A stretch of DNA of 64,000 nucleotides, taken from IMG/VR virus record IMGVR_UViG_3300046684_000205, positions 1-64,000 of that record; one strand, written 5' to 3'. Each line of letters starts with the position of its first letter. Positions within the stretch are counted from its first letter, which is position 1. The translations under genes and the position numbers were made by a program. Origin of the DNA: a virus. Below the pieces are notes generated by a model. The model was not told the DNA's origin. It did no database searches and saw nothing but the letters and a program-made list of their open reading frames with translations. Of the stretch, positions 1 to 64,000 are shown piece by piece.

Positions 1-1
1 C

Positions 2-196
2 ATGGCGTGCGGCTACGAAGGGCGCGCGATGGCCGGTGAAACGGGCGCCATCGTCCTGGCTTATCGCAACGACGACGGCGACCTGATCCACATTCGCGCG
101 AGCAAAGTCGGTGAAAACGGCATCGAGCCAGGCACTTGGTACTTGCTGAATGCCGAGGGTGAGTTCGTCAAAGCGCAGGACCAGGGCGACGAATAG
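2..196 (+). CDS. Phage protein, C-terminal fragment (ASKVGENGIEPGTWY-type tail of Gly/Ala-repeat phage proteins)
   Basis: The ORF begins at the window edge and carries a C-terminal motif common in phage proteins. Confidence 0.7.
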   Translation: MACGYEGRAMAGETGAIVLAYRNDDGDLIHIRASKVGENGIEPGTWYLLNAEGEFVKAQDQGDE

Positions 197-202
197 GAGC
201 AA

Positions 203-394
203 GTGATGAGCATTACCAACCTCAACGGCTGCCGCTTCATGGTCAGCCCCGATGGGAAGCACGCCGACTGGGTCCACCCGGCTGAGATCGCCGGCCGCTG
301 CCCGACCTGGACTGACTGCACGGATATGGACGATGCGGAGTTCGATGCCTTCATAGCCGAGCGTCGCGCAAAGTTTCCGCCGCTGGCGGCTTAA
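203..394 (+). CDS. Hypothetical protein
   Basis: AGGAG upstream; fits the co-oriented gene tiling. Confidence 0.7.
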   Translation: MMSITNLNGCRFMVSPDGKHADWVHPAEIAGRCPTWTDCTDMDDAEFDAFIAERRAKFPPLAA

Positions 395-405
395 GGAGGC
401 AAGGA

Positions 406-840
406 ATGATTCCAGTTCCGAAGCAATGGGATGAGGCCTACCTGAACGAGTGTGCCCAGGACGAGATCGATCTGGCTCGCTTACTGAGGCTCGGGAAGTT
501 CGCAGCGCCGGCCGGCCTTACGCGAGACACCGTGCTCGTCCCGGCTCCACCGAAAAGCAACGGCTTCTTCGGCAGCGCCAATAACTCGCGCACCAGGCTT
601 GGTTCCGTCGGCGAGCTGCCGCGGTGGCGCCGTGACTGGAGCGCAGCTGGCCCGCTGAGCACTGATCTTGGCCTGAGCACTTACCAAGACCCCGAAGACG
701 GGTCGGTTTCCGTTAGTGCTGGCGGTCGACGTCGCAACGTCACCGAGCGCTACGAGGACCACCCGGGCAAGGACGCAGCAACCATGGCTGCGATCGTGCG
801 AGCTGCGATCCAGAAGCTTGAGGCAGGCAACAACAACTAA
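406..840 (+). CDS. Hypothetical protein, possibly NinX-like
   Basis: AGGAGG RBS; PRWRRDWSAAGPL resembles the P..s.dW.aaGPl motif of NinX-like proteins. Confidence 0.55.
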   Translation: MIPVPKQWDEAYLNECAQDEIDLARLLRLGKFAAPAGLTRDTVLVPAPPKSNGFFGSANNSRTRLGSVGELPRWRRDWSAAGPLSTDLGLSTYQDPEDGSVSVSAGGRRRNVTERYEDHPGKDAATMAAIVRAAIQKLEAGNNN

Positions 841-875
841 CACCACAACCCAAGACGCCAATCTAGGAGATCACG

Positions 876-998
876 ATGATCCGCTTCCTTCTGCTGCACC
901 GCATCGAATGGACTGACAAGCATCCGGGCCTGATGGCTATCGGTGCCCTGCTGTTTGCCTGCCTGGCGCTGTCGCTCGCCCCTTCGGTGCCGCAATGA
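876..998 (+). CDS. 40-aa membrane peptide (not in ORF track)
   Basis: AGGAG RBS; MIRFLLLHRIEWTDKHPGLMAIGALLFACLALSLAPSVPQ; ATGA overlap with the next gene. Confidence 0.7.
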   Translation: MIRFLLLHRIEWTDKHPGLMAIGALLFACLALSLAPSVPQ

Positions 999-1117
999 AG
1001 CACGCCTACCTGAACCGCCGCCAGATCAACGCCCGGGTGTTTGTCTACGTGGTCGAGTGCATTGCCGGCGCCGCCCTTGCTGGCGTGATCCTGGCTAGCC
1101 GCGTGGGGTCAGCATGA
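995..1117 (+). CDS. 40-aa membrane peptide (not in ORF track)
   Basis: MKHAYLNRRQINARVFVYVVECIAGAALAGVILASRVGSA; ATGA-coupled on both sides. Confidence 0.7.
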   Translation: MKHAYLNRRQINARVFVYVVECIAGAALAGVILASRVGSA

Positions 1118-1254
1118 TCCGCCAAATCGCATCCGCCCTCGTCGGCCTCTCGCTGCTGTTGCTCCTGTACGCAGAAGTCCAGCGCCTCGACGACATGACC
1201 AGCGACCAGGTCGAGCAGCTGCAGCTGGAGCGCGTCGCTCGCGTAGCCCAATAA
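1114..1254 (+). CDS. 46-aa membrane-anchored peptide (not in ORF track)
   Basis: MIRQIASALVGLSLLLLLYAEVQRLDD...VARVAQ; ATGA-coupled. Confidence 0.7.
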   Translation: MIRQIASALVGLSLLLLLYAEVQRLDDMTSDQVEQLQLERVARVAQ

Positions 1255-1280
1255 CTACAACACAACAAGGAATCCAAGAG

Positions 1281-2186
1281 ATGTGGTTTAAGAACCTGCA
1301 GGTCTATCGCCTCCCCGCCCCATACGCCCTGACCGCCGAGCAGCTGGCCGAAGCACTCCAGTCGCAGTCCTTCGAGCCGGCCGGCAGTAGCGAACTGCTG
1401 CGCCAGGGCTGGGCCCAGGTTCGCGGCGATGGCTCCCCACTCGTCCACTCCGTGAACAGCCAGTTTCTGATCGCCTTGGCGACCGAGAAGAAGATCCTGC
1501 CGTCGAAGGCCGTCAACCAGGTCGCAATGGCGCGCGCCGCGGAGCTCGAGGAACAGCAAGGCTTCCCGCCCGGGAAAAAGGCCATGAAGGAGCTGAGGGA
1601 GCGCGTCGCGGACGAACTCCTACCGCGAGCCCTCTCCGTCCGCTCCGACCTGTATGCGTGGATCGATCCTGTCAACGGCTGGCTCGCCGTCGATTCCGCG
1701 AGCCCGACCAAAGCCGACGACGTGATCAAGCTGCTACTGAAGGCCGTCGACAAGCTGCCGCTGGAATCGCTGCGCGTGCAGCGCTCGCCTGTAGCGATGA
1801 TGACTGCCTGGCTGAAGCAGGACGCGTCTGCGCTCGATTACGACTTCACCATCGACCAGGATGCGACGCTGCAGGCGACCGGCGAAGGCAAAGCGCAAAT
1901 CGGCTTCAAGAACCATAGCCTTGACCCCGAGGACATTTGGCAGCACCTCTCCAGTGGCAAGCAATGCACTCGCTTGGCAATGACTTGGAACAGCCGGATC
2001 TCGTTCGTCCTGACCGAGTCGCTGACGATCCGCTCGATCAAGCCGCTCGACGTCATCAGGGAAAACGATTCGATCGCCGCGGACCAAAACGAACGCTTCG
2101 ACAACGACTTCGCCCTGATGACTGGAGAGCTGGCAAAGCTGCTTGCCGACCTGGTCGAAGCCCTCGGCGGCGAGGCAAAAGGATGA
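1281..2186 (+). CDS. rdgC: Recombination-associated protein RdgC (copy 1)
   Basis: MWFKNLQVYRL start, EKKILP, ELLPRA and DFALMTGEL motifs; 301 aa. Confidence 0.95.
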   Translation: MWFKNLQVYRLPAPYALTAEQLAEALQSQSFEPAGSSELLRQGWAQVRGDGSPLVHSVNSQFLIALATEKKILPSKAVNQVAMARAAELEEQQGFPPGKKAMKELRERVADELLPRALSVRSDLYAWIDPVNGWLAVDSASPTKADDVIKLLLKAVDKLPLESLRVQRSPVAMMTAWLKQDASALDYDFTIDQDATLQATGEGKAQIGFKNHSLDPEDIWQHLSSGKQCTRLAMTWNSRISFVLTESLTIRSIKPLDVIRENDSIAADQNERFDNDFALMTGELAKLLADLVEALGGEAKG

Positions 2187-2368
2187 TCCGAGTCCGCCCG
2201 CGGCGTATTCCCGCGGATGAAACGCCGGCGCAACGCCAGGCGCGCGAGGACCGCGAAGCCGCCCGGGTCTACGGCATGAATCGCCGCTCGAGCAAGTACT
2301 ACAGCGATCTGGATGCAATCAGCGCTGGCGAAAAGCCCGGCACCCTCAACACCAACAAGACCAAATAA
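2183..2368 (+). CDS. Hypothetical protein
   Basis: ATGA overlap with the rdgC stop; MIRVRPRRIPADE... Confidence 0.6.
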   Translation: MIRVRPRRIPADETPAQRQAREDREAARVYGMNRRSSKYYSDLDAISAGEKPGTLNTNKTK

Positions 2369-2381
2369 ACAGGAGAGCCTC

Positions 2382-3983
2382 ATGACCACGAACAGCGAGA
2401 ACACCCCGGCACGCCGCGCCGAAGACCACCTTCCGGACGCGAAGATCGACTGGAACAAACCGGAGGCGCCGGCGGTTCCGCTGTCGAGCACTGCCGGTGC
2501 CGCGCGCCAGGGCGGCAATACGAGCGACGAGGGCGACTTTGCAAGCCGCAGCCGCGAGGAGTTGATCGACTACATCCTCTACCTTCGCAAAGCAGTTGAC
2601 GCTCCCATCCCGCCACTCACCGCACCAGCACCGCTAACCAGCCGTCAAAAGTTCGTAAATGCCATGATGGAAAACGCTGAAAAGTGGTCCGGGTCGGCTG
2701 CACCAGCACCACAGCAGGGCGAGAGCATCGAGATCACGGATACGGACAGCGCCCGCGCTTTTCTGCTCCAGTGGATGGTCGCCAACTTCCCCAGCGACCA
2801 AAGCTTCGGCGTCTATATCCAGACCCAGCTGGCCGGCGACTTCGCTTACCAACTTGCAAAAGCCCTCGCTGCCAAGGCTGCGCCAGCCGCCCCGGTGCAG
2901 ACCTTGCAAACCGATCTGTCGAAACGCCTGCGAAATGCGGCCAAAGCCTACGGAGAACTCGGCTCGACAACGCTGTTCACCTTCGATGTTCTGGCCGCTG
3001 CCGACGAGATCGATCGCTACTACGGCGGCATGCTGGCTTGGAAGCAGACCGCCGAGAAGAAAGACCGCGACTGGAACGCCGAGCGCATGGGCCGCGTCAA
3101 CGACCGCATCGTATCCAATCTGGCCGCCCCGGTGCAGACCGCCGATCAAGGCGAGCCGAACATGCTGTGGGACGCGGAGGATTCCGAGAACTGCTACGGC
3201 GACGGCCCGGAGGACTTTGCCAACAACTACGCATCGAATTGCATGATGACCGGCGAGGAAGCGGAGGTAGGCGTGCTGTGCGCCTACCGTGGGCACAACC
3301 GCACCATGCGCATCGTCGTGTCGAAGGACGCGGATTCGGACAAGCCGGTTTCGTGGTCGTGGGTTGGCGAAGAGCCTGCTGCCAGTGTGGCCGCTCCTGT
3401 GCAAGCAGAGCAGGCACATGCAGAGCCGGTGGCATGGATGAATCCTGAAACGCTTGATGTGATCCACGACACCCGTAAGCGCGCGTGGGAAAGCGACTTT
3501 GGCATGGGCGGAAAGGCTAAGGCGGCTGGGTACACTTGCCGGCTCGTTGCCCCCGCACTCCCCGCCCAGGCAGAGCAGGTAGAAGCAGTGCGAGCGGCCG
3601 ATGAGCAATTTCCGATCCAGAACACGGATCAGGCCCGCGCATTCCTGACCAAATGGATGCGCGCCAATTTCCCTACTGATCGCACGTTTGACCGCTACAT
3701 TGCCGAGCACCTCGCAGGTGACTTCGCATGGCAGCTCGCCAACGCTCTCGCTACTAAGGAAGCAGCAGCCCAGGTGCCGGCAGCAGAAGATGTGCGAGCG
3801 AAGGCGCTGGAAGATGCGGCTTTCATCTGCGAGGCGAAGCAATCGACCGATACGGACTGGGACACCAGCTTCTGGAACCAAGCCGTTCAGTCATGCGCCC
3901 ACGCTATCCGCAATCTCGCAGCTCCGAGCACTACACCCAGCAATGACACTAGCGCCCTTGGTGATACTGGAGGCGCGAAATGA
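2382..3983 (+). CDS. Mosaic multidomain early protein with a duplicated ARAFL..WM.ANFP.D..F..YI...LAGDFA.QLA.AL domain
   Basis: AGGAG RBS before ATG 2382; short domains separated by Ala/Pro/Gln linkers. Confidence 0.85.
   Translation: MTTNSENTPARRAEDHLPDAKIDWNKPEAPAVPLSSTAGAARQGGNTSDEGDFASRSREELIDYILYLRKAVDAPIPPLTAPAPLTSRQKFVNAMMENAEKWSGSAAPAPQQGESIEITDTDSARAFLLQWMVANFPSDQSFGVYIQTQLAGDFAYQLAKALAAKAAPAAPVQTLQTDLSKRLRNAAKAYGELGSTTLFTFDVLAAADEIDRYYGGMLAWKQTAEKKDRDWNAERMGRVNDRIVSNLAAPVQTADQGEPNMLWDAEDSENCYGDGPEDFANNYASNCMMTGEEAEVGVLCAYRGHNRTMRIVVSKDADSDKPVSWSWVGEEPAASVAAPVQAEQAHAEPVAWMNPETLDVIHDTRKRAWESDFGMGGKAKAAGYTCRLVAPALPAQAEQVEAVRAADEQFPIQNTDQARAFLTKWMRANFPTDRTFDRYIAEHLAGDFAWQLANALATKEAAAQVPAAEDVRAKALEDAAFICEAKQSTDTDWDTSFWNQAVQSCAHAIRNLAAPSTTPSNDTSALGDTGGAK
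2886..3140 (+). repeat. 18-bp exact direct repeat GCCGCCCCGGTGCAGACC (2886-2903, 3123-3140)
   Basis: Read directly; encodes the AAPVQT linker. A degenerate copy lies near 3390. Confidence 0.9.
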
Positions 3984-4270
3984 GCCTGCCTGCATACGGC
4001 ACCGCACCCATCCGCTGCGGTAAGACGAAGTGTCAATGGAAGGGTTATGAGACGGACTTGACTTCCGTGCCGCACAAGACGATCAAGACCGCAACGCAGT
4101 CGGCATGCCCTTCTTGCGGCTGCACGAGCTACATGTTCATGACGGAGCGTCAAATTGCGACGTGGGAGCGCAGCAAGGCCGAGGTCAACGTCAATCAGTC
4201 CAGTGGCGCCCCGAGCACTGCTGAAGCAAGCAAGGCGAGCGATAACGCCGCTAGCGGGAGCGATGCATGA
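3980..4270 (+). CDS. Small zinc-finger protein
   Basis: CGKTKC and CPSC pairs; ATGA-coupled. Confidence 0.7.
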   Translation: MSLPAYGTAPIRCGKTKCQWKGYETDLTSVPHKTIKTATQSACPSCGCTSYMFMTERQIATWERSKAEVNVNQSSGAPSTAEASKASDNAASGSDA

Positions 4271-5172
4271 CGAAGCCGCGTTTATTTGTCAGCTTTAGTG
4301 GCGGCAAGACTTCCGGCTACATGGCCAAACTGATCAAAGACCATTGGTCGGATCTGTACGAGATCGTCGTTGTTTTTGCAAACACCAGCCGCGAAGACGA
4401 AAAAACCCTGATCTTCGTGAACGAGTGTGATAAGCGATTCGGCCTGAACGTGGTTTGGATTGAGGCCGAAGTTTTCCACGGCGAGGCTACCTCTAGCGGC
4501 TACCGTATCGTGACCTTTGAAACGGCATCCCGCAATGGTGAAGTCTTCGAAGAAGTAATTAAAAAATATGGCATTTCTAACGCGGCATTCGGCCACTGCA
4601 ACCGCGAAATGAAGCTCAACGCCATGCACAGCTACGTACGCGATGGGCTGGGCTGGGACGACTATTGCACAGCGCTCGGCATCAGAATGGACGAGCAACG
4701 CCGCGTATCGAAGCATGCAGGGGTCAACAAGATCCTGTATCCGCTAATCGATACCTGGCCGACCGATAAACAAGATGTTGCCAACTTTTGGGAAAACCAG
4801 CCTTTCCAGCTTGACCTGCCTGAGCACCTAGGGAACTGCGTAACCTGCTTTAAAAAGTCAGATCGCAAGCTGTTTCAGGTGTATGCCGACAATCCCTACG
4901 CTTTTTTGTGGAATGCGCGCATGGAAGCCGAGTACGGCTGGCATGGAGCGCCCTGGTACGGCGAGCCGAATGAAGCTGGACATGCGCGCACTTTCTGGCG
5001 CGGGAACCGCTCGACCGAGCAAGTGCTGGCGCAGGCACGGGAGCTTGGCGTGCAGCCGTTCATCCCGATCCGCGAAACCCGCAGCATGGATGCCCGTCAG
5101 TTCGGGCTGGATTTTGAGAATGGCGGATGCAGCGAGAGCTGCGAAGCGTACCCAATGGAGGATGCAGCATGA
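4267..5172 (+). CDS. PAPS-reductase-like (PP-loop) protein with conserved cysteines
   Basis: SFSGGKTS PP-loop, FANTSRE, CNREMK, GIRMDE, GNCVTCFKKS and C-terminal CSESC. Confidence 0.85.
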   Translation: MTKPRLFVSFSGGKTSGYMAKLIKDHWSDLYEIVVVFANTSREDEKTLIFVNECDKRFGLNVVWIEAEVFHGEATSSGYRIVTFETASRNGEVFEEVIKKYGISNAAFGHCNREMKLNAMHSYVRDGLGWDDYCTALGIRMDEQRRVSKHAGVNKILYPLIDTWPTDKQDVANFWENQPFQLDLPEHLGNCVTCFKKSDRKLFQVYADNPYAFLWNARMEAEYGWHGAPWYGEPNEAGHARTFWRGNRSTEQVLAQARELGVQPFIPIRETRSMDARQFGLDFENGGCSESCEAYPMEDAA

Positions 5173-7334
5173 ACGAGAACAATAACATCGCCCCTACAGG
5201 CACAGAAGCAGGCTTTGACCTGGACAAGCTGGAAGCACTGCTGAATGCCACTACCCCCGGGCCTTGGGTCCGCAACTTCGGCAACTGGAATGTAGTCGCC
5301 CCGAACGAGTCGAATGGCGGACTTGACCGTTACCATGTGTGCACCACCGAAGGCCGCGACTATGAGCAGATGTCACGCAATGCTGACTTCATCGTAGCGG
5401 CAAAAACACACATGGCCGCCATGATCGCTCTCGCTCGCCGAGCTGCACCGGCTACCTCGGACATGCCGGATACCACGGCAAGCGCGAGCGGGGACGACCC
5501 GTTACTCAGCTTGATCTGGCGCATTAACGATACTGTCCTGAAGGCTTTGCCGAATCACCCTGACGCAGGCGTGAGACAAGCGCGGAATACCAAGTCCCCC
5601 GCCGAAGTGCTGGTCAACGTCGAATCACTCACCCGTTACTACAGGGAGGCTGCTCGCCGCGCCGCCCAGCCGGTACAGGCTGGAGAAGCGGTAGACCTGC
5701 CCGCAAAGGGAGAGCTTCTGACCGAGGACCAGCGCGACAAGATCGAAGCCGCCTTGCGCAAGGCGTGGCCCGCAGCCTTTAAAGACGCGCCCAGCAAGGC
5801 GATGGGCCAACTTATTTGGGCAACGGAGCAGGCATGCTTCGCATCTGCTGCCCGCGCCAGTCTTGCCCCGGTATCCGCCCAGCCTATCGCTGGAATGCAC
5901 TGGTGTCCTTCGGCGGGCCAATGGTCGCTCACCATCTATGCGGACGTTCCCAAGATCGCGGGCGAAACCTACAAGCTCTATGCAGCCCCGGTATCCGCCC
6001 AGCAGGGCGCAGCCAAAGCGGCAACAACTGTTGAAAAGGATGGCTGCAGGCTGTGTCTCGGCGCGAAAGGCGGCGTACCCGGCAATGAAAACGTGATCGG
6101 TGGCGTCGTCGTGTGCGACTACTGCTCATCCACGTTGATGGACATGAAATCGGCGGGCTGGTTTGGCGCAGACAAAGCACCGGCAGAGGGTTCGCCGCAA
6201 GACAACTGCACCGATTGCGGCGGCAGCAGGGCGCATAAGGGCGACAAGGCGCGCGATTGCGAAAGCTGCGACGGAACGGGGCGCGGCTGGGCGCAGCGCG
6301 AAAACGTAGTCAGAGCACCGGCATCCGGCTATGTGCACCTGGCTGGCGAAGATGTGCTCGGAGGCGCGAAACGCATCGCCGAGAACGTGCGCCATTGGGC
6401 ACCGGCAGCGCAGGGGTGCCCGAGTTGTGGCCGAGCGCCCGGTGAGCGCCGCGACGAATGCGAGCAATGCCCCGAGGCACCGGCAGCGCAGGCTGTGGAT
6501 CTGTCGAAACTGCCGCTGCATTTCAAGGAAGGCATCGAGAACGGCGGATACTACCTTGCCACCGATGTTATCCGCGCACTCGCTCTCGCCGCATCCCCTG
6601 CCAGCACTCCCGAGGCAGCGCCCGAGCAGCAACTGGCGACCGCCGAGGCTCTAGCTGATGAAGAACTGGACGCTATCTTCATGCCCCTGATGCCATCACT
6701 CCCAGCGCCTTACGCACTGCGTATTTATGGCCGCGAAGTCGAAGCCGAGGTAGCTCGCCGGTTCCGCGCGCAGGGCGGAAACACGAACGACAGCAGCGCC
6801 AATCTCGCCGCTCCTACTGCTGGAGCAGCGACGACCAGCGAGGATGCGCGGGATGCGAATAGCAACTTAATCGCGAAGATGCGCGAAATGCTGGACATCC
6901 AAGGGCAGAGCGGCACCTGGAATTGCAACCCCTACATGCACGGCATGTACAACGGCATGGCTTACATGCTCGCAATGGTTGACGGAACAGAACCGTGTTT
7001 CCGCAGAGCGCCAGTCAAGTGGCTCGACAAGCCCGCAGAGATGTCTACCGCTGCGAAGGATGTGCTGAACGAGCGCAGCCGTCAGGTGAAATCCGAGGGC
7101 TGGTCGCTTTCCCACGACGACGCGCACGAAGGCGGGGAACTTGCACTGGCAGCCGCGTGCTACGCAGCTCATCACATCTATCCCAACATCCTGAATATCT
7201 GGTCTTGGTCGCCAGAGTGGTGGAAGCCGGCCGAGCCGCGCCGCAACCTCGTCAAAGCTGGCGCGCTGATCCTGGCCGACATCGAGCGCATCGATCGCGC
7301 AGCCATGCGCGCTACCCAGCAGGAGGGCGAGTAA
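5169..7334 (+). CDS. Ead/Ea22-like mosaic polyprotein with Zn fingers and a C-terminal ERxRQ/HDD/WWKP helical domain
   Basis: N-terminal LDKLEAL..ATTPGPW...NADFIVAA; three CxxC-pair modules; start ATGA-coupled at 5169. Confidence 0.85.
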   Translation: MNENNNIAPTGTEAGFDLDKLEALLNATTPGPWVRNFGNWNVVAPNESNGGLDRYHVCTTEGRDYEQMSRNADFIVAAKTHMAAMIALARRAAPATSDMPDTTASASGDDPLLSLIWRINDTVLKALPNHPDAGVRQARNTKSPAEVLVNVESLTRYYREAARRAAQPVQAGEAVDLPAKGELLTEDQRDKIEAALRKAWPAAFKDAPSKAMGQLIWATEQACFASAARASLAPVSAQPIAGMHWCPSAGQWSLTIYADVPKIAGETYKLYAAPVSAQQGAAKAATTVEKDGCRLCLGAKGGVPGNENVIGGVVVCDYCSSTLMDMKSAGWFGADKAPAEGSPQDNCTDCGGSRAHKGDKARDCESCDGTGRGWAQRENVVRAPASGYVHLAGEDVLGGAKRIAENVRHWAPAAQGCPSCGRAPGERRDECEQCPEAPAAQAVDLSKLPLHFKEGIENGGYYLATDVIRALALAASPASTPEAAPEQQLATAEALADEELDAIFMPLMPSLPAPYALRIYGREVEAEVARRFRAQGGNTNDSSANLAAPTAGAATTSEDARDANSNLIAKMREMLDIQGQSGTWNCNPYMHGMYNGMAYMLAMVDGTEPCFRRAPVKWLDKPAEMSTAAKDVLNERSRQVKSEGWSLSHDDAHEGGELALAAACYAAHHIYPNILNIWSWSPEWWKPAEPRRNLVKAGALILADIERIDRAAMRATQQEGE
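5865..6003 (+). repeat. 19-bp exact direct repeat GCCCCGGTATCCGCCCAGC (5865-5883, 5985-6003)
   Basis: Read directly; 120-bp (40-codon) spacing; encodes APVSAQ. Confidence 0.9.
6398..6492 (+). repeat. 17-bp exact direct repeat GGCACCGGCAGCGCAGG (6398-6414, 6476-6492)
   Basis: Read directly; 78-bp spacing; brackets a CxxC..CxxC module. Confidence 0.9.
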
Positions 7335-7493
7335 ATGAGCCGGAACCAACGTGAAGGCCGCTACGCAGGCAAACTCTACGCCCACCACTGGCGCAGCCGT
7401 TACTATCGCCGCCCTGGCGAGTACACCGCAGCGATTGCACCGTACATGGCGGCAGTCGCCGACAGCAGAAAGGAGCAATCCCATGTCCAATAA
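7335..7493 (+). CDS. 52-aa basic hypothetical protein (not in ORF track)
   Basis: TAA-ATG junction, AGGAGG upstream; MSRNQREGRYAGKLY... Confidence 0.6.
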   Translation: MSRNQREGRYAGKLYAHHWRSRYYRRPGEYTAAIAPYMAAVADSRKEQSHVQ

Positions 7494-7614
7494 CCTGAAC
7501 CAAGCCCTGCACGCAGCCATGCGACAGCAGACACGCGTAGCAAGCCAGTTCGCCGCGCACTGGCGCGAAGCAACTGCATGGCAGCATCAGAAAGGGCCGC
7601 AGCATGGAAAATAA
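7483..7614 (+). CDS. 43-aa hypothetical protein
   Basis: AAGGAG RBS; MSNNLNQ start shared with the next gene. Confidence 0.55.
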   Translation: MSNNLNQALHAAMRQQTRVASQFAAHWREATAWQHQKGPQHGK

Positions 7615-7945
7615 CCTGAACCAAGGCGCGAGCATTGAAGCCGAGCGCGCAGACTTCGAAAAAGCCGTGCTGAACATCACTTGCGCAAATGCTGACTCAC
7701 TCAAGCGCGACGAAGACCGGCCCGAAGACTACGACGATTACGTGGTCTCGACCTACTGGCAATTCTGGCAAGCCGCCCGCCGCACCCCTGCTGACGCTGT
7801 AGGTGCTGGAGAGCTGCCGCCGCTGCCGGAGGTTCCGAGGCACTGTTCGAATGCAGGCGTGACCGCTTACACCATTGACCAGATGCACGAATACGGCCGC
7901 CAGTGCATCGCCGCTGATCGCGCCCAGCGCAAGGAGACGCCATGA
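7604..7945 (+). CDS. Hypothetical mosaic protein
   Basis: ERADFE...WQFWQAARR and LPPLP...YTIDQMHEYGR modules typical of lambdoid early genes. Confidence 0.75.
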   Translation: MENNLNQGASIEAERADFEKAVLNITCANADSLKRDEDRPEDYDDYVVSTYWQFWQAARRTPADAVGAGELPPLPEVPRHCSNAGVTAYTIDQMHEYGRQCIAADRAQRKETP

Positions 7946-8454
7946 TCTGGCCCACCATCCCCTTCAAGCCGCACGTGCCGCGCTGCCCGAAGTGCAACCA
8001 GTACCTGCCTGACCGCTGTACCTGCAACGGCATGAGCATCGAGCAGCGCCGCAATAGCGAATCCTACCCTGACGAAGTCATGCAGGCTCGCGCAACACCT
8101 TGGGGCCTCGGCCGCACCATGATCGTGGCTACACCCACCGGCCGCCGCACAGGTCTGCATCCGGCTCTCGCCGTGGCTTACGGCCAGCCGGCGCCGAAAT
8201 GGCAGCTGCACTTCATCGGCACGGACTTCGGCGATCCCGAGGAGCGGGTGCTGGCCGTCCTCGGGCGTCACCCCGACAGCCCGGCCGGCTGGGGCTGCGG
8301 CCAGGTCGACCTCGACATCAACAATACCGGCTTCCTGCACCGTACTGCCTCCGGCAACGCCCGCCAGCGCCGCCGCCAGATCCGGATCTGGAAGCGCCAG
8401 GGCTTCACCGTCACGCAGTTCAACGTTCACACCCGCGAAAGGATCACGCGATGA
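7942..8454 (+). CDS. Hypothetical protein with N-terminal Cys cluster
   Basis: AAGGAG RBS, ATGA-coupled; CPKC..CTC. Confidence 0.65.
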   Translation: MIWPTIPFKPHVPRCPKCNQYLPDRCTCNGMSIEQRRNSESYPDEVMQARATPWGLGRTMIVATPTGRRTGLHPALAVAYGQPAPKWQLHFIGTDFGDPEERVLAVLGRHPDSPAGWGCGQVDLDINNTGFLHRTASGNARQRRRQIRIWKRQGFTVTQFNVHTRERITR

Positions 8455-8849
8455 AAATCACCACACCCGACGGCCGCGTCCGTATCCAGACTGAAGATGC
8501 CGACGTCTCCATCCTGATGGAGGAAGGCGAGACCGCACAGCAGACGCTGCTGCGCAGTGCCCGGTTGCTCTACGCCAGCGCCGAGTACAACATCCAACGC
8601 GCCCAGTTCCGTGAGCTGGCGGCCGCCAGCTTGGGGCCGCCGCTGGAGATCGAACTGCTTGGCAACTGCGTGATGGTCGGAGAACGTGGGCTTTACCGCT
8701 CGATCTCGGCCGAAGAAGGCGAAACGCCAGCTGCAGCCCTGCGCCGTGTCGCCAAGCAGGAGCGCGAGCAGGCGGCCAGCGCGACCGAAGAACACCTTGA
8801 GGCAGCTGCGGTCTTCGAACAAGCTGCCCTTCAACTGGAGAAGAAATGA
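8451..8849 (+). CDS. Hypothetical protein with internal duplication (EEGET..LR twice)
   Basis: ATGA-coupled at both ends. Confidence 0.7.
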   Translation: MKITTPDGRVRIQTEDADVSILMEEGETAQQTLLRSARLLYASAEYNIQRAQFRELAAASLGPPLEIELLGNCVMVGERGLYRSISAEEGETPAAALRRVAKQEREQAASATEEHLEAAAVFEQAALQLEKK

Positions 8850-9169
8850 GCCTCGATGTCTACCTTGTTGCCGAAGACGGCGAAGCGCTGTACACCAGCA
8901 ATATCACCCACAACCTTGGCCGGATGGCCGAGGTGGCCGGTATCTACGAGTGCGTGTGGCGACCCGACGAGAGCGGTTTTACGAAGGCCGGCCAGCTGCG
9001 CGAGCCGCTGCGCGTGGCGCTCGCCGACATGGTGACGCGGCCGTCGTATTACGAGCAGTTCAACGCACCGAATGGCTGGGGCAAGCTCGAGCACTTCCTG
9101 CTGTTCTGCGCCAAGTATCTGGAGGCGTGCATCGCTCACCCGGAAGCCAGCGTCGATGTCAGCCGATAA
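8846..9169 (+). CDS. Conserved phage hypothetical protein (NITHNL...PNGWG)
   Basis: Recognisable widespread phage family; GGAG RBS. Confidence 0.8.
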   Translation: MSLDVYLVAEDGEALYTSNITHNLGRMAEVAGIYECVWRPDESGFTKAGQLREPLRVALADMVTRPSYYEQFNAPNGWGKLEHFLLFCAKYLEACIAHPEASVDVSR

Positions 9170-9178
9170 GGAGAGACC

Positions 9179-9481
9179 ATGATCGCCCAATATCTTGACC
9201 TGGCCAACGGCCACCTGACCGAGCAGACCTTCAACGAGCTGCAGCGGCTCTTCCAGTACAACAGCAGTCCGCTACACCTCGGCTGGCCGGCCATGACCAT
9301 CGTGACGCACGATAACGGCGCCTTCGTGACGGTGCCCTACGACTACTCGCTGCAGCAGGGCGAGGCCGTGCCTGCAGACCTCGCGCGTGTCCTGGCAGCA
9401 GCGCGCCTGCGTGACGCCACCCTGATCCGCTTCGACGCCGACGGCGCCGTCGATCCCACCCTCCCTTTCCATGAATGGTGA
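9179..9481 (+). CDS. DUF5983-like protein
   Basis: LDLANGHL...IRFDADG....LP...W pattern. Confidence 0.65.
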   Translation: MIAQYLDLANGHLTEQTFNELQRLFQYNSSPLHLGWPAMTIVTHDNGAFVTVPYDYSLQQGEAVPADLARVLAAARLRDATLIRFDADGAVDPTLPFHEW

Positions 9482-9484
9482 TAT

Positions 9485-9817
9485 ATGACTATCCTAACCC
9501 GCAAAGAGTACATGAGCTCACATACTCATCTCGTCAGCGCCGACCCGGCTGAGCGCGCCGCGCTGCACCGTACCTACTACGCTCAGTTCGTCAATCAGTA
9601 CACGGTAGCCTCTGTCGTCGGCTTCATCGGTGCCGATGCGCTGCGCAAGTCGAGCGACCAGCACCTGAACGATATTCCGCTCGAGCGGTGGGACCGTGCA
9701 GCTATGGGCATGCCAATGGCACTATCGTTCAAAGCGGCCGGCGACTCCGCGACGAAGGCCGGCCTAGTGTGCGTGGCCAAGGAAGCCGCGCGCCAGTGGC
9801 TGGAGAGCCAGCCGTGA
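9485..9817 (+). CDS. Hypothetical protein
   Basis: HRTYYAQFV...HLNDIPLERWD...VCVAKEAA; fits tiling. Confidence 0.75.
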   Translation: MTILTRKEYMSSHTHLVSADPAERAALHRTYYAQFVNQYTVASVVGFIGADALRKSSDQHLNDIPLERWDRAAMGMPMALSFKAAGDSATKAGLVCVAKEAARQWLESQP

Positions 9818-9966
9818 CCGCCTGGAACGTCTACATCAACAACCGGAAGATCGACACGGTCTTCTACACACCTGACTGCGACGCCGAGTACGTGCGTCGC
9901 TCCCTGATCGACCACAACGGCTACGACAGCCGGATCGTGGTACGTCGCTCGCAAGGATCCAAATGA
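9814..9966 (+). CDS. 50-aa conserved phage protein (WNVY...IDTVFY...YVRRSLIDH)
   Basis: GTGA overlap; GGAG RBS. Confidence 0.7.
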   Translation: MTAWNVYINNRKIDTVFYTPDCDAEYVRRSLIDHNGYDSRIVVRRSQGSK

Positions 9967-10232
9967 CCATCCCCACCAACCTCACCCACGCCGAAGTCGG
10001 CGCCTTCCTCATGGCCGTCGGCCAACACATGATCGATCATGACGTGTGCGCCGAGGCTGTGGTGCAGCCGGAAGATGTGCGCGACAACCTGCCCTACGCC
10101 GAGAATCTGGCGCGCAGCATGATCGATGCCTACATCTACAAACCGATGCACCCGGGCCGCGCCCTTGAGATCCTATCCAACCTCACGCTGGAGGAGGCGG
10201 TCAGCTTTATCCGGCCGCCGAAAGGTCTGTGA
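9963..10232 (+). CDS. Hypothetical protein
   Basis: ATGA-coupled. Confidence 0.7.
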   Translation: MTIPTNLTHAEVGAFLMAVGQHMIDHDVCAEAVVQPEDVRDNLPYAENLARSMIDAYIYKPMHPGRALEILSNLTLEEAVSFIRPPKGL

Positions 10233-10621
10233 TGCTCAACTACGCCCTCACCGTCAAACACGACCGCGGCATCGTCCACATCCACACGCCGGCAGCCAGC
10301 GACGATGCCGCGCGTGCCATCGTCATGGCTGCCGAGCGCTGCCCCGAGCGCGCGATCCGCAAGGTGCGCGCCTACGACGCCGACGGCTTCGAGCTCCGTG
10401 TGCACGGCCGCCGACGCACGTTCTCACACAACCAGTTCAATATGCGTGAGAACTTCTCGAAGGACGGCCAGAACCGGCCCGACAAGGTGCCCACGCGCTG
10501 GGAGATCCAGCTGCCCGGCGAGGTGCGCTGGCGTCGTGTCTACAGCACCCGGCACACCGGGCTCCGCTACAGCATCCTCGACGGCCTGAAGGTCGTCGTT
10601 TTACTTCCGGAGGCAGTATGA
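10229..10621 (+). CDS. Hypothetical protein
   Basis: Coupled at both ends; KVPTRW...RWRRVY motif. Confidence 0.7.
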   Translation: MMLNYALTVKHDRGIVHIHTPAASDDAARAIVMAAERCPERAIRKVRAYDADGFELRVHGRRRTFSHNQFNMRENFSKDGQNRPDKVPTRWEIQLPGEVRWRRVYSTRHTGLRYSILDGLKVVVLLPEAV

Positions 10622-10848
10622 ACGAAACCCGTCTCGAAGCGGCGCGCAGCGCTGCACTGGAGTTCGTATCGGCATGTGGCAACCTGAATATGGCCCGTAC
10701 CGCGCTGGCCCAAGCTGAGGACGACTCAGCTCATGCTGGGCGCGAGCTGGCTGGTGTCGACCTGGCGCGCCAGTCCATCTCTACCGCCGAAGCCGCCGTG
10801 CGCGGCAAGGCCGAGGTTCTGCGGCTTGCGCTGGGAGCGCTGGAATGA
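10618..10848 (+). CDS. Hypothetical helical protein
   Basis: GGAGG RBS; ATGA-coupled. Confidence 0.65.
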   Translation: MNETRLEAARSAALEFVSACGNLNMARTALAQAEDDSAHAGRELAGVDLARQSISTAEAAVRGKAEVLRLALGALE

Positions 10849-11087
10849 TCACCTACCTGATTACCGAACCCGACCAGGCCGGCCAGTGCCGCATCGTCGC
10901 GCGCCACCACGGCCCGCACTTCAAGCCCGACCTCAAGAATTACCACGAGGCGCCGACGGCCTGGCTTGACGCCGGCATCATGGACAGCCGCGGCAAGCTG
11001 GTCTGCCTGTCCAACTCCGAGCACTTCAAAGACATGCAGGCCGACGAGCCGCTGGCGGCCGGCCTGACCTACACCTGCGAGGACTGA
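10845..11087 (+). CDS. Hypothetical protein
   Basis: ATGA-coupled. Confidence 0.65.
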   Translation: MITYLITEPDQAGQCRIVARHHGPHFKPDLKNYHEAPTAWLDAGIMDSRGKLVCLSNSEHFKDMQADEPLAAGLTYTCED

Positions 11088-11088
11088 A

Positions 11089-11286
11089 ATGAATAAACCT
11101 ATCCTGCGCCCGTCTGTTGTGCCCGATCTGAAGGGCAGCTACGGGCCTGAAATCTACTTCGACCCGCAGCCTGACGAGGAGTGGCCCGAGGGCTGCTGGG
11201 CCTGCTGGATCCCCGATGGCGATACCTATCACGGCGCGACGCCGAACGACGCACTGGCAGCCTGGGAGGAGGGCCAAAAGCGATGA
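11089..11286 (+). CDS. Hypothetical protein, weak HicB-N-like motif
   Basis: WACWIPD...HGATPNDALAAW. Confidence 0.55.
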   Translation: MNKPILRPSVVPDLKGSYGPEIYFDPQPDEEWPEGCWACWIPDGDTYHGATPNDALAAWEEGQKR

Positions 11287-11435
11287 CCCCACAAGACCGC
11301 AAGGAATTCGCCGCCTACCTGAAAGGCTGCACTGACAACCAGGTGCTGGGCGTGCTGGAAAAGGAGCGTGAGGCCGGTCGCCAGGACTATGCCCATCTCG
11401 CCGAACTCGAGGCATCGAAGAGGAATCTGGTATGA
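11283..11435 (+). CDS. 50-aa hypothetical protein
   Basis: ATGA-coupled; MTPQDRKEF... Confidence 0.65.
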   Translation: MTPQDRKEFAAYLKGCTDNQVLGVLEKEREAGRQDYAHLAELEASKRNLV

Positions 11436-11638
11436 GCCGTCTCGCACACGCCGCCATCGGCACATCCGGCATGGAAGCCGGGAAGGAGGAGCTGTCGGCG
11501 AAGGCCCAGCTCGAGATCCGCGACGCCAGGAGCATCCAATCGCAGACCGGCTGCACCTGGTCCGAAGCCTTGCGCATCGCCGCCGGCAAGGCGCACCCGG
11601 TCGAGAAGTTCGCCGCCAACACCTGGAGGAACCCATGA
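11432..11638 (+). CDS. Hypothetical protein
   Basis: ATGA-coupled. Confidence 0.65.
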   Translation: MSRLAHAAIGTSGMEAGKEELSAKAQLEIRDARSIQSQTGCTWSEALRIAAGKAHPVEKFAANTWRNP

Positions 11639-11907
11639 CCATCACCCGCGCCCAAGCCCGCCAGTACGTCGCCCACGGCGTCGACGACGCCGCCCAGCAC
11701 TGCCAGCCCAAGGACGTGCCCGACCACGACCGGGTGCGCTATGTCGGCTACGACGCCGGCTTTGTGCCGATGGTCGTCGCCGTCTGGAGCTGCCTGCCCG
11801 GCTGCGAGATCGATGCCGACGAGGCCGAAGACCTTGCCACCGACCTGCTGATCGAACTGAAGTGGTTCGCGGCCGGCGCCGGTACCGAAGCCATTTTCGT
11901 TCTGTGA
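11635..11907 (+). CDS. Hypothetical protein
   Basis: GGAGG RBS; start at 11635 (MTITRAQ). Confidence 0.65.
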   Translation: MTITRAQARQYVAHGVDDAAQHCQPKDVPDHDRVRYVGYDAGFVPMVVAVWSCLPGCEIDADEAEDLATDLLIELKWFAAGAGTEAIFVL

Positions 11908-11917
11908 AAGGACACCC

Positions 11918-12130
11918 ATGACCCGCGAAGAACAGCAGCAGTACATCGAGAGCTGCCTCGAATCGCAGCGCAAATATCTGATGGACCATCTCGACAAGGT
12001 GCCAGAAAACTGGGACGGCATCGAGCTGCGCAACTGGTTTGCTGATGTTGCTGTCAATGGCTGCCGCTACAAGATGGAGCGCAAACGCGCTCGTGACTAC
12101 CAGAACGACATCATCGTTCATAATCTGTGA
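11918..12130 (+). CDS. Hypothetical protein
   Basis: VPENWDGIELR motif; flanked by junction repeats. Confidence 0.75.
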   Translation: MTREEQQQYIESCLESQRKYLMDHLDKVPENWDGIELRNWFADVAVNGCRYKMERKRARDYQNDIIVHNL

Positions 12131-12140
12131 AAGGACACCC

Positions 12141-12617
12141 ATGCCTTCCCAAGTTCAAGAGGCGCGCGCCGAGTACCGCGCCGACGACGCCGTGCTGGCC
12201 GCGGCCATGAAGATTCTGGCCAAGCGCCTCAAGCAGCCTGGCCAGATGCTGTCGTCGCCGACAATCGTCAAGGACTACCTGACGCTGCATCTGGCCACGC
12301 TCGAAGCCGAGCGTTTCGACGCGCTGTTTGCCGACGTCAAGAACCGGCTGCTCAAGCACGAAATCATGTTCACCGGCACGATCACGCACACCAGCGTCTA
12401 CCCGCGCGAAGTGGTCAAGCTGGCACTGCAACTGAACGCCAGCAGCGTGATCCTGGCGCACAACCACCCATCCGGCGATCCAGCGCCGAGCGAGGCGGAT
12501 CACCGCCTGACGCGCGCCCTGACCCAGGCGCTGGGACTGGTCGACATCCGCGTGCTGGACCACGTCATCGTGGCTGGCATGCGCACCCACTCCATGGCCG
12601 AACACGGCCAGATCTGA
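12141..12617 (+). CDS. radC: RadC-like JAB-domain protein
   Basis: VYPREVVK, AHNHPSGDPAPSEAD and LDHVIV motifs. Confidence 0.95.
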   Translation: MPSQVQEARAEYRADDAVLAAAMKILAKRLKQPGQMLSSPTIVKDYLTLHLATLEAERFDALFADVKNRLLKHEIMFTGTITHTSVYPREVVKLALQLNASSVILAHNHPSGDPAPSEADHRLTRALTQALGLVDIRVLDHVIVAGMRTHSMAEHGQI

Positions 12618-12627
12618 GAGGACACCC

Positions 12628-12834
12628 ATGAGACTTATCGAAGAGCGTACCGTTTTCGTCACCGACGACGGCCAGCAGCACGCCACGCGGCAGGCCGCGG
12701 AGGATCACGACTACTGCCGCAGTCTCGCCGCCCAGCTGGAGCAGGATATTGACCTGGCCGGCGCCGATTACGTCAGCTACGAGGGGATCGTCCGGTGGTT
12801 CACCTCTCGCTTTGAGCTGGAGCCGAAGTCATGA
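12628..12834 (+). CDS. Hypothetical protein
   Basis: FVTDDGQQH motif; RBS present. Confidence 0.7.
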   Translation: MRLIEERTVFVTDDGQQHATRQAAEDHDYCRSLAAQLEQDIDLAGADYVSYEGIVRWFTSRFELEPKS

Positions 12835-13289
12835 AGCCCATTACCGCCGATATGCTCATCGGGGCCGCGGCCATCAACGACCTCGATGAGGCGCTGCGCA
12901 GCGTGATGGACGTCGTCGGCATCGACGACGGCGGCGTCGCCGGCCTGGTCTTCTCCGGCGACCGCGACCGTGATTGGTGGCCGACCGCCGCGCACACCGA
13001 ACGTATGGAGATGCTGCGGCGTTGGGCGGCCGCCGAGGAGGCTATGGGCGGCGAGCCTGATCTGCCGCCCGACCCTGACAAACAGAACGACGACCGCGCC
13101 GAATGGGCTGGTGAGGCTATCAAGGCTTTCGCTCGCGCTACCAACATGGACGCCGCCGGTGAGGATGACGAGACGATCCTTGGCGACTTGCTGGACGGTC
13201 TGCAGCACTGGTGCGATCGCCGCGGCATCGACTTCGATGCGGCGCTTGAGCAGGGCCGGCAGTATTACATCGAGGAGACGCAGCCGTGA
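12831..13289 (+). CDS. Hypothetical protein (two-domain; NDDRAEWA...LGDLL..LQHWCD)
   Basis: Coupled at both ends. Confidence 0.75.
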   Translation: MKPITADMLIGAAAINDLDEALRSVMDVVGIDDGGVAGLVFSGDRDRDWWPTAAHTERMEMLRRWAAAEEAMGGEPDLPPDPDKQNDDRAEWAGEAIKAFARATNMDAAGEDDETILGDLLDGLQHWCDRRGIDFDAALEQGRQYYIEETQP

Positions 13290-13486
13290 CTATCACCGTC
13301 CGCGAAGCCCGCGAGCTGCGCAAGCGCATCACGAAATTCGTCAACGCCTCCGTTGCGCACAGCTGGAAGGGCAGCGACCGGGCAGCAGCCCACGCCGACT
13401 ACGAGGAGGAGCTGCGCGTCGCCAAGAAGCGCCTGCACGAGTGCATCGAAGCCCTGAAACTGCCTGACGGAAGGATCCAACCATGA
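13286..13486 (+). CDS. SWKG-motif small protein (copy 1)
   Basis: GTGA-coupled; ASVAHSWKG. Confidence 0.7.
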   Translation: MTITVREARELRKRITKFVNASVAHSWKGSDRAAAHADYEEELRVAKKRLHECIEALKLPDGRIQP

Positions 13487-13947
13487 TCATTAACCAACCC
13501 AACGACGGCCGCGGCCTGCTCTACCATCTGGTGGACTTGCTCGGCCAGACCGTGCACGCCTACCGCGACTTCGATGCGGCTTTCCGCTGCCGCGAGGGCG
13601 ACCAGCGCATCGCCATTCAGATCGAAGGTGGCCGCTGGCTGACTAATCCTCCGGCGCCGGTCAGCCAGCTGTCCCTGGGTCCGGAGGCGCGCCGACTCCT
13701 GCCGGATCAGGTGCAGAATCTGACCTCCGGGCTGTACCTGTCCGAGCACAGGTCACTGAAGGACTACGACCTTGCGGTGGCCGACGCCGTGCAAGACGTC
13801 ATTTTCGGTCCGGAGGTGCGAGGCCATTATCGTCATTGTGGGGCAACATTCGAGCAGGATGTCTTCCTGCATCACAATGAAACCAGCTGCCCGCATTGCG
13901 GCGGCGCCGTCAAACCTTATATGACGACCGATGTGAGTAAGCCGTGA
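13483..13947 (+). CDS. Hypothetical protein with C-terminal Zn-ribbon-like motif
   Basis: YRHCG...CPHCG. Confidence 0.7.
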   Translation: MIINQPNDGRGLLYHLVDLLGQTVHAYRDFDAAFRCREGDQRIAIQIEGGRWLTNPPAPVSQLSLGPEARRLLPDQVQNLTSGLYLSEHRSLKDYDLAVADAVQDVIFGPEVRGHYRHCGATFEQDVFLHHNETSCPHCGGAVKPYMTTDVSKP

Positions 13948-14237
13948 TCCCGCCCACCACCCGCGAGCAGTTCGAACTTGTGCGGCCGCTGCTGGAGAAC
14001 TTCCGCAGGAAGACTCGCCCGCGCCGGCACGACCTCTACGACGTCGTCTGCGCCATCCTGGCGCGCGAGCAGTACGGCCTGACTTGGCGCACGCTGCCGG
14101 CTGGCTCACCACCGTGGCGCACCGTGCATGAGTACTACATCCAGTGGACGATGCCGACACGCGACGGCAGCGAGCCGCTGCTGCCGAAAATCTACCGGAC
14201 GCTACAAGGTGTCTGGCCCCCCAAGGAGAACACATGA
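13944..14237 (+). CDS. Stand-alone IS5-family transposase N-terminal domain (DUF4096-like), no DDE domain
   Basis: TREQFELVRPLLE..RRKTRPR..DLYDVVCAIL......WRTLP...PPWRTVHEYY..W. Confidence 0.8.
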   Translation: MIPPTTREQFELVRPLLENFRRKTRPRRHDLYDVVCAILAREQYGLTWRTLPAGSPPWRTVHEYYIQWTMPTRDGSEPLLPKIYRTLQGVWPPKENT

Positions 14238-14638
14238 AACCTTCCCTCTACGTCCTCACTGATGCCCAGCATGCCACCGTGCTGGCGGCGCTGCGCAACC
14301 TGCAGAACACGCCAAGCTACAGCATCCCCAGCGCGATCAAGGACATCGCCACCAACGGCGGCACCGTTACCCCGCTGGACGACAAGGCCATCGACCAGCT
14401 GTGCGAAGGCCTGAATCACACCGGCCTGTCGTTCGGCGAGGTCGTCAACCTGCTGGGCGAGGACGAGAGCAACCCGTATGTGGCCGGCGCGGCTGAGCAC
14501 CACCTGGCCAACGAGCGCGAATTCGATGGCAAGGTCATGGTCTCGGATGGCGGCGACGACGGCGCCTACGTGATGTGCTGGCTGTGGGTCAGCGACGAAC
14601 TGGCCGGCGTGACGCCGGCTGAGGAGCCCAACGAATGA
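14234..14638 (+). CDS. Hypothetical protein
   Basis: AAGGAG RBS; HATVLAALR and GAYVMCWLWV modules. Confidence 0.75.
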   Translation: MKPSLYVLTDAQHATVLAALRNLQNTPSYSIPSAIKDIATNGGTVTPLDDKAIDQLCEGLNHTGLSFGEVVNLLGEDESNPYVAGAAEHHLANEREFDGKVMVSDGGDDGAYVMCWLWVSDELAGVTPAEEPNE

Positions 14639-15096
14639 ACCACCAATTCACCCTCACCGCCACTACCGGCGCCATGCTGCAGCAGGGGCGCGTGCACGAT
14701 CTGGTGCAGCGGGTGCTGATGGATGGCCAGGCCAAGGCAGCCGAGCACGCTGTGGATGGAGACGCTGAAGGCCGCTTCCGCAACGAAGCCGCCGATGCGC
14801 GCGATATGGAATTCACCCTCGTCCCGGTGCCGCCGCCCACCACGCAGCTGGCGGCGCAGGCACGCCTGTTCGTCATGGCCCTCGACGACATGGGTTTCAG
14901 CAAGGACGAGCCGATCAACGGCGGCGACTGCGTCGAATTCATCGATCAGCGCCAGGCGCTGCTGCGGCGCCTGCCGGCGCTGGCTGAACTTGCGGGTGCG
15001 GTCGACACCTTCCTCAAAGCCCGCGTGCCGGAAGACGGCAGCTACAGCCAGATCATCGAGCCGCTGATCGCCGCGCACATGAAGGTGAGATCATGA
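14635..15096 (+). CDS. Hypothetical protein
   Basis: ATGA-coupled. Confidence 0.7.
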   Translation: MNHQFTLTATTGAMLQQGRVHDLVQRVLMDGQAKAAEHAVDGDAEGRFRNEAADARDMEFTLVPVPPPTTQLAAQARLFVMALDDMGFSKDEPINGGDCVEFIDQRQALLRRLPALAELAGAVDTFLKARVPEDGSYSQIIEPLIAAHMKVRS

Positions 15097-15350
15097 ACCC
15101 GCCCAGCATACTGATGCTGATACGCCTGCAGCGCGCTGTGGAAGCCGCTCGGGCCGCCAGCGAAGCACTCGGCGACCTGACGGACGTGATCTCCAGTAAT
15201 GGTCTGAACGACGCCCAGCAGGAGCTGCTGGAAGACGAGGTCATCAACCTTGCGTTGGGCGACCCGCTGCGGGATGGTCTGGAGCCGCGAGCGATCGGCA
15301 TGGATCAGTTGAAGGCTCTGCTCAACGCACTGCACTGGGAGCAGCCATGA
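15093..15350 (+). CDS. Hypothetical protein
   Basis: ATGA-coupled. Confidence 0.65.
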   Translation: MNPPSILMLIRLQRAVEAARAASEALGDLTDVISSNGLNDAQQELLEDEVINLALGDPLRDGLEPRAIGMDQLKALLNALHWEQP

Positions 15351-15550
15351 AGGAGTCCGACATCGCCTATGAGGTTGGTCGCTTCTGGGTGTACAAGGAC
15401 GTCAAGCGCTGCGGCTACACGGTGTTCGAAGCCGGCGCCGCGTACTCCACCAGCGACAGCACCTACCCGCTCACCGTCGACGGCCTGACGCTTGCCAAGG
15501 CGCGCGTCGACTACCTCTTCAACCGACACAAGCAGGAGACCAACCCATGA
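15347..15550 (+). CDS. Hypothetical protein
   Basis: ATGA-coupled. Confidence 0.7.
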   Translation: MKESDIAYEVGRFWVYKDVKRCGYTVFEAGAAYSTSDSTYPLTVDGLTLAKARVDYLFNRHKQETNP

Positions 15551-15789
15551 ACCAAATCCAGACCGGCGTCGTCGAGAACGTCGAATACACCTCCGGCAGC
15601 GCCGGCAACCAGTGGACCACCATCAGCGGTGTGCGTTATGCCACCTGGTGGAACGTCATGACCCGCGACTGGAAGGTTGGCGACACCGTGACTTTCCAGT
15701 CTTACGAGGCAACTCTCTGGAGTGGGCAGCCGAAGGTGCCGGGCGCCCAGAACATCCGCAAGGCCGTACTGCAGGAGACCAACCCATGA
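15532..15789 (+). repeat. 19-bp gene-junction repeat GCAGGAGACCAACCCATGA (15532-15550, 15771-15789)
   Basis: Exact; brackets gene 15547-15789. Confidence 0.9.
15547..15789 (+). CDS. Small beta-rich protein, possibly OB-fold
   Basis: GVVENVEY...WKVGDTVTF...AQNIRK. Confidence 0.7.
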   Translation: MNQIQTGVVENVEYTSGSAGNQWTTISGVRYATWWNVMTRDWKVGDTVTFQSYEATLWSGQPKVPGAQNIRKAVLQETNP

Positions 15790-16343
15790 GTCAAGTCATC
15801 CAACTCGCCGACCATTTCGTCCGAGCCCTGCGCAACCACCTCGACCCCGAGCAGTTCGCTGAGGTGTGCCAGAAAAACAGTACGCCCGAGTACGCCGGTG
15901 GCGTCTGCGCCAGCCATGACTACTGCGACGCCAACATGGTGATGGCTGTCGCTTTCGTCGAAGTGGTCGGCCGCGACATGATCATGGACGGCGGCGACTC
16001 GCCGCAGGAGCAGGCCGACCAGGCGCTGTGGAACGCGGCCTGGGCCTTCGCCAAGGACACGCAGCTGTGCGTGCGGCAGGAGACGAGCCAAAACTGGGAA
16101 TTCTCCCTTTACCTGCAGGTGAACGATCCCGAGCAGCTGCTGGCCGCCGCGCTGGCGCACCCGGCGTCGGCCGACAACCAGGTCGGCCGTGAGGCGTATC
16201 TCGATGACGCCGGCCAGATTGACACCGGCGCCTGCCTCAAGATGCTGCTCGACCCGGGCAGCCTGCCGGGCTGCAAGATCTTCGACAGCAGTGTCGAGGA
16301 CAGCCAGGTATTCAATGTCGACTTCGGCGATGAAAGGAACTGA
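15786..16343 (+). CDS. Hypothetical protein (CASHDYCDANM motif)
   Basis: ATGA-coupled start at 15786. Confidence 0.75.
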   Translation: MSQVIQLADHFVRALRNHLDPEQFAEVCQKNSTPEYAGGVCASHDYCDANMVMAVAFVEVVGRDMIMDGGDSPQEQADQALWNAAWAFAKDTQLCVRQETSQNWEFSLYLQVNDPEQLLAAALAHPASADNQVGREAYLDDAGQIDTGACLKMLLDPGSLPGCKIFDSSVEDSQVFNVDFGDERN

Positions 16344-16344
16344 C

Positions 16345-16656
16345 ATGAAAGCCCGTCCCGTATTCAAGCGCATTGCCGCGCTCGACGACAACACCAAGAC
16401 GCCTGAACGCAAGGCGTACGAGCTGCAGATGGACTACACGATGCAAGGCCTGCGCGCCGCCCGCCGGGAACTGTACAGCCTGATCGTGGGCGCTGAGGGG
16501 CGCGGCATCGTCCTGACGATCGTCGAGCGGCCACTGCAGCCGCCGGCGATGGGCAACACGCAGATGATCGGCGACGTGCGAATCTCTCGCGAACGCCAGC
16601 GCGAGCTGGACGAGATGCTGAAGGCGGCCGAGCAGTCGGAGGTGCGCGATGCGTGA
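16345..16656 (+). CDS. Hypothetical protein
   Basis: AAGGA RBS; GIVLTI..RPLQPPAMGN motif. Confidence 0.7.
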   Translation: MKARPVFKRIAALDDNTKTPERKAYELQMDYTMQGLRAARRELYSLIVGAEGRGIVLTIVERPLQPPAMGNTQMIGDVRISRERQRELDEMLKAAEQSEVRDA

Positions 16657-16882
16657 CTTCTACATTGTGCAGAGAGACGCTGACCACCCACTCGGCGCTG
16701 ACTGGAAGCAGATCGGCAGCGGCCGCCAGCTGATCGACTTCGCTATCGCGCACCGTATCGATCAGGAGCCCAGTGCCGTCCTGGCTGACATCGTCGGTGC
16801 TCTGCTGGAGCGGGCCGCCGTGAGCGACCGCGACATGATGGACCTGTGCGGCCTTCAGCAGTTTCGGATCGAGAGGTATTGA
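16649..16882 (+). CDS. Hypothetical protein
   Basis: GGAGG RBS. Confidence 0.65.
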   Translation: MRDFYIVQRDADHPLGADWKQIGSGRQLIDFAIAHRIDQEPSAVLADIVGALLERAAVSDRDMMDLCGLQQFRIERY

Positions 16883-16883
16883 T

Positions 16884-17153
16884 ATGCAAGTCACCATCTA
16901 CCACCGCCCGAACGGGCGCCCTGAAGTCCTCGACATCCCGAACGTCCACGCTGAAGACGCGGTCTGGTTCAAGGCCAACAACGTCAAGGTCAGCATGGAG
17001 GAAGACGGCGGCGCTGGCTTCATTGTCTACGGCGACATCGGCCGCAAGGATGAGGACGGCGAGCCGGATGAGGTCCTCGTGCTGTCGGGCGGCCTGAACT
17101 GCCAAGACACCTTGGCCAAGCTGCGCAAAGAGTGCGAGGAGGCGCTGAAATGA
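16884..17153 (+). CDS. Hypothetical protein
   Basis: GAGG RBS; YHRPNGR motif. Confidence 0.7.
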   Translation: MQVTIYHRPNGRPEVLDIPNVHAEDAVWFKANNVKVSMEEDGGAGFIVYGDIGRKDEDGEPDEVLVLSGGLNCQDTLAKLRKECEEALK

Positions 17154-17431
17154 TCAACAAATTCGGCGCCACCTGCGCCTCCTGTGGTCAGTCCGTCGCG
17201 CCCGGCGCCGGCGACACCAACAAGGTCGGCGAGCGCTGGGTGACCAAGCATGCGCCGGTGTGCCCGCCGCGCCGCGACTACCAATACCCGCCGCGCGCGG
17301 CGGCCACCTACGAGGACCCACTACTTGCCGGTCTGCATGGCCGCGAATACGAGGAGGAGTTCTACAGCCTGTACGGCATGACCCAGGCGGACTTTCGCGA
17401 CGCCGTCAATCCTGACGAAGGAGACCACTGA
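17150..17431 (+). CDS. Hypothetical protein with Cys/His Zn motif
   Basis: NKFGATCASCG...H..C. Confidence 0.7.
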   Translation: MINKFGATCASCGQSVAPGAGDTNKVGERWVTKHAPVCPPRRDYQYPPRAAATYEDPLLAGLHGREYEEEFYSLYGMTQADFRDAVNPDEGDH

Positions 17432-17432
17432 C

Positions 17433-18215
17433 ATGAATTTCGAACTCTCCGACCACCACGACCTGATCATCCGCGCCAACACCGCCAAGGAAGTGGCCGA
17501 ACTCTGCGAGCACTTTCGCTTCGACATTACGAAACATACCGACAAGCTGGTCGCCGGCGAGATGACCCACACCGTCTCCGGCGCCAAGCGGCCCTGGTTC
17601 CATCAGTTCGCCGTCGTGCCCTTCTCCTTCCTGCAGCCCTACTACGACCTGCTGAAGAAGGTTACCGGCTACAGCGGCGCGCCCTTCGAAATCTCGGCGC
17701 CGCGCTACCCGGACAGCCGCCACCGTCAGAACCTGTGCCACACCCACATCGTGGTCGACGCGGCGATCGGCGCCGACGGCTACCATGCCGAAGGCTTCAT
17801 CCAGGCCGAGGACTGGAACGGCCAGCCGGCAGACGTGCGCGCCGAGCGCAATTTCAATGAGTATCTGCGCGCCGCGCTGGGCGACACGAAGCGCGAGCCG
17901 CAGTACCTCCGGGCAGGCAACAACTACCTGATCGAAAATCCGAACTACCTGCGCCGGCACGCCCCGCACCCGGCCGCGGCCAGCACGGCCCTGTTCGAGG
18001 CGATCTTCAGCCACTGGCTGACCAACCACGCTACCGATGCCCAGCGCGATCTGTGGGCCGAGGGCGAGGCCTGCTTCGGTACCGTCGTCAAATCCGAAAC
18101 CCTTGCCGCCAGCATGCTCCGCAATTACGATGGCAGGTTCCACATCGAAAACTACAATCGCTCCGTGACCCTCGACGAATTCAAGGCCTTGGGCCAGAAA
18201 GAACCGCAAGCATGA
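17433..18215 (+). CDS. Hypothetical protein, 260 aa
   Basis: AAGGAG RBS; typical codon usage. Confidence 0.8.
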   Translation: MNFELSDHHDLIIRANTAKEVAELCEHFRFDITKHTDKLVAGEMTHTVSGAKRPWFHQFAVVPFSFLQPYYDLLKKVTGYSGAPFEISAPRYPDSRHRQNLCHTHIVVDAAIGADGYHAEGFIQAEDWNGQPADVRAERNFNEYLRAALGDTKREPQYLRAGNNYLIENPNYLRRHAPHPAAASTALFEAIFSHWLTNHATDAQRDLWAEGEACFGTVVKSETLAASMLRNYDGRFHIENYNRSVTLDEFKALGQKEPQA

Positions 18216-18556
18216 AGAAACACTACCTGGTCCAGTATGCCTGGATGTACGACATGAGTGTCACGATCGACCATTCGATCATGACCGACGAGAAGCTCCA
18301 CGAGATGAATAACTTCTGGAGCGGCGCCGAGGAGCGGCTGCGGGACGCTGGCGGGGATGTCACGAAGGCTGTGCTGAAGATGCTGGGCCTGCGCGCGTTC
18401 ATCATGACCGTCACCGACCTTGACCCGGTGGGGATGTTCTGCCGCGGCGAGGTCGAAGGCTGGTACCCGATGGACGGCTCGCACGGCATGTGGCTGACGC
18501 ACCTCGACTACTTCGAGCTGGACGATGACGAGATCACTGTGAAGGAAGCAGCATGA
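18212..18556 (+). CDS. DUF2528-like protein
   Basis: VTIDH...LHEMNNFWSGAEERL....GDV.KAVLKML...EGW.PMDGSHG. Confidence 0.75.
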   Translation: MKKHYLVQYAWMYDMSVTIDHSIMTDEKLHEMNNFWSGAEERLRDAGGDVTKAVLKMLGLRAFIMTVTDLDPVGMFCRGEVEGWYPMDGSHGMWLTHLDYFELDDDEITVKEAA

Positions 18557-18996
18557 CCACCGAAGTCACCTACGATAACGGTGTCGCAACTATCATCGTC
18601 GGCGGCCATCGCAAAACCGAGATCAACGTGCTCCTCACTGCGCGGCTGGGTGTCGGCGGGCAGCTCGATCGCGTCAGCATGACCGACATCCGCGCCCTGA
18701 GCGCCGGCTACCTCGCCCTGGCTGGCGAACTGAAGCTGGCGCGTCAGGAGCTGGTCGCGGCGCGCGCTGGCGGCGTCGGGCCCGAACACGCTGCGGCGAT
18801 GCAGGAAGTGCGCGGTCTGGTGGCTGAGATGCGCGCCATGGGTGAGGCCTTCCTTGATGTTTGTGACCGCGGCGACGCGCCGGACAGTAAGACGGACAGC
18901 GATCTGCGTGGTGCGCTCTTCAAGGCGGAGCGCTGGCTGGTCGCCGACTCGACGGCAGCAATCGAGCGTCAGAAAATTTTGAAAGGAAAGGCATGA
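18553..18996 (+). CDS. Hypothetical protein
   Basis: ATGA-coupled. Confidence 0.7.
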   Translation: MTTEVTYDNGVATIIVGGHRKTEINVLLTARLGVGGQLDRVSMTDIRALSAGYLALAGELKLARQELVAARAGGVGPEHAAAMQEVRGLVAEMRAMGEAFLDVCDRGDAPDSKTDSDLRGALFKAERWLVADSTAAIERQKILKGKA

Positions 18997-19256
18997 AAAT
19001 CACCCGCGGCTTTGTCGCCGTCCAGCCGGACGGCCAGTTCCTGTACATCAGCAGCCAGACGACCCACACCGGCCACCACATCACTATCTCGCCGGTCGCC
19101 GACATCGACGACGCCACCGTGCGCAACCATCCGGCGCCGCGCGCCGGCGACCGCAAGGAGGCGGCCGCGCTGGCCGAGCTCAAGGTCAGCTGGGTGCCGG
19201 TCGAGGTGCACCGTAACGTGGTCCTGCAAGGCTACGGCGTGAAGGAGAAAGCATGA
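18993..19256 (+). CDS. Hypothetical protein
   Basis: ATGA-coupled. Confidence 0.7.
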   Translation: MKITRGFVAVQPDGQFLYISSQTTHTGHHITISPVADIDDATVRNHPAPRAGDRKEAAALAELKVSWVPVEVHRNVVLQGYGVKEKA

Positions 19257-19789
19257 AACCGCTCGAACAACTCGCCTGCCTCGCGATCCAAAACCTCGAC
19301 GAGAGGGGCTGGCGCGACCTTGCCGAGCAGCTTTCCGACAACGCTGAGTACCTGATTCGCCGGTCATTCAATACACCCTACACGCATCTCGAGGGCTATA
19401 TGGAGCGCTACTGGCTCCTGAACCCGTACGACTTCAACGCACCGAAGGGCACGCGCGAGCTGCCCAGCGCTCGGATCCACCACATCCTGCGCGAGGATCA
19501 CGACCGGCATTTCCACGACCACCCATGGGATGCCCGCTTTGTGATCCTGAAGGGCTGGTACATCGAGGAGCGGCTGCTGGCCGATGGCACCCCGCAGCGC
19601 ATCACGCGGCGCCCGGGCGACACCGCGACCCTCGACTTCGGCGAGTATCACCGCATCGTCGAAGTCTCGCCCGGCGGCGTCTGGACGCTCTTCATCACCT
19701 ACCAGTACCGCGGCACTTGGGGCTTCCTCGTCGACGGCAAGAAGGTGCCGTGGCGTGAATACCTGGCGACGGAGGGAGGCAGAGTATGA
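19253..19789 (+). CDS. Phage cupin-fold metalloprotein
   Basis: HDHPW...GWYIEE...YHRI...WTLFIT...WGF. Confidence 0.8.
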   Translation: MKPLEQLACLAIQNLDERGWRDLAEQLSDNAEYLIRRSFNTPYTHLEGYMERYWLLNPYDFNAPKGTRELPSARIHHILREDHDRHFHDHPWDARFVILKGWYIEERLLADGTPQRITRRPGDTATLDFGEYHRIVEVSPGGVWTLFITYQYRGTWGFLVDGKKVPWREYLATEGGRV

Positions 19790-20052
19790 TCCCGCCGATC
19801 ACCGACCCACTTGGGCGTTATTGGAATCAGCCGACTGACATCCGTGAAGCGCCGATGGATGACACGCATGTGCTGCTCACGGCGCGACAAATCGACGGCC
19901 TGTGCGAGTATTCGAGCTCTTATCCATCTGGCACTTACGATGGCAAGTGCTGGCTGCGCGCCAACGGCGATACGCGCTGGCTGTGCTGGTACCATCCTCA
20001 CCCGCAGCCGGGCAAGATCGGCATCGGGTCTCGTATCATTCTCGAAATCTAA
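19786..20052 (+). CDS. Conserved phage hypothetical protein (DPLGRYWNQP...YSSSYPSGTYDGKCW)
   Basis: GGAGG RBS; ATGA-coupled. Confidence 0.75.
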   Translation: MIPPITDPLGRYWNQPTDIREAPMDDTHVLLTARQIDGLCEYSSSYPSGTYDGKCWLRANGDTRWLCWYHPHPQPGKIGIGSRIILEI

Positions 20053-20061
20053 GGAAACATC

Positions 20062-20292
20062 ATGACCCTTCCCGAGCTGCTCGAGCGCGTCGGCGCCGAC
20101 AACATCAATTTCCAGATGCTGAACGCCGCGATGACGAACATCACAGCAACCAAACGTGACAGCAAAATCACCTTCCTGACCGACGCCCTGACGCCGACCC
20201 ACATTGCCACCGACACCGGCCCGATCGGCCTGATCGTCTGGTGTGACCGCGCGGCGTGGGACGCCGCGCTGCCGAAAGGAAGCAAGTCGTGA
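20062..20292 (+). CDS. Hypothetical protein
   Basis: AAGGA RBS. Confidence 0.7.
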   Translation: MTLPELLERVGADNINFQMLNAAMTNITATKRDSKITFLTDALTPTHIATDTGPIGLIVWCDRAAWDAALPKGSKS

Positions 20293-20462
20293 GCCGGCGC
20301 CTCACCGTCTGGCTGCTGGCGCTGGCGCTGCTGGCGGTGCTGTCGGCCTCCCTCATGGGCGCTCTGTCCGGCAAGCCGCGGGCATTCTGGTACCCGGCCT
20401 ACGCCGCGCTGCATGACGTCGCTGACTGGGTACTGTGGAAATTTTTCGTAAGGAGGTTGTGA
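20289..20462 (+). CDS. Small membrane protein
   Basis: GTGA-coupled; hydrophobic helix. Confidence 0.6.
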   Translation: MSRRLTVWLLALALLAVLSASLMGALSGKPRAFWYPAYAALHDVADWVLWKFFVRRL

Positions 20463-20698
20463 TGCCTGATACCGGAACCGTACGCCAGATGCTCGTACGC
20501 CGGCGCCGCGCTGCCGACTGGTCCGAAGAGGAGGTCGTGGTCATGGCGCGCCATGCCGACTTCGTCGTCCACAAGTACCGCCACACCCACGAGAAGCTGC
20601 GCAAGCTGACGCGCCGCATGTGCCGCGATGGCAAGCTCAAGATGGTGATGTTCGACGGCCAACAGTTTTACTACCGCACACCCAAGGAGAAATCATGA
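20462..20698 (+). CDS. Basic hypothetical protein
   Basis: AAGGAGG RBS. Confidence 0.65.
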   Translation: MPDTGTVRQMLVRRRRAADWSEEEVVVMARHADFVVHKYRHTHEKLRKLTRRMCRDGKLKMVMFDGQQFYYRTPKEKS

Positions 20699-21009
20699 CC
20701 ACCCTCTACGCCGCCATTCCCGAAACCTCCTTCAGCCTCATCAATCTGCAGGACCTGACCAACGTCGACAAGCTGCTGCCGCACCTAATCTTCCTCACCT
20801 CCGACTTCAGCAGCATGGGCTACACCAATGTCGGCAAGGTCGAGATCGATGTCGAGCTGCTGCCGCCTGACCAGATCGTCGGCAACGCTGTGCTGGCGCT
20901 GCGCGCCAAGGCCGCCAACATCCGGGCCAAGGCGACGGCTGAGGCGACCAAGCTGGAGGGCATGGCCCAGCAGCTGCTGGCGATCGAGAACAAACCTACG
21001 GAGGTGTGA
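20695..21009 (+). CDS. Hypothetical protein with C-terminal coiled coil
   Basis: AAGGAG RBS. Confidence 0.75.
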   Translation: MTTLYAAIPETSFSLINLQDLTNVDKLLPHLIFLTSDFSSMGYTNVGKVEIDVELLPPDQIVGNAVLALRAKAANIRAKATAEATKLEGMAQQLLAIENKPTEV

Positions 21010-21010
21010 C

Positions 21011-21571
21011 ATGGGCTGGCTCTGGATGCATAAACCGAAGGACATGAAGGTCACCGACTTCATCCTCAATCACGCCGGCGTATTCCGCTGGTCCGATTCA
21101 CCCTACGAGTACAAGGTGCTCGACACCTCGATCGTCGAGCTGCGTACCTTCTACGCCGCCGTCGAGCAGGTGCACAAGGAGACCGGCGAGCGTCGTGTCT
21201 GGGCTGCAGTCCTGCTGCTCGGCTTCGCGCCGAAGGACGAATACAACTTCGGCTACAAGGATATGGACGAGAGCTGCGGACCCTGCGAGGCTCGCTGTCC
21301 GGAGCGCATTCTCGACCTGCTCACGCCGACCGAATACGAGCACGCCAAGGACTGGCGCGCCCGCTGCCGCGAATACCACGCCGCGCGCCGGGCGCGGCCG
21401 AAGATCGTCGTGGGTGGCAGCCTGACCTATGGCGGCCGGGGGTACAAGGTGATCAATCGCCTGACCAGAGCTTGGCAGATCCGGGGCGAGGATGGCATGG
21501 TCTACCGCCTGACCGACGCCCGGGCGCGCCGCTGCACGGCAGTACGCGCGCCGGAGGTGGCCCATGGCTGA
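21011..21571 (+). CDS. DUF6927-like protein
   Basis: MGW start, FYAAVE, FGYKDMDESCGP...CPERILDLLTP...WRARC. Confidence 0.8.
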   Translation: MGWLWMHKPKDMKVTDFILNHAGVFRWSDSPYEYKVLDTSIVELRTFYAAVEQVHKETGERRVWAAVLLLGFAPKDEYNFGYKDMDESCGPCEARCPERILDLLTPTEYEHAKDWRARCREYHAARRARPKIVVGGSLTYGGRGYKVINRLTRAWQIRGEDGMVYRLTDARARRCTAVRAPEVAHG

Positions 21572-21782
21572 CCTGACCGCGAAGATGCAAAAAGAGCTTG
21601 ATGGTATCGTGGCCGCGGCCAACGAAGGACTGCCGGCGCAGCTGCGTGACTTCGTGCTGATCGCCGTGAACGGCTTTCGTATGCATGTCGCCTACTACAA
21701 CAGCCACTACAAGCGCAAGCAGTTGCAGGCCCATATCGACACCCTTTCCCACCTCATCACCCTGGGAGTACACGACCGATGA
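21564..21782 (+). CDS. Hypothetical protein
   Basis: GGAGG RBS. Confidence 0.65.
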   Translation: MADLTAKMQKELDGIVAAANEGLPAQLRDFVLIAVNGFRMHVAYYNSHYKRKQLQAHIDTLSHLITLGVHDR

Positions 21783-22273
21783 GCACCCGCCGACGCAATA
21801 TCCCCGGTGGCGACTTCGCCTTTTCCCTGTTCGACGAGATCCGTGCCTCGCCCGAGCATCCGATGCCGGCCGCCGAGCGCGAACGCAACGTGACCGGCGC
21901 TCGCCGACACCTTGAGCAGTTGGCCTATGGCGCCGCGCCGTCGCGCCTGAACTGGAAGGTGCTGGCCACGATCGGCAACTTCTTCCAGACCATGCTGACC
22001 CTCGACCTGGTCAAGGGCGAGGACGGCCTGCTGGAGCATGCCAAGGCGGTGCTGTACAGCGCCAGCCAGCACGCCGACAAGCACGGTGTGCCGCTGCGCC
22101 TGGTCGGCGTCGAGGTGGCTATCATGGAGAACCTGCTGCAGGCCTATGACAATGTGCTGGCGGCCCTGCCGCACCGCGACTTCATCCGCGTCTGCCGCGA
22201 GACTGATAAGCGCATGCGCGTGCAGCGCCCGGGCGACTATGACGCCAACCCTGCGAGGAAGGAGAAGACATGA
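21779..22273 (+). CDS. Hypothetical helical protein
   Basis: ATGA-coupled. Confidence 0.75.
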   Translation: MSTRRRNIPGGDFAFSLFDEIRASPEHPMPAAERERNVTGARRHLEQLAYGAAPSRLNWKVLATIGNFFQTMLTLDLVKGEDGLLEHAKAVLYSASQHADKHGVPLRLVGVEVAIMENLLQAYDNVLAALPHRDFIRVCRETDKRMRVQRPGDYDANPARKEKT

Positions 22274-22533
22274 TCAACCAGACGCAGCACCACACCCTAT
22301 GCCGCCTCATCGAGGCGTACCGCGATGCAGCGATCGAGGACAGCTGGAAGGGTGGTGGTGACCCTGCTGACATTCCCGGGATCGAGCGCACGGTGAAGTG
22401 TGCCAAGGACGACCTGAACGCCTTCATCGACGAGATCACGGCGCCGGCCGATACTGTCGCCATTCCGGCCTGCGTCCAGCAGGCGCAGGCCATGCTGGCG
22501 GTGGCCAATGCCTACCTGAAGGAGCATTCATGA
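22270..22533 (+). CDS. SWKG-motif small protein (copy 2)
   Basis: AAIEDSWKGGGDP. Confidence 0.7.
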   Translation: MINQTQHHTLCRLIEAYRDAAIEDSWKGGGDPADIPGIERTVKCAKDDLNAFIDEITAPADTVAIPACVQQAQAMLAVANAYLKEHS

Positions 22534-22871
22534 CCACCACCCGCGACAAAATCACTGCCAAGGCGGCGCTGGCCGACCTGCTGGAGCTGTGTAAGGACAA
22601 GCCGGAGTCGCGCTGGCGTCAGCCCTTCGATGCCGCTATGTCCTTCATTAACAGGGTGTCGGTAGCGCCGGCGCCAGCGCCGGTGTACGAGTGCATCGGC
22701 AAGGGTGGTGAGTATAGGCTGCTGGGCCACGGCCACGCGGCCGGACTGCTCCGTGACAAGCTGCGGGATGCTGGGCTGGGGGAGGACCTAAAAGTCTACG
22801 TTAGCCTCGGTGGCGAGGTGTTCGTTCGTCTAGACGGGGACTTCGCTGATCGAATGCGCCGCATCCGATGA
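22530..22871 (+). CDS. Hypothetical protein
   Basis: KGGEYRLLG...VYVS..GEVFVR...F..RM. Confidence 0.7.
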   Translation: MTTTRDKITAKAALADLLELCKDKPESRWRQPFDAAMSFINRVSVAPAPAPVYECIGKGGEYRLLGHGHAAGLLRDKLRDAGLGEDLKVYVSLGGEVFVRLDGDFADRMRRIR

Positions 22872-23257
22872 GCACCCCGAGGTCCCAGTACCGCTTCCTG
22901 CTGGCGCTGGCGCGCGCCCTGCTGCATGAGCGGCCAGGGATCACAACCTCCGAGCTGGCGCACCAGCTGAGTGTTTCGGAGAGCACCGTGCGCAGCTACC
23001 GCGCCAAGATCGCCGCTGGCGTCGATCCGGTCGATCCGGTTGCCGAGGCCCGGCTTTTCCTGATTCAGCAACCGCAGGCGACCGTACAGCAGGTGGCCGA
23101 CCACCTTGGCCTCAGCTATGAGGCGGCGCGCGTGCACCGGAAGAAAGCTTTGGCACTGCTGGCTAGGAATCCGCCGGCGCCGGTGCCGAAGAAGCCGCTG
23201 CCCAAGCCGCAGCACACCTACCCCATCCCACGATTTCTTGATTTGAAGGAGCTTTGA
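22868..23257 (+). CDS. Tandem helix-turn-helix DNA-binding protein
   Basis: TTSELAHQLSVSESTVRSY and TVQQVADHLGLSYEAARVH. Confidence 0.8.
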   Translation: MSTPRSQYRFLLALARALLHERPGITTSELAHQLSVSESTVRSYRAKIAAGVDPVDPVAEARLFLIQQPQATVQQVADHLGLSYEAARVHRKKALALLARNPPAPVPKKPLPKPQHTYPIPRFLDLKEL

Positions 23258-23572
23258 ATGTTCCACCCTTACACCATCGGCCTCGACGGCGGCAAGTACA
23301 CCGTCATCAACGACAACGGCCAGCTGACCTTTCGGCGCCATAGCGCGGCGTGGCCGGCTGCCGACAGCCTGAAGCACTCTGGCGTGGTGCTGGCCATGGC
23401 CCAGCGCATCGAGGAACTCGAGGTGGCGATCGGCATCGTGTTGCGCGGTACGTTGGATGAGCGCGGCGTGCGGCGCGCTGACGGCATGGAGCCCTACGCT
23501 ATCGCGGGTGGCCCCGGCTCGCCGGTTTGCGGCTGGCAGGCGATCTTGATCCGCGCGCTGGAGCAGAAATAA
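23258..23572 (+). CDS. Hypothetical protein
   Basis: AAGGAG RBS; DGGKYTVIND motif. Confidence 0.7.
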   Translation: MFHPYTIGLDGGKYTVINDNGQLTFRRHSAAWPAADSLKHSGVVLAMAQRIEELEVAIGIVLRGTLDERGVRRADGMEPYAIAGGPGSPVCGWQAILIRALEQK

Positions 23573-24174
23573 TGCCCACACCCACCCTCACCCGCAAGCA
23601 GTATGAGGGCGTGCGCCAGCAGGCTTTTGAGCTCTGGTTGACGGCGCGTGGCGCCGAGGTTCTCACACCCACCAATCAGTGGGAGCTGCTGCGCTTTCGC
23701 ACCGAGGAAGGCACCTCGATCGTCTACACCGACAAGCACGGCAAGCTGACCTGGACCAACCAGGCGGCGCAGGCCTACCTTGCCCATGTCGGCGGCAAGC
23801 CATGGCGCGCCGTGCCGAAGACTCAGCGCCGGCTGCGTTCCAGCCCGGTTTGTCAGGCCCTGCGTAAGCGCGATGGCGACGCCTGCTTCTTTTGTCATCT
23901 CGACGTGGCGATCGAGGAAGAGTCGCCAGAGCACCTGGTCGCCGTCACGCACGGCGGCCCGGACCACATCGCCAACATGGCGCTGGCGCATCGCGTCTGC
24001 AACCAGCAGGCCGGCCATCTCTCGCTGATGGAGAAGATTCAGCTCCGCGAGAATAACTTTTTCCGGCTGCACACGCCCGGCACGCTGCCGAATCTGGCGC
24101 TGGATGAGGGCGGGCCGGTGCTGGTGTACCCGCCTGATGGATCCACACCTCCCTGGGAGAATCCAAATGTCTGA
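23572..24174 (+). CDS. HNH endonuclease with N-terminal extension
   Basis: RDGDACFFC...EHLV...GGPDHIANMALAHRVCN. Confidence 0.85.
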   Translation: MPTPTLTRKQYEGVRQQAFELWLTARGAEVLTPTNQWELLRFRTEEGTSIVYTDKHGKLTWTNQAAQAYLAHVGGKPWRAVPKTQRRLRSSPVCQALRKRDGDACFFCHLDVAIEEESPEHLVAVTHGGPDHIANMALAHRVCNQQAGHLSLMEKIQLRENNFFRLHTPGTLPNLALDEGGPVLVYPPDGSTPPWENPNV

Positions 24175-24361
24175 CCCAACCCAACAACTCTGGAACGTGA
24201 AGATCACCTTTACCGACGGCGTCTATTTCTGCGACGCCTGGGCCGTTGACGCCGACCGCGCGCTGCATTTATGCCTGACGGATGCGCGCATGGTGTCCGG
24301 GCATCCGAGCCTCATCGGCGACGTGCGCGAGGTAAGCATCATCTGGAAGGGGAAAATGTGA
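24167..24361 (+). CDS. Hypothetical protein
   Basis: GGAG RBS. Confidence 0.6.
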   Translation: MSDPTQQLWNVKITFTDGVYFCDAWAVDADRALHLCLTDARMVSGHPSLIGDVREVSIIWKGKM

Positions 24362-25041
24362 CCTCCCCAGTTCACCTGACCCGCGTATCTGCCAACGCCA
24401 AGACTGGCCCTATCCCCGTCTCCACCTCCTCCCGCGCTACCTGTCCATCCACCTGCTCCTTCAAGGGCAACGGCTGCTACGCCGAGAACCATCCGCTCGC
24501 CTACCACTGGAACCGCGTCACGGCAGGCCGTGGCTTGCTGTGGGAAGACTTCGTCGACGAGATCAGCCGCCTGAAGGCCGGCCAGCTGTGGCGCCACAAC
24601 CAGGCTGGAGACCTTGCCGGCGAAGGCGATGTGATCGACGCCAAGGCGCTGCGCCAGCTGACGAAGGCGAATCGCGGCAAGCATGGCTTTACCTACACCC
24701 ATTACCCGCCGACGCCAGCGAACGTGAAGGCGATCCGCGCCGCGATTAAGGGCGGCTTCACGGTCAACCTGTCGGCTGACTCGCTGGCTGACGCTGACCG
24801 GCTGGCGCCGCTCGGCCTGCCGCTGGTGGTCGTGGTGCCGCTGGGCTGGAAGGAGGGGAAGACGCCGGCCGGGCGCCGCGTGACGCTGTGCCCGGCCCAG
24901 CACAAGGAGTACATCACCTGCGCCACGTGCCAGCTGTGCCAGAAGGCAGATCGGCATGCGATCGTGGCGTTCGAAGCGCACGGCGCGCGTAAGCGCACCG
25001 TGATCAGGGTGCTCGAGGAAAGAGCTACGGCCGAACCTTGA
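24358..25041 (+). CDS. Cys-rich putative Fe-S protein (DUF7227-like, radical-SAM-related)
   Basis: NAKTGPIPVS, CPSTC.....GCYA, WRHNQAGDL, FTYTH, CPAQ....TCATCQLC. Confidence 0.75.
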   Translation: MTSPVHLTRVSANAKTGPIPVSTSSRATCPSTCSFKGNGCYAENHPLAYHWNRVTAGRGLLWEDFVDEISRLKAGQLWRHNQAGDLAGEGDVIDAKALRQLTKANRGKHGFTYTHYPPTPANVKAIRAAIKGGFTVNLSADSLADADRLAPLGLPLVVVVPLGWKEGKTPAGRRVTLCPAQHKEYITCATCQLCQKADRHAIVAFEAHGARKRTVIRVLEERATAEP

Positions 25042-25168
25042 TGAAAGCCTGCGGCTTCGGCGGCGGCTTGGCCGCTTCCAGCCGTGCCGCTTCCGAAGCC
25101 GCCGCCGCGGCTTCCTGTTCTGCGATTTCTTTCTCGGCCGCCTCAGCCAGTTTTTGTGGGTCGATCAT
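25025..25168 (-). CDS. 47-aa Ala/Glu-rich protein
   Basis: TGATG-coupled to the upstream gene; MIDPQKLAEAAE... Confidence 0.55.
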   Translation of the reverse strand: MIDPQKLAEAAEKEIAEQEAAAAASEAARLEAAKPPPKPQAFIKVRP

Positions 25169-26073
25169 CAGTTGTCTGTCTGGGTAAAGTAAATCGTGCG
25201 GAAGATTTGCTCGCCGCTGGCGAAGGTGATCGGCACCATGCACGAGTTGGTGCCGGCCAGATCCAGCCCGCCCAACTTGACGATCGCAAGGTTGTCCTGT
25301 GCGACCGGCGGCATCAGCGAGTTGACGCCGACCGGCGTCGGCGCCTGCACCGAGGCCAGCGTGCTGAGGCTGTAGCCCAGGTCCGCGCTGCAGTCGATGG
25401 CGAAATACTGCAGATCATCAGGGTCCTTGGGGAAGGTCCAGGACCGATCGTCCAGCAGCGTGAAGTGAATCGACTTGTCGATCTGCTCGCCGTTGGCGCA
25501 AGAGATGCGCAGCGTGACGTAATTGTCGAAATTGGTGGCCGTGTTCAGGCCGCCGATCTTCACCGAGATCAGGCCGCCCTGAATGACAGGACCTTCCAGC
25601 AGCATTACGCCGTTCACGAGCGCCACACAGGACACGGCGACCGTGCCCGCCTCCAGCATGACGCGTGAGACGTCGGCAACGTACCAGAGCTTGTCGAGCG
25701 GCGCCTTGTTGATGGTCCACTTCTTGTTTTTCAGGTACGGACCGTTCTGCAGTAATTTGGGCGCGTTTTCGGTGCCGAACAGGACGACGCGTGAGCCGCC
25801 GGCGAACACGGCGATGCGGCTGGCGGCGACCGTGATGACGGCCGGGACAGTCGCCGAGGATGCCATGCCGGCGGCGATCGAGGTGCTGCTGGACAGGGCA
25901 GCACCTGGGGCATTGCCGGCGACGGCGGTCGGGCCGCCCTGGCCGCCCGCCGAGGCAAGGCCTGCCACAAGTTTCGTGGCGCTGGCAAGCGCCGCGCCGG
26001 GCGCGCTGGCGCTGGCTGCTACGGCGCCGGCCATGCCGACGGCGTCAAGGCCTACCGCGTTGCGTGCGATCAT
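25168..26073 (-). CDS. Putative fibre scaffold/adaptor: Ala-rich N-terminus plus two K[DA]PxD..[WY]..D adaptor-like domains
   Basis: NKAPLDKLWYVADVS and PKDPDDLQYFAIDCS repeats. Confidence 0.7.
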   Translation of the reverse strand: MIARNAVGLDAVGMAGAVAASASAPGAALASATKLVAGLASAGGQGGPTAVAGNAPGAALSSSTSIAAGMASSATVPAVITVAASRIAVFAGGSRVVLFGTENAPKLLQNGPYLKNKKWTINKAPLDKLWYVADVSRVMLEAGTVAVSCVALVNGVMLLEGPVIQGGLISVKIGGLNTATNFDNYVTLRISCANGEQIDKSIHFTLLDDRSWTFPKDPDDLQYFAIDCSADLGYSLSTLASVQAPTPVGVNSLMPPVAQDNLAIVKLGGLDLAGTNSCMVPITFASGEQIFRTIYFTQTDN

Positions 26074-26074
26074 G

Positions 26075-27628
26075 TCAGGCTCCCGTCACGGTGATGGCGG
26101 CGCTCGGCCGGCACGGCAGGCCGTACGTGTCGCCCGGCACGGTGTCGTTGTCGACGAGGACGGCCGCCAGTGCGGTGGTGGCGCCGTAAGGTGCATTCAT
26201 CAGACCGAAATCCATCGTGAGCGCGCCGACAGGCGCCGACGCGAGCGTGAAGTCGACAGTGTCCGGGCCGGTGATCCTAGTCGCGGTGTAGCTGATCTGT
26301 GCGCCGCTGGCGCCGCCGTCGTAGAATCGGAAGCCCTGCAGCGGCACGCTGCTGCCATCGCCGCCAGCCGCGTCCTTCAGCAGCGTGCCAAGGGCATGCT
26401 GGAACTTGGCGGTCACGGTGACGTTGCTGCGCGTCCCGCTCAAGAGCTTCGGGCCGCTGCCGCCGTCGCCGGTACCGAGAATTCGGGCTGCCGCCGACTT
26501 CGCATACCGTTTGCCTTGGCGCGCCTGCGAGAGGCCGTCGAAGTGGATGTTGGAGGCGCCTGCCAGATTGGCGTCGATCGCCGAGCCGCCGCAGAACACG
26601 CCCGGCGTGCCGGCGTTGGCGGCGAGGAAGCCGAGTTCCGCCTGACGGATCACGCTCATCCAGTTCGGGTCGGTGTTGTAGCCGGCCGACGGGCCGACGA
26701 AGACCAGGCCGAAGCGCAGATTGGCGCCGTAGCCGGTGTCGTTTTGCAGGCCGGCCAGCATGCTCTGCAGCGCGGCCTGGTAGCCTGCCAGCTCGCCATC
26801 CTCACCTTGCAGGTAGTAGATGGTGCGCGGCTTGGAGCCGGATGCGGCCATGGCCTGCAGGGCCTTGTCGTAAGCGCTGCCGGCGGTGCCGGGCTGCCAC
26901 TGGCTGATCTTCGAGCCGGTCACGGCGTAGTTGGAGATCGTCACCATGCAGCCGAGCGCAGTCGACAGGTAGTTCGCCATGTGGATGATGCCGTCGGCGG
27001 AGGTCGAGCCGGATTCGACGTTCGGCGGATCCGGGTAGCCCGGCGAGCCCCACACGGTGCCCGGCGGCAGGGCATCGTTATAGCTGCCAAGTCGTTTGTA
27101 GGCGAGGCTGGTGAGCGTGGTCCCGCTGAAGGTCGCCGCCGTCGTGTACGAACCCTTGCCGCCGGTCGGGTACTTCCCGGTGGTCGACTGCGACAGGAAC
27201 GCCATGTTCGACTGGCCGATGAGAAGCACGTGTTCGCCCACGCCGAACTTCCGCGCGCAGGCTGCGGTGATCGATGGGTCGGTGGCGTCGCGCACCTGGA
27301 ATTCCAGCGGCTCCAGTGTCGACGGCAGCAGGGCACCGGCGCTGAACTGACTGCCGGTGAACGACGGAGAAGTTGCAGGCGTCCACGGCGTCCAGGCGGC
27401 GCTGGTCGCGGGATTGTACAGCCGCCACTCGAGCCCGACCGGGTTGCCGGTGTAGGAGCCGGTGAAGGTCACGAATGCCGTCGTGACGCCAAGGTCGCGC
27501 TGCAGGGCCTGCCGGTCCTTGGCTGCGATCTCGTTGAGCGTCAGGCTCGATGCGGCTTGGCGCGGCGTCGCCGAAGCCAGGCCGCCGCTGCGCCTGCGCA
27601 GCACTCCAGAAGTTCGGCGCAGGACCAT
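26075..27628 (-). CDS. Virion-associated SGNH/SASA-family carbohydrate acetylesterase
   Basis: IGQSNM, YYLQGE and NIHFDG motifs. Confidence 0.8.
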   Translation of the reverse strand: MVLRRTSGVLRRRSGGLASATPRQAASSLTLNEIAAKDRQALQRDLGVTTAFVTFTGSYTGNPVGLEWRLYNPATSAAWTPWTPATSPSFTGSQFSAGALLPSTLEPLEFQVRDATDPSITAACARKFGVGEHVLLIGQSNMAFLSQSTTGKYPTGGKGSYTTAATFSGTTLTSLAYKRLGSYNDALPPGTVWGSPGYPDPPNVESGSTSADGIIHMANYLSTALGCMVTISNYAVTGSKISQWQPGTAGSAYDKALQAMAASGSKPRTIYYLQGEDGELAGYQAALQSMLAGLQNDTGYGANLRFGLVFVGPSAGYNTDPNWMSVIRQAELGFLAANAGTPGVFCGGSAIDANLAGASNIHFDGLSQARQGKRYAKSAAARILGTGDGGSGPKLLSGTRSNVTVTAKFQHALGTLLKDAAGGDGSSVPLQGFRFYDGGASGAQISYTATRITGPDTVDFTLASAPVGALTMDFGLMNAPYGATTALAAVLVDNDTVPGDTYGLPCRPSAAITVTGA

Positions 27629-28936
27629 TTACGCTCCAGTGAAGGACAGACCAGCCGGGTTCGCATTGACAGGCTGCCCGACGAACGTAGCGGTGGCTGC
27701 GTTCGGATCGACTGCCACGAACCACTCGCACCACTTGCGGGTGTCGCCAGCCGGGATCCACAGGATCGCGTTGTCGACGAAGTTGCCATTGCCGGCGTTG
27801 AAGCCGCAGCTGACAAGGCCGTTCTTCGACGAGCCACCGTTGCTGTTCTGATTCGGGGTCGGCGGGGTAGCGCTGTAGTGCAGGACGTCAGCTTCGGTTG
27901 GCGTGACTCCCAGCGGGAACCAGCCGGATACGACTCGAGCCGGGATGGCGGTGTCGGAGGCGCGCTTGAAGTACCAGTAGCCGTTGTTGTTGATCGTCGT
28001 CTTGTCGACAGCAAGACCCTTGCCAGCAGGCGCGTAGTTGAAGGTGTAATTGGCAGCAACGCTGAGGTCAATTGCCGGCGAGCTCGGCTTGATGGCATTC
28101 GCGCCATTCGTGCCGGGGTAGCCGGTCAGGGTGTATGCCGGCAGAGCTGCTGCGGCATTGACTGCGAAGGTGCCTGAGGTGCCCACCACGCCGATCGAGT
28201 TGTGGTCGCGCACCTTGACGCTCGCCGAGGCGTTCGCCGCGCTGATGACCACACCGGAAATCGAGTAGGTGCCGCCACCGCCGCTGATGGCGCTGATGGT
28301 CGGTGCGCTGGCCTGGGTCCAGGTGGAGCCGCCGTCGGTCGAGTAATCGAGTGCGGTCGGCGCGCTGCTGTAGCCGCTGTAGGCGCCGGTGACGGCGAAC
28401 GCGGTACCGGCAGTCTGCGCTGCCGGGGTGTTGACCGTGATCGACGGCGTCGGTGTGGCCGTGCCGCCGCTGCCGACCTTGGCAAGGATCTGGGCTTCGA
28501 GGTTCGCGTAGGTGATCTGATAGCTCTGCCCGGTGGCTGGGTTCAGCCACTCCTGCACGTAGTCAGGCGGTACCGTGGTGATCGTCGACAGCTGGTTGAC
28601 CGCTACGCCGTTCAAGTATGTCGCCGGCACGGTGTTGTAGATTGTGAGGGTCGTGCCGGTGTAGGTCGGGATGGTCGCGCCACCAGCCGAACTGCGCAGC
28701 ACCTGGCGGCGTGTGATCTGGGTGCTCGACGTGATGTCGAACAGGCTGATTTCCCAGGCGCCAAGGCCGTCGGTGACATCGAACGGTACGCCCTGGTCGC
28801 CCGCAGTCAGGTCACCATTTGCCACGGCCGTCGAAAGGGTGATGCACTCCTTGTCGAAGGCCACGCCCATATTGAATACGCCGGCGCCCGCGGCAGAACC
28901 GACGACCTTCAGGTGGTCAACAAACTTGTAAGTCAT
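27629..28936 (-). CDS. Fibre/receptor-binding protein with conserved N-terminal anchor and Ig-like domain
   Basis: WEISL...ITRRQVLRSS...IYNTVPA anchor; DYSTDGGSTW; Thr/Gly-rich. Confidence 0.7.
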   Translation of the reverse strand: MTYKFVDHLKVVGSAAGAGVFNMGVAFDKECITLSTAVANGDLTAGDQGVPFDVTDGLGAWEISLFDITSSTQITRRQVLRSSAGGATIPTYTGTTLTIYNTVPATYLNGVAVNQLSTITTVPPDYVQEWLNPATGQSYQITYANLEAQILAKVGSGGTATPTPSITVNTPAAQTAGTAFAVTGAYSGYSSAPTALDYSTDGGSTWTQASAPTISAISGGGGTYSISGVVISAANASASVKVRDHNSIGVVGTSGTFAVNAAAALPAYTLTGYPGTNGANAIKPSSPAIDLSVAANYTFNYAPAGKGLAVDKTTINNNGYWYFKRASDTAIPARVVSGWFPLGVTPTEADVLHYSATPPTPNQNSNGGSSKNGLVSCGFNAGNGNFVDNAILWIPAGDTRKWCEWFVAVDPNAATATFVGQPVNANPAGLSFTGA

Positions 28937-28945
28937 GGCGGATCC

Positions 28946-29368
28946 TTATGCCGGTGTCGGCAGGGTGACGGTGCTCGCGGCCAGCGAGAAGGCCGCGGCA
29001 GTCGAGCTGATGTTGGCGCCGAAGTCGTCGTACGCGATCAGCTCTTCGGAACCGGCGGCGCCGCCGCGCCGTTTGTAGTAGACCGCGCCGCGCGCGGTGA
29101 TCGTGCTGGCCGGCCAGCTGACGGCGCCGAAGGTGACGGTGTTCTTGTGGTTGACCGTGTCCTTGGCCAGGGTGATCGGTACGGCGATGCCGCCAGCGGT
29201 GTAGCCAGCGCCGGACACTTCGCCGGTCACGCTCGACCGATAGATATGCGCACCCACATTCGGCGTGTAGGAGGCATCGACCAGCGCCACATAGAAGGTG
29301 TCGGCAGATGCGACGATGTTGCCTCTCAGAACTTGGTCGAGAAAGCTGTCGTAGGCGGTGGAGGCCAT
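28946..29368 (-). CDS. Small fibre structural subunit (140 aa)
   Basis: DTFYVALV..SYTP...EVSGAGYTAGG...TITARGAVYY...DFG; widespread phage structural family. Confidence 0.8.
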   Translation of the reverse strand: MASTAYDSFLDQVLRGNIVASADTFYVALVDASYTPNVGAHIYRSSVTGEVSGAGYTAGGIAVPITLAKDTVNHKNTVTFGAVSWPASTITARGAVYYKRRGGAAGSEELIAYDDFGANISSTAAAFSLAASTVTLPTPA

Positions 29369-29488
29369 GGCGATTCCAGTGGGAAGATGTCAGAATGCAA
29401 GAATTCTGGCACGCTTCTTGCTGGAAGTAAAGCCGGGAAATTATGCAACAGAAACTTGCTAAGGAGCCATTACCCAGAGAAAATTGTT

Positions 29489-29517
29489 TTGACACAACTC
29501 AAAAGTTTGCTTACCCT
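29489..29517 (+). promoter_or_regulatory. Sigma70-like promoter TTGACA-N17-TACCCT for the rdgC2/replication arm
   Basis: Consensus -35, 17-bp spacer, in the AT-rich divergent intergenic region. Confidence 0.7.
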
Positions 29518-29550
29518 AATAATTCCCTTCCCGAGAGAAAGTCCAACACC

Positions 29551-30402
29551 ATGTGGCCCAAGAGCGCAACCATATTCGGCATCAGCCCGAAAGCACAATT
29601 TCCCGTCGAGCAGCTTGAAGCTGCTCGTTTTGTTCCTGTCGGCGATCTGCAGCTGACGTCCTGCGGCTTCGTGCCGATTCAGGGCGAGCTGGCATACCGG
29701 CAGGGCAAGCACCTCCTGCTGCGCTTCATGACGGAAAAGAAACACCTGCCGGGCTCGGCGGTGGCGGTGAAGCTGGAAGAGAGGTGCGCCGCGCTGGAAG
29801 ACGAGCAGGGCTTCCCGCCCGGCAAGAAGGCGCGTAAGGAGCTCAAGGAGCGGATCGTCGACGAGCTGCTGCCGCGCGCGCTGTCGTCGCGCCGTACGAC
29901 CCTCGTCTGGATCGACCAGGTCCAGCATCGCATCGTGATCGACTCGACCTCGAACAGTGTGGTCGACGAGATTCTGAAGACCCTGCGCAAGACCTTCACC
30001 GGCGAGCTGGGCATCTGCGACGTCAGCTGGCCGCGCGACAAGGTGATCACCGAGTGGGTCAACGACGAGGCGCCGCACGACTTCACGCTGGACGATTCGC
30101 TGGTGGTGCAGTACCCGGGTGCGAAGGGCAAGGTCGTGAAGTTCGAGCGCGGGTCCTGCGACGACACGGACGTGATGGACAGCCTGCAGCGCGGCGCCGT
30201 CGTGCAGTCGGTCGCCATGACCTTCGGCAGCCGCCTCTCGTTCGTCATGACCGACAACAACCAGATCCGCAAGCTTCGGGCGCTGGACGTGCTGCAGGAA
30301 GGCCGCGACGCCGAGAAGGATGTCGACCGCTTCGCTGGCGACGTCGAGCTGATGACGCGCGAGCTGGGCGTGCTGATCGATCGCCTGGTGCGGGAGGCGT
30401 AA
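29551..30402 (+). CDS. rdgC: RdgC (copy 2, divergent)
   Basis: EKKHLPGS, QGFPPGKKARKELKERIVDELLPRALS, RFAGDVELMTREL. Confidence 0.9.
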   Translation: MWPKSATIFGISPKAQFPVEQLEAARFVPVGDLQLTSCGFVPIQGELAYRQGKHLLLRFMTEKKHLPGSAVAVKLEERCAALEDEQGFPPGKKARKELKERIVDELLPRALSSRRTTLVWIDQVQHRIVIDSTSNSVVDEILKTLRKTFTGELGICDVSWPRDKVITEWVNDEAPHDFTLDDSLVVQYPGAKGKVVKFERGSCDDTDVMDSLQRGAVVQSVAMTFGSRLSFVMTDNNQIRKLRALDVLQEGRDAEKDVDRFAGDVELMTRELGVLIDRLVREA

Positions 30403-30704
30403 TGGCGATCCGGAAAATTGGCATGCTCACCGAGGTCACGCCCGGCCAGTACATCTGCATCGAGCCGCTGATGCGCGACCACATCTGCAGCTCGCCGCTG
30501 AAGGTGCTTCGCCGCAGCGGTAAGCGGGTGTATTTCGAAAACCGGCATGGTGAAGAGAAGTTCTGCGCTGTCGGCAGCGTCGTTGCCCTGTGCGACACCC
30601 AGGAGGAGGCCGCGGAGCTCTTCGCCATCAGCCTGTCGCAGTTCGACCGGCTGCGCGAGGTGCGCAACGAGCACAAGGCGCAGTTCGCGGCCCTGCTCGC
30701 ATGA
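30402..30704 (+). CDS. Hypothetical protein
   Basis: TAATG-coupled; GGAGG RBS. Confidence 0.7.
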   Translation: MAIRKIGMLTEVTPGQYICIEPLMRDHICSSPLKVLRRSGKRVYFENRHGEEKFCAVGSVVALCDTQEEAAELFAISLSQFDRLREVRNEHKAQFAALLA

Positions 30705-31804
30705 GCACGGCCTACTACAACGAGTTCGATCCCGGCGCCGCGGCGTGGCTCCGGGAGTTGATTAAAGAGAAGCTGATCGCGCCGGGCGTGGTCGACGAAA
30801 GGAGCATCGCAGATGTCACACCCGGAGACCTTGCCGGATTCACCCAGTGCCACTTCTTCGCCGGCATCGGCGGCTGGTCCTACGCTCTCCGACTTGCAGG
30901 CGTCCCTGACAGCCGTCCAGTCTGGACTGGAAGCGCTCCTTGCCAGCCTTTCTCCTCGGCAGGCGAGGGAGCGGGGTTTGATGATGAGCGGCACCTATGG
31001 CCCGCTCTCCACCACCATGCCCGCGTCCGACGCCCTGCAGAAATCCTTGGAGAGCAGGTTGCAAGCAGTCTCGTCGACCCATGGATCGACCTTGTACAAG
31101 CTGATCTGGAAGCCCTGGGCTACGCCGTCGGGGCGCTCGCGTTCCCGGCTTCGTGCGTCGGTGCCCCGCACATCCGCGACCGCTGCTACTGGGCAGGCCG
31201 GCTGGGTGACACCGACCTCCCGCGACTGGAAGGACTCGGGAGCCGATATCAAGCCGCGCTCGGACAATGGCAAGGAGCGCCTGGATCAGCTGCCGCGGCA
31301 AGCGAACTTGTGCGGCTGGTCCACGCCGATCGCCAACGAGGCCAAGGCGGGCACGCCCTGCTCCAACCAGGTGACGGTGGGCATGGCGGCGCAGCTGACG
31401 GGCTGGCCGACGCCGCGCGCGGTGGATGGCAGCAAGGGTGTGGACCCGACGGCGGACACGCTGCGCGGCACGGATCTGCCGACCACGGCCAGCTGGACGA
31501 GTGGGATCGCCGTGCCGGGCCCGGCCCGACTAACGGCTACTGGGAAGCTGCTGACTGGCTTGCTTGCCGAGACAGCCGATGGCGGCCTGTTGAATGCGGC
31601 ACACAGCCGCTGGCTCATGGGCTACCACGAAGCTTGGGATCGTGCGGTGCCAGGGTGGCAGGACTGGCACGCATGGCAGGTCTTGATGCAGCAAGCCTTG
31701 GCCGAGCAAAGAGCTACCGCGTGACGGCGCTGCGAGGCTATGGCAATGCGATCAACGTCTATGCCGCGAAAGCATTTATTGAAGCGTTCTACGGGAGCAT
31801 CTGA
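30701..31804 (+). CDS. DNA cytosine-C5 methyltransferase, alpha chain
   Basis: FFAGIGG, GSAPCQPFS, EQV, PHIRDRCY and C-terminal LRGYGNAI; motif IX is not visible in this frame. Confidence 0.9.
   Translation: MSTAYYNEFDPGAAAWLRELIKEKLIAPGVVDERSIADVTPGDLAGFTQCHFFAGIGGWSYALRLAGVPDSRPVWTGSAPCQPFSSAGEGAGFDDERHLWPALHHHARVRRPAEILGEQVASSLVDPWIDLVQADLEALGYAVGALAFPASCVGAPHIRDRCYWAGRLGDTDLPRLEGLGSRYQAALGQWQGAPGSAAAASELVRLVHADRQRGQGGHALLQPGDGGHGGAADGLADAARGGWQQGCGPDGGHAARHGSADHGQLDEWDRRAGPGPTNGYWEAADWLACRDSRWRPVECGTQPLAHGLPRSLGSCGARVAGLARMAGLDAASLGRAKSYRVTALRGYGNAINVYAAKAFIEAFYGSI
30813..31724 (+). CDS. Putative methyltransferase beta chain, nested in the +1 frame
   Basis: Own AAGGAG (30799-30804); three GWxTP repeats; motif-IX-like LNAAHSRWLMGY. 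Confidence 0.75.
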   Translation: MSHPETLPDSPSATSSPASAAGPTLSDLQASLTAVQSGLEALLASLSPRQARERGLMMSGTYGPLSTTMPASDALQKSLESRLQAVSSTHGSTLYKLIWKPWATPSGRSRSRLRASVPRTSATAATGQAGWVTPTSRDWKDSGADIKPRSDNGKERLDQLPRQANLCGWSTPIANEAKAGTPCSNQVTVGMAAQLTGWPTPRAVDGSKGVDPTADTLRGTDLPTTASWTSGIAVPGPARLTATGKLLTGLLAETADGGLLNAAHSRWLMGYHEAWDRAVPGWQDWHAWQVLMQQALAEQRATA

Positions 31805-31987
31805 ATGATCCAGTCGACTATAGCCAAGCTGGAGCACCGCCTCCGCGTGGCGCAGTCCGACCTTCGAGACTGCAGCAATCCGAAGTACCCGCACCTCAAT
31901 ACGGCCGAGATGGTCAACCAGACCAAGCAGCGGATCGCGGTCATCGAGCGCGATCTGGCAGCGGCCCGGCGGGAGGTATCCGAATGA
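31805..31987 (+). CDS. Small coiled-coil protein
   Basis: GGAG RBS; fits tiling. Confidence 0.65.
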   Translation: MIQSTIAKLEHRLRVAQSDLRDCSNPKYPHLNTAEMVNQTKQRIAVIERDLAAARREVSE

Positions 31988-32319
31988 CCAGCGGAAGACT
32001 CGGCCCCTGCGCCAAGTTGGAGGTGCGCTGCACCATCGTCACGCCCGACGGCAGCCGTTTCGTCGGCGAGAACTGGTGCGCGCATCCGCAGCCAGCCTGC
32101 CCGCGCGCGCCCGGCGAAGGCTACGAAAAATGCCAGACCGTCTGCGGCCAGATCGGCCACGCCGAAGAAGTCGCTGTGATGCTGGCCGGCGATGCCGCGA
32201 AGGGCGCGCATGCCTATGTCGAAAACCATACCCACGCCTGCCGCAACTGCCAGGAAGTCCTGTTCGGCCAGGCAGGAATCAAAGCGCTGACCATCGGCGC
32301 ACCACCGGAGAAAGTATGA
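31984..32319 (+). CDS. dCMP/cytidine deaminase-like Zn protein
   Basis: HAE and ACRNC motifs plus an extra Cys cluster. Confidence 0.8.
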   Translation: MTSGRLGPCAKLEVRCTIVTPDGSRFVGENWCAHPQPACPRAPGEGYEKCQTVCGQIGHAEEVAVMLAGDAAKGAHAYVENHTHACRNCQEVLFGQAGIKALTIGAPPEKV

Positions 32320-32522
32320 AAAACTGCACCAAGGACGATCTGCCCTTCGAATACATCAAGCCGGCGCCGCTGAACCAGCGCGTTATCCTGCTCGAGCGTG
32401 ATGGCTCGATCACGACCGGGCCATGGAAGGGCCCGGCGATCGGCAGCAATGCCCGCTTCATCGCCTGGCACCCGCTGCCGGCGCGCGACCTGGACCTCGA
32501 GCGCAAGCTCGAGCGGGCATGA
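32316..32522 (+). CDS. Hypothetical protein
   Basis: APLNQRVILL...FIAWHPLP. Confidence 0.7.
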   Translation: MKNCTKDDLPFEYIKPAPLNQRVILLERDGSITTGPWKGPAIGSNARFIAWHPLPARDLDLERKLERA

Positions 32523-32965
32523 TGTCTGGCTTGAGCCCTGACTCCAGGCGCAGCCTGGAGGAGTTGGCCAAGGTCCAGGCGCTGGTCCGGCGCGTCTCCA
32601 GCCCGTTCTGGATGCACCGACCCACGGCCTGGCAGTGGGTCGGGCCCGACGGCCGGCCGCAGGGCTTCGCGCCGATGGCGGGGACGAGCCCGGGCCTGTG
32701 TAACCTGCTGTGGCTAGCCATGGAATTCGACCGGCCGCCGCAGGTCTACCAGGCCAGCCACAACGGGCTCTACATCATCCTGCTCAGCCAGGCCCACAAC
32801 GCGATGCTGGACGGCGAGCCGCTGACCGACTGGGCCAGCGTCCTGACGCTGCGCGAGTTCGCCGACAGGTTGCCGGCCACGAGCGAGGCGGAACTCGCTG
32901 TTGAGCGTGCCTACCCGCTGCTGAAAACACTTGCCGCGCGGAGGCTTGCAGATGCTCACACTTGA
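32519..32965 (+). CDS. Hypothetical protein
   Basis: ATGA-coupled. Confidence 0.65.
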   Translation: MMSGLSPDSRRSLEELAKVQALVRRVSSPFWMHRPTAWQWVGPDGRPQGFAPMAGTSPGLCNLLWLAMEFDRPPQVYQASHNGLYIILLSQAHNAMLDGEPLTDWASVLTLREFADRLPATSEAELAVERAYPLLKTLAARRLADAHT

Positions 32966-34394
32966 ACAGGTGATCGAGCGCTACCCCTTCCCGCATCCGC
33001 TGGGAGGGGTCATGACACTCGAACCGATGCAGAAGGAGGATATCGTCAAGGCGGTCATGTGGCGCCGCGCGCTGCTCGATCTACCGGTCGGCTACGGCAA
33101 GACGGTGATCGCGACCGCCATCTCCCTGGTGCTGCAGCCGCAGCTCACCATCATCCTGGTGCCGCCGGTTCTGATCCCGCAGTGGGTGGCCTGGCTGGGC
33201 AGCATTCCCGGCGCCGGGCTGGCGCTGGCCTACGACGCCCCGCCGAAGAAGCGGCAGGCGCTGCCCCTGCAGGACGCGGACTGGCTGGTGATGAGTTACC
33301 AGGTGTTCAACAATGACATCGAGCTGCTGCGCAGGCTCTGCGCCAAGGCCGAGGTGTTGCTGGTGGTGGACGAGGCGCAGGCACTGAAGGGTCGTGGCGT
33401 GCTGTTCAAGAATGTGCGTAATTTCGCGGCGGGCCGCGACTTGATCACGATGTCGGGCACGATCGCCAGCAAGCCGGGCGACTACTACAGCTACATCAAG
33501 CTCAACACGCCAGACACATACGGGACCTATACGCAGTTCGAGAACATCCATGTCAAGGAGCGCGACATCTTCAAGCAGCCGATCGAATGGCACAATCTCG
33601 ATCTGCTGCAGACCAACCTGAACATGCGGCGCATCCACCGCACCAAGGAGGAGGTGCACTCGGCGCTGCCGAAGGCGAAGGTCATCCCGATCTATTACGA
33701 CCTGTCGAAGGAGCACATGGCGCTGTACCGCCGCCTGATGGAGGAGCAGCTCCTGCTGCTGGACGACGGCGGCAAGATCGACGCCACTACTGCCACGCGG
33801 CTGTATCACGCAGCGCAGCAGATCGTGATCGATTACGGCTTCTTCGCCGGCGACGAGACGAAGCGCTCGGCGATCTTCGACCTGGTCGACGGTATCGCCG
33901 ACGAGATCAACCTTGGCGGCGAGATCCTGATGGACGGGAAGCTGCAGCCGGCCAGCAAGCTGATCCTCTGGACCACGCACAGGAGTGTCTCGCGTCTGAT
34001 CGGCGAGCACATGGATGCGCGGCTTGCGCCGATCGGCAAGAGGGGTGTGATGGCCTTTTCCGAGGTCGACTCGAAAGCGAATGTCCAGCAGTTCATGAGC
34101 GACCCGAATACGGTGAATTTGACAGCGCAGCCGGGCAGCGCCGGCGCCGGCCTGAACCCGCAGTATTTTTGCTGGGAATGCGCTTACGTGCAGCTGCCGA
34201 CGACCACGATCCCCTTCATTCAGTCCTCGGGTCGGATCGACCGCAAGGGGCAGCGCTACAACCCGAACATTCGGTTGCTCATCGCGCGCGGCACGATCCA
34301 GGAGCAGCTGCTGAGGAACCTCATCAAGAATGACGAGCTGGTCAACAAGGCAGCCGGCTCGAAAGGTGCCATCAAAAATATGATTTTCCCGTAG
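32952..34394 (+). CDS. SNF2-like superfamily 2 helicase
   Basis: VGYGKT, VVDEAQ, MSGT, GAGLN and QSSGRIDRKGQ. Confidence 0.9.
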   Translation: MLTLEQVIERYPFPHPLGGVMTLEPMQKEDIVKAVMWRRALLDLPVGYGKTVIATAISLVLQPQLTIILVPPVLIPQWVAWLGSIPGAGLALAYDAPPKKRQALPLQDADWLVMSYQVFNNDIELLRRLCAKAEVLLVVDEAQALKGRGVLFKNVRNFAAGRDLITMSGTIASKPGDYYSYIKLNTPDTYGTYTQFENIHVKERDIFKQPIEWHNLDLLQTNLNMRRIHRTKEEVHSALPKAKVIPIYYDLSKEHMALYRRLMEEQLLLLDDGGKIDATTATRLYHAAQQIVIDYGFFAGDETKRSAIFDLVDGIADEINLGGEILMDGKLQPASKLILWTTHRSVSRLIGEHMDARLAPIGKRGVMAFSEVDSKANVQQFMSDPNTVNLTAQPGSAGAGLNPQYFCWECAYVQLPTTTIPFIQSSGRIDRKGQRYNPNIRLLIARGTIQEQLLRNLIKNDELVNKAAGSKGAIKNMIFP

Positions 34395-34452
34395 GAAATA
34401 GCTGTAGAATTCCGGATTCAATAGGTAGTTCAACCGTATAAGGAATAAGAAG

Positions 34453-34950
34453 ATGGACAACGCCGTACTCGGCAGAGCTGAAAGACTCAGCCTGCAGGCG
34501 CGCTGGCTCAATGCCCGGATGACGGGCAATCCTCTCTGGGAAGCGCAGGAACCAACGCCCCGGCTCCTGACTGTCAGCCAGAACCGTGCCTTCGTCGCCT
34601 GGCTGCCTGATGCCGCCGGCCGCCCACAAATCGTCGACGTGTTGCACGCCGCCGACATCGAAGCCTCCTTCACGACTGGCCTGTCGCTGGTTTTCGAGGG
34701 CCGCGCCAACAGCTCGCTGCTCCGCGTCTCGGCCTACCCGCGCGAGATCTTGCCAGGGGTGTTTGCCTGGCTGCCGGCCTTCTGCGAGTTCCGCTTCGCG
34801 CCGCGCGACTACGAAAACCCCTGCGGCACCTGGCGCGCGACCATACCCATGCTGGTGCGCGCCGCGCACCGCGAGGACGTGAGGACGGATTGCATCCGTT
34901 TCTCGCCGATCAAGGAGTTCCGCGCCCAGTGGCCTGACGTGTCTGTGTGA
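34453..34950 (+). CDS. Hypothetical protein
   Basis: Fills the gap before the primase; RBS present. Confidence 0.7.
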   Translation: MDNAVLGRAERLSLQARWLNARMTGNPLWEAQEPTPRLLTVSQNRAFVAWLPDAAGRPQIVDVLHAADIEASFTTGLSLVFEGRANSSLLRVSAYPREILPGVFAWLPAFCEFRFAPRDYENPCGTWRATIPMLVRAAHREDVRTDCIRFSPIKEFRAQWPDVSV

Positions 34951-34957
34951 GGGCGGT

Positions 34958-37900
34958 ATGAGCGCATTCCACTACTACCAGATCAAGGGTGGGGAAGAGT
35001 CGTGGCAGCCGGTGCCGGTATCGCACCGCGACCAGACCATCCTCGACCACCACCCGATGTTCATGACCGTGCTGGCGGTCTCCAAACTGGTCGTCGACCT
35101 CACTTACGAGGAAAAGCTCAAGCTGGCCTATATGGGCCCGCTTTACGCTGACTTCGACTCCGAAAACGAGACACTGGTCATCGAGAAGACCAACGAGTTC
35201 CTTAGCAAGCTCGAAGAGCTGGGTGTGAACCTTGCCATGTGCCGGCTGTTCACCACTGGCGGGCGCGGCTACCACGTCGAGGTACCGGTCGAGCTCTTCA
35301 TGGAGAAGGTGCCGAAGAATGGCGTGATCGGCCTGCCGTCAATCTACCGCGAGATGGCGCTGGAGCTGTCGGTCGATACCCTCGACCTGACGATTTACTC
35401 GACCGGCCGCGGCCGCATGTGGCGCCAGCCCAACGTTCAGCGCGATAACGGCCGCTACAAGGTGCCAGTCACGGTCGACGAGATGCGCAGCATGTCGCCC
35501 GAACTTGCGACTGAGCTGTCCTCGCAGCCGCGAGAGCCGGTGGAGGTCCTGCCTCCGAGCTTCTGCGTCAAGCTGTCGATCGAGTATTCCAAGGCCATGC
35601 AAAAGGTCGAAGATCTGCTCAAGAGGCGCGCGAAGTTCAAGCCAGATCCGCACGTACGCGAGAAGGCCGGCTGCGCGTCCATCCAGTACATGATGGCGGG
35701 CCTGGGCATCAAGGCTGGTGTGGGCTTTCAGCAGATTGCCACCCAGCTGGCGATTGCCGCGGTCTCGGCCGAGATGTCGGAAGAGCGATTCATCGTCGAG
35801 TGCTCGGGCCTGATCGAGAATCACCAGGGCGACGGCAGCCGTTACGGCTCGCCGCAAAAGCGCGCTGACGAGTTGCGCCGCATGCACCGCTACATGAACG
35901 GCAATCCCTGCTACGAGTTCTCGGTCGGCGCCATCAAGACGCTGCTGAACCATCCGGCGCCAGACCTCGACGGCATCACAACCACGAAGGAAGATGTCAA
36001 GGCTGAGATCGAGCTCGCGGCCACCCAGCTGGACGACCCGGAGCTGCAGCAGGATGAGTATGCCGACGTGGCCAAGGGTGTGACGCTGTCCCGCTACGGG
36101 ATTTACGTCGACGGCGAGTTCGGCAAAAAGCGGATCTGTGCGGTGTCGTTCGACGCCGCGGCGATCCTGATGTCAAAGGATAGCGACCAGATTATCGGCT
36201 ACGACGCGGTGGTGCTGGTCAACGGCAAATCGGTGGGCTCGATCACGCTCGAGAGCGACATGTTCTCCGGCCTGGTGCCCTTCAACCGGTTTGTCAGCAA
36301 ATACGGGCATGCCTTTCAGGGCACCGATGCCCAGGTGAGGACGGTAATGATGCGATTCGTGGAGCAGGCAAAAAGAAAGGGCAACATCAGCTATGTCGTG
36401 GACCGCGAGGGCCTCGATATGATCACCATTCCCCAGCACGAGGATGTGCGGCTGCGCGAGCCCTTCATGATCTGGGCCGACGGCCATGGCGTGCGGCTGG
36501 AGCCCGAGATCGAGGCCACCGGCCTGAAGATCAAGTTCGCCGGCTACCCGGATCCGCGCGGCATGTTCAAGACCGACATCTCGAATGCGCCGGCACTGGG
36601 ATCGTGGTTGGAGGAGCCGGGCAACAAGCAGCTGCTGGCTGACACCCTTGGCCATCTGTTCGCTTGCCAGAAGCCCGAGGTGCTGGGCAAGGCGCTGGGC
36701 TGGTACGTGGCCTGCTTCTGGAAGCAGCTGTTCCAGAAGCATTACGGCAAGTTCCCGCTGCTGCATATCAACGGGCCGGCCGGCCTGGGCAAGACCGAGA
36801 TGCAGCTGGGTATGGCGTCGATGTTCTACTGGCGCGGTGAGCCGCGGCCGCTGTCGCCCGGCTCGACCAACTTCGCGCTGCTGCAGCATCTGATCGGAGC
36901 AAGCTCTATCCCACTGATTCTCGACGAGTACAAGCCGCACGTGATGCAGAAGACGCGCCTGGACCAGCTCAAGGGTCTGCTGCGCGACGTCTACAACCAG
37001 CGTGACCAGGCGCGTGGTGGCGGCTCGCGCGAGAGCGATGACTACCGCGTGCTGCAGTTCTCGCAGATGGCCGCGCCCATGGTGTTCATCGCCGAGGCGG
37101 CCGAGGAAGAGGCGGCAGTGATGGAGCGCGTGGTGCTGGTGACCCTGGCGCGCCCGCACCAGGCTGAGGGCCTGCGTCGGCACGCGCACTGGCAGTCGTA
37201 CTGGAGGAACCGGCACCTGCTGGGCATCCTGGGCCAGTACATTGCGATGAGCATCGTGCAGGGCGGCGAGGCCGGCAGTTTTGTCGACGAGTTCGATGCG
37301 ATGTATGGCGAGGCGAAGCGCCAGTTCATGCTGTCCGAGGAAGACTTGAAGGGTGCCCTGAGCGCCGAGCAGTTGAGGGAGAAGCAGAATACCAAGGAGC
37401 GCCCGGTCTACAACCACACGGTGGCGCGCTTTGGCATGAAGCAGTTCCGCAACCTGGTGAATGAAGCGATCGGCCCGAAGTTCGACGGCATCATGGCCGA
37501 GATGGAGCAGGGTGTCTTTGCCCGCCTGCACGACCTGCACGCGGCGACCACGCCGGAATACATCAAGGTCCTGTCCGAGATCTCCAGCATGAGTCACCAC
37601 ATCGAGAGCGACCGGCCCGAAGCCATCCGCAAAAACTACGAGTATGCCTTCGTCGAGGTCGCTGGAAAACAACGCATCGAGATTGCAGTGCGGTCGGCGT
37701 ACCAGCGCTACCGTATGCACTGCCGCGCGTCGAATCTCGAAGCCTTGTTCGGCGGTTTCGAGAGCTTTGCCCACGCCCTGCAGGACTGCGGCGCGTTCGT
37801 CAAGCGCGGTACCGGCGAGAAGCTGCAGTCGCCAGGCGTGTTCACGTTCGATGCCGACGACCTTACAAGTCTTGGCGTTGACGTGTTCAAAAGCAATTGA
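34958..37900 (+). CDS. AEP-type primase fused to a P-loop helicase
   Basis: YADFDS, TGGRGYHV, DLTIYS..GRMWR; GPAGLGKT and LILDEYK. Confidence 0.85.
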   Translation: MSAFHYYQIKGGEESWQPVPVSHRDQTILDHHPMFMTVLAVSKLVVDLTYEEKLKLAYMGPLYADFDSENETLVIEKTNEFLSKLEELGVNLAMCRLFTTGGRGYHVEVPVELFMEKVPKNGVIGLPSIYREMALELSVDTLDLTIYSTGRGRMWRQPNVQRDNGRYKVPVTVDEMRSMSPELATELSSQPREPVEVLPPSFCVKLSIEYSKAMQKVEDLLKRRAKFKPDPHVREKAGCASIQYMMAGLGIKAGVGFQQIATQLAIAAVSAEMSEERFIVECSGLIENHQGDGSRYGSPQKRADELRRMHRYMNGNPCYEFSVGAIKTLLNHPAPDLDGITTTKEDVKAEIELAATQLDDPELQQDEYADVAKGVTLSRYGIYVDGEFGKKRICAVSFDAAAILMSKDSDQIIGYDAVVLVNGKSVGSITLESDMFSGLVPFNRFVSKYGHAFQGTDAQVRTVMMRFVEQAKRKGNISYVVDREGLDMITIPQHEDVRLREPFMIWADGHGVRLEPEIEATGLKIKFAGYPDPRGMFKTDISNAPALGSWLEEPGNKQLLADTLGHLFACQKPEVLGKALGWYVACFWKQLFQKHYGKFPLLHINGPAGLGKTEMQLGMASMFYWRGEPRPLSPGSTNFALLQHLIGASSIPLILDEYKPHVMQKTRLDQLKGLLRDVYNQRDQARGGGSRESDDYRVLQFSQMAAPMVFIAEAAEEEAAVMERVVLVTLARPHQAEGLRRHAHWQSYWRNRHLLGILGQYIAMSIVQGGEAGSFVDEFDAMYGEAKRQFMLSEEDLKGALSAEQLREKQNTKERPVYNHTVARFGMKQFRNLVNEAIGPKFDGIMAEMEQGVFARLHDLHAATTPEYIKVLSEISSMSHHIESDRPEAIRKNYEYAFVEVAGKQRIEIAVRSAYQRYRMHCRASNLEALFGGFESFAHALQDCGAFVKRGTGEKLQSPGVFTFDADDLTSLGVDVFKSN

Positions 37901-37925
37901 CACGCGTCAAGAAGTTTGCCATACT
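37897..37925 (+). promoter_or_regulatory. Sigma70-like promoter TTGACA-N17-CATACT with extended -10 (TGn)
   Basis: Read directly, upstream of the putative SSB gene. Confidence 0.8.
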
Positions 37926-37933
37926 GAATTTTC

Positions 37934-37967
37934 ACCCACATGCCGGGCGTGGGTTCCTGACCCGGCA
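37934..37967 (+). promoter_or_regulatory. H-type RNA pseudoknot in the 5' leader of the putative SSB gene
   Basis: S1 ACCCAC/GTGGGT (37934-39/37949-54); S2 TGCCGGG/CCCGGCA (37941-47/37961-67); loop 1 is a single A. Confidence 0.75.
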
Positions 37968-37992
37968 AGACGATAACTTTAAAGGTAACGAA

Positions 37993-38817
37993 ATGGCACT
38001 GACCAAAAACACCGCAGCAAACACCCAGACCGCTCAATTCGAAGCTCCGGACGACGACGGCGTCATCGAGAACGGCGCCGAGCAGAAGACCCCCGAGCAG
38101 ATCAAGGCTGAAGCCCAAGCTCGTCTGGCAGCTGCGGCAGCCCAGCACCAGGCATCCCAGCCGAAGGAAGAAGCCAAGCCGTCCGAAAGCCGCGCCGTGG
38201 CGCCGCAGGCCGGCCGTCAGGTGGCTGTCACCAAGCCGATGGTCAATCCGCTGGAGCCGCTGAAGGATGCCTTCCCGGTCGAATGGGACACCCTGCGCAA
38301 TCTGTATATCACCAACGGCAACGTGGTCGACCGTCAGACCAACAAGGCCCTGGGCGATTCGATCGGCATGGAACTGCTGTCCTTCCAGGATCAGTGGGTC
38401 GTGTCGCCGGGCGGCGATGACAAGGACAAGGAGAAGAACAAGGAATTCGTTCGCTACTCCAACGACGGCAAGACCACCACTCAGGGCGAAGACGTCGACG
38501 ACTATCTGGCCAAGCTGCTGGCGACTGGCTTCCCGGACGCGAAGAAGAGCGAGCGTTCGGTGATCTGCGGCGCCCTGGTCGACATCGGCGTCAAGGGCAA
38601 GAAAGATCTGCCCGAGCTGGCCAACACGCTGGTGCAGATCAACCTGCCGCCGACTTCGAAGGCTGCGTTCAAGCGTTACCAGATGGATCAGGCCTTCAAG
38701 ATCGGCAAGGGTCTGATCGAGCCGGAAGGCGCCCAGATCGTGCGGATCGACTGCGACCTGGTGACCAAGGGCGACAACACCTGGACCGTCGCCAACTTCA
38801 GCCGCTACACCGCGTAA
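37993..38817 (+). CDS. Putative single-stranded DNA-binding protein
   Basis: Position after the primase; disordered acidic/Ala-rich N-terminus; VQINLPPTSKAAF..Y...NTWTVANF beta-rich C-terminus; own promoter and terminator. Confidence 0.65.
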   Translation: MALTKNTAANTQTAQFEAPDDDGVIENGAEQKTPEQIKAEAQARLAAAAAQHQASQPKEEAKPSESRAVAPQAGRQVAVTKPMVNPLEPLKDAFPVEWDTLRNLYITNGNVVDRQTNKALGDSIGMELLSFQDQWVVSPGGDDKDKEKNKEFVRYSNDGKTTTQGEDVDDYLAKLLATGFPDAKKSERSVICGALVDIGVKGKKDLPELANTLVQINLPPTSKAAFKRYQMDQAFKIGKGLIEPEGAQIVRIDCDLVTKGDNTWTVANFSRYTA

Positions 38818-38836
38818 TCTTCCTTCACGCCCACCC

Positions 38837-38862
38837 AAGGGAGCTCTTCGGAGCTCCCTTTT
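38837..38862 (+). terminator. Rho-independent terminator with UUCG loop
   Basis: AAGGGAGCTC-TTCG-GAGCTCCCTT-TT. Confidence 0.85.
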
Positions 38863-38878
38863 CTACAGGAGAAATCCC

Positions 38879-39589
38879 TTGGACATGCAAGAACAACAAG
38901 AACTGCGCCCGCTGGCCTTCGTCATCGCCGATACCGAGACCACTGGCCTGACTGGCCCCGCCTGCGAGATCGCGCTGCGCGAGATCGATCCGGACACGCT
39001 GGAGACCATCCGCGAGATCCAGTCGCTGATCGACCCGGAGTGCGACATCGAGCCGAGGGCCCAGGAAATACATGGCATCTCGAAAGAGATGGTCGCCGAC
39101 GCGCCGACGCTGGACGAATTCCTGACGATGCCCGGCTACCTCGACGACGCCTTCGAAGGTCGTGACATCGTCATCATCGCCCACAACGCCCAGTTCGACG
39201 TCAAGCGCCTGCACCGGATCGGCAACATCGTCTCGTCCATCTGCACCGTGTTCCATTCGCGCCAGCTGGTCGGCACCGAGGTGCCCAATCACCAGCTGGG
39301 CACGCTGCGCGAGCACTTCGGTTTCCCGGTCAACGAGGCGCACCGCGCCATGGCCGACGTGGCGACCACGCATCGCCTGCTGCGCGAACTGATGGGCCGC
39401 GCCGGCCGCCGCACCTTGCGCGACTTCTACGAGACCCAGGAGACGACGGTGCATCGCTGGCCGTTCGGCAAGCACAAGGGCATGCTGCTGATGGAGACGC
39501 CCAAGGAATACCTCCAGTGGTTCAAGAAGCAGGACTGCGATGCGAGTTTGAAGAAGAGCATCGAGAAAGCGCTGAAGGCGATGAAATGA
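38879..39589 (+). CDS. DEDDh 3'-5' exonuclease (DnaQ/ExoX-like)
   Basis: DTETTG, AHNAQFD, HRAMADV and C-terminal PFGKHKG. Confidence 0.9.
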   Translation: MDMQEQQELRPLAFVIADTETTGLTGPACEIALREIDPDTLETIREIQSLIDPECDIEPRAQEIHGISKEMVADAPTLDEFLTMPGYLDDAFEGRDIVIIAHNAQFDVKRLHRIGNIVSSICTVFHSRQLVGTEVPNHQLGTLREHFGFPVNEAHRAMADVATTHRLLRELMGRAGRRTLRDFYETQETTVHRWPFGKHKGMLLMETPKEYLQWFKKQDCDASLKKSIEKALKAMK

Positions 39590-39780
39590 CCCGCAAAATT
39601 ATCCCTGTGACGCCGGACAGCGCCGGCCGCATCGTGGCCAGGGCGCCAGTGCTGCGTGTGTTCGATACCAACGGTGCTGGCGAGCTGCTGGAATTGGTCA
39701 GCTTCATGAACCTCAGCACCCATGAGGTCGTTCTGCAGCATCAGCCGGCCAGCCAGGTCTACGTCGAAATCGAAGAATAA
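39586..39780 (+). CDS. Hypothetical protein
   Basis: ATGA-coupled. Confidence 0.6.
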   Translation: MTRKIIPVTPDSAGRIVARAPVLRVFDTNGAGELLELVSFMNLSTHEVVLQHQPASQVYVEIEE

Positions 39781-39803
39781 TTACCTACTCACGAAAGAAC
39801 ACC

Positions 39804-40379
39804 ATGAACTTCGCAGAATATCCGGCCCTCGCGGCCCGCACTGAAAAAGAACTGCCAACCAGCTTCCTGCGCATCGAGCACGCGTCGCTTGGCCTCATCA
39901 CCGAGATTGGCGAGATCGGCACTCTCGTCAAGCGCATCGCCATCTACGGCAAGTCGCTGGACAGCGTCATGGACAAGGGCGAGGATAGTGGCAAGTCGTA
40001 CCGTCAGCTGCTCGGCGAGGAGATCGGTGACGTGCTCTGGTACCTGCCGATCATCACCAGCGAACTCGACGCGAACTACGTGTTCGAGGATGTACGCCTG
40101 ACAGCCCGTACCGGCTTGCCGCTGACCAACCTGACCCGTCGTCTGTCGATCGCTGCAGGTCGCGTCGCCGATTACGTCGAGAGCGAGGCCATGCATATGC
40201 TACAGGACGTCAACCTGGTCGACGAGGTGTGCGCCATCCTGCATTATCTGGTCGACCTCGCAGGCCTGGCCGGCCTCGACATCGTCCAACTCGCCGCTGA
40301 CAACATCGCCAAGCTGCGCAAACGCTACCCGGAAGCCTACAGCGACCTGGCGGCTGAAGAGCGCGCCGACAAGGCTTGA
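39804..40379 (+). CDS. MazG-like nucleotide pyrophosphohydrolase
   Basis: GLITEIGEI, EEIGDVLWY, NIAKLRKRYP. Confidence 0.85.
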   Translation: MNFAEYPALAARTEKELPTSFLRIEHASLGLITEIGEIGTLVKRIAIYGKSLDSVMDKGEDSGKSYRQLLGEEIGDVLWYLPIITSELDANYVFEDVRLTARTGLPLTNLTRRLSIAAGRVADYVESEAMHMLQDVNLVDEVCAILHYLVDLAGLAGLDIVQLAADNIAKLRKRYPEAYSDLAAEERADKA

Positions 40380-40381
40380 CC

Positions 40382-41440
40382 ATGACCTCCCACCTGATCA
40401 GCGCCGCGGCGCAGATCCGGTCCCTCTCGAAAGCGGTTTCGGCCGCTTTTCTCGCGTCTCCACTGTCCGAAGAGGAGCGCAATCCGGGCCGGATCGAGCT
40501 GACGGACCTTGCCTGGATGGCGCCGCCGATCGCCTGCCGCGAGACGATCGGCCAGGTACCGCTGGCCGACTATCTGAGCGTGCCGATGCCGATCGAGCAG
40601 GGCGCGCTGTATCGCTTCTGGGTCAAGACGCTGTACGACCTCTGGAATCGGCCCAGCGCCACGATGCGGCGCGGCGCGTTCGCCAACTGCGGCTGGGCCT
40701 TCCCCAAGGTCAAGGTCGGCCAGCGCGCCTTCCTGTTCTCCACGCCTGTCGGCTACCCGTCGCAGCTGGACCCGACGGCCGGCATCATGTTCTCGATCGA
40801 GGTGGCGTCGGCTGCCGCTGCTTCACTGCCGGTTGTGGACCTGGTCAGCGACGATGACAACTATTACGTCATCCTGCCCGACGAGACGGTCATCGGCGTG
40901 AAGAACGGACGGCCGGCGTGCGAGTCGCCCTGGACCGAGCGCATGCCCGGCATGGTGCAGGAGCTGGCCTCCAGTAGCCGCGGCGAGGCCGACTACAGCT
41001 GCCGCTTCGACCAACTTGCGATGCTGCGTTCGGTGCTGCACGTGCATCGCCGGCGATTCGAGGAGTTCCAGGGGCTGGACTACGCCTTGCAGGCGCTGCG
41101 CCTCCTGTCACTGGGCGGCCACTGCCCTGACCTGATCTCGCAGCTGCGCCTGCTGCCGCAGGACCTGGGCCAGCTGCGCCGGCACGAGCAGGTGCTGCGC
41201 GACTGCATCGAGATCGTGGGCGACGCGTCGATGTCGGACCGCAGCAAGCTGCAGATCTGGCAGAACCTGCTGGTGCCGGAGGTACTCACGCCAGCCAAGT
41301 TCCGGCAGCACATCTTCTCCGGCGGCCAGTTTCCGTTCGCGCTGGCCCAGGCCAAGCTCGAGTCGATTCACGCCTGGTTCGATGAGCAGTACCGCGCGCT
41401 GCCGGCCAACCTGCAGAGGGAGGGCATATGCAGAGCGTGA
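40382..41440 (+). CDS. Hypothetical protein, about 352 aa
   Basis: Long ORF with normal codon usage; no motif recognised. Confidence 0.8.
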   Translation: MTSHLISAAAQIRSLSKAVSAAFLASPLSEEERNPGRIELTDLAWMAPPIACRETIGQVPLADYLSVPMPIEQGALYRFWVKTLYDLWNRPSATMRRGAFANCGWAFPKVKVGQRAFLFSTPVGYPSQLDPTAGIMFSIEVASAAAASLPVVDLVSDDDNYYVILPDETVIGVKNGRPACESPWTERMPGMVQELASSSRGEADYSCRFDQLAMLRSVLHVHRRRFEEFQGLDYALQALRLLSLGGHCPDLISQLRLLPQDLGQLRRHEQVLRDCIEIVGDASMSDRSKLQIWQNLLVPEVLTPAKFRQHIFSGGQFPFALAQAKLESIHAWFDEQYRALPANLQREGICRA

Positions 41441-41652
41441 GGCAGTCCCTCATCGAGACGATGTGCAGCACCGCTGTGGCGTTCCTCCTTAGTGTGGCGC
41501 TGCAGCACTGCATCGTCAACCCGCTCTGGCATCTGCACAGCTCGCCGCTGGACAGCCTGGGCATCACCGTCTTCTTCACCGTCGTTTCGCTGGTTCGAAG
41601 CTTTTACTTCCGCCGGTTCTTCAACTGGCTCCACAACAGGGATAAATCATGA
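41428..41652 (+). CDS. DUF7220-like small membrane protein
   Basis: QS.RQSLIE...FTVVSLVRSF..RRFFN. Confidence 0.75.
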   Translation: MQSVRQSLIETMCSTAVAFLLSVALQHCIVNPLWHLHSSPLDSLGITVFFTVVSLVRSFYFRRFFNWLHNRDKS

Positions 41653-42188
41653 TTTTAGTAGGGATCACCGGCAAGGCTGGCGCCGGCAAGGACACGATTG
41701 CCGATTACCTCGTGCGCGAGCATGGTTTCACGAAGCTGTCGTTCGCTGGCCCGCTCAAGGCGATGCTGGCGGCCGCCGGTATGCCGGAACCGGCTGACCG
41801 CGCTGTCAAGGAGCTGCCGGTCGAGGGCTTCGACTTCACCTGGCGCGAAGCGGCGCAGAAGCTGGGCACCGAGTGGGGTCGCGGTCTGGATCCGGACATC
41901 TGGGCCAAGGTTGTGGAGCAGCAGATCGAGACACTGGCTGGCGAGTGGCGCCCAAGTCTTTCGCGCTTCGTTCTGTCGGACGTGCGCTTCGAGAACGAAG
42001 CGGCGATGATCCGCCGGCTGGGTGGCAAGGTGTTGCACGTGACCGGCCGCGCCGTCGAGCTGGGCGCTAACGCCGGGCATGCGTCGGAAGCTGGTGTTGC
42101 CTTCGCTGGTGGTGACATCGAGATCAACAACAGCGGCGACCTCGCTGAGACTCTGACCGACGTGCGTTATGCGCTGTGGGGTGCTTGA
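41649..42188 (+). CDS. Deoxynucleoside monophosphate kinase
   Basis: GKAGAGKDT, FAGPLK, QKLGTEWGR, DVRFENEA, HASE. Confidence 0.9.
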   Translation: MILVGITGKAGAGKDTIADYLVREHGFTKLSFAGPLKAMLAAAGMPEPADRAVKELPVEGFDFTWREAAQKLGTEWGRGLDPDIWAKVVEQQIETLAGEWRPSLSRFVLSDVRFENEAAMIRRLGGKVLHVTGRAVELGANAGHASEAGVAFAGGDIEINNSGDLAETLTDVRYALWGA

Positions 42189-42424
42189 TGAGCGAGCGCA
42201 GCGACGAACTCGAGGTGGCCGAGGAGTACCGGGAACAAGCTGTCGTCGACAGGCTGGCGCGAGTACGGCTAGAGCTGGCCCAGAGCCACCCGGACTTCGA
42301 CGGTGAGCACTGCATCGGCTGCGGCGACGGGCTGCCGCCGGTGCGCATCGCCTACAAATTCGTGCGCTGCACGAATTGCCAATGCGAGGTCGAGCGGCTG
42401 GCGAAGATGCGGAGGCAGGCATGA
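42188..42424 (+). CDS. TraR/DksA C4 zinc-finger protein
   Basis: CIGCG..LP..R......CTNCQ. Confidence 0.8.
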   Translation: MSERSDELEVAEEYREQAVVDRLARVRLELAQSHPDFDGEHCIGCGDGLPPVRIAYKFVRCTNCQCEVERLAKMRRQA

Positions 42425-42576
42425 GCGCGTTTGGCTGGTGTGTCGGCGCTGCCGTGGTTCAGGGTGTGCTGGCGCTCGTTCAGCTTCATCGCAGGAAGCT
42501 GGAGGCCAGCCGTCACAGCGAGACGTTGGCCGTTATTTGGGTGGTCGGTGCCATGATTACCTGGAGGCTGCCATGA
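42421..42576 (+). CDS. Small membrane protein
   Basis: ATGA-coupled; two hydrophobic segments. Confidence 0.6.
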   Translation: MSAFGWCVGAAVVQGVLALVQLHRRKLEASRHSETLAVIWVVGAMITWRLP

Positions 42577-42734
42577 AGTGGGCGCTCTTTGCAGCGGTGA
42601 TGGCTGTGGCCGCCTTTCACTTCTGGATCGCTCGCAAGGCTGCCCGCGAAGGCGCTTGGGAGTGGTGCCGACAATTCACGCTGTTGGGCCACATCCTGCT
42701 GGTGATGGCCACCGTAATCGGAGGGTATAAATGA
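42573..42734 (+). CDS. Small membrane protein
   Basis: ATGA-coupled; two hydrophobic segments. Confidence 0.6.
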   Translation: MKWALFAAVMAVAAFHFWIARKAAREGAWEWCRQFTLLGHILLVMATVIGGYK

Positions 42735-45700
42735 AAAAACATCGCCGCCTTGCCTTCGACATGTCGTCCTTCATGTGGACGATGATGAGCTGGGGCAAGG
42801 ACAAAGAAAACGGCTTTGAAGTCGAGCACGAAGGCAAGGTCGTCTACATCAACAGCGCCCTGTATGGCTACGACAACACGCTGGGCCGCATGCTCGACGT
42901 GATGAAGCAGTACAAGGCAAACCCGATCGACGTGATCCTGGTGTTCGAAGGCCAGAACAGTAAGGGCAAGCGCCTGCTGATCGACAACCAGTACAAGGGT
43001 GGCGGCGAAAGCAGCCGGCCGCCGCAGGCGTACGCGCAGTTCGAGAAGCTGCGCGAAATGCTCAAGACGACCTTTCGCGAACTCGGCGCCCAGCTGATGT
43101 GGCAGGACTTCGCCGAGGGCGACGACACGCTGGCCTGGCTGGCCCACAACACCGAGGACGACCTGATCGTCGCCACGTTTGACAACGACCTGACGGCGCT
43201 CAATTTGCATCCGAACGCCTACGGCGCGCGCGTCTCGACGTGGATCAACGAGATGTTCGAATACAACAAGTACGGCGTGTTCGACTATCACCTGGTCACT
43301 ACCTACAAGGCGCTGGTCGGCGACAAGTCGGACAACATCAAGGGTTGCCCAGGCTTCGGCGAAAAGGCGTTCGAAAAGCTGTGCGAGAAATACGGCTACG
43401 ACGGCTTGCAGCAGCTGCACGATATGCTGCTCAGGAGCGATCTGTCGCCGCTGGCTGACTTCATTTCAGGTCCGGAAGACAAGCTCCTGCAGCTGATCCT
43501 CGACAACGCGCCGCAGGTGATCCGCTGCTTCGATCTGGCGCGCCTGCGCCCTGAGTGGGTCAACACCATGCGCCAACCGTTGCAGTGGGAGGCCGGCATG
43601 GTGCGCCAGCTGGCGCCCACCGACCACGACCCGCGCCTCAAGTCCTGGTACGGTCGCACGCGGCTGATCACCGGAGCCGTGTTCGAGCAGGCCATCGCCT
43701 GGGCCATGCCATACATCCTGGCGTCACACGAGATTTCGCTCGACATCGAGACCGCGACGCCGGACGAGTCGGACGGGTGGCTGGCCGCGCTGGGCGATCC
43801 GGACGGTGTCGACGTCTTCGGATCCTTCCTGGTTGGCCTGTCGATCACCTTCGGCCCGAACAACCAGTACAGCCTGTACTTCTCGGTGCGCCACGCCGAC
43901 ACCGACAACGTCGACAGCGAGCTGCTGCGCCAGTTCATCGCCTCGATCTCGCAGGAGATCCCGCTGATCATCCAGAACACCTCGTTCGAGCTGACCGTGC
44001 TCTTCAACGAGTGGGGCGCGCGCCAGATGGACAACGGCTACCACGGCTTCCTGCCCAACGTGCTGGACACGAAGTTCGAGGCCAACTATGTCAACGAGAA
44101 CATCCCGGTCGGCCTGAAGGAGCGGTCGCACGGCACCTTGGGCTACCGCCAGCAAACCTACAAGGAGACGTGCGAGATCACGGCGCCGGTGGACCAGCTG
44201 TTCCCGGGCGGGCGCCTGGTGCGCGAGGACTACGTCTACGAGACGATCGGCACCGGCAAGTTCGAGCCGCTGACCGACGAGGAGATCGCCGCCGGCGTCC
44301 AGCCGATGGAGATCACGAAGACGCAGCTGGTGGAAGGTGAAGACGGCCTGCCGGTCGTGGCCACCCAGACGCGCCGCTACAAGATGAACGAGCTGCCGGC
44401 GGCGCACGTGCTTGGCTACGGCGCCGACGACACGATCTGCACGATTGCCCTGCACAACCACTACAAGCTGTTCATGCAGCTGGAGCATAGCTGGCAGACC
44501 TACCTGCAGGTGGAGATCCGCGCGGCCTATCAACACGCAAAGAACTTCATCGACGGTACCGAGATCTCGGTGGCGCGCTGCAAGGAGCTTGAGCGCGAGG
44601 ACGACGCCACCTACGACGCCGCCTGGGCGACGGTGCGTCAGTACCTGATCGAGCAGGGCTGGGCCGGCACCACGCCGCCGTCGTACACGGTCGACATCAC
44701 GCCGGCGCAGATCAAGGAGGCCTACACCATCGTGACTGGCGAAGTGCTGGACACGAGGATGAGGACGCCATCGAAGATCGTGAAGTTTATCGAGTCGACA
44801 ACCGAGCACTTGCAGTTTGCGCGGATGCTGGCCACGCTGATCGAGGCGAAGGCTGCCGGGGAGGAGGCATCGGAGATCGCTGGCCGCATGTTCTCGAAGT
44901 GGGTGTGCAGCTACTTCAAGGGTGAGCCGCAGTTCAACAAGGGTTCGCCGATCCAGATGCAGCGCCTGATGTACGAGGTGATGGGTCTGCCGATCCGCGT
45001 GCGCAACGCGCCGACCGAGGCGATGAAGAAGGCCGGCATCCGCGAGGGCTCGCCGAAGACCGACCTGCTGGCGGTGGCCTACGCCCTGCAGGAGTGCGGC
45101 CCGGAAGAGAAGCCGGTGCTGGAAGCCCTGAAGCTGATGGGCATGGTCACCACGCGCCGCTCGCTCTACTACTCGAAGTATCCGTACTTCACCCACTGGA
45201 AGGACGGCCGCGTGCGCTCCCAGCACAACCAGTGCTCGACCGTGACGCGCCGCGCCAGCGAATCGAAGCCTAACAAGCAGCAGCTGCCCAAGCATCAGAA
45301 GATCGAAGGGCAGGAGGCCAAGTTTCGTGAGGTGATCGTGCCGCACAAGCCCGGCGCCGTGATCGTCTCCATGGACTTCGACTCGCAGGAGATGGTCCTG
45401 ATCGCATTCCAGTCGCAGGACCCGAACGCGCTGTCCTGCTTCCAGGGCGAGAAGCGCAAGTCGCCGCACACCATCACCGCACTGGGTATCGTCCGCGAGG
45501 AGCAGAAGCTGGACTGGTCCTACGAGGATTACGAGGCGGCGCTGGACAAGGCGATGGGCCCTGAGCTGGCCGAGTTGGCCAAGGAAACCCGCAAGCTGGG
45601 CAAGAAGGTGAACTTCACGGCCGAATACGGCGCCATGGCCGAGAAGGTGGCCGCCACGCTGATGGTGTCGGTCGAGCGCGCCCAGATGTTCCTCGACGCG

Positions 45701-46258
45701 CGCGAGGCGATGTACCCGGTCGCCCAGCAGTGGAAGGAAGACATCAAGGCCGAGGTCAAGGAGTTCGGCGTGGTCCGTACCCTGGGCGGCGGCGTGCGCC
45801 ACCTTGCCGACCAGCTGCTCAATGGCACCAACTTCGAGAAGTCGAAAGCGGAGCGCCAGGCGGTCAACTTCAAGGTGCAGGGCCCGGCCGGCGAGCAGAC
45901 CAAGCTTGCGGAAGGCCGGATGTGGGACGACAACCTGTTCTACGACTTCGACGCCGTCTGCTACGGCCCCATCCATGATGAGGTAGTGGCATCCGTGATG
46001 ATCGAGGACCTGCCGGCCTTCCTGCCGCGCATGCACCGCTGCATGACGGCGCCGTTCGCCACGATGGATCTGGAAGTCGTGTCGACCATCTCGTTCGGCC
46101 CGAACTTCTATCGCCAGACCGAGATCGGCGCTTACCCGACGCCTGAAGCTATCCGTGACGGTCTGCTCGAGATGCACCTCGGGATGATCGCCCGCGGCGA
46201 GACCACATGGGAGCAGTCGCGGATCGAAAATGAAGCCAAACTTTTGGAGGCAGCATGA
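42731..46258 (+). CDS. polA: Family A DNA polymerase with 5'-3' and 3'-5' exonuclease domains
   Basis: EGDD, ALVGDKSDNIKGCPGFG, LDIET, YGADD, MDFDSQE, KKVNFTAEYG, IHDE. Confidence 0.95.
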   Translation: MKKHRRLAFDMSSFMWTMMSWGKDKENGFEVEHEGKVVYINSALYGYDNTLGRMLDVMKQYKANPIDVILVFEGQNSKGKRLLIDNQYKGGGESSRPPQAYAQFEKLREMLKTTFRELGAQLMWQDFAEGDDTLAWLAHNTEDDLIVATFDNDLTALNLHPNAYGARVSTWINEMFEYNKYGVFDYHLVTTYKALVGDKSDNIKGCPGFGEKAFEKLCEKYGYDGLQQLHDMLLRSDLSPLADFISGPEDKLLQLILDNAPQVIRCFDLARLRPEWVNTMRQPLQWEAGMVRQLAPTDHDPRLKSWYGRTRLITGAVFEQAIAWAMPYILASHEISLDIETATPDESDGWLAALGDPDGVDVFGSFLVGLSITFGPNNQYSLYFSVRHADTDNVDSELLRQFIASISQEIPLIIQNTSFELTVLFNEWGARQMDNGYHGFLPNVLDTKFEANYVNENIPVGLKERSHGTLGYRQQTYKETCEITAPVDQLFPGGRLVREDYVYETIGTGKFEPLTDEEIAAGVQPMEITKTQLVEGEDGLPVVATQTRRYKMNELPAAHVLGYGADDTICTIALHNHYKLFMQLEHSWQTYLQVEIRAAYQHAKNFIDGTEISVARCKELEREDDATYDAAWATVRQYLIEQGWAGTTPPSYTVDITPAQIKEAYTIVTGEVLDTRMRTPSKIVKFIESTTEHLQFARMLATLIEAKAAGEEASEIAGRMFSKWVCSYFKGEPQFNKGSPIQMQRLMYEVMGLPIRVRNAPTEAMKKAGIREGSPKTDLLAVAYALQECGPEEKPVLEALKLMGMVTTRRSLYYSKYPYFTHWKDGRVRSQHNQCSTVTRRASESKPNKQQLPKHQKIEGQEAKFREVIVPHKPGAVIVSMDFDSQEMVLIAFQSQDPNALSCFQGEKRKSPHTITALGIVREEQKLDWSYEDYEAALDKAMGPELAELAKETRKLGKKVNFTAEYGAMAEKVAATLMVSVERAQMFLDAREAMYPVAQQWKEDIKAEVKEFGVVRTLGGGVRHLADQLLNGTNFEKSKAERQAVNFKVQGPAGEQTKLAEGRMWDDNLFYDFDAVCYGPIHDEVVASVMIEDLPAFLPRMHRCMTAPFATMDLEVVSTISFGPNFYRQTEIGAYPTPEAIRDGLLEMHLGMIARGETTWEQSRIENEAKLLEAA

Positions 46259-46539
46259 AAGCGCAGCTGAAGCGAAACGAAATCTTTACCTTGACTGTGG
46301 GCGGCCTGACGCTCGCCAATCTGATGGCTGAATCGCACTGGGAAGGGCTCACCAAACTGGTGACGTCGGATGGGCAGATCCTGATCGTATCCGGCCTGAA
46401 GAAGGGCGGCATCGGCGAAACCTTCGATGCCATCTTCGGCGACATCTTCGGGCGCGGTAACGACTCGGATGTGGTGATCCACATGGCCTCACCCAAGCTG
46501 TCGCTGATGCTCAGGGAATCGATGAAGGAGACGGCATGA
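46255..46539 (+). CDS. Hypothetical protein
   Basis: ATGA-coupled. Confidence 0.65.
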   Translation: MKAQLKRNEIFTLTVGGLTLANLMAESHWEGLTKLVTSDGQILIVSGLKKGGIGETFDAIFGDIFGRGNDSDVVIHMASPKLSLMLRESMKETA

Positions 46540-46889
46540 GGGATACCGTCGCCGCCGCGGTCGCCCGCACCCTGGGCATCTCGTCGAAGCTGATCTCGGG
46601 ATGGTCGCTGGAGGCGCGGCAGGACGGCCGTCGAGGCGCGCCAGGCATGCTGACCACGCATCTGCAGGTCAAGGTCGAAGCTGACCGCGACACGTTATAC
46701 CGGCTGCAGATAGGCCAGCACCGGGGCAGTTGGGCACTGAACAGTGTCTACGCCGATTCGGCCCGTCCGTTCGATGTTGCAGCGCGCCTCGACGTGGTCC
46801 TCCTGTACGGCAAGGAGACGCAGCACATTTTCAAGTCGCTGGCCCAGATGACGACCTACCGGCGCAACCAGAAAGGGAGAAGGCGATGA
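46536..46889 (+). CDS. Hypothetical protein
   Basis: ATGA-coupled. Confidence 0.65.
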   Translation: MRDTVAAAVARTLGISSKLISGWSLEARQDGRRGAPGMLTTHLQVKVEADRDTLYRLQIGQHRGSWALNSVYADSARPFDVAARLDVVLLYGKETQHIFKSLAQMTTYRRNQKGRRR

Positions 46890-47251
46890 ACAACGCCCTC
46901 ATCCAGACCGGCCGCACCACGCGCACGATCGAGAAGGCGGTGCAGCTGGCGAGTGCTGGCCGTGCTGTCTATGTGCTGGTGTCGCAGCAGAGCCACATCA
47001 AGGGCATGGAGCACCGGATACAGGAGGTCTGGGACTACCTGTACGCCGGCCGCGGGCCGCACGGCATCAAGGTCGAAGGTCCGAAGAGCGGTACCGGCTT
47101 CGACTGGGATCGGCTGCGCGTGCCCGGCGCCCACCCGAACTGCGAGTTCCTGCTCGATCACGATCTGGTCGAGCGCCGCATCGAGGAACTGCACGACCAG
47201 ATGGCCGACCTTGCGAAAGAGATCGGCCGCCTCTACCCGCTTACTGTATAA
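46886..47251 (+). CDS. Hypothetical protein with degenerate P-loop-like start
   Basis: QTGRTT followed by helix and AVYVLV strand. Confidence 0.65.
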   Translation: MNNALIQTGRTTRTIEKAVQLASAGRAVYVLVSQQSHIKGMEHRIQEVWDYLYAGRGPHGIKVEGPKSGTGFDWDRLRVPGAHPNCEFLLDHDLVERRIEELHDQMADLAKEIGRLYPLTV

Positions 47252-47299
47252 CCACCCAGCCCGGCCGCCGCGCCGGACATCAACCCGAGAAAGAAGAAG

Positions 47300-47512
47300 A
47301 TGAGCAAACCCAAAATCACCGTCACCATAAGCGGCCCGACCGGGTCCGGCAAGTCCACGCTGGCGCGGTATCTCGCGGCGGACCTGAAGATCCGCCACGG
47401 CGTCGACGTCAAGCTGATCGACGACCATCACGAGCAGCCACTGTCGACCTCGACCCACCACCTGCCGTACACTTTCGGCGCCGAAGTCACCATCGACGTG
47501 GAGCAAAAATAA
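47300..47512 (+). CDS. 70-aa minimal P-loop protein
   Basis: ISGPTGSGKSTLA. Confidence 0.7.
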   Translation: MSKPKITVTISGPTGSGKSTLARYLAADLKIRHGVDVKLIDDHHEQPLSTSTHHLPYTFGAEVTIDVEQK

Positions 47513-48501
47513 TGACGACCCAGATCCTCCCGCAGCTCGCCGTCGATATCGATCCAGACTGCGCCACCGCCCGCTTCCCGCTCTGGGGCTTCGTCAAGGT
47601 CGACGGTGCCCGCGGCTGCCGCGTGACCGGCACCTTTACCGGCCGCTCGCTCAAACCCTTGGGTAACCTGGGCCTGATCGAGAAGTTCGGCGGCCCGGCC
47701 TACGAAGGCTTCGACGGCGAGCTGACGATCAACGGCTACCTGCGCGACTGCGAGATCCCGGCCGAACTCTCCGCGCCGGACAAGCCCGGCGACGCGCCGA
47801 AGACGCTGTGTGGCCTGTCCACTGGCATCCTGGCGAAAAAGAAGATCGAAAAGGGTGAGACCGAATTCCCGACCAACCTGGTGTGGAACCTGTTCGACTA
47901 TCTGCATCCGACGGTGATCGGCCTGTCATACCAGGAGCGCTACGAGGCGCTGCAGTATGTCGCGAGCGGCCTGCCGGACGTGCACGTGCTGCCCTACGCC
48001 GTCATCAACAATCCCGAGGAGGCCCAGGCCTTCATCGACAAGTGTCTGCTCGAAGGGTACGAGGGCGCCATCTTCCGCGACCCGACTGCGCGCCACAAGC
48101 ACGGCCGCGCCACCGCCAAGGGCAACGACTTCTGGCGCTTCAAGCCTGCCTCGCGCAAGGATTGCATCATCACCGGCTTCGAGGAAGCCATGCAGAACAA
48201 CAACGAGGCCAAGACCAACGCGCTGGGCCGCACCGAACGCAGCACCGCCAAGGCTGGCCTGGTTGGCAAGGGCATGATCGGCACTTTCCTCGCCACCGAC
48301 GTCGCCACCGGCGAGCCGATCCGCTTGGGGCCGGGCAGCGCCACGCACCAGCAGCGCATCGACTGGTTCAACGACCCGACCCAGATCTGCGGCTGGCCGG
48401 CCGAATACGTCTCGCTCGACACCGGCGTGAAGGACGCGCCGCGTCAGGCACGCTTCTTCCGCCGGCGCGAGAAGAACGACCAGGCCGTGGAGGCAGCGTG
48501 A
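47512..48501 (+). CDS. ATP-dependent DNA ligase
   Basis: KVDGAR, FDGEL, FDYL, EGAIFR, WRFK. Confidence 0.9.
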   Translation: MTTQILPQLAVDIDPDCATARFPLWGFVKVDGARGCRVTGTFTGRSLKPLGNLGLIEKFGGPAYEGFDGELTINGYLRDCEIPAELSAPDKPGDAPKTLCGLSTGILAKKKIEKGETEFPTNLVWNLFDYLHPTVIGLSYQERYEALQYVASGLPDVHVLPYAVINNPEEAQAFIDKCLLEGYEGAIFRDPTARHKHGRATAKGNDFWRFKPASRKDCIITGFEEAMQNNNEAKTNALGRTERSTAKAGLVGKGMIGTFLATDVATGEPIRLGPGSATHQQRIDWFNDPTQICGWPAEYVSLDTGVKDAPRQARFFRRREKNDQAVEAA

Positions 48502-48836
48502 ACGCTCCGCTCTCGCACATCCAACCTGGCGACAAGGTGCTGGTCAACTGCGACAACTGGTTCGTCGGGCCGGATGGTCGCGAGTACCGGGCCGCCTTCG
48601 GCACGGTGCGCGCGGTGCGCACCTCTGAGGAGTCGCTCGGCGTGCGCACCAATGCGCGCAGCACGAACTGGTACCTCGAGGTCGGTAACATGACGATTGC
48701 TGGCTGCCAGATCCATTACATCGTGAAGACGCAGACCTGCCACCTGGGCCCGGCGCCCGCCTGGACCACGCACGAGGGTCGGTCGGTAATCGATACGGCG
48801 CCGTCGAAAATCTACAACGCAGACACGAAAGACTGA
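48498..48836 (+). CDS. Conserved phage hypothetical protein (DNWFVGPDG...IAGCQIHY)
   Basis: GTGA-coupled; GGAGG RBS. Confidence 0.75.
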   Translation: MNAPLSHIQPGDKVLVNCDNWFVGPDGREYRAAFGTVRAVRTSEESLGVRTNARSTNWYLEVGNMTIAGCQIHYIVKTQTCHLGPAPAWTTHEGRSVIDTAPSKIYNADTKD

Positions 48837-48837
48837 A

Positions 48838-49731
48838 ATGGAACAAAATTACCTGAACCTCCTGCAGAATATCCTCGACAACGGCGTCAAGCAGTCGAAC
48901 CGCACTGGCATCAATTCCTACACCCTGCCGGGTGAGACGCTCAAGTTCGATCTGCGCGATGGCTTCCCGGCCATCACCACGAAAAAGCTGTTCTTCGACG
49001 CCGTCAAGGGCGAACTGATCGGCTTCCTGCGTGGCTGTACGTCGGCGGCCGACTTCCGCGCGCTGGGCTGCAACATCTGGGATCAGAACGCCAACGAGAA
49101 TGCGGCGTGGCTGGCCAGCCCGGCGCGCCGCGGCGAGGACGACCTTGGCCGGATCTACGGCGCGCAGTGGCGCGACTTCGGCATTGCCGGTGGCGTGACG
49201 CGTGTCGACCAGATCGCTGCCGCCCTGGACCTCGTGCGCAACGAACCGACGAACCGCCGTATCCTCGTCAACGCCTGGAACCCGGCCGAGATCGACAAGG
49301 CCGCGCTGCCGCCCTGCCACGTGTTGTTCCAGCTGCTGCCGCACGTCGACTCGAAGGTGCTGCACATGACGATGTACCAGCGCAGCTGCGACATGTTCCT
49401 CGGCGTGCCCTTCAACATCGCCAGCTACGCGCTGCTGCTCGAGCTGTTCGCCACCTGGACCGGCTACACCGCCGGCACGCTGACGATGTTCCTGGCCGAT
49501 GCCCACATCTACGAGAATCACGTCGACCAGGTGCGCGAGCAGCTGACGCGTGAGGTGCTGCCGGCGCCGCGACTGTCTCTGATCCTGCGAGATGGCCTTG
49601 ACGGCCGCGCGCCGGGCGAGTTCCCGACGATGGCGTCACTGGACGATCTGCTGCGTCATCTGCATCCGGACGACATTCAGCTGGTCGATTATCAATCCCA
49701 CGCGGCGATCAAAGCGCCGATGGCTGTATGA
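48838..49731 (+). CDS. thyA: Thymidylate synthase
   Basis: NRTG, LPPCH, YQRSCDMFLGVPFNIASY, DAHIYENH. Confidence 0.97.
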   Translation: MEQNYLNLLQNILDNGVKQSNRTGINSYTLPGETLKFDLRDGFPAITTKKLFFDAVKGELIGFLRGCTSAADFRALGCNIWDQNANENAAWLASPARRGEDDLGRIYGAQWRDFGIAGGVTRVDQIAAALDLVRNEPTNRRILVNAWNPAEIDKAALPPCHVLFQLLPHVDSKVLHMTMYQRSCDMFLGVPFNIASYALLLELFATWTGYTAGTLTMFLADAHIYENHVDQVREQLTREVLPAPRLSLILRDGLDGRAPGEFPTMASLDDLLRHLHPDDIQLVDYQSHAAIKAPMAV

Positions 49732-49952
49732 GCGGGCCGGCTACAAACGAAGTCGTTGTCCAGCTCGACACTATCGGCAGCATGCTGACCCATTCGGTCG
49801 ACGAGCTGCTTAAGGCGCGGCACGCGCTGCGTGCGCTGCAGGAGCTATTCCTGCCTCATGGCGACGTGACGGTCGACGCAGGGCAGATCTGGCACGTGCT
49901 CGAGACGATCGACGACCACCTTCACAACGCCCTCGGCAAACTGGGAGACTGA
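49728..49952 (+). CDS. Hypothetical protein
   Basis: ATGA-coupled. Confidence 0.6.
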   Translation: MSGPATNEVVVQLDTIGSMLTHSVDELLKARHALRALQELFLPHGDVTVDAGQIWHVLETIDDHLHNALGKLGD

Positions 49953-49953
49953 T

Positions 49954-50424
49954 ATGGCAACAAGCATAGGACAGCGCGGCAAGTGGGCTGAGGGGAGGGT
50001 GTCTGACTGGATGAGGGCGCGCAGTGAAGCTGATGTGCGCTTTGCCTACAACCGCTACCCAGATGCCCGGGCTGGCAGCCTGCAGTCGGCGCCATCGGAC
50101 TTCGAAGCGTCGCTGCGGGGTACCGGCCACTTCAAGGTCGAGGTGAAGGAAGTCAAGATCACCGCTGCCAGCACTCGGCGCGTGCCGGAGAAGAACTTTT
50201 CGGCCGATAAGATCGCGCGCATGTGGAAGTGGGAGCTGGCCGGCGACGAGTGTTGGGTGGTGGTTTGCCATCGTATCGAAGGCCGCGGCGGTGTACAGGA
50301 GTGGCGCCTCGTGCCACTCCGCCATTTTCGCGAGAAGGCGGCGTCCTGGGATGTTGCGGCTTTTCCGTTCCACACATCAGTCGACGCCGTAATGTTGCAG
50401 CTTTTCGGCACGATCAGTCGTTGA
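49954..50424 (+). CDS. PD-(D/E)XK nuclease, putative RecU-like Holliday junction resolvase
   Basis: GKWAE, PSDF, VEVKE. Confidence 0.7.
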   Translation: MATSIGQRGKWAEGRVSDWMRARSEADVRFAYNRYPDARAGSLQSAPSDFEASLRGTGHFKVEVKEVKITAASTRRVPEKNFSADKIARMWKWELAGDECWVVVCHRIEGRGGVQEWRLVPLRHFREKAASWDVAAFPFHTSVDAVMLQLFGTISR

Positions 50425-50449
50425 CGGCAGGCAAACTTTCCCTGAAAAT
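50421..50449 (+). promoter_or_regulatory. Possible promoter TTGACG-N17-GAAAAT
   Basis: 17-bp spacer but weak -10. Confidence 0.35.
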
Positions 50450-50454
50450 GACAG

Positions 50455-50478
50455 AGAGGCCCTCCGGGGCCTCTTTCC
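50455..50478 (+). terminator. Hairpin AGAGGCCC-TCCG-GGGCCTCT, possible terminator
   Basis: 8-bp stem with a short T run. Confidence 0.55.
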
Positions 50479-50499
50479 ACACCCCCACCACGAGAGACT

Positions 50500-51141
50500 A
50501 TGAGCATCCCTGCAGGTACAACGTTCGGCCGTTTGACGGTGCTTGGGCGCGACGCCGAGCGTTCAGCAAACCCTAGGCGAAAGCAGTTCTATCGCGTGCG
50601 CTGTGTTTGCGGAGTCGAAAAGTCCGCGGAGGGTTGGGCACTCGGCGCCAGCTATATTGTCTCTTGCGGCTGCAAGAAGAAAGAGCACAGCCTACGGCAC
50701 GGCAAGCGGAGGATCGGCAGTAAGGATCCGACGTACCAGACCTGGGACAACATGATTCAGCGCTGCACTAACCCCAACCGCGAGGAGTACCCGTATTACG
50801 GTGGGCGTGGTATTGCCGTGTGCGAGCGCTGGAAGACCTTCGCCAACTTTCTCGCGGATATGGGTGAGCGCCCTGACGGGACTGAGATCGAGCGGGAACG
50901 GAACGAGGAGGGCTACCTTCCTGGCAACTGCGTATGGGCGACGCGCGCAGGGCAGATGCTGAACACACGGAGGACGCACATCGTGATTTTCGACGGTGAG
51001 GCATTGCCGCTAGTTGTGCTGGCCCGTAGATTGGGCCTACCTAAAGAGAAAACCCGCTGGCGCCACAGGCATGGCTGGTCTCTCGAAGAGATTATCAACA
51101 ATAAAAGGAATAAGTTATGGCCCACACACTCACCTGCGTAA
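50500..51141 (+). CDS. HNH-related free-standing homing-endonuclease-like protein
   Basis: FGRLTV, CVCG, SCGC, W.NMIQRC, YGGRGI.VCERW, GNCVWAT; atypical codon usage. Confidence 0.8.
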   Translation: MSIPAGTTFGRLTVLGRDAERSANPRRKQFYRVRCVCGVEKSAEGWALGASYIVSCGCKKKEHSLRHGKRRIGSKDPTYQTWDNMIQRCTNPNREEYPYYGGRGIAVCERWKTFANFLADMGERPDGTEIERERNEEGYLPGNCVWATRAGQMLNTRRTHIVIFDGEALPLVVLARRLGLPKEKTRWRHRHGWSLEEIINNKRNKLWPTHSPA

Positions 51142-52178
51142 GCGACTGGCATCTGGGCGCCATCCGTAGCGCCGGTACCACGCCAGCGACAGCCTACCAG
51201 CTGCGCCAGGACCTGCTGGCGGCTGGTGGCCGGATCCTCGAAAAGACAAAAGGCGATCTGTTAGTCAACGGCGATCTGTTCGACGGCCCGGACATCCCGC
51301 GCGCAGACTTGCTGCAGGCGATCCGCATGTTCAGCGACTGGCTCGACGAAAACCCGACCAGCCGCCTGCTCCTCGCCAACGGCAACCACGATCTCGACAA
51401 GAACTCGACGCGCCTGTCGTCCTTCCAGTTCTTCGCCCAACTGCTGATGGGGCAATACCCGCAACGCGTGACGCACGTCGAGGAAGGCACCAGCATCATC
51501 GAGCACGACGCCTACGTGATCCCCCATCGCGCCAACCAGGATCTGTTCAACATCGAGCTGGCCAATGTCCCGCCGTGCCGCTTCCTGTTCGTGCACGCCA
51601 ACTACGACAACCAGTTTGCGGTCGAATCCGACCACTCGCTGAATCTGTCGAAAGAGCAGGCCCAGCAGCTGCCGGTCGAATACATCGTGTTCGGCCACGA
51701 GCATCAGGCGCGCACCGAGCTGGGTGGCAAGGTCGTGATCGTCGGAAACCAGTTCCCGAGTTCGATCAGCGACTGCCTGGGCAATACGGACAAGCAGCTG
51801 CTGCGCATCGCGGACGGCAAATACAGCCTGCACACGACCTGGCAGGATATTGACGAGCGTACCGGCAAGATCGACTACACCGAGCAGGACTGGCGGGAGC
51901 TGGTCGACGTCGGCCGCTTCATTCGCGTGACCGGCCACGCCACGGCCGCCGAAGCCGACAAGGTCGTGACGGTGCTGGGGCGCTTCCGGCGCGAAGCTGA
52001 CGCCCTGGTCATCACCAACGCGGTGAAGATCGAAGGCATCGACGACGGCGCCGAGATGACGCTGTCGCACGAGGAGGTCACGTCCTTCAACGTGATGGAG
52101 GCGCTGCGCGAATTCCTCGGGCCCGATGACGCGGCCGAGATCGACAAAATTATGGGAGAACAAGATGCAGTTTCCTGA
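51117..52178 (+). CDS. SbcD/Mre11-like nuclease
   Basis: SDWHLG, GDLFD, GNHD, GHEH; upstream of SbcC. Confidence 0.85.
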   Translation: MAHTLTCVSDWHLGAIRSAGTTPATAYQLRQDLLAAGGRILEKTKGDLLVNGDLFDGPDIPRADLLQAIRMFSDWLDENPTSRLLLANGNHDLDKNSTRLSSFQFFAQLLMGQYPQRVTHVEEGTSIIEHDAYVIPHRANQDLFNIELANVPPCRFLFVHANYDNQFAVESDHSLNLSKEQAQQLPVEYIVFGHEHQARTELGGKVVIVGNQFPSSISDCLGNTDKQLLRIADGKYSLHTTWQDIDERTGKIDYTEQDWRELVDVGRFIRVTGHATAAEADKVVTVLGRFRREADALVITNAVKIEGIDDGAEMTLSHEEVTSFNVMEALREFLGPDDAAEIDKIMGEQDAVS

Positions 52179-52458
52179 AGCGGACTACCTGCGGTATGAC
52201 CCTTGCGAAGGGAGTGACGCCGTCATCACCCTTCGCAAAGTAAAGCTGCGGACGGCGCGTATATCGCATGCCTGCTTCCTCGGCACCGCACCAGGCGGTG
52301 ACAACCATCAGATCCAGCCTGGGGAGATATATCGCTCTGAACGTGCACTCGTAGATGGCGATTACTGGGGCCACTACAAAGTGTGCGTGCCCTGCATGGA
52401 TAAATGGCTTGCTGATGTCGGCCGCCCAGTTAAAAAGGAAGAAAGCAATGCTGCTTAA
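52165..52458 (+). CDS. Hypothetical Zn-binding protein
   Basis: TARISHAC...IQPGEIY...CVPC. Confidence 0.7.
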   Translation: MQFPEADYLRYDPCEGSDAVITLRKVKLRTARISHACFLGTAPGGDNHQIQPGEIYRSERALVDGDYWGHYKVCVPCMDKWLADVGRPVKKEESNAA

Positions 52459-52639
52459 CCTGCTCAAGGCCGCGACCGCGGTTGTCGTCACGCCGTTCGC
52501 CGTTGTCGTCGACACCGTGATGTTCATCCCCGATGCCTGCTCGTACGACAAAAAGCGCGATCTGCCCTACAGCCGCACTGGCGCCTTGCTGAAGGCCGCC
52601 GGCGAAGCCGTCACCGACGCTGTCACACTGGACAAATAA
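52448..52639 (+). CDS. Small hydrophobic protein
   Basis: LLKAATAVVVTPFAVVVD. Confidence 0.65.
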   Translation: MLLNLLKAATAVVVTPFAVVVDTVMFIPDACSYDKKRDLPYSRTGALLKAAGEAVTDAVTLDK

Positions 52640-52641
52640 TC

Positions 52642-54834
52642 ATGCTCAAAAAGATCCGCCTCCAGAATTTCCGCCAGCACCTCGACCGCGCTTTCGACTT
52701 CGGCCCGGGCCTGAACGCCATCCGTGGCGAGAACGAAGCCGGCAAGACGACCGTGCTCGAAGCCTTCTTCTACTTCTGCTTCGGCGCGCGCGCCCTGCGC
52801 GAGTCGCTCGACGACGTCGTCACCTACCACCAGCCGGTGTCCAGGCTGCGCGTCGACTGCGAGATTGAACACCTTGGCGTCACCTACAGCGGCTACCGCG
52901 GCAAGTCCGGCGCCGAGGTCAACTTCGGCCGCGAGAAGATCACCGGCCAGAACGAGGTCACCGCTTTCTTCGAGCGCCTGTTCGGCGCCGACGCCAAGCT
53001 GGCCGGCAAGCTGATGTTCGCCTCGCAGAAGTCGCTGGCCGAGTCGCTCAAGGAAGGGCCGACCGCCGCCGGCAAGATGATCGAGGATCTGGCCAACTTC
53101 GATCTGATCGACCGGGTTGCCGAGGCGATCTCCACCCAGCGCACCACCGGCAAGACCGATGGCGTCGAGGCGCGCATCGCCCAGCTGCGCCAACAGGAAA
53201 GCGAGGGCCAGACCCCCGAAGACCTTGGGACGCTGCGCGTCGAGGTCACAAATGCCGCCGAAATGGTGACGGGCGCCGGCATGGAGCTCGACGAGCTGCA
53301 GCGGCAGCGCGATCAGCTCGACGTCGACCAGGCGCGCCAGGTCATCGCCAGCGAGGCGGCGCTGTCGCGCACGATCGAGAAGGCGACCTTCGATATCGAT
53401 GCGCTCGACCGCGATCTGGGCCGGCCTGCGGTGCTGCCGCCTGAGGAGGGCGCCATCGAAAAGGCGCGCGCGGCGGTGGAAGCCGGCAAGCGGCAGGCGC
53501 AGGCCGCAAAGCTGCACGCCGAGCTGCTGGGTATCGAAACGATCGGGCTGTGGGATCAGGATCTGGCGTCGCTGGAGGCTGAGATCGCGAAGACGCAGGC
53601 TGCGGTTGAGCGTGAATCGAAGACACGCGCCAGTATCGCACAGGCCATGGCAGACCTCGAGCGCGAACACGCCGAGCGCGTGCGCGCCAGCGATGTCAGG
53701 GTCGCCCAGCTGGAAGGCCGACTGATCAGGGAGACCACCTGCGCGCTGTGCCAGAAGGATCTGACCGAAGTGCCAGAGGTGGTGCGCGCCAACAGCGACC
53801 TGCAGCGCCAGATCGACGAAGTGAAGCTGGCGGCCGTCCAGGCCGGCAATGAGTCACGTATCCGCAAGCTCGAACTGGACGCAGACCTTGTAGCTTCCCA
53901 GGTCGACCTCGACACACAGCTCGAATACCTGGCGCAGCTGAACGACGTGGTCCGGACCAACGCCAAGGTCGAGCAGCTGTATGCGCGCGCAGCCGACTTC
54001 ATCGAGGTCGACCGCAGCGTGGTGCCGGGCCAGTGGAAGTGGACCGGCCCGGCGCTGGAACACGTGCCGGCCGACCTGGCCAACCAGCTGGCGCACCTTG
54101 AGCGCCTGAGTCATGACGCAGCGGCGGACAAGGCGCGCCGCGAGGAGAGGGCCGCCCAGCGCGACAAGGTGGTGCTGGAGCGCCGCGACGCGATTGCGGC
54201 GCGCAACGGGCTGCCGCTGAAGGATGCGAGGGAAACGCTGGAGGATGCTGCGGATCTCGACGTTATCATCAAGGACCGGCAGCTGAAGCTGCAGGCGCTG
54301 CAGCAAACTCTGCAGGACCGCCAGATCTCCCTCGCCACTAAGGAAGCACTGGCCGTCCAGCAGCAGCGCCAGCTGGAGCTGACGCGTCAGCAGCTGGCCG
54401 CCGCCGAGGCCGAGCTGGTCGAGATGCAGAAATACAATTTGCTGATCAGGAAGGTGCGCGCGGCGCGCCCGGCCATCACGAACAAGTTGTGGAACATCGT
54501 GCTGGGCGGCGTTTCGAAACACTTCAGCGAGGTGCGCGGTACCGAGTCGCGTATCACCCGCGCCGACGGCATCTTCAAATGCAACGGCTGGCCGGTCTCG
54601 GGCCTGTCCGGCTCGGCCGAGGACATGCTGGGCCTGGCGATGCGCATCACGCTCACGCGCACTTTCCTGCCAGGCATCGACATGCTGCAGCTGGATGAGC
54701 CGGGCGCAGCATGTTCCGATGCGCGCGAGACCGCCATGCTGGGCATGCTCTCGACTCTCAATTTCGGCCAGATCATCATGATCAGCCACAACGACCTGGT
54801 CGACGCTGTCGCCGACCGCATCATCACCGTTTAA
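52642..54834 (+). CDS. SbcC/Rad50-like ATPase
   Basis: GENEAGKTT, coiled coil with CALC hook, LSGS, LDEP, ISH. Confidence 0.92.
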   Translation: MLKKIRLQNFRQHLDRAFDFGPGLNAIRGENEAGKTTVLEAFFYFCFGARALRESLDDVVTYHQPVSRLRVDCEIEHLGVTYSGYRGKSGAEVNFGREKITGQNEVTAFFERLFGADAKLAGKLMFASQKSLAESLKEGPTAAGKMIEDLANFDLIDRVAEAISTQRTTGKTDGVEARIAQLRQQESEGQTPEDLGTLRVEVTNAAEMVTGAGMELDELQRQRDQLDVDQARQVIASEAALSRTIEKATFDIDALDRDLGRPAVLPPEEGAIEKARAAVEAGKRQAQAAKLHAELLGIETIGLWDQDLASLEAEIAKTQAAVERESKTRASIAQAMADLEREHAERVRASDVRVAQLEGRLIRETTCALCQKDLTEVPEVVRANSDLQRQIDEVKLAAVQAGNESRIRKLELDADLVASQVDLDTQLEYLAQLNDVVRTNAKVEQLYARAADFIEVDRSVVPGQWKWTGPALEHVPADLANQLAHLERLSHDAAADKARREERAAQRDKVVLERRDAIAARNGLPLKDARETLEDAADLDVIIKDRQLKLQALQQTLQDRQISLATKEALAVQQQRQLELTRQQLAAAEAELVEMQKYNLLIRKVRAARPAITNKLWNIVLGGVSKHFSEVRGTESRITRADGIFKCNGWPVSGLSGSAEDMLGLAMRITLTRTFLPGIDMLQLDEPGAACSDARETAMLGMLSTLNFGQIIMISHNDLVDAVADRIITV

Positions 54835-54844
54835 GGAGAAGTAC

Positions 54845-55102
54845 ATGGACATCGTCCGACACCCCAAAACCAACCACGACTTCGGCGCGCCGGCCGACAT
54901 GCAGGATGGCAGCTGCGAGAGCCTGCCGGTCGTGCTGGTGACGAACGAGTACGGCCACTGGGCCTGCTCCTACTGGAAGCCCAGCGGCCAGGAGCTGGAA
55001 GCCCTGGCCGCTGGCGGCGCCATCCAGCTGGGTGTGCGCCTCGTGGATGATGGTGACAGCCACCCGGTCGTCTCGATGTGCGCCACCAAGGAGGTCCTGT
55101 GA
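54845..55102 (+). CDS. Conserved phage hypothetical protein (APADM...C.SLPV...SYWKPS..EL)
   Basis: AAGGAG RBS. Confidence 0.75.
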   Translation: MDIVRHPKTNHDFGAPADMQDGSCESLPVVLVTNEYGHWACSYWKPSGQELEALAAGGAIQLGVRLVDDGDSHPVVSMCATKEVL

Positions 55103-55314
55103 GCGAACCCATCAACCGTGACGGCTGGATCGAGCTGGACGCCTTCTGCGCCAAGTACGGCGAACGCAAGAACACGGTCCACAAGCGTGTGACCGACGGC
55201 ACCTGGCCGCGCGGCGAGCTCTACTCGTCGCCGTCCGGCGGCACCGGCTTCGTGCACGAGGCGCGCGCGGTGGCGTGGCTGAGGGAGAACGGCAAGCTGC
55301 GGGTGGAAGCGTGA
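55099..55314 (+). CDS. Excisionase-like winged-helix protein
   Basis: WIELDAFCAKYGE..NTV.KRV.DG.W..G...; size and motif fit. Confidence 0.65.
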   Translation: MSEPINRDGWIELDAFCAKYGERKNTVHKRVTDGTWPRGELYSSPSGGTGFVHEARAVAWLRENGKLRVEA

Positions 55315-55496
55315 GCGCCGACCGTCCGGCCTTGCCTTCTTGCGGAGGCATGGGCGGCCGCAGCCCCAGAACCGGCAAGGAGGTCGGCAGCCGTCACAGC
55401 TGGCCTGATGGGTGGGGACAGGGCCAATGCCGGTTCTGCCACAAATCCCTAGACAGCTTGCAGGCGACGGCCAAACAACTTGCGAAGGTGAAGTAA
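55311..55496 (+). CDS. Small Cys/His protein
   Basis: GTGA-coupled; CRFC. Confidence 0.5.
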   Translation: MSADRPALPSCGGMGGRSPRTGKEVGSRHSWPDGWGQGQCRFCHKSLDSLQATAKQLAKVK

Positions 55497-55497
55497 C

Positions 55498-55530
55498 AAT
55501 ACGCCGGCGATCAGCCGGCGTATTTTTCTT
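55498..55530. terminator. Terminator at the convergence of early and late arms
   Basis: AATACGCCGGC-GATCA-GCCGGCGTATT followed by a T run; overlaps the stop of the minus-strand gene. Confidence 0.8.
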
Positions 55531-56275
55531 TGACCTCGGCGAGCGGGATGAACTGCTCGTCGAAGCACCCATCCTCGACGTTCTTCAGATAGACCACACC
55601 GTGCCAGTGCTGGTTGCCCTGCGGGCCAAGGTATCCCTCTTCGTGCTCGTAGGCGCTCCCCGCGATGATCGAGGTGACACGCCGGCCGTCAGCGCGGTAG
55701 GCGAAAGCGATCTGGCGCCCCTGCTGGTGGCCGGCGACACAGCTTTGATGCTTTTTGTTCAACTGGGCCTGCGCGCTCGACGCCGGCCGGCCCATCACAC
55801 CAGTCTGAAAATAGTGGCAGAACGCCACCCCCTCGATGACGACCACCTCGAGAAACTTGTGCACCTCCCAGCCGTACTTCTCGTAAGCCAGATCCTCCAG
55901 CCCGATCGCGCCGGCCAGCATCGGCTCCTCGTTGATCGTGCGTAGGATCCGCTCTTCGTGGTTGCCCGTCGTGAGCACCATGCGCGGGCGGTAGATTCCG
56001 TGCTTGCTGGCGTGGCGACGTAAGTTGTATTCTCGCAGCGGACCTAGCAGGGCCTCCATGCCGGCGTGCGCGGCCTCGATGTCAGCCCGGTACCGGCGCC
56101 CTTCGAACGACTTCTTGCCCTTGTCGTACGAGCTTAAACTCGGCATGTCGGCGAAATCCCCGATATGCACAACAACGTCGGGCTTCTCGGCCACGATCAT
56201 GCGGCCGATGCAGCGCAGGAATTCAAGGTCATCACCGGGCCGTACCTGGGAATCAGGAATCATCAGTATGTTCAT
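55511..56275 (-). CDS. Calcineurin-like metallophosphoesterase
   Basis: IPDSQ, HIGDFAD, GNHE, CHY, GHQQ. Confidence 0.9.
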   Translation of the reverse strand: MNILMIPDSQVRPGDDLEFLRCIGRMIVAEKPDVVVHIGDFADMPSLSSYDKGKKSFEGRRYRADIEAAHAGMEALLGPLREYNLRRHASKHGIYRPRMVLTTGNHEERILRTINEEPMLAGAIGLEDLAYEKYGWEVHKFLEVVVIEGVAFCHYFQTGVMGRPASSAQAQLNKKHQSCVAGHQQGRQIAFAYRADGRRVTSIIAGSAYEHEEGYLGPQGNQHWHGVVYLKNVEDGCFDEQFIPLAEVKEKYAG

Positions 56276-56331
56276 CGGGTTCCTGCGAATCAGGGATGAT
56301 GGCGCGTCCGTCGATCACGGAGCAGATGGGA

Positions 56332-56362
56332 ATGCTGACGGGGCGTAGCGCCCCGTCAGCAT
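56332..56362. repeat. Perfect 14-bp inverted repeat with a 3-nt loop
   Basis: ATGCTGACGGGGCG-TAG-CGCCCCGTCAGCAT. Confidence 0.85.
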
Positions 56363-56373
56363 CAGGACGCAGC

Positions 56374-56913
56374 TTAATGACGTTCAGCTCCGTCATCGGG
56401 GTGGTACCAGTCGCCGGCACGGCCGTTGAAGGTCACTTGCTGGCGGGCGTAGAAGTCACGCCAGCCGAGGGCCTGCTCGCGCCAGACACGGCAGCTGGCG
56501 GCATTGCTGAGCTCGATGGCTGCGAGCTCGGAAAAGCGTACGGCGCTGGGTCCTGCGTCAGCGTCGCTGGCGGGTCCAGCAGCGGCACCTGACCAGCCGG
56601 CACTGGCGAGGCGCAGGAAGCCAGCAGGAATAGCAAAGTGCTCATCCACAGAAGGTGGCACGACACTTGGGACGAGGGACTCAAGGTTCTTCTCCTGGAC
56701 GTAGATTTTCTGGATGCGGTCCTTGTAGACGGTCTCGACTTTCGTGACCGTCTTGACCTGGGTCTTGACCAGCGTGATGACCTTCTCGACCGCCTGGTCC
56801 TGCGCATGGTGCGCTTCCTGCAGGCGGCCGGTGCCGTAGCTGGCGACTGCCAGCGCGATGATCGCGGCCCAGCGGGCCCAGGGCGGCACGATGACATCGG
56901 TCAGGATGCTCAC
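56374..56913 (-). CDS. Inner-membrane spanin (Rz-like)
   Basis: GTGA overlap with the endolysin stop; N-terminal TM followed by helical region. Confidence 0.75.
   Translation of the reverse strand: MSILTDVIVPPWARWAAIIALAVASYGTGRLQEAHHAQDQAVEKVITLVKTQVKTVTKVETVYKDRIQKIYVQEKNLESLVPSVVPPSVDEHFAIPAGFLRLASAGWSGAAAGPASDADAGPSAVRFSELAAIELSNAASCRVWREQALGWRDFYARQQVTFNGRAGDWYHPDDGAERH
56433..56684 (-). CDS. Embedded outer-membrane spanin lipoprotein (Rz1-like)
   Basis: AGGAG 7 nt before TTG; lipobox LLASC; Pro-rich mature part; nested in Rz. Confidence 0.7.
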   Translation of the reverse strand: MSPSSQVSCHLLWMSTLLFLLASCASPVPAGQVPLLDPPATLTQDPAPYAFPSSQPSSSAMPPAAVSGASRPSAGVTSTPASK

Positions 56914-57533
56914 AGGACCTCCATCAACAGGTCGAACAGGTCTTTGCAATCGTCAAGACCGATGCTGCCGCCGTTGACTGCGCAGCGCACGCCCGCAAGG
57001 TTGTTGCAGGCCGCGAACTTCTTGCAGCCGTGCGTGATCCAGAACCAGCCGAAGGCAGCGGTGCCGATCTGAATCGTTGCGACCTGATCAGGCGAGGCGA
57101 GCAAGTTCAGGCCCAGTGCGGCGCCGCACTTCTGATAATTTTCCCTGCCGGTCAGCTGGCCCGGGCCGCGGCCGCGATGGCGCCAGCCGTCGCCGCTCTC
57201 GACCGAGCCATTGCCCATCCGATTGGCATAGGCGACGTTGGCGATCATCTGCTGGTTCGCCGGGCGTGTGGGCGTGCGGCCGTACATCTCCGCAAGCTCC
57301 CGCGTGAAGCGCTTCGGCCAGATCAGCTGCAGGGCTTCGACCGAGTAGTTCAGGTTCTCGGTCATCTTCATGAAGCCCTGCGACTCGTGCAGGCACTGCA
57401 CAGCAAAGTGCGCCTGCTCGATGGTGGTGCTGATGTCGAAGCGGGCGCAGGTGGCGTTGATGGCAACGGCCGCGTCATGCGCGATCGCGATCGGCATGCG
57501 GGGCACCGCGTGGCGCAGTTGGTCAGGTGTCAT
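56910..57533 (-). CDS. Glycoside hydrolase family 19 endolysin
   Basis: HES, ENLNYS, GDGWRHRGRG..QLTGRENY, VNGG. Confidence 0.92.
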   Translation of the reverse strand: MTPDQLRHAVPRMPIAIAHDAAVAINATCARFDISTTIEQAHFAVQCLHESQGFMKMTENLNYSVEALQLIWPKRFTRELAEMYGRTPTRPANQQMIANVAYANRMGNGSVESGDGWRHRGRGPGQLTGRENYQKCGAALGLNLLASPDQVATIQIGTAAFGWFWITHGCKKFAACNNLAGVRCAVNGGSIGLDDCKDLFDLLMEVL

Positions 57534-57777
57534 TTGCAGCTTTCACTGCCCGGAAGGAAATCGCCAGGCGCAGGACCATGCCGGCGACGACGACGGCGCC
57601 GCCCATGAATTTGTAGACGTTGTCAGGGAGGTAAGGCTGCAGGGCCGGCAGGCTGTTGGTCAGCTCGGACTGGATCTCCCTGGCCCAGGGCAGCGCCGCG
57701 AGCAGCGCGAAGCTGACGTAGGTGCGCCACCTCTTCAGCTCGACGCAGACAGCTGCTTTCAGGTGCTGGAGTGTCAT
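57523..57777 (-). CDS. Holin-like 2-TM protein
   Basis: Directly upstream of the endolysin; two hydrophobic helices. Confidence 0.7.
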   Translation of the reverse strand: MTLQHLKAAVCVELKRWRTYVSFALLAALPWAREIQSELTNSLPALQPYLPDNVYKFMGGAVVVAGMVLRLAISFRAVKAANDT

Positions 57778-58004
57778 TTCGGGTCCTTCCGTACACGCCA
57801 GCGCGCCAGCAGTTTCTGGACGGTCTGCGTCTCGTACAGCCGGATGCAGGACCAGATGAAGGTGACCAGCATCGTCATCTGCGGCAGCCAGCCGAAGAAT
57901 GCCGCCACGGACATGACGAATACGGAATTGTCGATTTCGCGGTTGTGCGGTTCGAGTACAGCGCGCAGATGGGTCCAGTGGAGCTTGGCTTCGGCCAGGG
58001 TCAT
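57774..58004 (-). CDS. Holin-like protein
   Basis: FFGWLP.MTMLVTFIWSCIRLYETQTVQKL. Confidence 0.7.
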   Translation of the reverse strand: MTLAEAKLHWTHLRAVLEPHNREIDNSVFVMSVAAFFGWLPQMTMLVTFIWSCIRLYETQTVQKLLARWRVRKDPK

Positions 58005-58096
58005 TCGCATGCCTCGTATTCGTTGTCAGATAGCTCAGAAACGAGGTCTCCGAGGAAAACCAGGAGGCTGCAGGCAATCGCCAGAATTCGGTACAT
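58001..58096 (-). CDS. 31-aa lysis-operon leader peptide (not in ORF track)
   Basis: GGAGG RBS; MYRILAIACSLLVFLGDLVSELSDNEYEACE; ATGA-coupled to the holin. Confidence 0.55.
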   Translation of the reverse strand: MYRILAIACSLLVFLGDLVSELSDNEYEACE

Positions 58097-58172
58097 TGAC
58101 GCACCTCCATAGTTGATCACAGGAATTTTAGAGCTTGCTGTTCCGCTAGTCCAGCAATAATTGTGCCAGTGG

Positions 58173-58709
58173 TCAATATCCTACACGCAACTTTGGAGGG
58201 CCGAGCTCCTCTACCAGCTCGCCTGGCGACAGCATGCGGTTGTGATCCTCCCACGCTGCCGGCACGTTCAAGCCGGCAGCCTGCATCAGGTCGACCGCCA
58301 TCTCAAAAATCGTCACCGATCCGCCGGAACAAACGACGACCTGGCGCCAGTGGATGAAAGTCCTCAGGCCTAGCCAGCAGCGCAGGCCGATTACGAGGAA
58401 AGCGATGGCGCCGTAGCTGATTGGCGTGGCCAACCAGTCGAAGAGGGCGCGCCGGATGAAGCTGCGTTCGACGCCTGGCGGCGGGTCGCACACATCAAAC
58501 TGCCCGATGCAGGACAGGGCCGTCAGATGATTGCGCCCGGAGTTGAGATCACCCATGAATAGGCGGCCGTCAAGCCACACGGCTACCCCGGTGTGCGTAT
58601 AAGGCTTTCGCGTAAAAAACGTCGTGGCCCTGCCCAGTAGGCCGTGGACATCGCGGACCCCGATAAGGTCTCCGTCCTGAATCGATTCGCGGGCAAGTGC
58701 GTAGTCCAT
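58173..58709 (-). CDS. Permuted papain-like (YiiX/NlpC-P60-related) protein
   Basis: GDLIGV, YTHTGV, SYG, VVCS, LSPGEL; His precedes Cys. Confidence 0.7.
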   Translation of the reverse strand: MDYALARESIQDGDLIGVRDVHGLLGRATTFFTRKPYTHTGVAVWLDGRLFMGDLNSGRNHLTALSCIGQFDVCDPPPGVERSFIRRALFDWLATPISYGAIAFLVIGLRCWLGLRTFIHWRQVVVCSGGSVTIFEMAVDLMQAAGLNVPAAWEDHNRMLSPGELVEELGPPKLRVGY

Positions 58710-58809
58710 AGGGTCCCTGTACTGCAGCAGTTCTTGGCGGAAAGTTTCCACCAGAAAATACCACATGCGTCAAGGATTTCCTATGGCACTTCTGCTAGGT
58801 TGCGAAACG

Positions 58810-59463
58810 CTACAATCCCAGGGTTGCGCGCGTGTCTGCGATGAATGCATCCCAATTGGCGATGGCGCTGGCAAGTTGCGCGGGTGTCGCCGCCGCGCGC
58901 ATCGCTGCTTGGCTGGCGAAGCGTTGACTACGCATCGTCTTCTTTGCGACCTTGAAAGCATCGGCGCGCGCGATGATCCCATCTGCCGCCCAGGCATTGG
59001 TTTGCGCCGCGCCAGTCGGGTTGTGCTGCGCGTACGATGACACATCGCCGTCTACCTCGCCTTCGTAGCCAGCGGCGACGAAGGCGCGCGCCGCGGCCTC
59101 GGCGTCACGGTACTCCTCGGTGCGCTCGCCGACGGCGTCGCGGGTGACGGCGTCGACATCCGGGTAGCACCTGCGCACGGCCGCCTCGATGTCGGCCTGG
59201 AGCGATGCCGCCTCGGCCGCAAGTTGTTCGGCCGTCTTCTCGGAGATCCTCCAGTACGGCCGCCAGGTGCCGCTCGTCAGCTGGAACTCGACCAGGGTCG
59301 CAGTCTGCGTGCTGGTGATCGCTGGCGCCACCGGATCAGCGACCTCGATAATGTCGCAGGCGGTGCGCTGTTCGGCGTCGAAGAACCAGCCGGGCGGATA
59401 CTGCACGTCGCCCACCAGCTGCGGCAGAGTAATGTCGAAGGGCTGTCCGTTATGGATATACAT
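58810..59463 (-). CDS. Tail fibre-associated/assembly protein
   Basis: VGDVQYPPGW..., EYRDAEAAARAF; position after tail genes; start at 59463. Confidence 0.7.
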   Translation of the reverse strand: MYIHNGQPFDITLPQLVGDVQYPPGWFFDAEQRTACDIIEVADPVAPAITSTQTATLVEFQLTSGTWRPYWRISEKTAEQLAAEAASLQADIEAAVRRCYPDVDAVTRDAVGERTEEYRDAEAAARAFVAAGYEGEVDGDVSSYAQHNPTGAAQTNAWAADGIIARADAFKVAKKTMRSQRFASQAAMRAAATPAQLASAIANWDAFIADTRATLGL

Positions 59464-59471
59464 GCTGGTCC

Positions 59472-60530
59472 TCAGAAAAATGGCATGAAGCGGGAGGTCT
59501 GGGCGACTAGGGTGATGCCGGTGCCGCCGCCGGTGAGCTTGGAGTTGGTGGCCCGGATTGCCGTCGCCGGACTGGTGGCGGCGTTGATGTAGTTGAAGTT
59601 GCAGAAGTTGGCGGCAATCGTGCCACCACCAGTCTTGGCCAGCGTTGCCGGTGTCGTGGTGATCGACTTGATGAGGTTGTGCTGCCCACTGCCGTCCATG
59701 ATCCAGCTCGTCGCCGCGTAGGTGACGCCAGTCGGGAAGATGGTCACTGCGGCGTTCTTGCCGCAATCGAAGGTGCCGAAGCTGGTTGCACCGCCGCCGA
59801 GCTGCAGCCCACCTGTCCCCTGCCCGTTACCGGTGTTGTTAATGATGCTCCACGAGGTGCCGGCAGCCAGACTCAGGGTCTTCACCGTAGCGCTCTGATC
59901 GGTAACGGTGACGGTGATCGTGCCCGGGGAATTGACGTTCGGAAGGTTGCTGTTGGCCGCTCCAGTGAGGACCAGGTTGAGGCTGCCACCTGTGAACAGG
60001 ACAACCATGGGCACGCCTGAGCCGTCGGTCCCGCTCAAGATGATGTAGCTGCAGGTGATAGTGGATCCAGGGGTGCTATACAGGTAGTGCTTGTCAGTCG
60101 TATCTATTATAGATATCTGCCCTGTAGTCGTGAGGTTACCCACGAGCTTCCAGTAGCACTCTATGCTCCACATATCCAGCCCCGAGCTGCCGATCACGCA
60201 CTGCGAGGCGTCGAGAGTGTATATGTTGCTGTTGTTGTCGTTGCCGCCATAGCCGGTGAGCTGGACACCTTTTGCTGTTCCCTTCAGGATGCAATCTCCC
60301 ATCAGCTTGAGCGTGGCGGCAAAGTCCATAGGGACGCTCATGATCACCTGGGCGGCGTAGCCAAATCCTCCGGTGATCGTACGCCTTGGCCCGGAGTTGC
60401 TATCGAAGATAGCCGTGCCTAGACTGATGTCACCGGGTTTCGCATTCGCGCTCGGCCCGCCCGACGTGAGCGACCACCCGGTGACGTCACCGAGATCCAT
60501 CAGATTGGGACGGGCGTAGTAGGTAGCCAT
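59472..60530 (-). CDS. Putative tail receptor-binding protein (beta-rich)
   Basis: Thr/Gly/Asn-rich; located in the tail module. Confidence 0.65.
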   Translation of the reverse strand: MATYYARPNLMDLGDVTGWSLTSGGPSANAKPGDISLGTAIFDSNSGPRRTITGGFGYAAQVIMSVPMDFAATLKLMGDCILKGTAKGVQLTGYGGNDNNSNIYTLDASQCVIGSSGLDMWSIECYWKLVGNLTTTGQISIIDTTDKHYLYSTPGSTITCSYIILSGTDGSGVPMVVLFTGGSLNLVLTGAANSNLPNVNSPGTITVTVTDQSATVKTLSLAAGTSWSIINNTGNGQGTGGLQLGGGATSFGTFDCGKNAAVTIFPTGVTYAATSWIMDGSGQHNLIKSITTTPATLAKTGGGTIAANFCNFNYINAATSPATAIRATNSKLTGGGTGITLVAQTSRFMPFF

Positions 60531-61408
60531 CAGATGTTACCCAAGGTCGAGACGAGGTCCCATTTGGCAGCGGCCGCATTGTAAATGAAGCCTACGTACA
60601 GGACCTTGCCGAGCACGGTCGTCGTCGGCAGGATCACGTCCGAGCCGGCGCGGTAGGCGGCGTTCCAGCTGAGCGCGCGAGCAGCGACACCGTCGTCCTT
60701 GATGCGGAACATCAGGCCCTGCCCGTCGGCGGCTGCAGCGCCGGAATTGGTCGGCGCGCCGACCACCGCGGCGCCGGCCAGTGCCGTGATTGCGTACAGA
60801 TCGGTCGTGCTGATGTCCGGCGCCGGGGCGGTATTCGACGCCACGGAGGTCGTGCGGCGCACGATCGTACCGGCCGGGCCGATCGAGCCGCGGTCACCGG
60901 TCCGGAAGAAGCGGAACAGCACGATGTCGTTATCCAGGAACGGCATGGCGTCGCTGTAGGCAGTCGGGATCACCGTCAGCTGCCGGTAGCCGGTCTGCGC
61001 GGTCAGCAGCGTCAGATTAAAGTTCATGAACTTTGTCGGGTCGTTCAGCTTAACCAGCCTGACCTGACCAAGGACGGCGCTGGATGACGCACTCATGGTG
61101 TCCAGCAGCGCGGTATAGTCCTTGGTGTCACTGCCCAGGACGTCAGTGTAGATCGTGGTCACCGTGCCGGCGGCGCCCGAGTTCAGGCGCAGGAAGCCCG
61201 GGCCCGGATCGCCAGCCGCGGTCGTGGTCGAGAACTTGAACGGGATGTCCATTGCGCCGCCGGACGCGATGGTCGACAGCGCCGACAGAAATGCCGTCAG
61301 CTCCACCGTCAGGTTGGGGAAGTAGGTAGCGAACATCGCCTCCAGATCAGCCTTGAACGTCGGGGCGAGCCGATCGAGGGGAGGGATAGGGGTAATAGCG
61401 GTGGTCAT
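60530..61408 (-). CDS. Tail protein
   Basis: FSTTTAAGDPGPGFLRLN; GQGLMFRIKDDG..RALSWNA...GFIYN...KWDLV. Confidence 0.75.
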   Translation of the reverse strand: MTTAITPIPPLDRLAPTFKADLEAMFATYFPNLTVELTAFLSALSTIASGGAMDIPFKFSTTTAAGDPGPGFLRLNSGAAGTVTTIYTDVLGSDTKDYTALLDTMSASSSAVLGQVRLVKLNDPTKFMNFNLTLLTAQTGYRQLTVIPTAYSDAMPFLDNDIVLFRFFRTGDRGSIGPAGTIVRRTTSVASNTAPAPDISTTDLYAITALAGAAVVGAPTNSGAAAADGQGLMFRIKDDGVAARALSWNAAYRAGSDVILPTTTVLGKVLYVGFIYNAAAAKWDLVSTLGNI

Positions 61409-62319
61409 GTGTTCAACCCTTCAATTTCAAGTGCGCAGAGGTAGCCGTCGTAGTAAGGTATTGTAATAGAGAAAGACTTGTAGTAGCCATAAACAAGCAT
61501 CGGCTCGAAGCCTTCTGCGTCCACCCCGATGTAGACGCAGGGGGTTGCCCGGATACTGGCGAACAGCCGGTAGATCTTGTTGAAGTCAGCCTTCTTGATC
61601 CGGATCGACAAGGTATTCTGCTTGTTGTAGGTACGTTCCTCCACGTCGAGGTACCCGAACTCATCGGGGACCTTCGGGGAGAAGTCGTCAATTCCGATGG
61701 TGGGGTCGTACTGGGTATCTCCCACCTCAAACACTTTCCCCACCTGCAGCACGCCGATGGCGGCCGTGGTGGTCGACGAGATCGTGATCGTCAGCTCGCA
61801 GGCCATAAACATCGACGGCAGATCGGTCAGCACGAAATCCGTCTTCTGTTCCGGCTCGCCGAACAGGAAATCGTAGACGCTGTCAACCGTGCTGATATCG
61901 AGGTCGATATCCCTGCTGTAGACGACGGTGCCGCCGGGCCGGTCCTTCATGACGACGCTGGCCGAGCGACCCTCTGCCTCGAGAATAGCCAGGCTGTCGA
62001 TCGGGCCCGGCGTCAGCACGATGACGAGGTCACCCTGCGTCGATGTCTTGCTGCCGATCTTGCGGTCGAACATCGCCCACTGCTTGGTTGAGCCGTAAGT
62101 TTTCCAGTTGGCGGTGTCCTGGTCGGGCGACGTCGCGGTCGTCCCGGCCACCAGCCGCTTGTACACGGTATGGGTCTGGGTCAGGATGCAGGTGTCGCCA
62201 ACCGCATACGCTTGCAGCGGATCCCAGAGTGTCTCCCCCGGCGCCGGCTGCGTCACGGTGCAGTAAGTGAACATCTCGGTCGTGATCGGCACCGGCTTGA
62301 TCACCTTCATATTGCTCAT
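61405..62319 (-). CDS. Distal tail/baseplate-hub-type protein
   Basis: MKVIKP...WAMFD...IGIDDFS.K..DEFG...; follows the tape measure. Confidence 0.75.
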   Translation of the reverse strand: MSNMKVIKPVPITTEMFTYCTVTQPAPGETLWDPLQAYAVGDTCILTQTHTVYKRLVAGTTATSPDQDTANWKTYGSTKQWAMFDRKIGSKTSTQGDLVIVLTPGPIDSLAILEAEGRSASVVMKDRPGGTVVYSRDIDLDISTVDSVYDFLFGEPEQKTDFVLTDLPSMFMACELTITISSTTTAAIGVLQVGKVFEVGDTQYDPTIGIDDFSPKVPDEFGYLDVEERTYNKQNTLSIRIKKADFNKIYRLFASIRATPCVYIGVDAEGFEPMLVYGYYKSFSITIPYYDGYLCALEIEGLNT

Positions 62320-62331
62320 CGTGGTCCTTTA

Positions 62332-63999
62332 TCAGGCAGGGACAGGGGCAGGGAGAGGATCGGCCTGGCGGAATACGATCGCGTCGCCGTTGGGCGTCAC
62401 GCGCTTGAGGATCCGCACCAGCATGGCGGAGTGCGTGGCCACCGCACGCATTTCGAGGCGCATCAGGTCGAGCGTCTGGTTCATCGTGTTAAACGTGGAG
62501 ATGAACAGCGCGGTGTCGGACCTCGTCTGGGCGTCCGGCGTGCGCAGAGCGTTCAGCAGCGACTGCGTGCTGTGGATGCGCGCGGCGCCGGTGGCCTCGA
62601 TCTCCGGGCCAATCTCGCCGACCAGGCGCACGCCGCCACCAAAATCGCCGCCGCCGGCGAAGCCCGGGATGCCGAGTGCCTTCTGGTGCGACTTGTACTC
62701 GTTCGACGATTTGATGCCGGCTTCGATCTGGGAGATGGAAGCGCCACCGCTAAGCCAGAAACGCATGCCGGCAGCGTCTGCGGACCGGCCCAGCAGGCTC
62801 TGATACAGCTTCTGCACCTGCGCTTCGGGCGAGTTGCTGATCGCCTTGACCACTTCGTCCACCGAAGTGCCATTCGCCGCCTGCTTCTGCCAGAAGGACA
62901 GTCCATCCGCATCGGCTGCCCGGCCGAGGGAGTTCTGGTACGCCTGCGTGATTGCCGAAGTAGCGCCGACGGCAGGGTTCGCCTTGGCGGCGCCCATCGC
63001 CAGCTCGAAGTTCTGCATCGCCTGCGCCATCGTCAGGGTCGAGGTGTTGATGCCCTTAAGCAGATCCACCTGCTGCTTTATCGAGGTCAGCTGATCGTCC
63101 AGCGATTTCGACTGGGCCTTCATCTCGTCCAGCTGCTTCTGGGCGTCGGTCTTCTGCTTGGCGCTGACGGTATCGAGCTGCTGAACCTGGCGCAGCGTCT
63201 TGAGCCGGTCGAACGAGTAATCCTCGTAGGAGCTGAACTGAGACTTCGAATCCTTGGTGACCGTGTTCAGGGCATCCTGCAGTGCCGTCACCTGGGCGTC
63301 CGACAGCGGCGCGCCCGACTGCATCAGCGACAGCGACCGACCCAAGGTGTCCTGCGCAGCCTTGCGGTTGGCGATCGCCTCACTGGGCTCGTCAAGGCTC
63401 GACAGGGCGCTCTTGACCGAGCTGCTGATGCTGCTGAGTTTGCCCACCACCTCCGACTCGGTGTCGATGCGCTTTTGCAGCGCGGTCTTCTCGCGCTGGA
63501 TCACCGCTTCCAGCGTCGAGTATGCCGTGTCGACGGTCGACAGCAGGGCGCTCGGGCTGACGGCCTTCAGCGCCTGAATCTGGTCGAACAGCGCGCGGTT
63601 GGATTCGTCCAGCGCGTCACGCTGCTTGGCCAGCAGCTGGGTCGACGTCATCGTCAGCTCGTCCAGCTGGTCTTGCAGACCCTTGCGCTCGTCCAGCACG
63701 GCCTTCTGCACGTCGACGATCTGCTTGACCGCCGGCGCGATGTTCATCAAGGACGTGTAGGCTTCGGCGCCGGACTGGGTCGTGGTGTCGAATCCGGTGA
63801 CAAGATTGCGGAACAGCTTGCCAAGGTTCTCGCTGGACGCCGAGATGCCATACTGCGCGAGCGTCGGATTGATGCGGGCCGCCAGCGATGCCGCCTGCTC
63901 CTTGTCGCTGTAGAAGTTCTGCATCAGGTACTCACCCTGGCTCAGGAACTTGTCCAGCCCGCCGGACAGATCGATCAGGCGCTCGCGCGCGGCGAGCGA
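62332..63999 (-). CDS. Tail tape measure protein, C-terminal part (5' end beyond window) with tandem DUF4214-like repeats
   Basis: Frame open to the window edge; coiled coil; Y..LGR.AD..G..FW twice; FAGGG...LVGEIGPE. Confidence 0.88.
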   Translation of the reverse strand, partial: SLAARERLIDLSGGLDKFLSQGEYLMQNFYSDKEQAASLAARINPTLAQYGISASSENLGKLFRNLVTGFDTTTQSGAEAYTSLMNIAPAVKQIVDVQKAVLDERKGLQDQLDELTMTSTQLLAKQRDALDESNRALFDQIQALKAVSPSALLSTVDTAYSTLEAVIQREKTALQKRIDTESEVVGKLSSISSSVKSALSSLDEPSEAIANRKAAQDTLGRSLSLMQSGAPLSDAQVTALQDALNTVTKDSKSQFSSYEDYSFDRLKTLRQVQQLDTVSAKQKTDAQKQLDEMKAQSKSLDDQLTSIKQQVDLLKGINTSTLTMAQAMQNFELAMGAAKANPAVGATSAITQAYQNSLGRAADADGLSFWQKQAANGTSVDEVVKAISNSPEAQVQKLYQSLLGRSADAAGMRFWLSGGASISQIEAGIKSSNEYKSHQKALGIPGFAGGGDFGGGVRLVGEIGPEIEATGAARIHSTQSLLNALRTPDAQTRSDTALFISTFNTMNQTLDLMRLEMRAVATHSAMLVRILKRVTPNGDAIVFRQADPLPAPVPA

Positions 64000-64000
64000 A

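Follow-up and report, generated by a model that had tools for sequence, protein, structure and literature searches.

The window, the whole 64-kb stretch of phage DNA analysed here, contains the mosaic gene P0001 (Table 1) among plus-strand open reading frames (ORFs) without matches to structural proteins. The gene is translationally coupled to an upstream PAPS-reductase-like gene: its ATG overlaps the stop codon of the latter (ATGA), and there is an SD sequence (GGAGGA) at 5157-5162. The product is a 'beads-on-a-string' protein made of zinc ribbons, small domains of helical or mixed type, and, at the C-terminus, a helical domain of wide distribution. It starts with an N-terminus (MxxxTPTGTEAGFDLD) that is common to its relatives and continues as an array of about 11 small modules, separated by short linkers rich in Ala, Pro, Gln, Ser, and Thr, not glycine. 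An earlier note on this DNA had placed about ten modules between an N-terminal and a C-terminal domain; we recovered the array, with a count of about 11. We found no published description of this linker-jointed architecture.

Two pairs of exact direct repeats, of 19 and 17 nt, lie within the gene. Their spacings (120 and 78 nt) are multiples of 3, and their in-frame translations are the Ala/Pro/Gln linkers APVSAQ (19 nt) and APAAQ (17 nt). A search of the 64 kb allowing at most three mismatches for the former and two for the latter returned just two copies of each, compared with means of 0.09 and 0.12 matches, respectively, in shuffled sequences; both repeats exceed chance. Each pair brackets one small module, the Cys/Trp-containing M4 or the CxxC...CxxC ribbon M8. 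The repeat pairs, their spacings, and the bracketing agree with the earlier note, as do the further occurrences of the core GCACCGGCA at 6177-6185 and 6315-6323 (family D5) and the two copies of ARRAA (aa 89-93 and aa 161-165).

Table 1. Joints and modules of the P0001 gene, with their positions in the window.
Feature	Position	Strand	Observations
Mosaic gene P0001	5169..7334	+	721 aa; putative early non-structural protein of a soil phage of about 93.5 kb
Joint L0, PTGTEAGFDLDKLEA	5193..5237	+	5' end of the array; island of 87-100% identity in 10 loci
Module M1, aa 24-86	5238..5426	+	Common to P0164 (84% over aa 11-108); swapped for other modules in P0002, P0003, and L002-L015
Joint L1, ALARRAAPA...DTTASAS	5427..5489	+	Island of 90-100% identity in 11 loci
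Module M2, aa 108-162	5490..5654	+	DNA match in no locus; swapped in P0002 and P0003
Joint L2, RRAAQPVQAGEAVD	5655..5696	+	Island of 90-97% identity in 10 loci
Module M3, aa 177-227	5697..5849	+	99% protein and 94% DNA identity to the P0004/L001 module
Joint L3, first copy, ARASL-APVSAQ	5850..5883	+	19-nt exact repeat (5865-5883); 100% identity over 28-36 nt in 12 loci
Module M4, aa 239-272	5884..5984	+	Optional slot flanked by both L3 copies; 34 aa
Joint L3, second copy, APVSAQ-QGAA	5985..6014	+	Includes the 19-nt exact repeat (5985-6003)
Module M5, aa 283-335, CxxC...CxxC	6015..6173	+	phrog_13824 match; swapped in P0003; at 65-82% in P0008, P0165, P0166, and P0167, in other contexts
KAPAEGSPQD lead-in, DnaJ-like CxxCxGxG zinc module, and next segment (M6/M7), aa 336-410	6174..6398	+	Weak Pfam DnaJ_CXXCXGXG match (E 1e-4, below cut-off); block common to P0001 and P0003
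Joint L5, first copy, APAAQ	6398..6414	+	17-nt exact repeat
Module M8, aa 416-436, CxxC...CxxC ribbon	6415..6475	+	Optional slot between the L5 copies; 21 aa; in L002 at 94% DNA identity, downstream of a different module
Joint L5, second copy, APAAQ-AVD	6476..6500	+	17-nt exact repeat (6476-6492) plus 8 nt
Module M9, aa 445-472	6501..6584	+	DNA match in no locus
Joint L6, LAASPASTPEAAPEQQ	6585..6632	+	Island of 89-98% identity in 12 loci; codons conserved
Module M10, aa 489-547	6633..6809	+	In part common to L011 and L002 (6753-6856, 88-90%); otherwise unmatched
Joint L7, APTAGAATTSEDARDA	6810..6857	+	Island of 90-97% identity in 9 loci; codons conserved
Module M11, helical hairpin and all-helical core of ~95 aa	6858..7298	+	Core aa 621-717 (7029-7319)
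C-end joint, AAMRATQQEGE, stop, next ATG	7299..7340	+	QQEGE codons contain AGGAGG, the ribosome-binding site for the following gene

Linkers and modules in the related genes

We compared the gene with relatives on 17 viral contigs and with several proteins from databases. The order of the linkers was followed in 22 ORFs, taken from the window and 18 records. The relatives all come from metagenome assemblies, mostly of one group of rhizosphere samples. Most loci were retrieved with the exact 19-mer, so that joint is biased towards identity; this bias affects neither the remaining joints nor the codon-blind search described below. Against the 17 contigs, the gene shows a chain of islands of 25-60 nt with 90-100% identity that fall on the linkers, and the intervening modules are mostly unmatched. 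Comparing the genes in all pairs yielded 1391 HSPs, whose median length is 33 nt. We identified at least eight linkers, in the order L0, L1, L2, L3, L5, L6, L7, and C-end, and they are colinear in all 22 ORFs.

The architecture differs in each of these 22 ORFs, with the reading frame kept in every relative. The 22 copies of L3 have 20 distinct left flanks and 18 distinct right flanks, the 21 copies of L5 have 16 and 20, and the 11 copies of L6 have 11 on either side. Modules occupying the same slot vary in type and in length, and the variable parts as a whole range from 17 to more than 150 aa. Of the ends of the blocks of at least 90 nt shared by these genes, 51% fall at most 15 nt from one of the listed linkers, compared with 19% for random positions (p 2e-5). 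Module M3 also occurs in a 433-aa DUF551 protein of a 59.9-kb phage (P0004/L001), and the match breaks off precisely where L2 and L3 lie. For both repeat pairs there is a relative with a single copy: P0002 for APVSAQ and P0003 for APAAQ. The latter lacks the zinc ribbon M8 (counted here as 26 aa) and has RHWAPAAQAVD. M4 (counted here as 40 aa) is missing from P0002 and from most relatives, which read RASLAPVSAQQGAA instead; in L003, L008, and L009 the M4 slot holds other modules. These single-copy relatives differ in further modules too, and none is a clean one-step indel. The earlier note had proposed that linker DNA provides recombination joints for adding or deleting domains, and the sequence comparison supports joints of this kind for the exchange of domain cassettes: the relatives are far from invariant, their modules are present or absent from repeat to repeat, and the boundaries fall at the repeats and at six or more further linkers. 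Since the linker DNA is near-identical in unrelated phages and the domains in between differ, the linkers look like swap joints.

The colinear order of the linkers in all members, and the similar habitats of the source phages, are also compatible with linkers being slow-evolving remnants of a common ancestor gene, whose modules diverged beyond recognition without any exchange. We regard this as highly improbable. Modules of the same slot are unlike each other (zinc ribbon versus helical segments, 17 aa versus more than 100 aa), and identical modules sit behind different neighbours. P0002 reads ARASLAPVSAQQGAAK and then aa 273-721 of P0001 (449 aa) with two substitutions, and upstream of L3 its modules are unrelated to those of P0001. 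In addition, four of the linker-carrying genomes have no DNA in common with the replication module of the window (see below).

The cassettes are bracketed by short exact direct repeats, and the earlier note had called the array integron-like. In integron arrays and in the R64 shufflon, interchangeable cassettes lie between short repeats, and a dedicated site-specific recombinase acting on one kind of site moves whole ORFs or inverts segments. A system of this kind acting on the repeats of P0001 is extremely unlikely, and the resemblance is one of analogy only. We found no tyrosine or serine recombinase (PF00589, PF00239) in the complete 93.5-kb genome and no inverted-repeat arms, attC-like, at the linker DNA. 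Each position has its own sequence of 25-57 nt: the eight joints differ from one another, and no common core is evident among them. What is exchangeable in P0001 are domains within one reading frame. The lack of recombinase and of inverted repeats, together with the slot-specific joints, fits homologous rather than site-specific exchange.

Conservation of the linkers at the DNA level

The linkers show an excess of synonymous conservation. Identical residues are encoded by identical codons at 88.6% of the linker positions, against 61.7% of the module positions. Between the window and L008, codon identity is 85% in the linkers and 63% in the conserved flanking gene; the corresponding values for L012 are 87% and 66%. 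Conserved codons include rare ones (relative usage of GTA 0.04, GGA 0.03, AGT 0.05, CTT 0.05, and GCA 0.08). The codons of L0 are nearly invariant across loci, and those of L2 are conserved, with the rare GTA and GGA among them. A codon-blind search for APVSAQQGAA identified 13 viral contigs, each with at most one synonymous change relative to the window in the APVSAQ part. It is the DNA of the linkers that is conserved.

These results bear on the possibility that linkers are conserved for the sake of the protein, as cleavage sites of a polyprotein (the term used in the earlier note) or docking motifs, with modules varying by illegitimate recombination and selection for functional products that stay in frame, without DNA homology. 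Conservation of the linker peptides is indeed strong, and they recur after Gln (VSAQ/QG, PAAQ/AV, RAAQ/PV); many have AQ at the end, with Q, A, or P as the next residue. For some polyvalent phage proteins, processing by a peptidase domain of the same protein has been proposed (PMC5512222), and the model generally favoured for phage mosaicism is illegitimate recombination (PMC3029335). Still, we consider this explanation unlikely, because selection on the peptide does not predict that synonymous sites, including those of rare codons, should be far more conserved in linkers than they are in modules or the flanking gene. Searches with Pfam revealed no peptidase domain in P0001 or in 20 relatives. 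Furthermore, the array is split over two ORFs in L002 and L011, so it need not form one polypeptide.

Proposed exchange between co-occurring phages

Four complete phage genomes that carry the linkers (93.7, 59.5, 66.2, and 59.9 kb) have zero DNA matches to the 20-kb replication region of the window. A fifth linker-carrying genome matches this region at 75-91%. In the contigs of four rhizosphere runs, the summed depth at the linker bins is several-fold above that of P0001's own modules, and contig joints extend from linker to linker, so many variants co-occur in one sample.

One could argue that the mosaics are artefacts of short-read assemblers jumping between phages at the shared linkers of 30-57 nt, given that every sequence is a metagenome contig, that linkers are multi-copy in the samples, and that contigs break at linkers. 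There is very little chance that this accounts for the data. Typical reads are longer than the linkers, and contigs of the four runs span module, linker, and module (for example, 5427-5818, 5985-6431, 5915-6500, 6422-6614, and 6610-6843). The frame is preserved in all cases, and architectures recur: that of P0003 on three contigs, that of P0010 on four, and that of L011 in L049, which comes from another collection.

P0001 is composed of small modules and DNA-conserved linkers, and we think it likely, judging from these sequence comparisons, that co-infecting phages swap the modules by homologous recombination in the linkers. Homology-dependent crossovers would fall inside the linker islands, and a pair of them would swap out a single module or several consecutive ones while keeping both frame and register. 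The doubled linkers (two copies of APVSAQ and two of APAAQ) would define optional slots, which could take up or lose an extra small module through unequal exchange between the two copies. Such exchange, if recurrent, would homogenise the linkers through its conversion tracts and let the modules diversify. Pfam models revealed no RecA, RecT, ERF, or Sak4-type recombinase in the genome, where the sole recombination-type find is an SbcCD/Mre11-Rad50-like pair. More tentatively, and with some doubt on our part, the linkers might be more than tolerated recombination sites and be maintained as mutually orthogonal joints, one per slot, which second-order selection or exchange-driven homogenisation would keep identical even in their rare codons, in which case unrelated lineages would share a pool of small effector domains. 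If true, P0001 would represent a 'domain cassette array' that needs no recombinase and is addressed by homology, allowing in-frame, ordered assembly within one habitat.

Whether phage mosaicism results from homologous exchange at conserved 'linker' sequences or from random illegitimate joining followed by selection is an old question, and to our knowledge convincing linker sequences have so far been hard to find in phages. The dense and ordered set of linkers of P0001, placed at domain boundaries within one gene and found in co-occurring unrelated phages, makes the question directly testable. Short conserved 'boundary' or 'linker' sequences were reportedly described by Susskind and Botstein, and by Clark et al. 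for HK620, within the modular theory of phage evolution. Like the linkers of P0001, these boundaries (discussed in PMC3029335) are short, nearly identical DNA sequences that lie between segments lacking homology, and they have been proposed as sites where homologous recombination links modules of different phages. P0001 differs from them in having at least eight ordered joints inside one reading frame, which code for the linkers between domains, keep the frame, and are common to phages with unrelated backbones. In T2/T6-type phages, the gp38 adhesin has hypervariable segments separated by glycine-rich motifs (GRMs), and experimental exchanges fall within or near the conserved motifs (PMC3157838). 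The strict synteny of conserved motifs alternating with variable segments is the same as in P0001. However, the GRMs are the structural core of a single virion-adhesin domain with variable loops from a restricted palette, whereas P0001 has flexible Ala/Pro/Gln linkers and its variable parts are whole unrelated domains.

Domain content and resemblance to known proteins

Pfam matched almost nothing across 20 members of the family: only DUF551 in one relative and, weakly, Prok-E2_E in another. The earlier note had raised a possible anti-defence payload; PADLOC, whose database covers defence and not anti-defence proteins, had no match for P0001. The modules may be separate effectors that act on host targets. 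The joints mark the natural boundaries of dozens of small 'dark-matter' phage domains, evidently treated as independent functional units, and the domains they define make a shortlist for screens of host takeover and counter-defence. Such genes are also apt to mislead short-read assemblers and annotation by homology.

Phage endolysins consist of two or three domains of known function, and we know of no ordered, DNA-conserved linker joints in them. They share with P0001 an intragenic mosaicism with many domain combinations (PMC9371310, PMC3314691). The polyvalent proteins of phages and conjugative elements, for which a role in phage-host conflict has been proposed, also bring many unrelated domains together in one polypeptide of variable architecture (Iyer et al. 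2017, PMC5512222). They are often packaged in the virion and encoded beside late genes (PMC5512222), and their signature domains (peptidase and others) were not found by Pfam in P0001 or its relatives. The terms 'linker' and 'shuffl-' do not occur in that article.

Lambda Ea22 and P22 Ead are encoded, like P0001, by large, sequence-diverse genes of the early region (PMC7093339, PMC10834534). The Ead/Ea22 N-terminus proposed in the earlier note found no support: the Pfam profile Ead_Ea22 (PF13935) matched neither P0001 (E≤0.1), nor its aa 1-100 (E≤10), nor the six-frame translation of the 93-kb genome (E≤10). A search of P0001 against all PDB chains (phmmer, E≤1) gave just a chance-level match to a tail tube and left the solved Ea22 C-terminal domain unmatched. 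Since this phage has no integrase, there is probably no lysogeny decision to bias, unlike for Ea22 and Ead.

The core of M11 is widespread, with 15,633 representative proteins matching it at E≤1e-3. Of the 150 matches listed, most are C-terminal, in proteins of 103-635 aa. Nine PHROG families match it, and none of Pfam. The same note had described this domain as MazG-fold-like, and of this a weak structural likeness was retained, without a match to the corresponding sequence families. The AF2 model of the core (pLDDT 95) has its best VIA match in 2p06_B (AF_0060; Z 6.0, rmsd 3.7, 75 aa, 1.2 above the next), Foldseek gives a TM of 0.40-0.44 to dCTPase chains (DCTPP1/RS21-C6) at a non-significant E>3, and weak rows of viral NTP-PPases appear, all these fold scores being below the level reliable for helical bundles. 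We take AF_0060 (2p06) to be a member of the MazG-like NTP pyrophosphatase superfamily. The MazG/NTP-PPase families of Pfam and NCBIfam have no match in P0001 or in its C-terminal 177 aa, and a profile of 56 homologues searched against the PDB sequences found nothing relevant to MazG. Taken together, the structural comparisons hint weakly at a MazG-like fold. The family alignments A1 and A2 contain conserved acidic residues (E, HDD, and EIExxD). Elsewhere in the window, a separate gene (39804-40376) matches a MazG-like PHROG.

Exact repeats and linker joints of the mosaic gene

The locus contains a single long plus-strand ORF, whose start at 5169 gives a product of 721 aa (P0001) and matches the N-termini of all relatives; an alternative in-frame ATG at 5127 would run into the upstream gene. 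The start codon and the TGA stop of the upstream PAPS-reductase-like gene overlap as ATGA, with GGAGGA 6 nt ahead of the start. No internal promoter-like sites were found on either strand, and the sole terminator-like site on the plus strand precedes the gene. The last joint, C-end, doubles as a gene junction: its QQEGE codons contain the AGGAGG that serves the next gene, and the ATG of that gene directly follows the stop codon.

A repeat search of the window recovered both exact repeats described in the earlier note, the 19-mer (5865 and 5985, 120 nt apart) and the 17-mer (6398 and 6476, 78 nt apart). It was also confirmed that the GCACCGGCA core occurs at 6177 and 6315 and that ARRAA occurs twice. 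Allowing 3 and 2 mismatches, respectively, there are no extra copies of the 19-mer and the 17-mer in the 64 kb, and shuffled sequence gives on average 0.09 and 0.12 matches by chance. Read in frame, the 19-mer encodes APVSAQ and the 17-mer APAAQ. The two repeats are real and non-random, and belong to a set of at least eight linker joints in a highly mosaic early gene family.

A large protein search returned few relatives of P0001. P0002 (635 aa) has two substitutions relative to residues 273–721 of P0001 and shares with its N-terminal 272 residues only the short IAPTGTEAGFDLDKLEAL, AAQPVQAGEAV and ARASLAPVSAQ. At the place of the duplicated 19-nt repeat it has the single-copy version, ARASLAPVSAQQGAAK, and the 40 codons lying between the copies are missing. 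In P0003 (510 aa), which has the zinc-finger block in common with P0001, the 17-nt repeat is likewise represented by its single-copy version, RHWAPAAQAVD, and the small zinc ribbon (26 codons) is missing; in both proteins the breakpoints are placed at the protein level only. A segment of 74 residues, running from AAQPVQAGEAV to ASLAPVSAQ, is 99% identical in P0004 (433 aa, DUF551), and P0008 has only the CxxC module following the second APVSAQ in common with P0001. The Burkholderia-type proteins P0007 and P0053 have the same bead-and-linker build with different linkers.

Linker joints in related viral contigs

The exact 19-mer was found in 14 viral contigs, each time in frame, within a long ORF, and flanked by differing protein sequence. 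When the first 12 kb of the window (1–12000) were compared with these loci by BLASTN, islands of 25–60 nt with 90–100% identity coincided with the linkers, and the intervening modules were unmatched (see table). With linkers defined by peptide patterns, their order (L0, L1, L2, L3, L5, L6, L7, C-end) is identical in 22 ORFs from 18 records and the window, and the neighbours of a given joint are almost never alike: the 22 copies of L3 (APVSAQ) have 20 different left-hand and 18 different right-hand flanks, the 21 copies of L5 (APAAQ) have 16 and 20, and the 11 copies of L6 have 11 and 11. The slot between the two APVSAQ copies is filled by other small modules in three loci (L003, L008, L009), and that between the two APAAQ copies by other modules in four (L002, L005, L010, L015). 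Comparisons of all gene pairs gave 1391 HSPs (median length 33 nt), and only 52 of them reach 90 nt. Of the ends of these longer HSPs, 51% fall no more than 15 nt from a listed linker, versus 19% for random positions (p = 2e-5), even with an incomplete linker list that biases against a positive result. Module boundaries at the repeats and a variable architecture bear out the earlier proposal that linker DNA may provide recombination joints, as judged from sequence comparison.

Features of the window: genes, domains and BLASTN islands
Feature	Positions	Strand	Remark
Conserved flanking gene	1281-2186		reference for codon identity
556-aa ORF	2313-3983	+	two genes upstream
Islands in 556-aa ORF	2600-2640, 2694-2727, 2866-2903, 3123-3148	+	
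Islands in 556-aa ORF	3387-3431, 3549-3600, 3742-3770, 3917-3983	+	
PAPS-reductase-like gene	4267-5172	+	directly upstream
Mosaic gene	5169-7334	+	encodes P0001
Islands in mosaic gene	5184-5240, 5415-5475, 5648-5704, 5846-5885, 5977-6014	+	on linkers
Islands in mosaic gene	6472-6500, 6573-6643, 6753-6857, 7285-7340	+	on linkers
C-terminal core	7029-7319	+	aa 621-717
Small downstream genes	7335-7945	+	
Islands in small genes	7469-7504, 7610-7660, 7772-7831, 7906-7937	+	
Replication genes	32931-54831		codon-usage reference
MazG-like gene	39804-40376		separate gene

Other searches returned fewer informative matches. An exact 24-mer retrieved from a metagenome scan a single contig, of the same phage as locus L011, and the codon-blind linker pattern had one match in the genome collection, a contig of a Limnochordales MAG. 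The 17-mer has 30 matches among viral contigs, most of them without any other similarity to the window gene and probably due to chance; only L038 (same contig as L002) and L043 match the gene elsewhere.

Five linker-bearing contigs are complete or nearly complete genomes according to CheckV. The 20-kb replication region of the window is matched by one of them (87.8 kb), at 75–91%, and has no DNA match in the other four (93.7, 59.5, 66.2, and 59.9 kb). The linkers are therefore common to phages with unrelated backbones. Nine rhizosphere metagenome runs contain parts of the window stretch, some of them possibly its own source, and the contigs of four runs were aligned. Summed depth in linker bins is several-fold above that of this phage's own modules (e.g., 83–106 vs 5–16 in run X1), these data being contigs that show presence only. 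The contigs lead from one linker to another through different sequence, in one case the 13-codon mini-module of L010, and cover the majority of module-linker-module junctions in the window, several of their joints having unknown letters between the two sides.

In two loci the array is split. L002 has it in two ORFs (5545-6348 and 7090-7545), the second starting just ahead of the L6 joint, and L011 in two ORFs that overlap in different frames (8898-9677 and 9626-10765). A single polypeptide is therefore not obligatory.

Conservation of linker DNA and the proposed exchange

Linkers are nearly invariant codon by codon across loci, including the parts outside the search pattern and the joints found by peptide pattern. 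A codon-blind search for APVSAQQGAA gave 13 viral contigs, each departing from the window's APVSAQ codons by no more than one synonymous change. Where aligned residues are identical, the same codon is used in 88.6% of linker positions versus 61.7% of module positions. By this measure the window agrees with L008 in 85% of codons in linkers and 63% in the conserved flanking gene; the values are 87% and 66% for L012, and 88% and 86% for the close relative L002. Codon bias as the cause of this conservation is ruled out by the GC3 of the reference (replication genes and PAPS-reductase-like gene), which is 0.86, against the rare codons in linkers (GTA, GGA, AGT, CTT, GCA, GCT, CCT, and ACT, with relative usages of 0.03–0.08). 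GC3 is 0.71 in the mosaic gene and 0.63 in its linkers; the low value of the gene fits a separate, horizontally exchanged origin of the early region.

The simplest reading of these comparisons is homologous exchange inside linkers. Co-infecting phages would recombine homologously within them, and the own joint of each slot would preserve frame and order. Where one joint is present twice, unequal exchange between its copies would insert or delete an optional module, and repeated exchange would keep the joints homogeneous. The phage, which is probably virulent, encodes a helicase, a primase, a PolA-type polymerase, a ligase, a thymidylate synthase, and an SbcCD/Mre11-Rad50-like pair; no RecA, RecT, ERF, or Sak4-type recombinase was detected in its whole genome (G000, 93,478 bp). 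Phage recombinases are known elsewhere to carry out relaxed homologous recombination (PMC3945230). Of the readings in the earlier note, the polyprotein and the anti-defence payload are conjectural, and the integron-like array was not borne out: the whole genome has no tyrosine or serine recombinase (integrase, resolvase) and the joints lack an evident common core, which disfavours integron- or shufflon-like mechanisms.

Three known concepts come closest to what is seen here. The modular theory of phage evolution involves conserved boundary sequences, and these reportedly cannot be identified at the majority of mosaic boundaries (PMC3029335). In T-even gp38 adhesins, built on the GRM/HVS design, exchanges take place within conserved motifs or close to them (PMC3157838). 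Polyvalent proteins are the third, described in a text that uses neither 'linker' nor 'shuffl-' (PMC5512222). In our incomplete coverage of the literature, we found no account of ordered linker joints with conserved DNA within an early phage gene for a multidomain protein.

Modules of the protein and neighbouring genes

Pfam gave just one sub-threshold match on P0001, of DnaJ type (CxxCxGxG), and NCBIfam and PADLOC nothing useful, so that none of the three indicates a function. Membership in Ead/Ea22, proposed earlier, fails with the Pfam Ead_Ea22 model and in a sequence search of PDB chains. Among 20 family members, Pfam recognised almost nothing. Modules of the form CPFCGG...C..CGA...WNRRA in L008:4060-6663 and L014:5230-6081 resemble by eye Lar-type restriction-alleviation zinc ribbons, with no Pfam match at E≤0.01.

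The last ~100 residues of P0001 are matched by nine PHROG families of very different lengths, always by their own C-terminal end. This core, with the pattern ERxRQxxxEGWxxxHDDxHxxGEL...WPWxxxWWKP...EIERxDR, belongs to a very large un-annotated family of 15,633 representative proteins (E≤1e-3, 50% clustering) and occurs in many phages of Pseudomonas, Caulobacter, Rhodobacter, Burkholderia, and enterobacteria. In most of the 150 matches listed, this domain of ~95 aa is C-terminal, in phage proteins of 103–635 aa. This copy has no Pfam family and a protein atlas search gave unnamed clusters only. It was modelled confidently as a helical domain (pLDDT 95), with weak resemblances to all-alpha NTP pyrophosphatases (AF_0060, Z 6.0; dCTPase, TM 0.40–0.44; weak viral NTP-PPase rows) and no significant PDB fold match; going by the model, a MazG-like label is possible. 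The same phage has a separate MazG-like gene. In P0005, a last module read by eye as MazG-like was not confirmed by Pfam. Tentatively, and with some doubt, P0001 might be a carrier of several small host-directed effectors. The grounds for this are a plus-strand position among uncharacterised genes ahead of the replication genes, translational coupling, and a beaded architecture.

The upstream gene translationally coupled to the mosaic gene, with a PAPS-reductase domain (Pfam E 7e-7; phrog_424 E 1e-47) and a further match to PADLOC's SspD model (E 5e-10), may encode a phage enzyme for DNA or nucleotide modification.

Similar islands occur in neighbouring genes. The 556-aa ORF has the same pattern, with 90–100% identity to 5–14 loci and unmatched gaps, and its linkers (AAPVQT and others) differ from those of the mosaic gene. 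The small genes directly downstream have short islands with 92–100% identity, shared with L005, L006, L009, L010, L014, and L015, and the joint-and-cassette pattern thus extends at the gene level past the long ORF.
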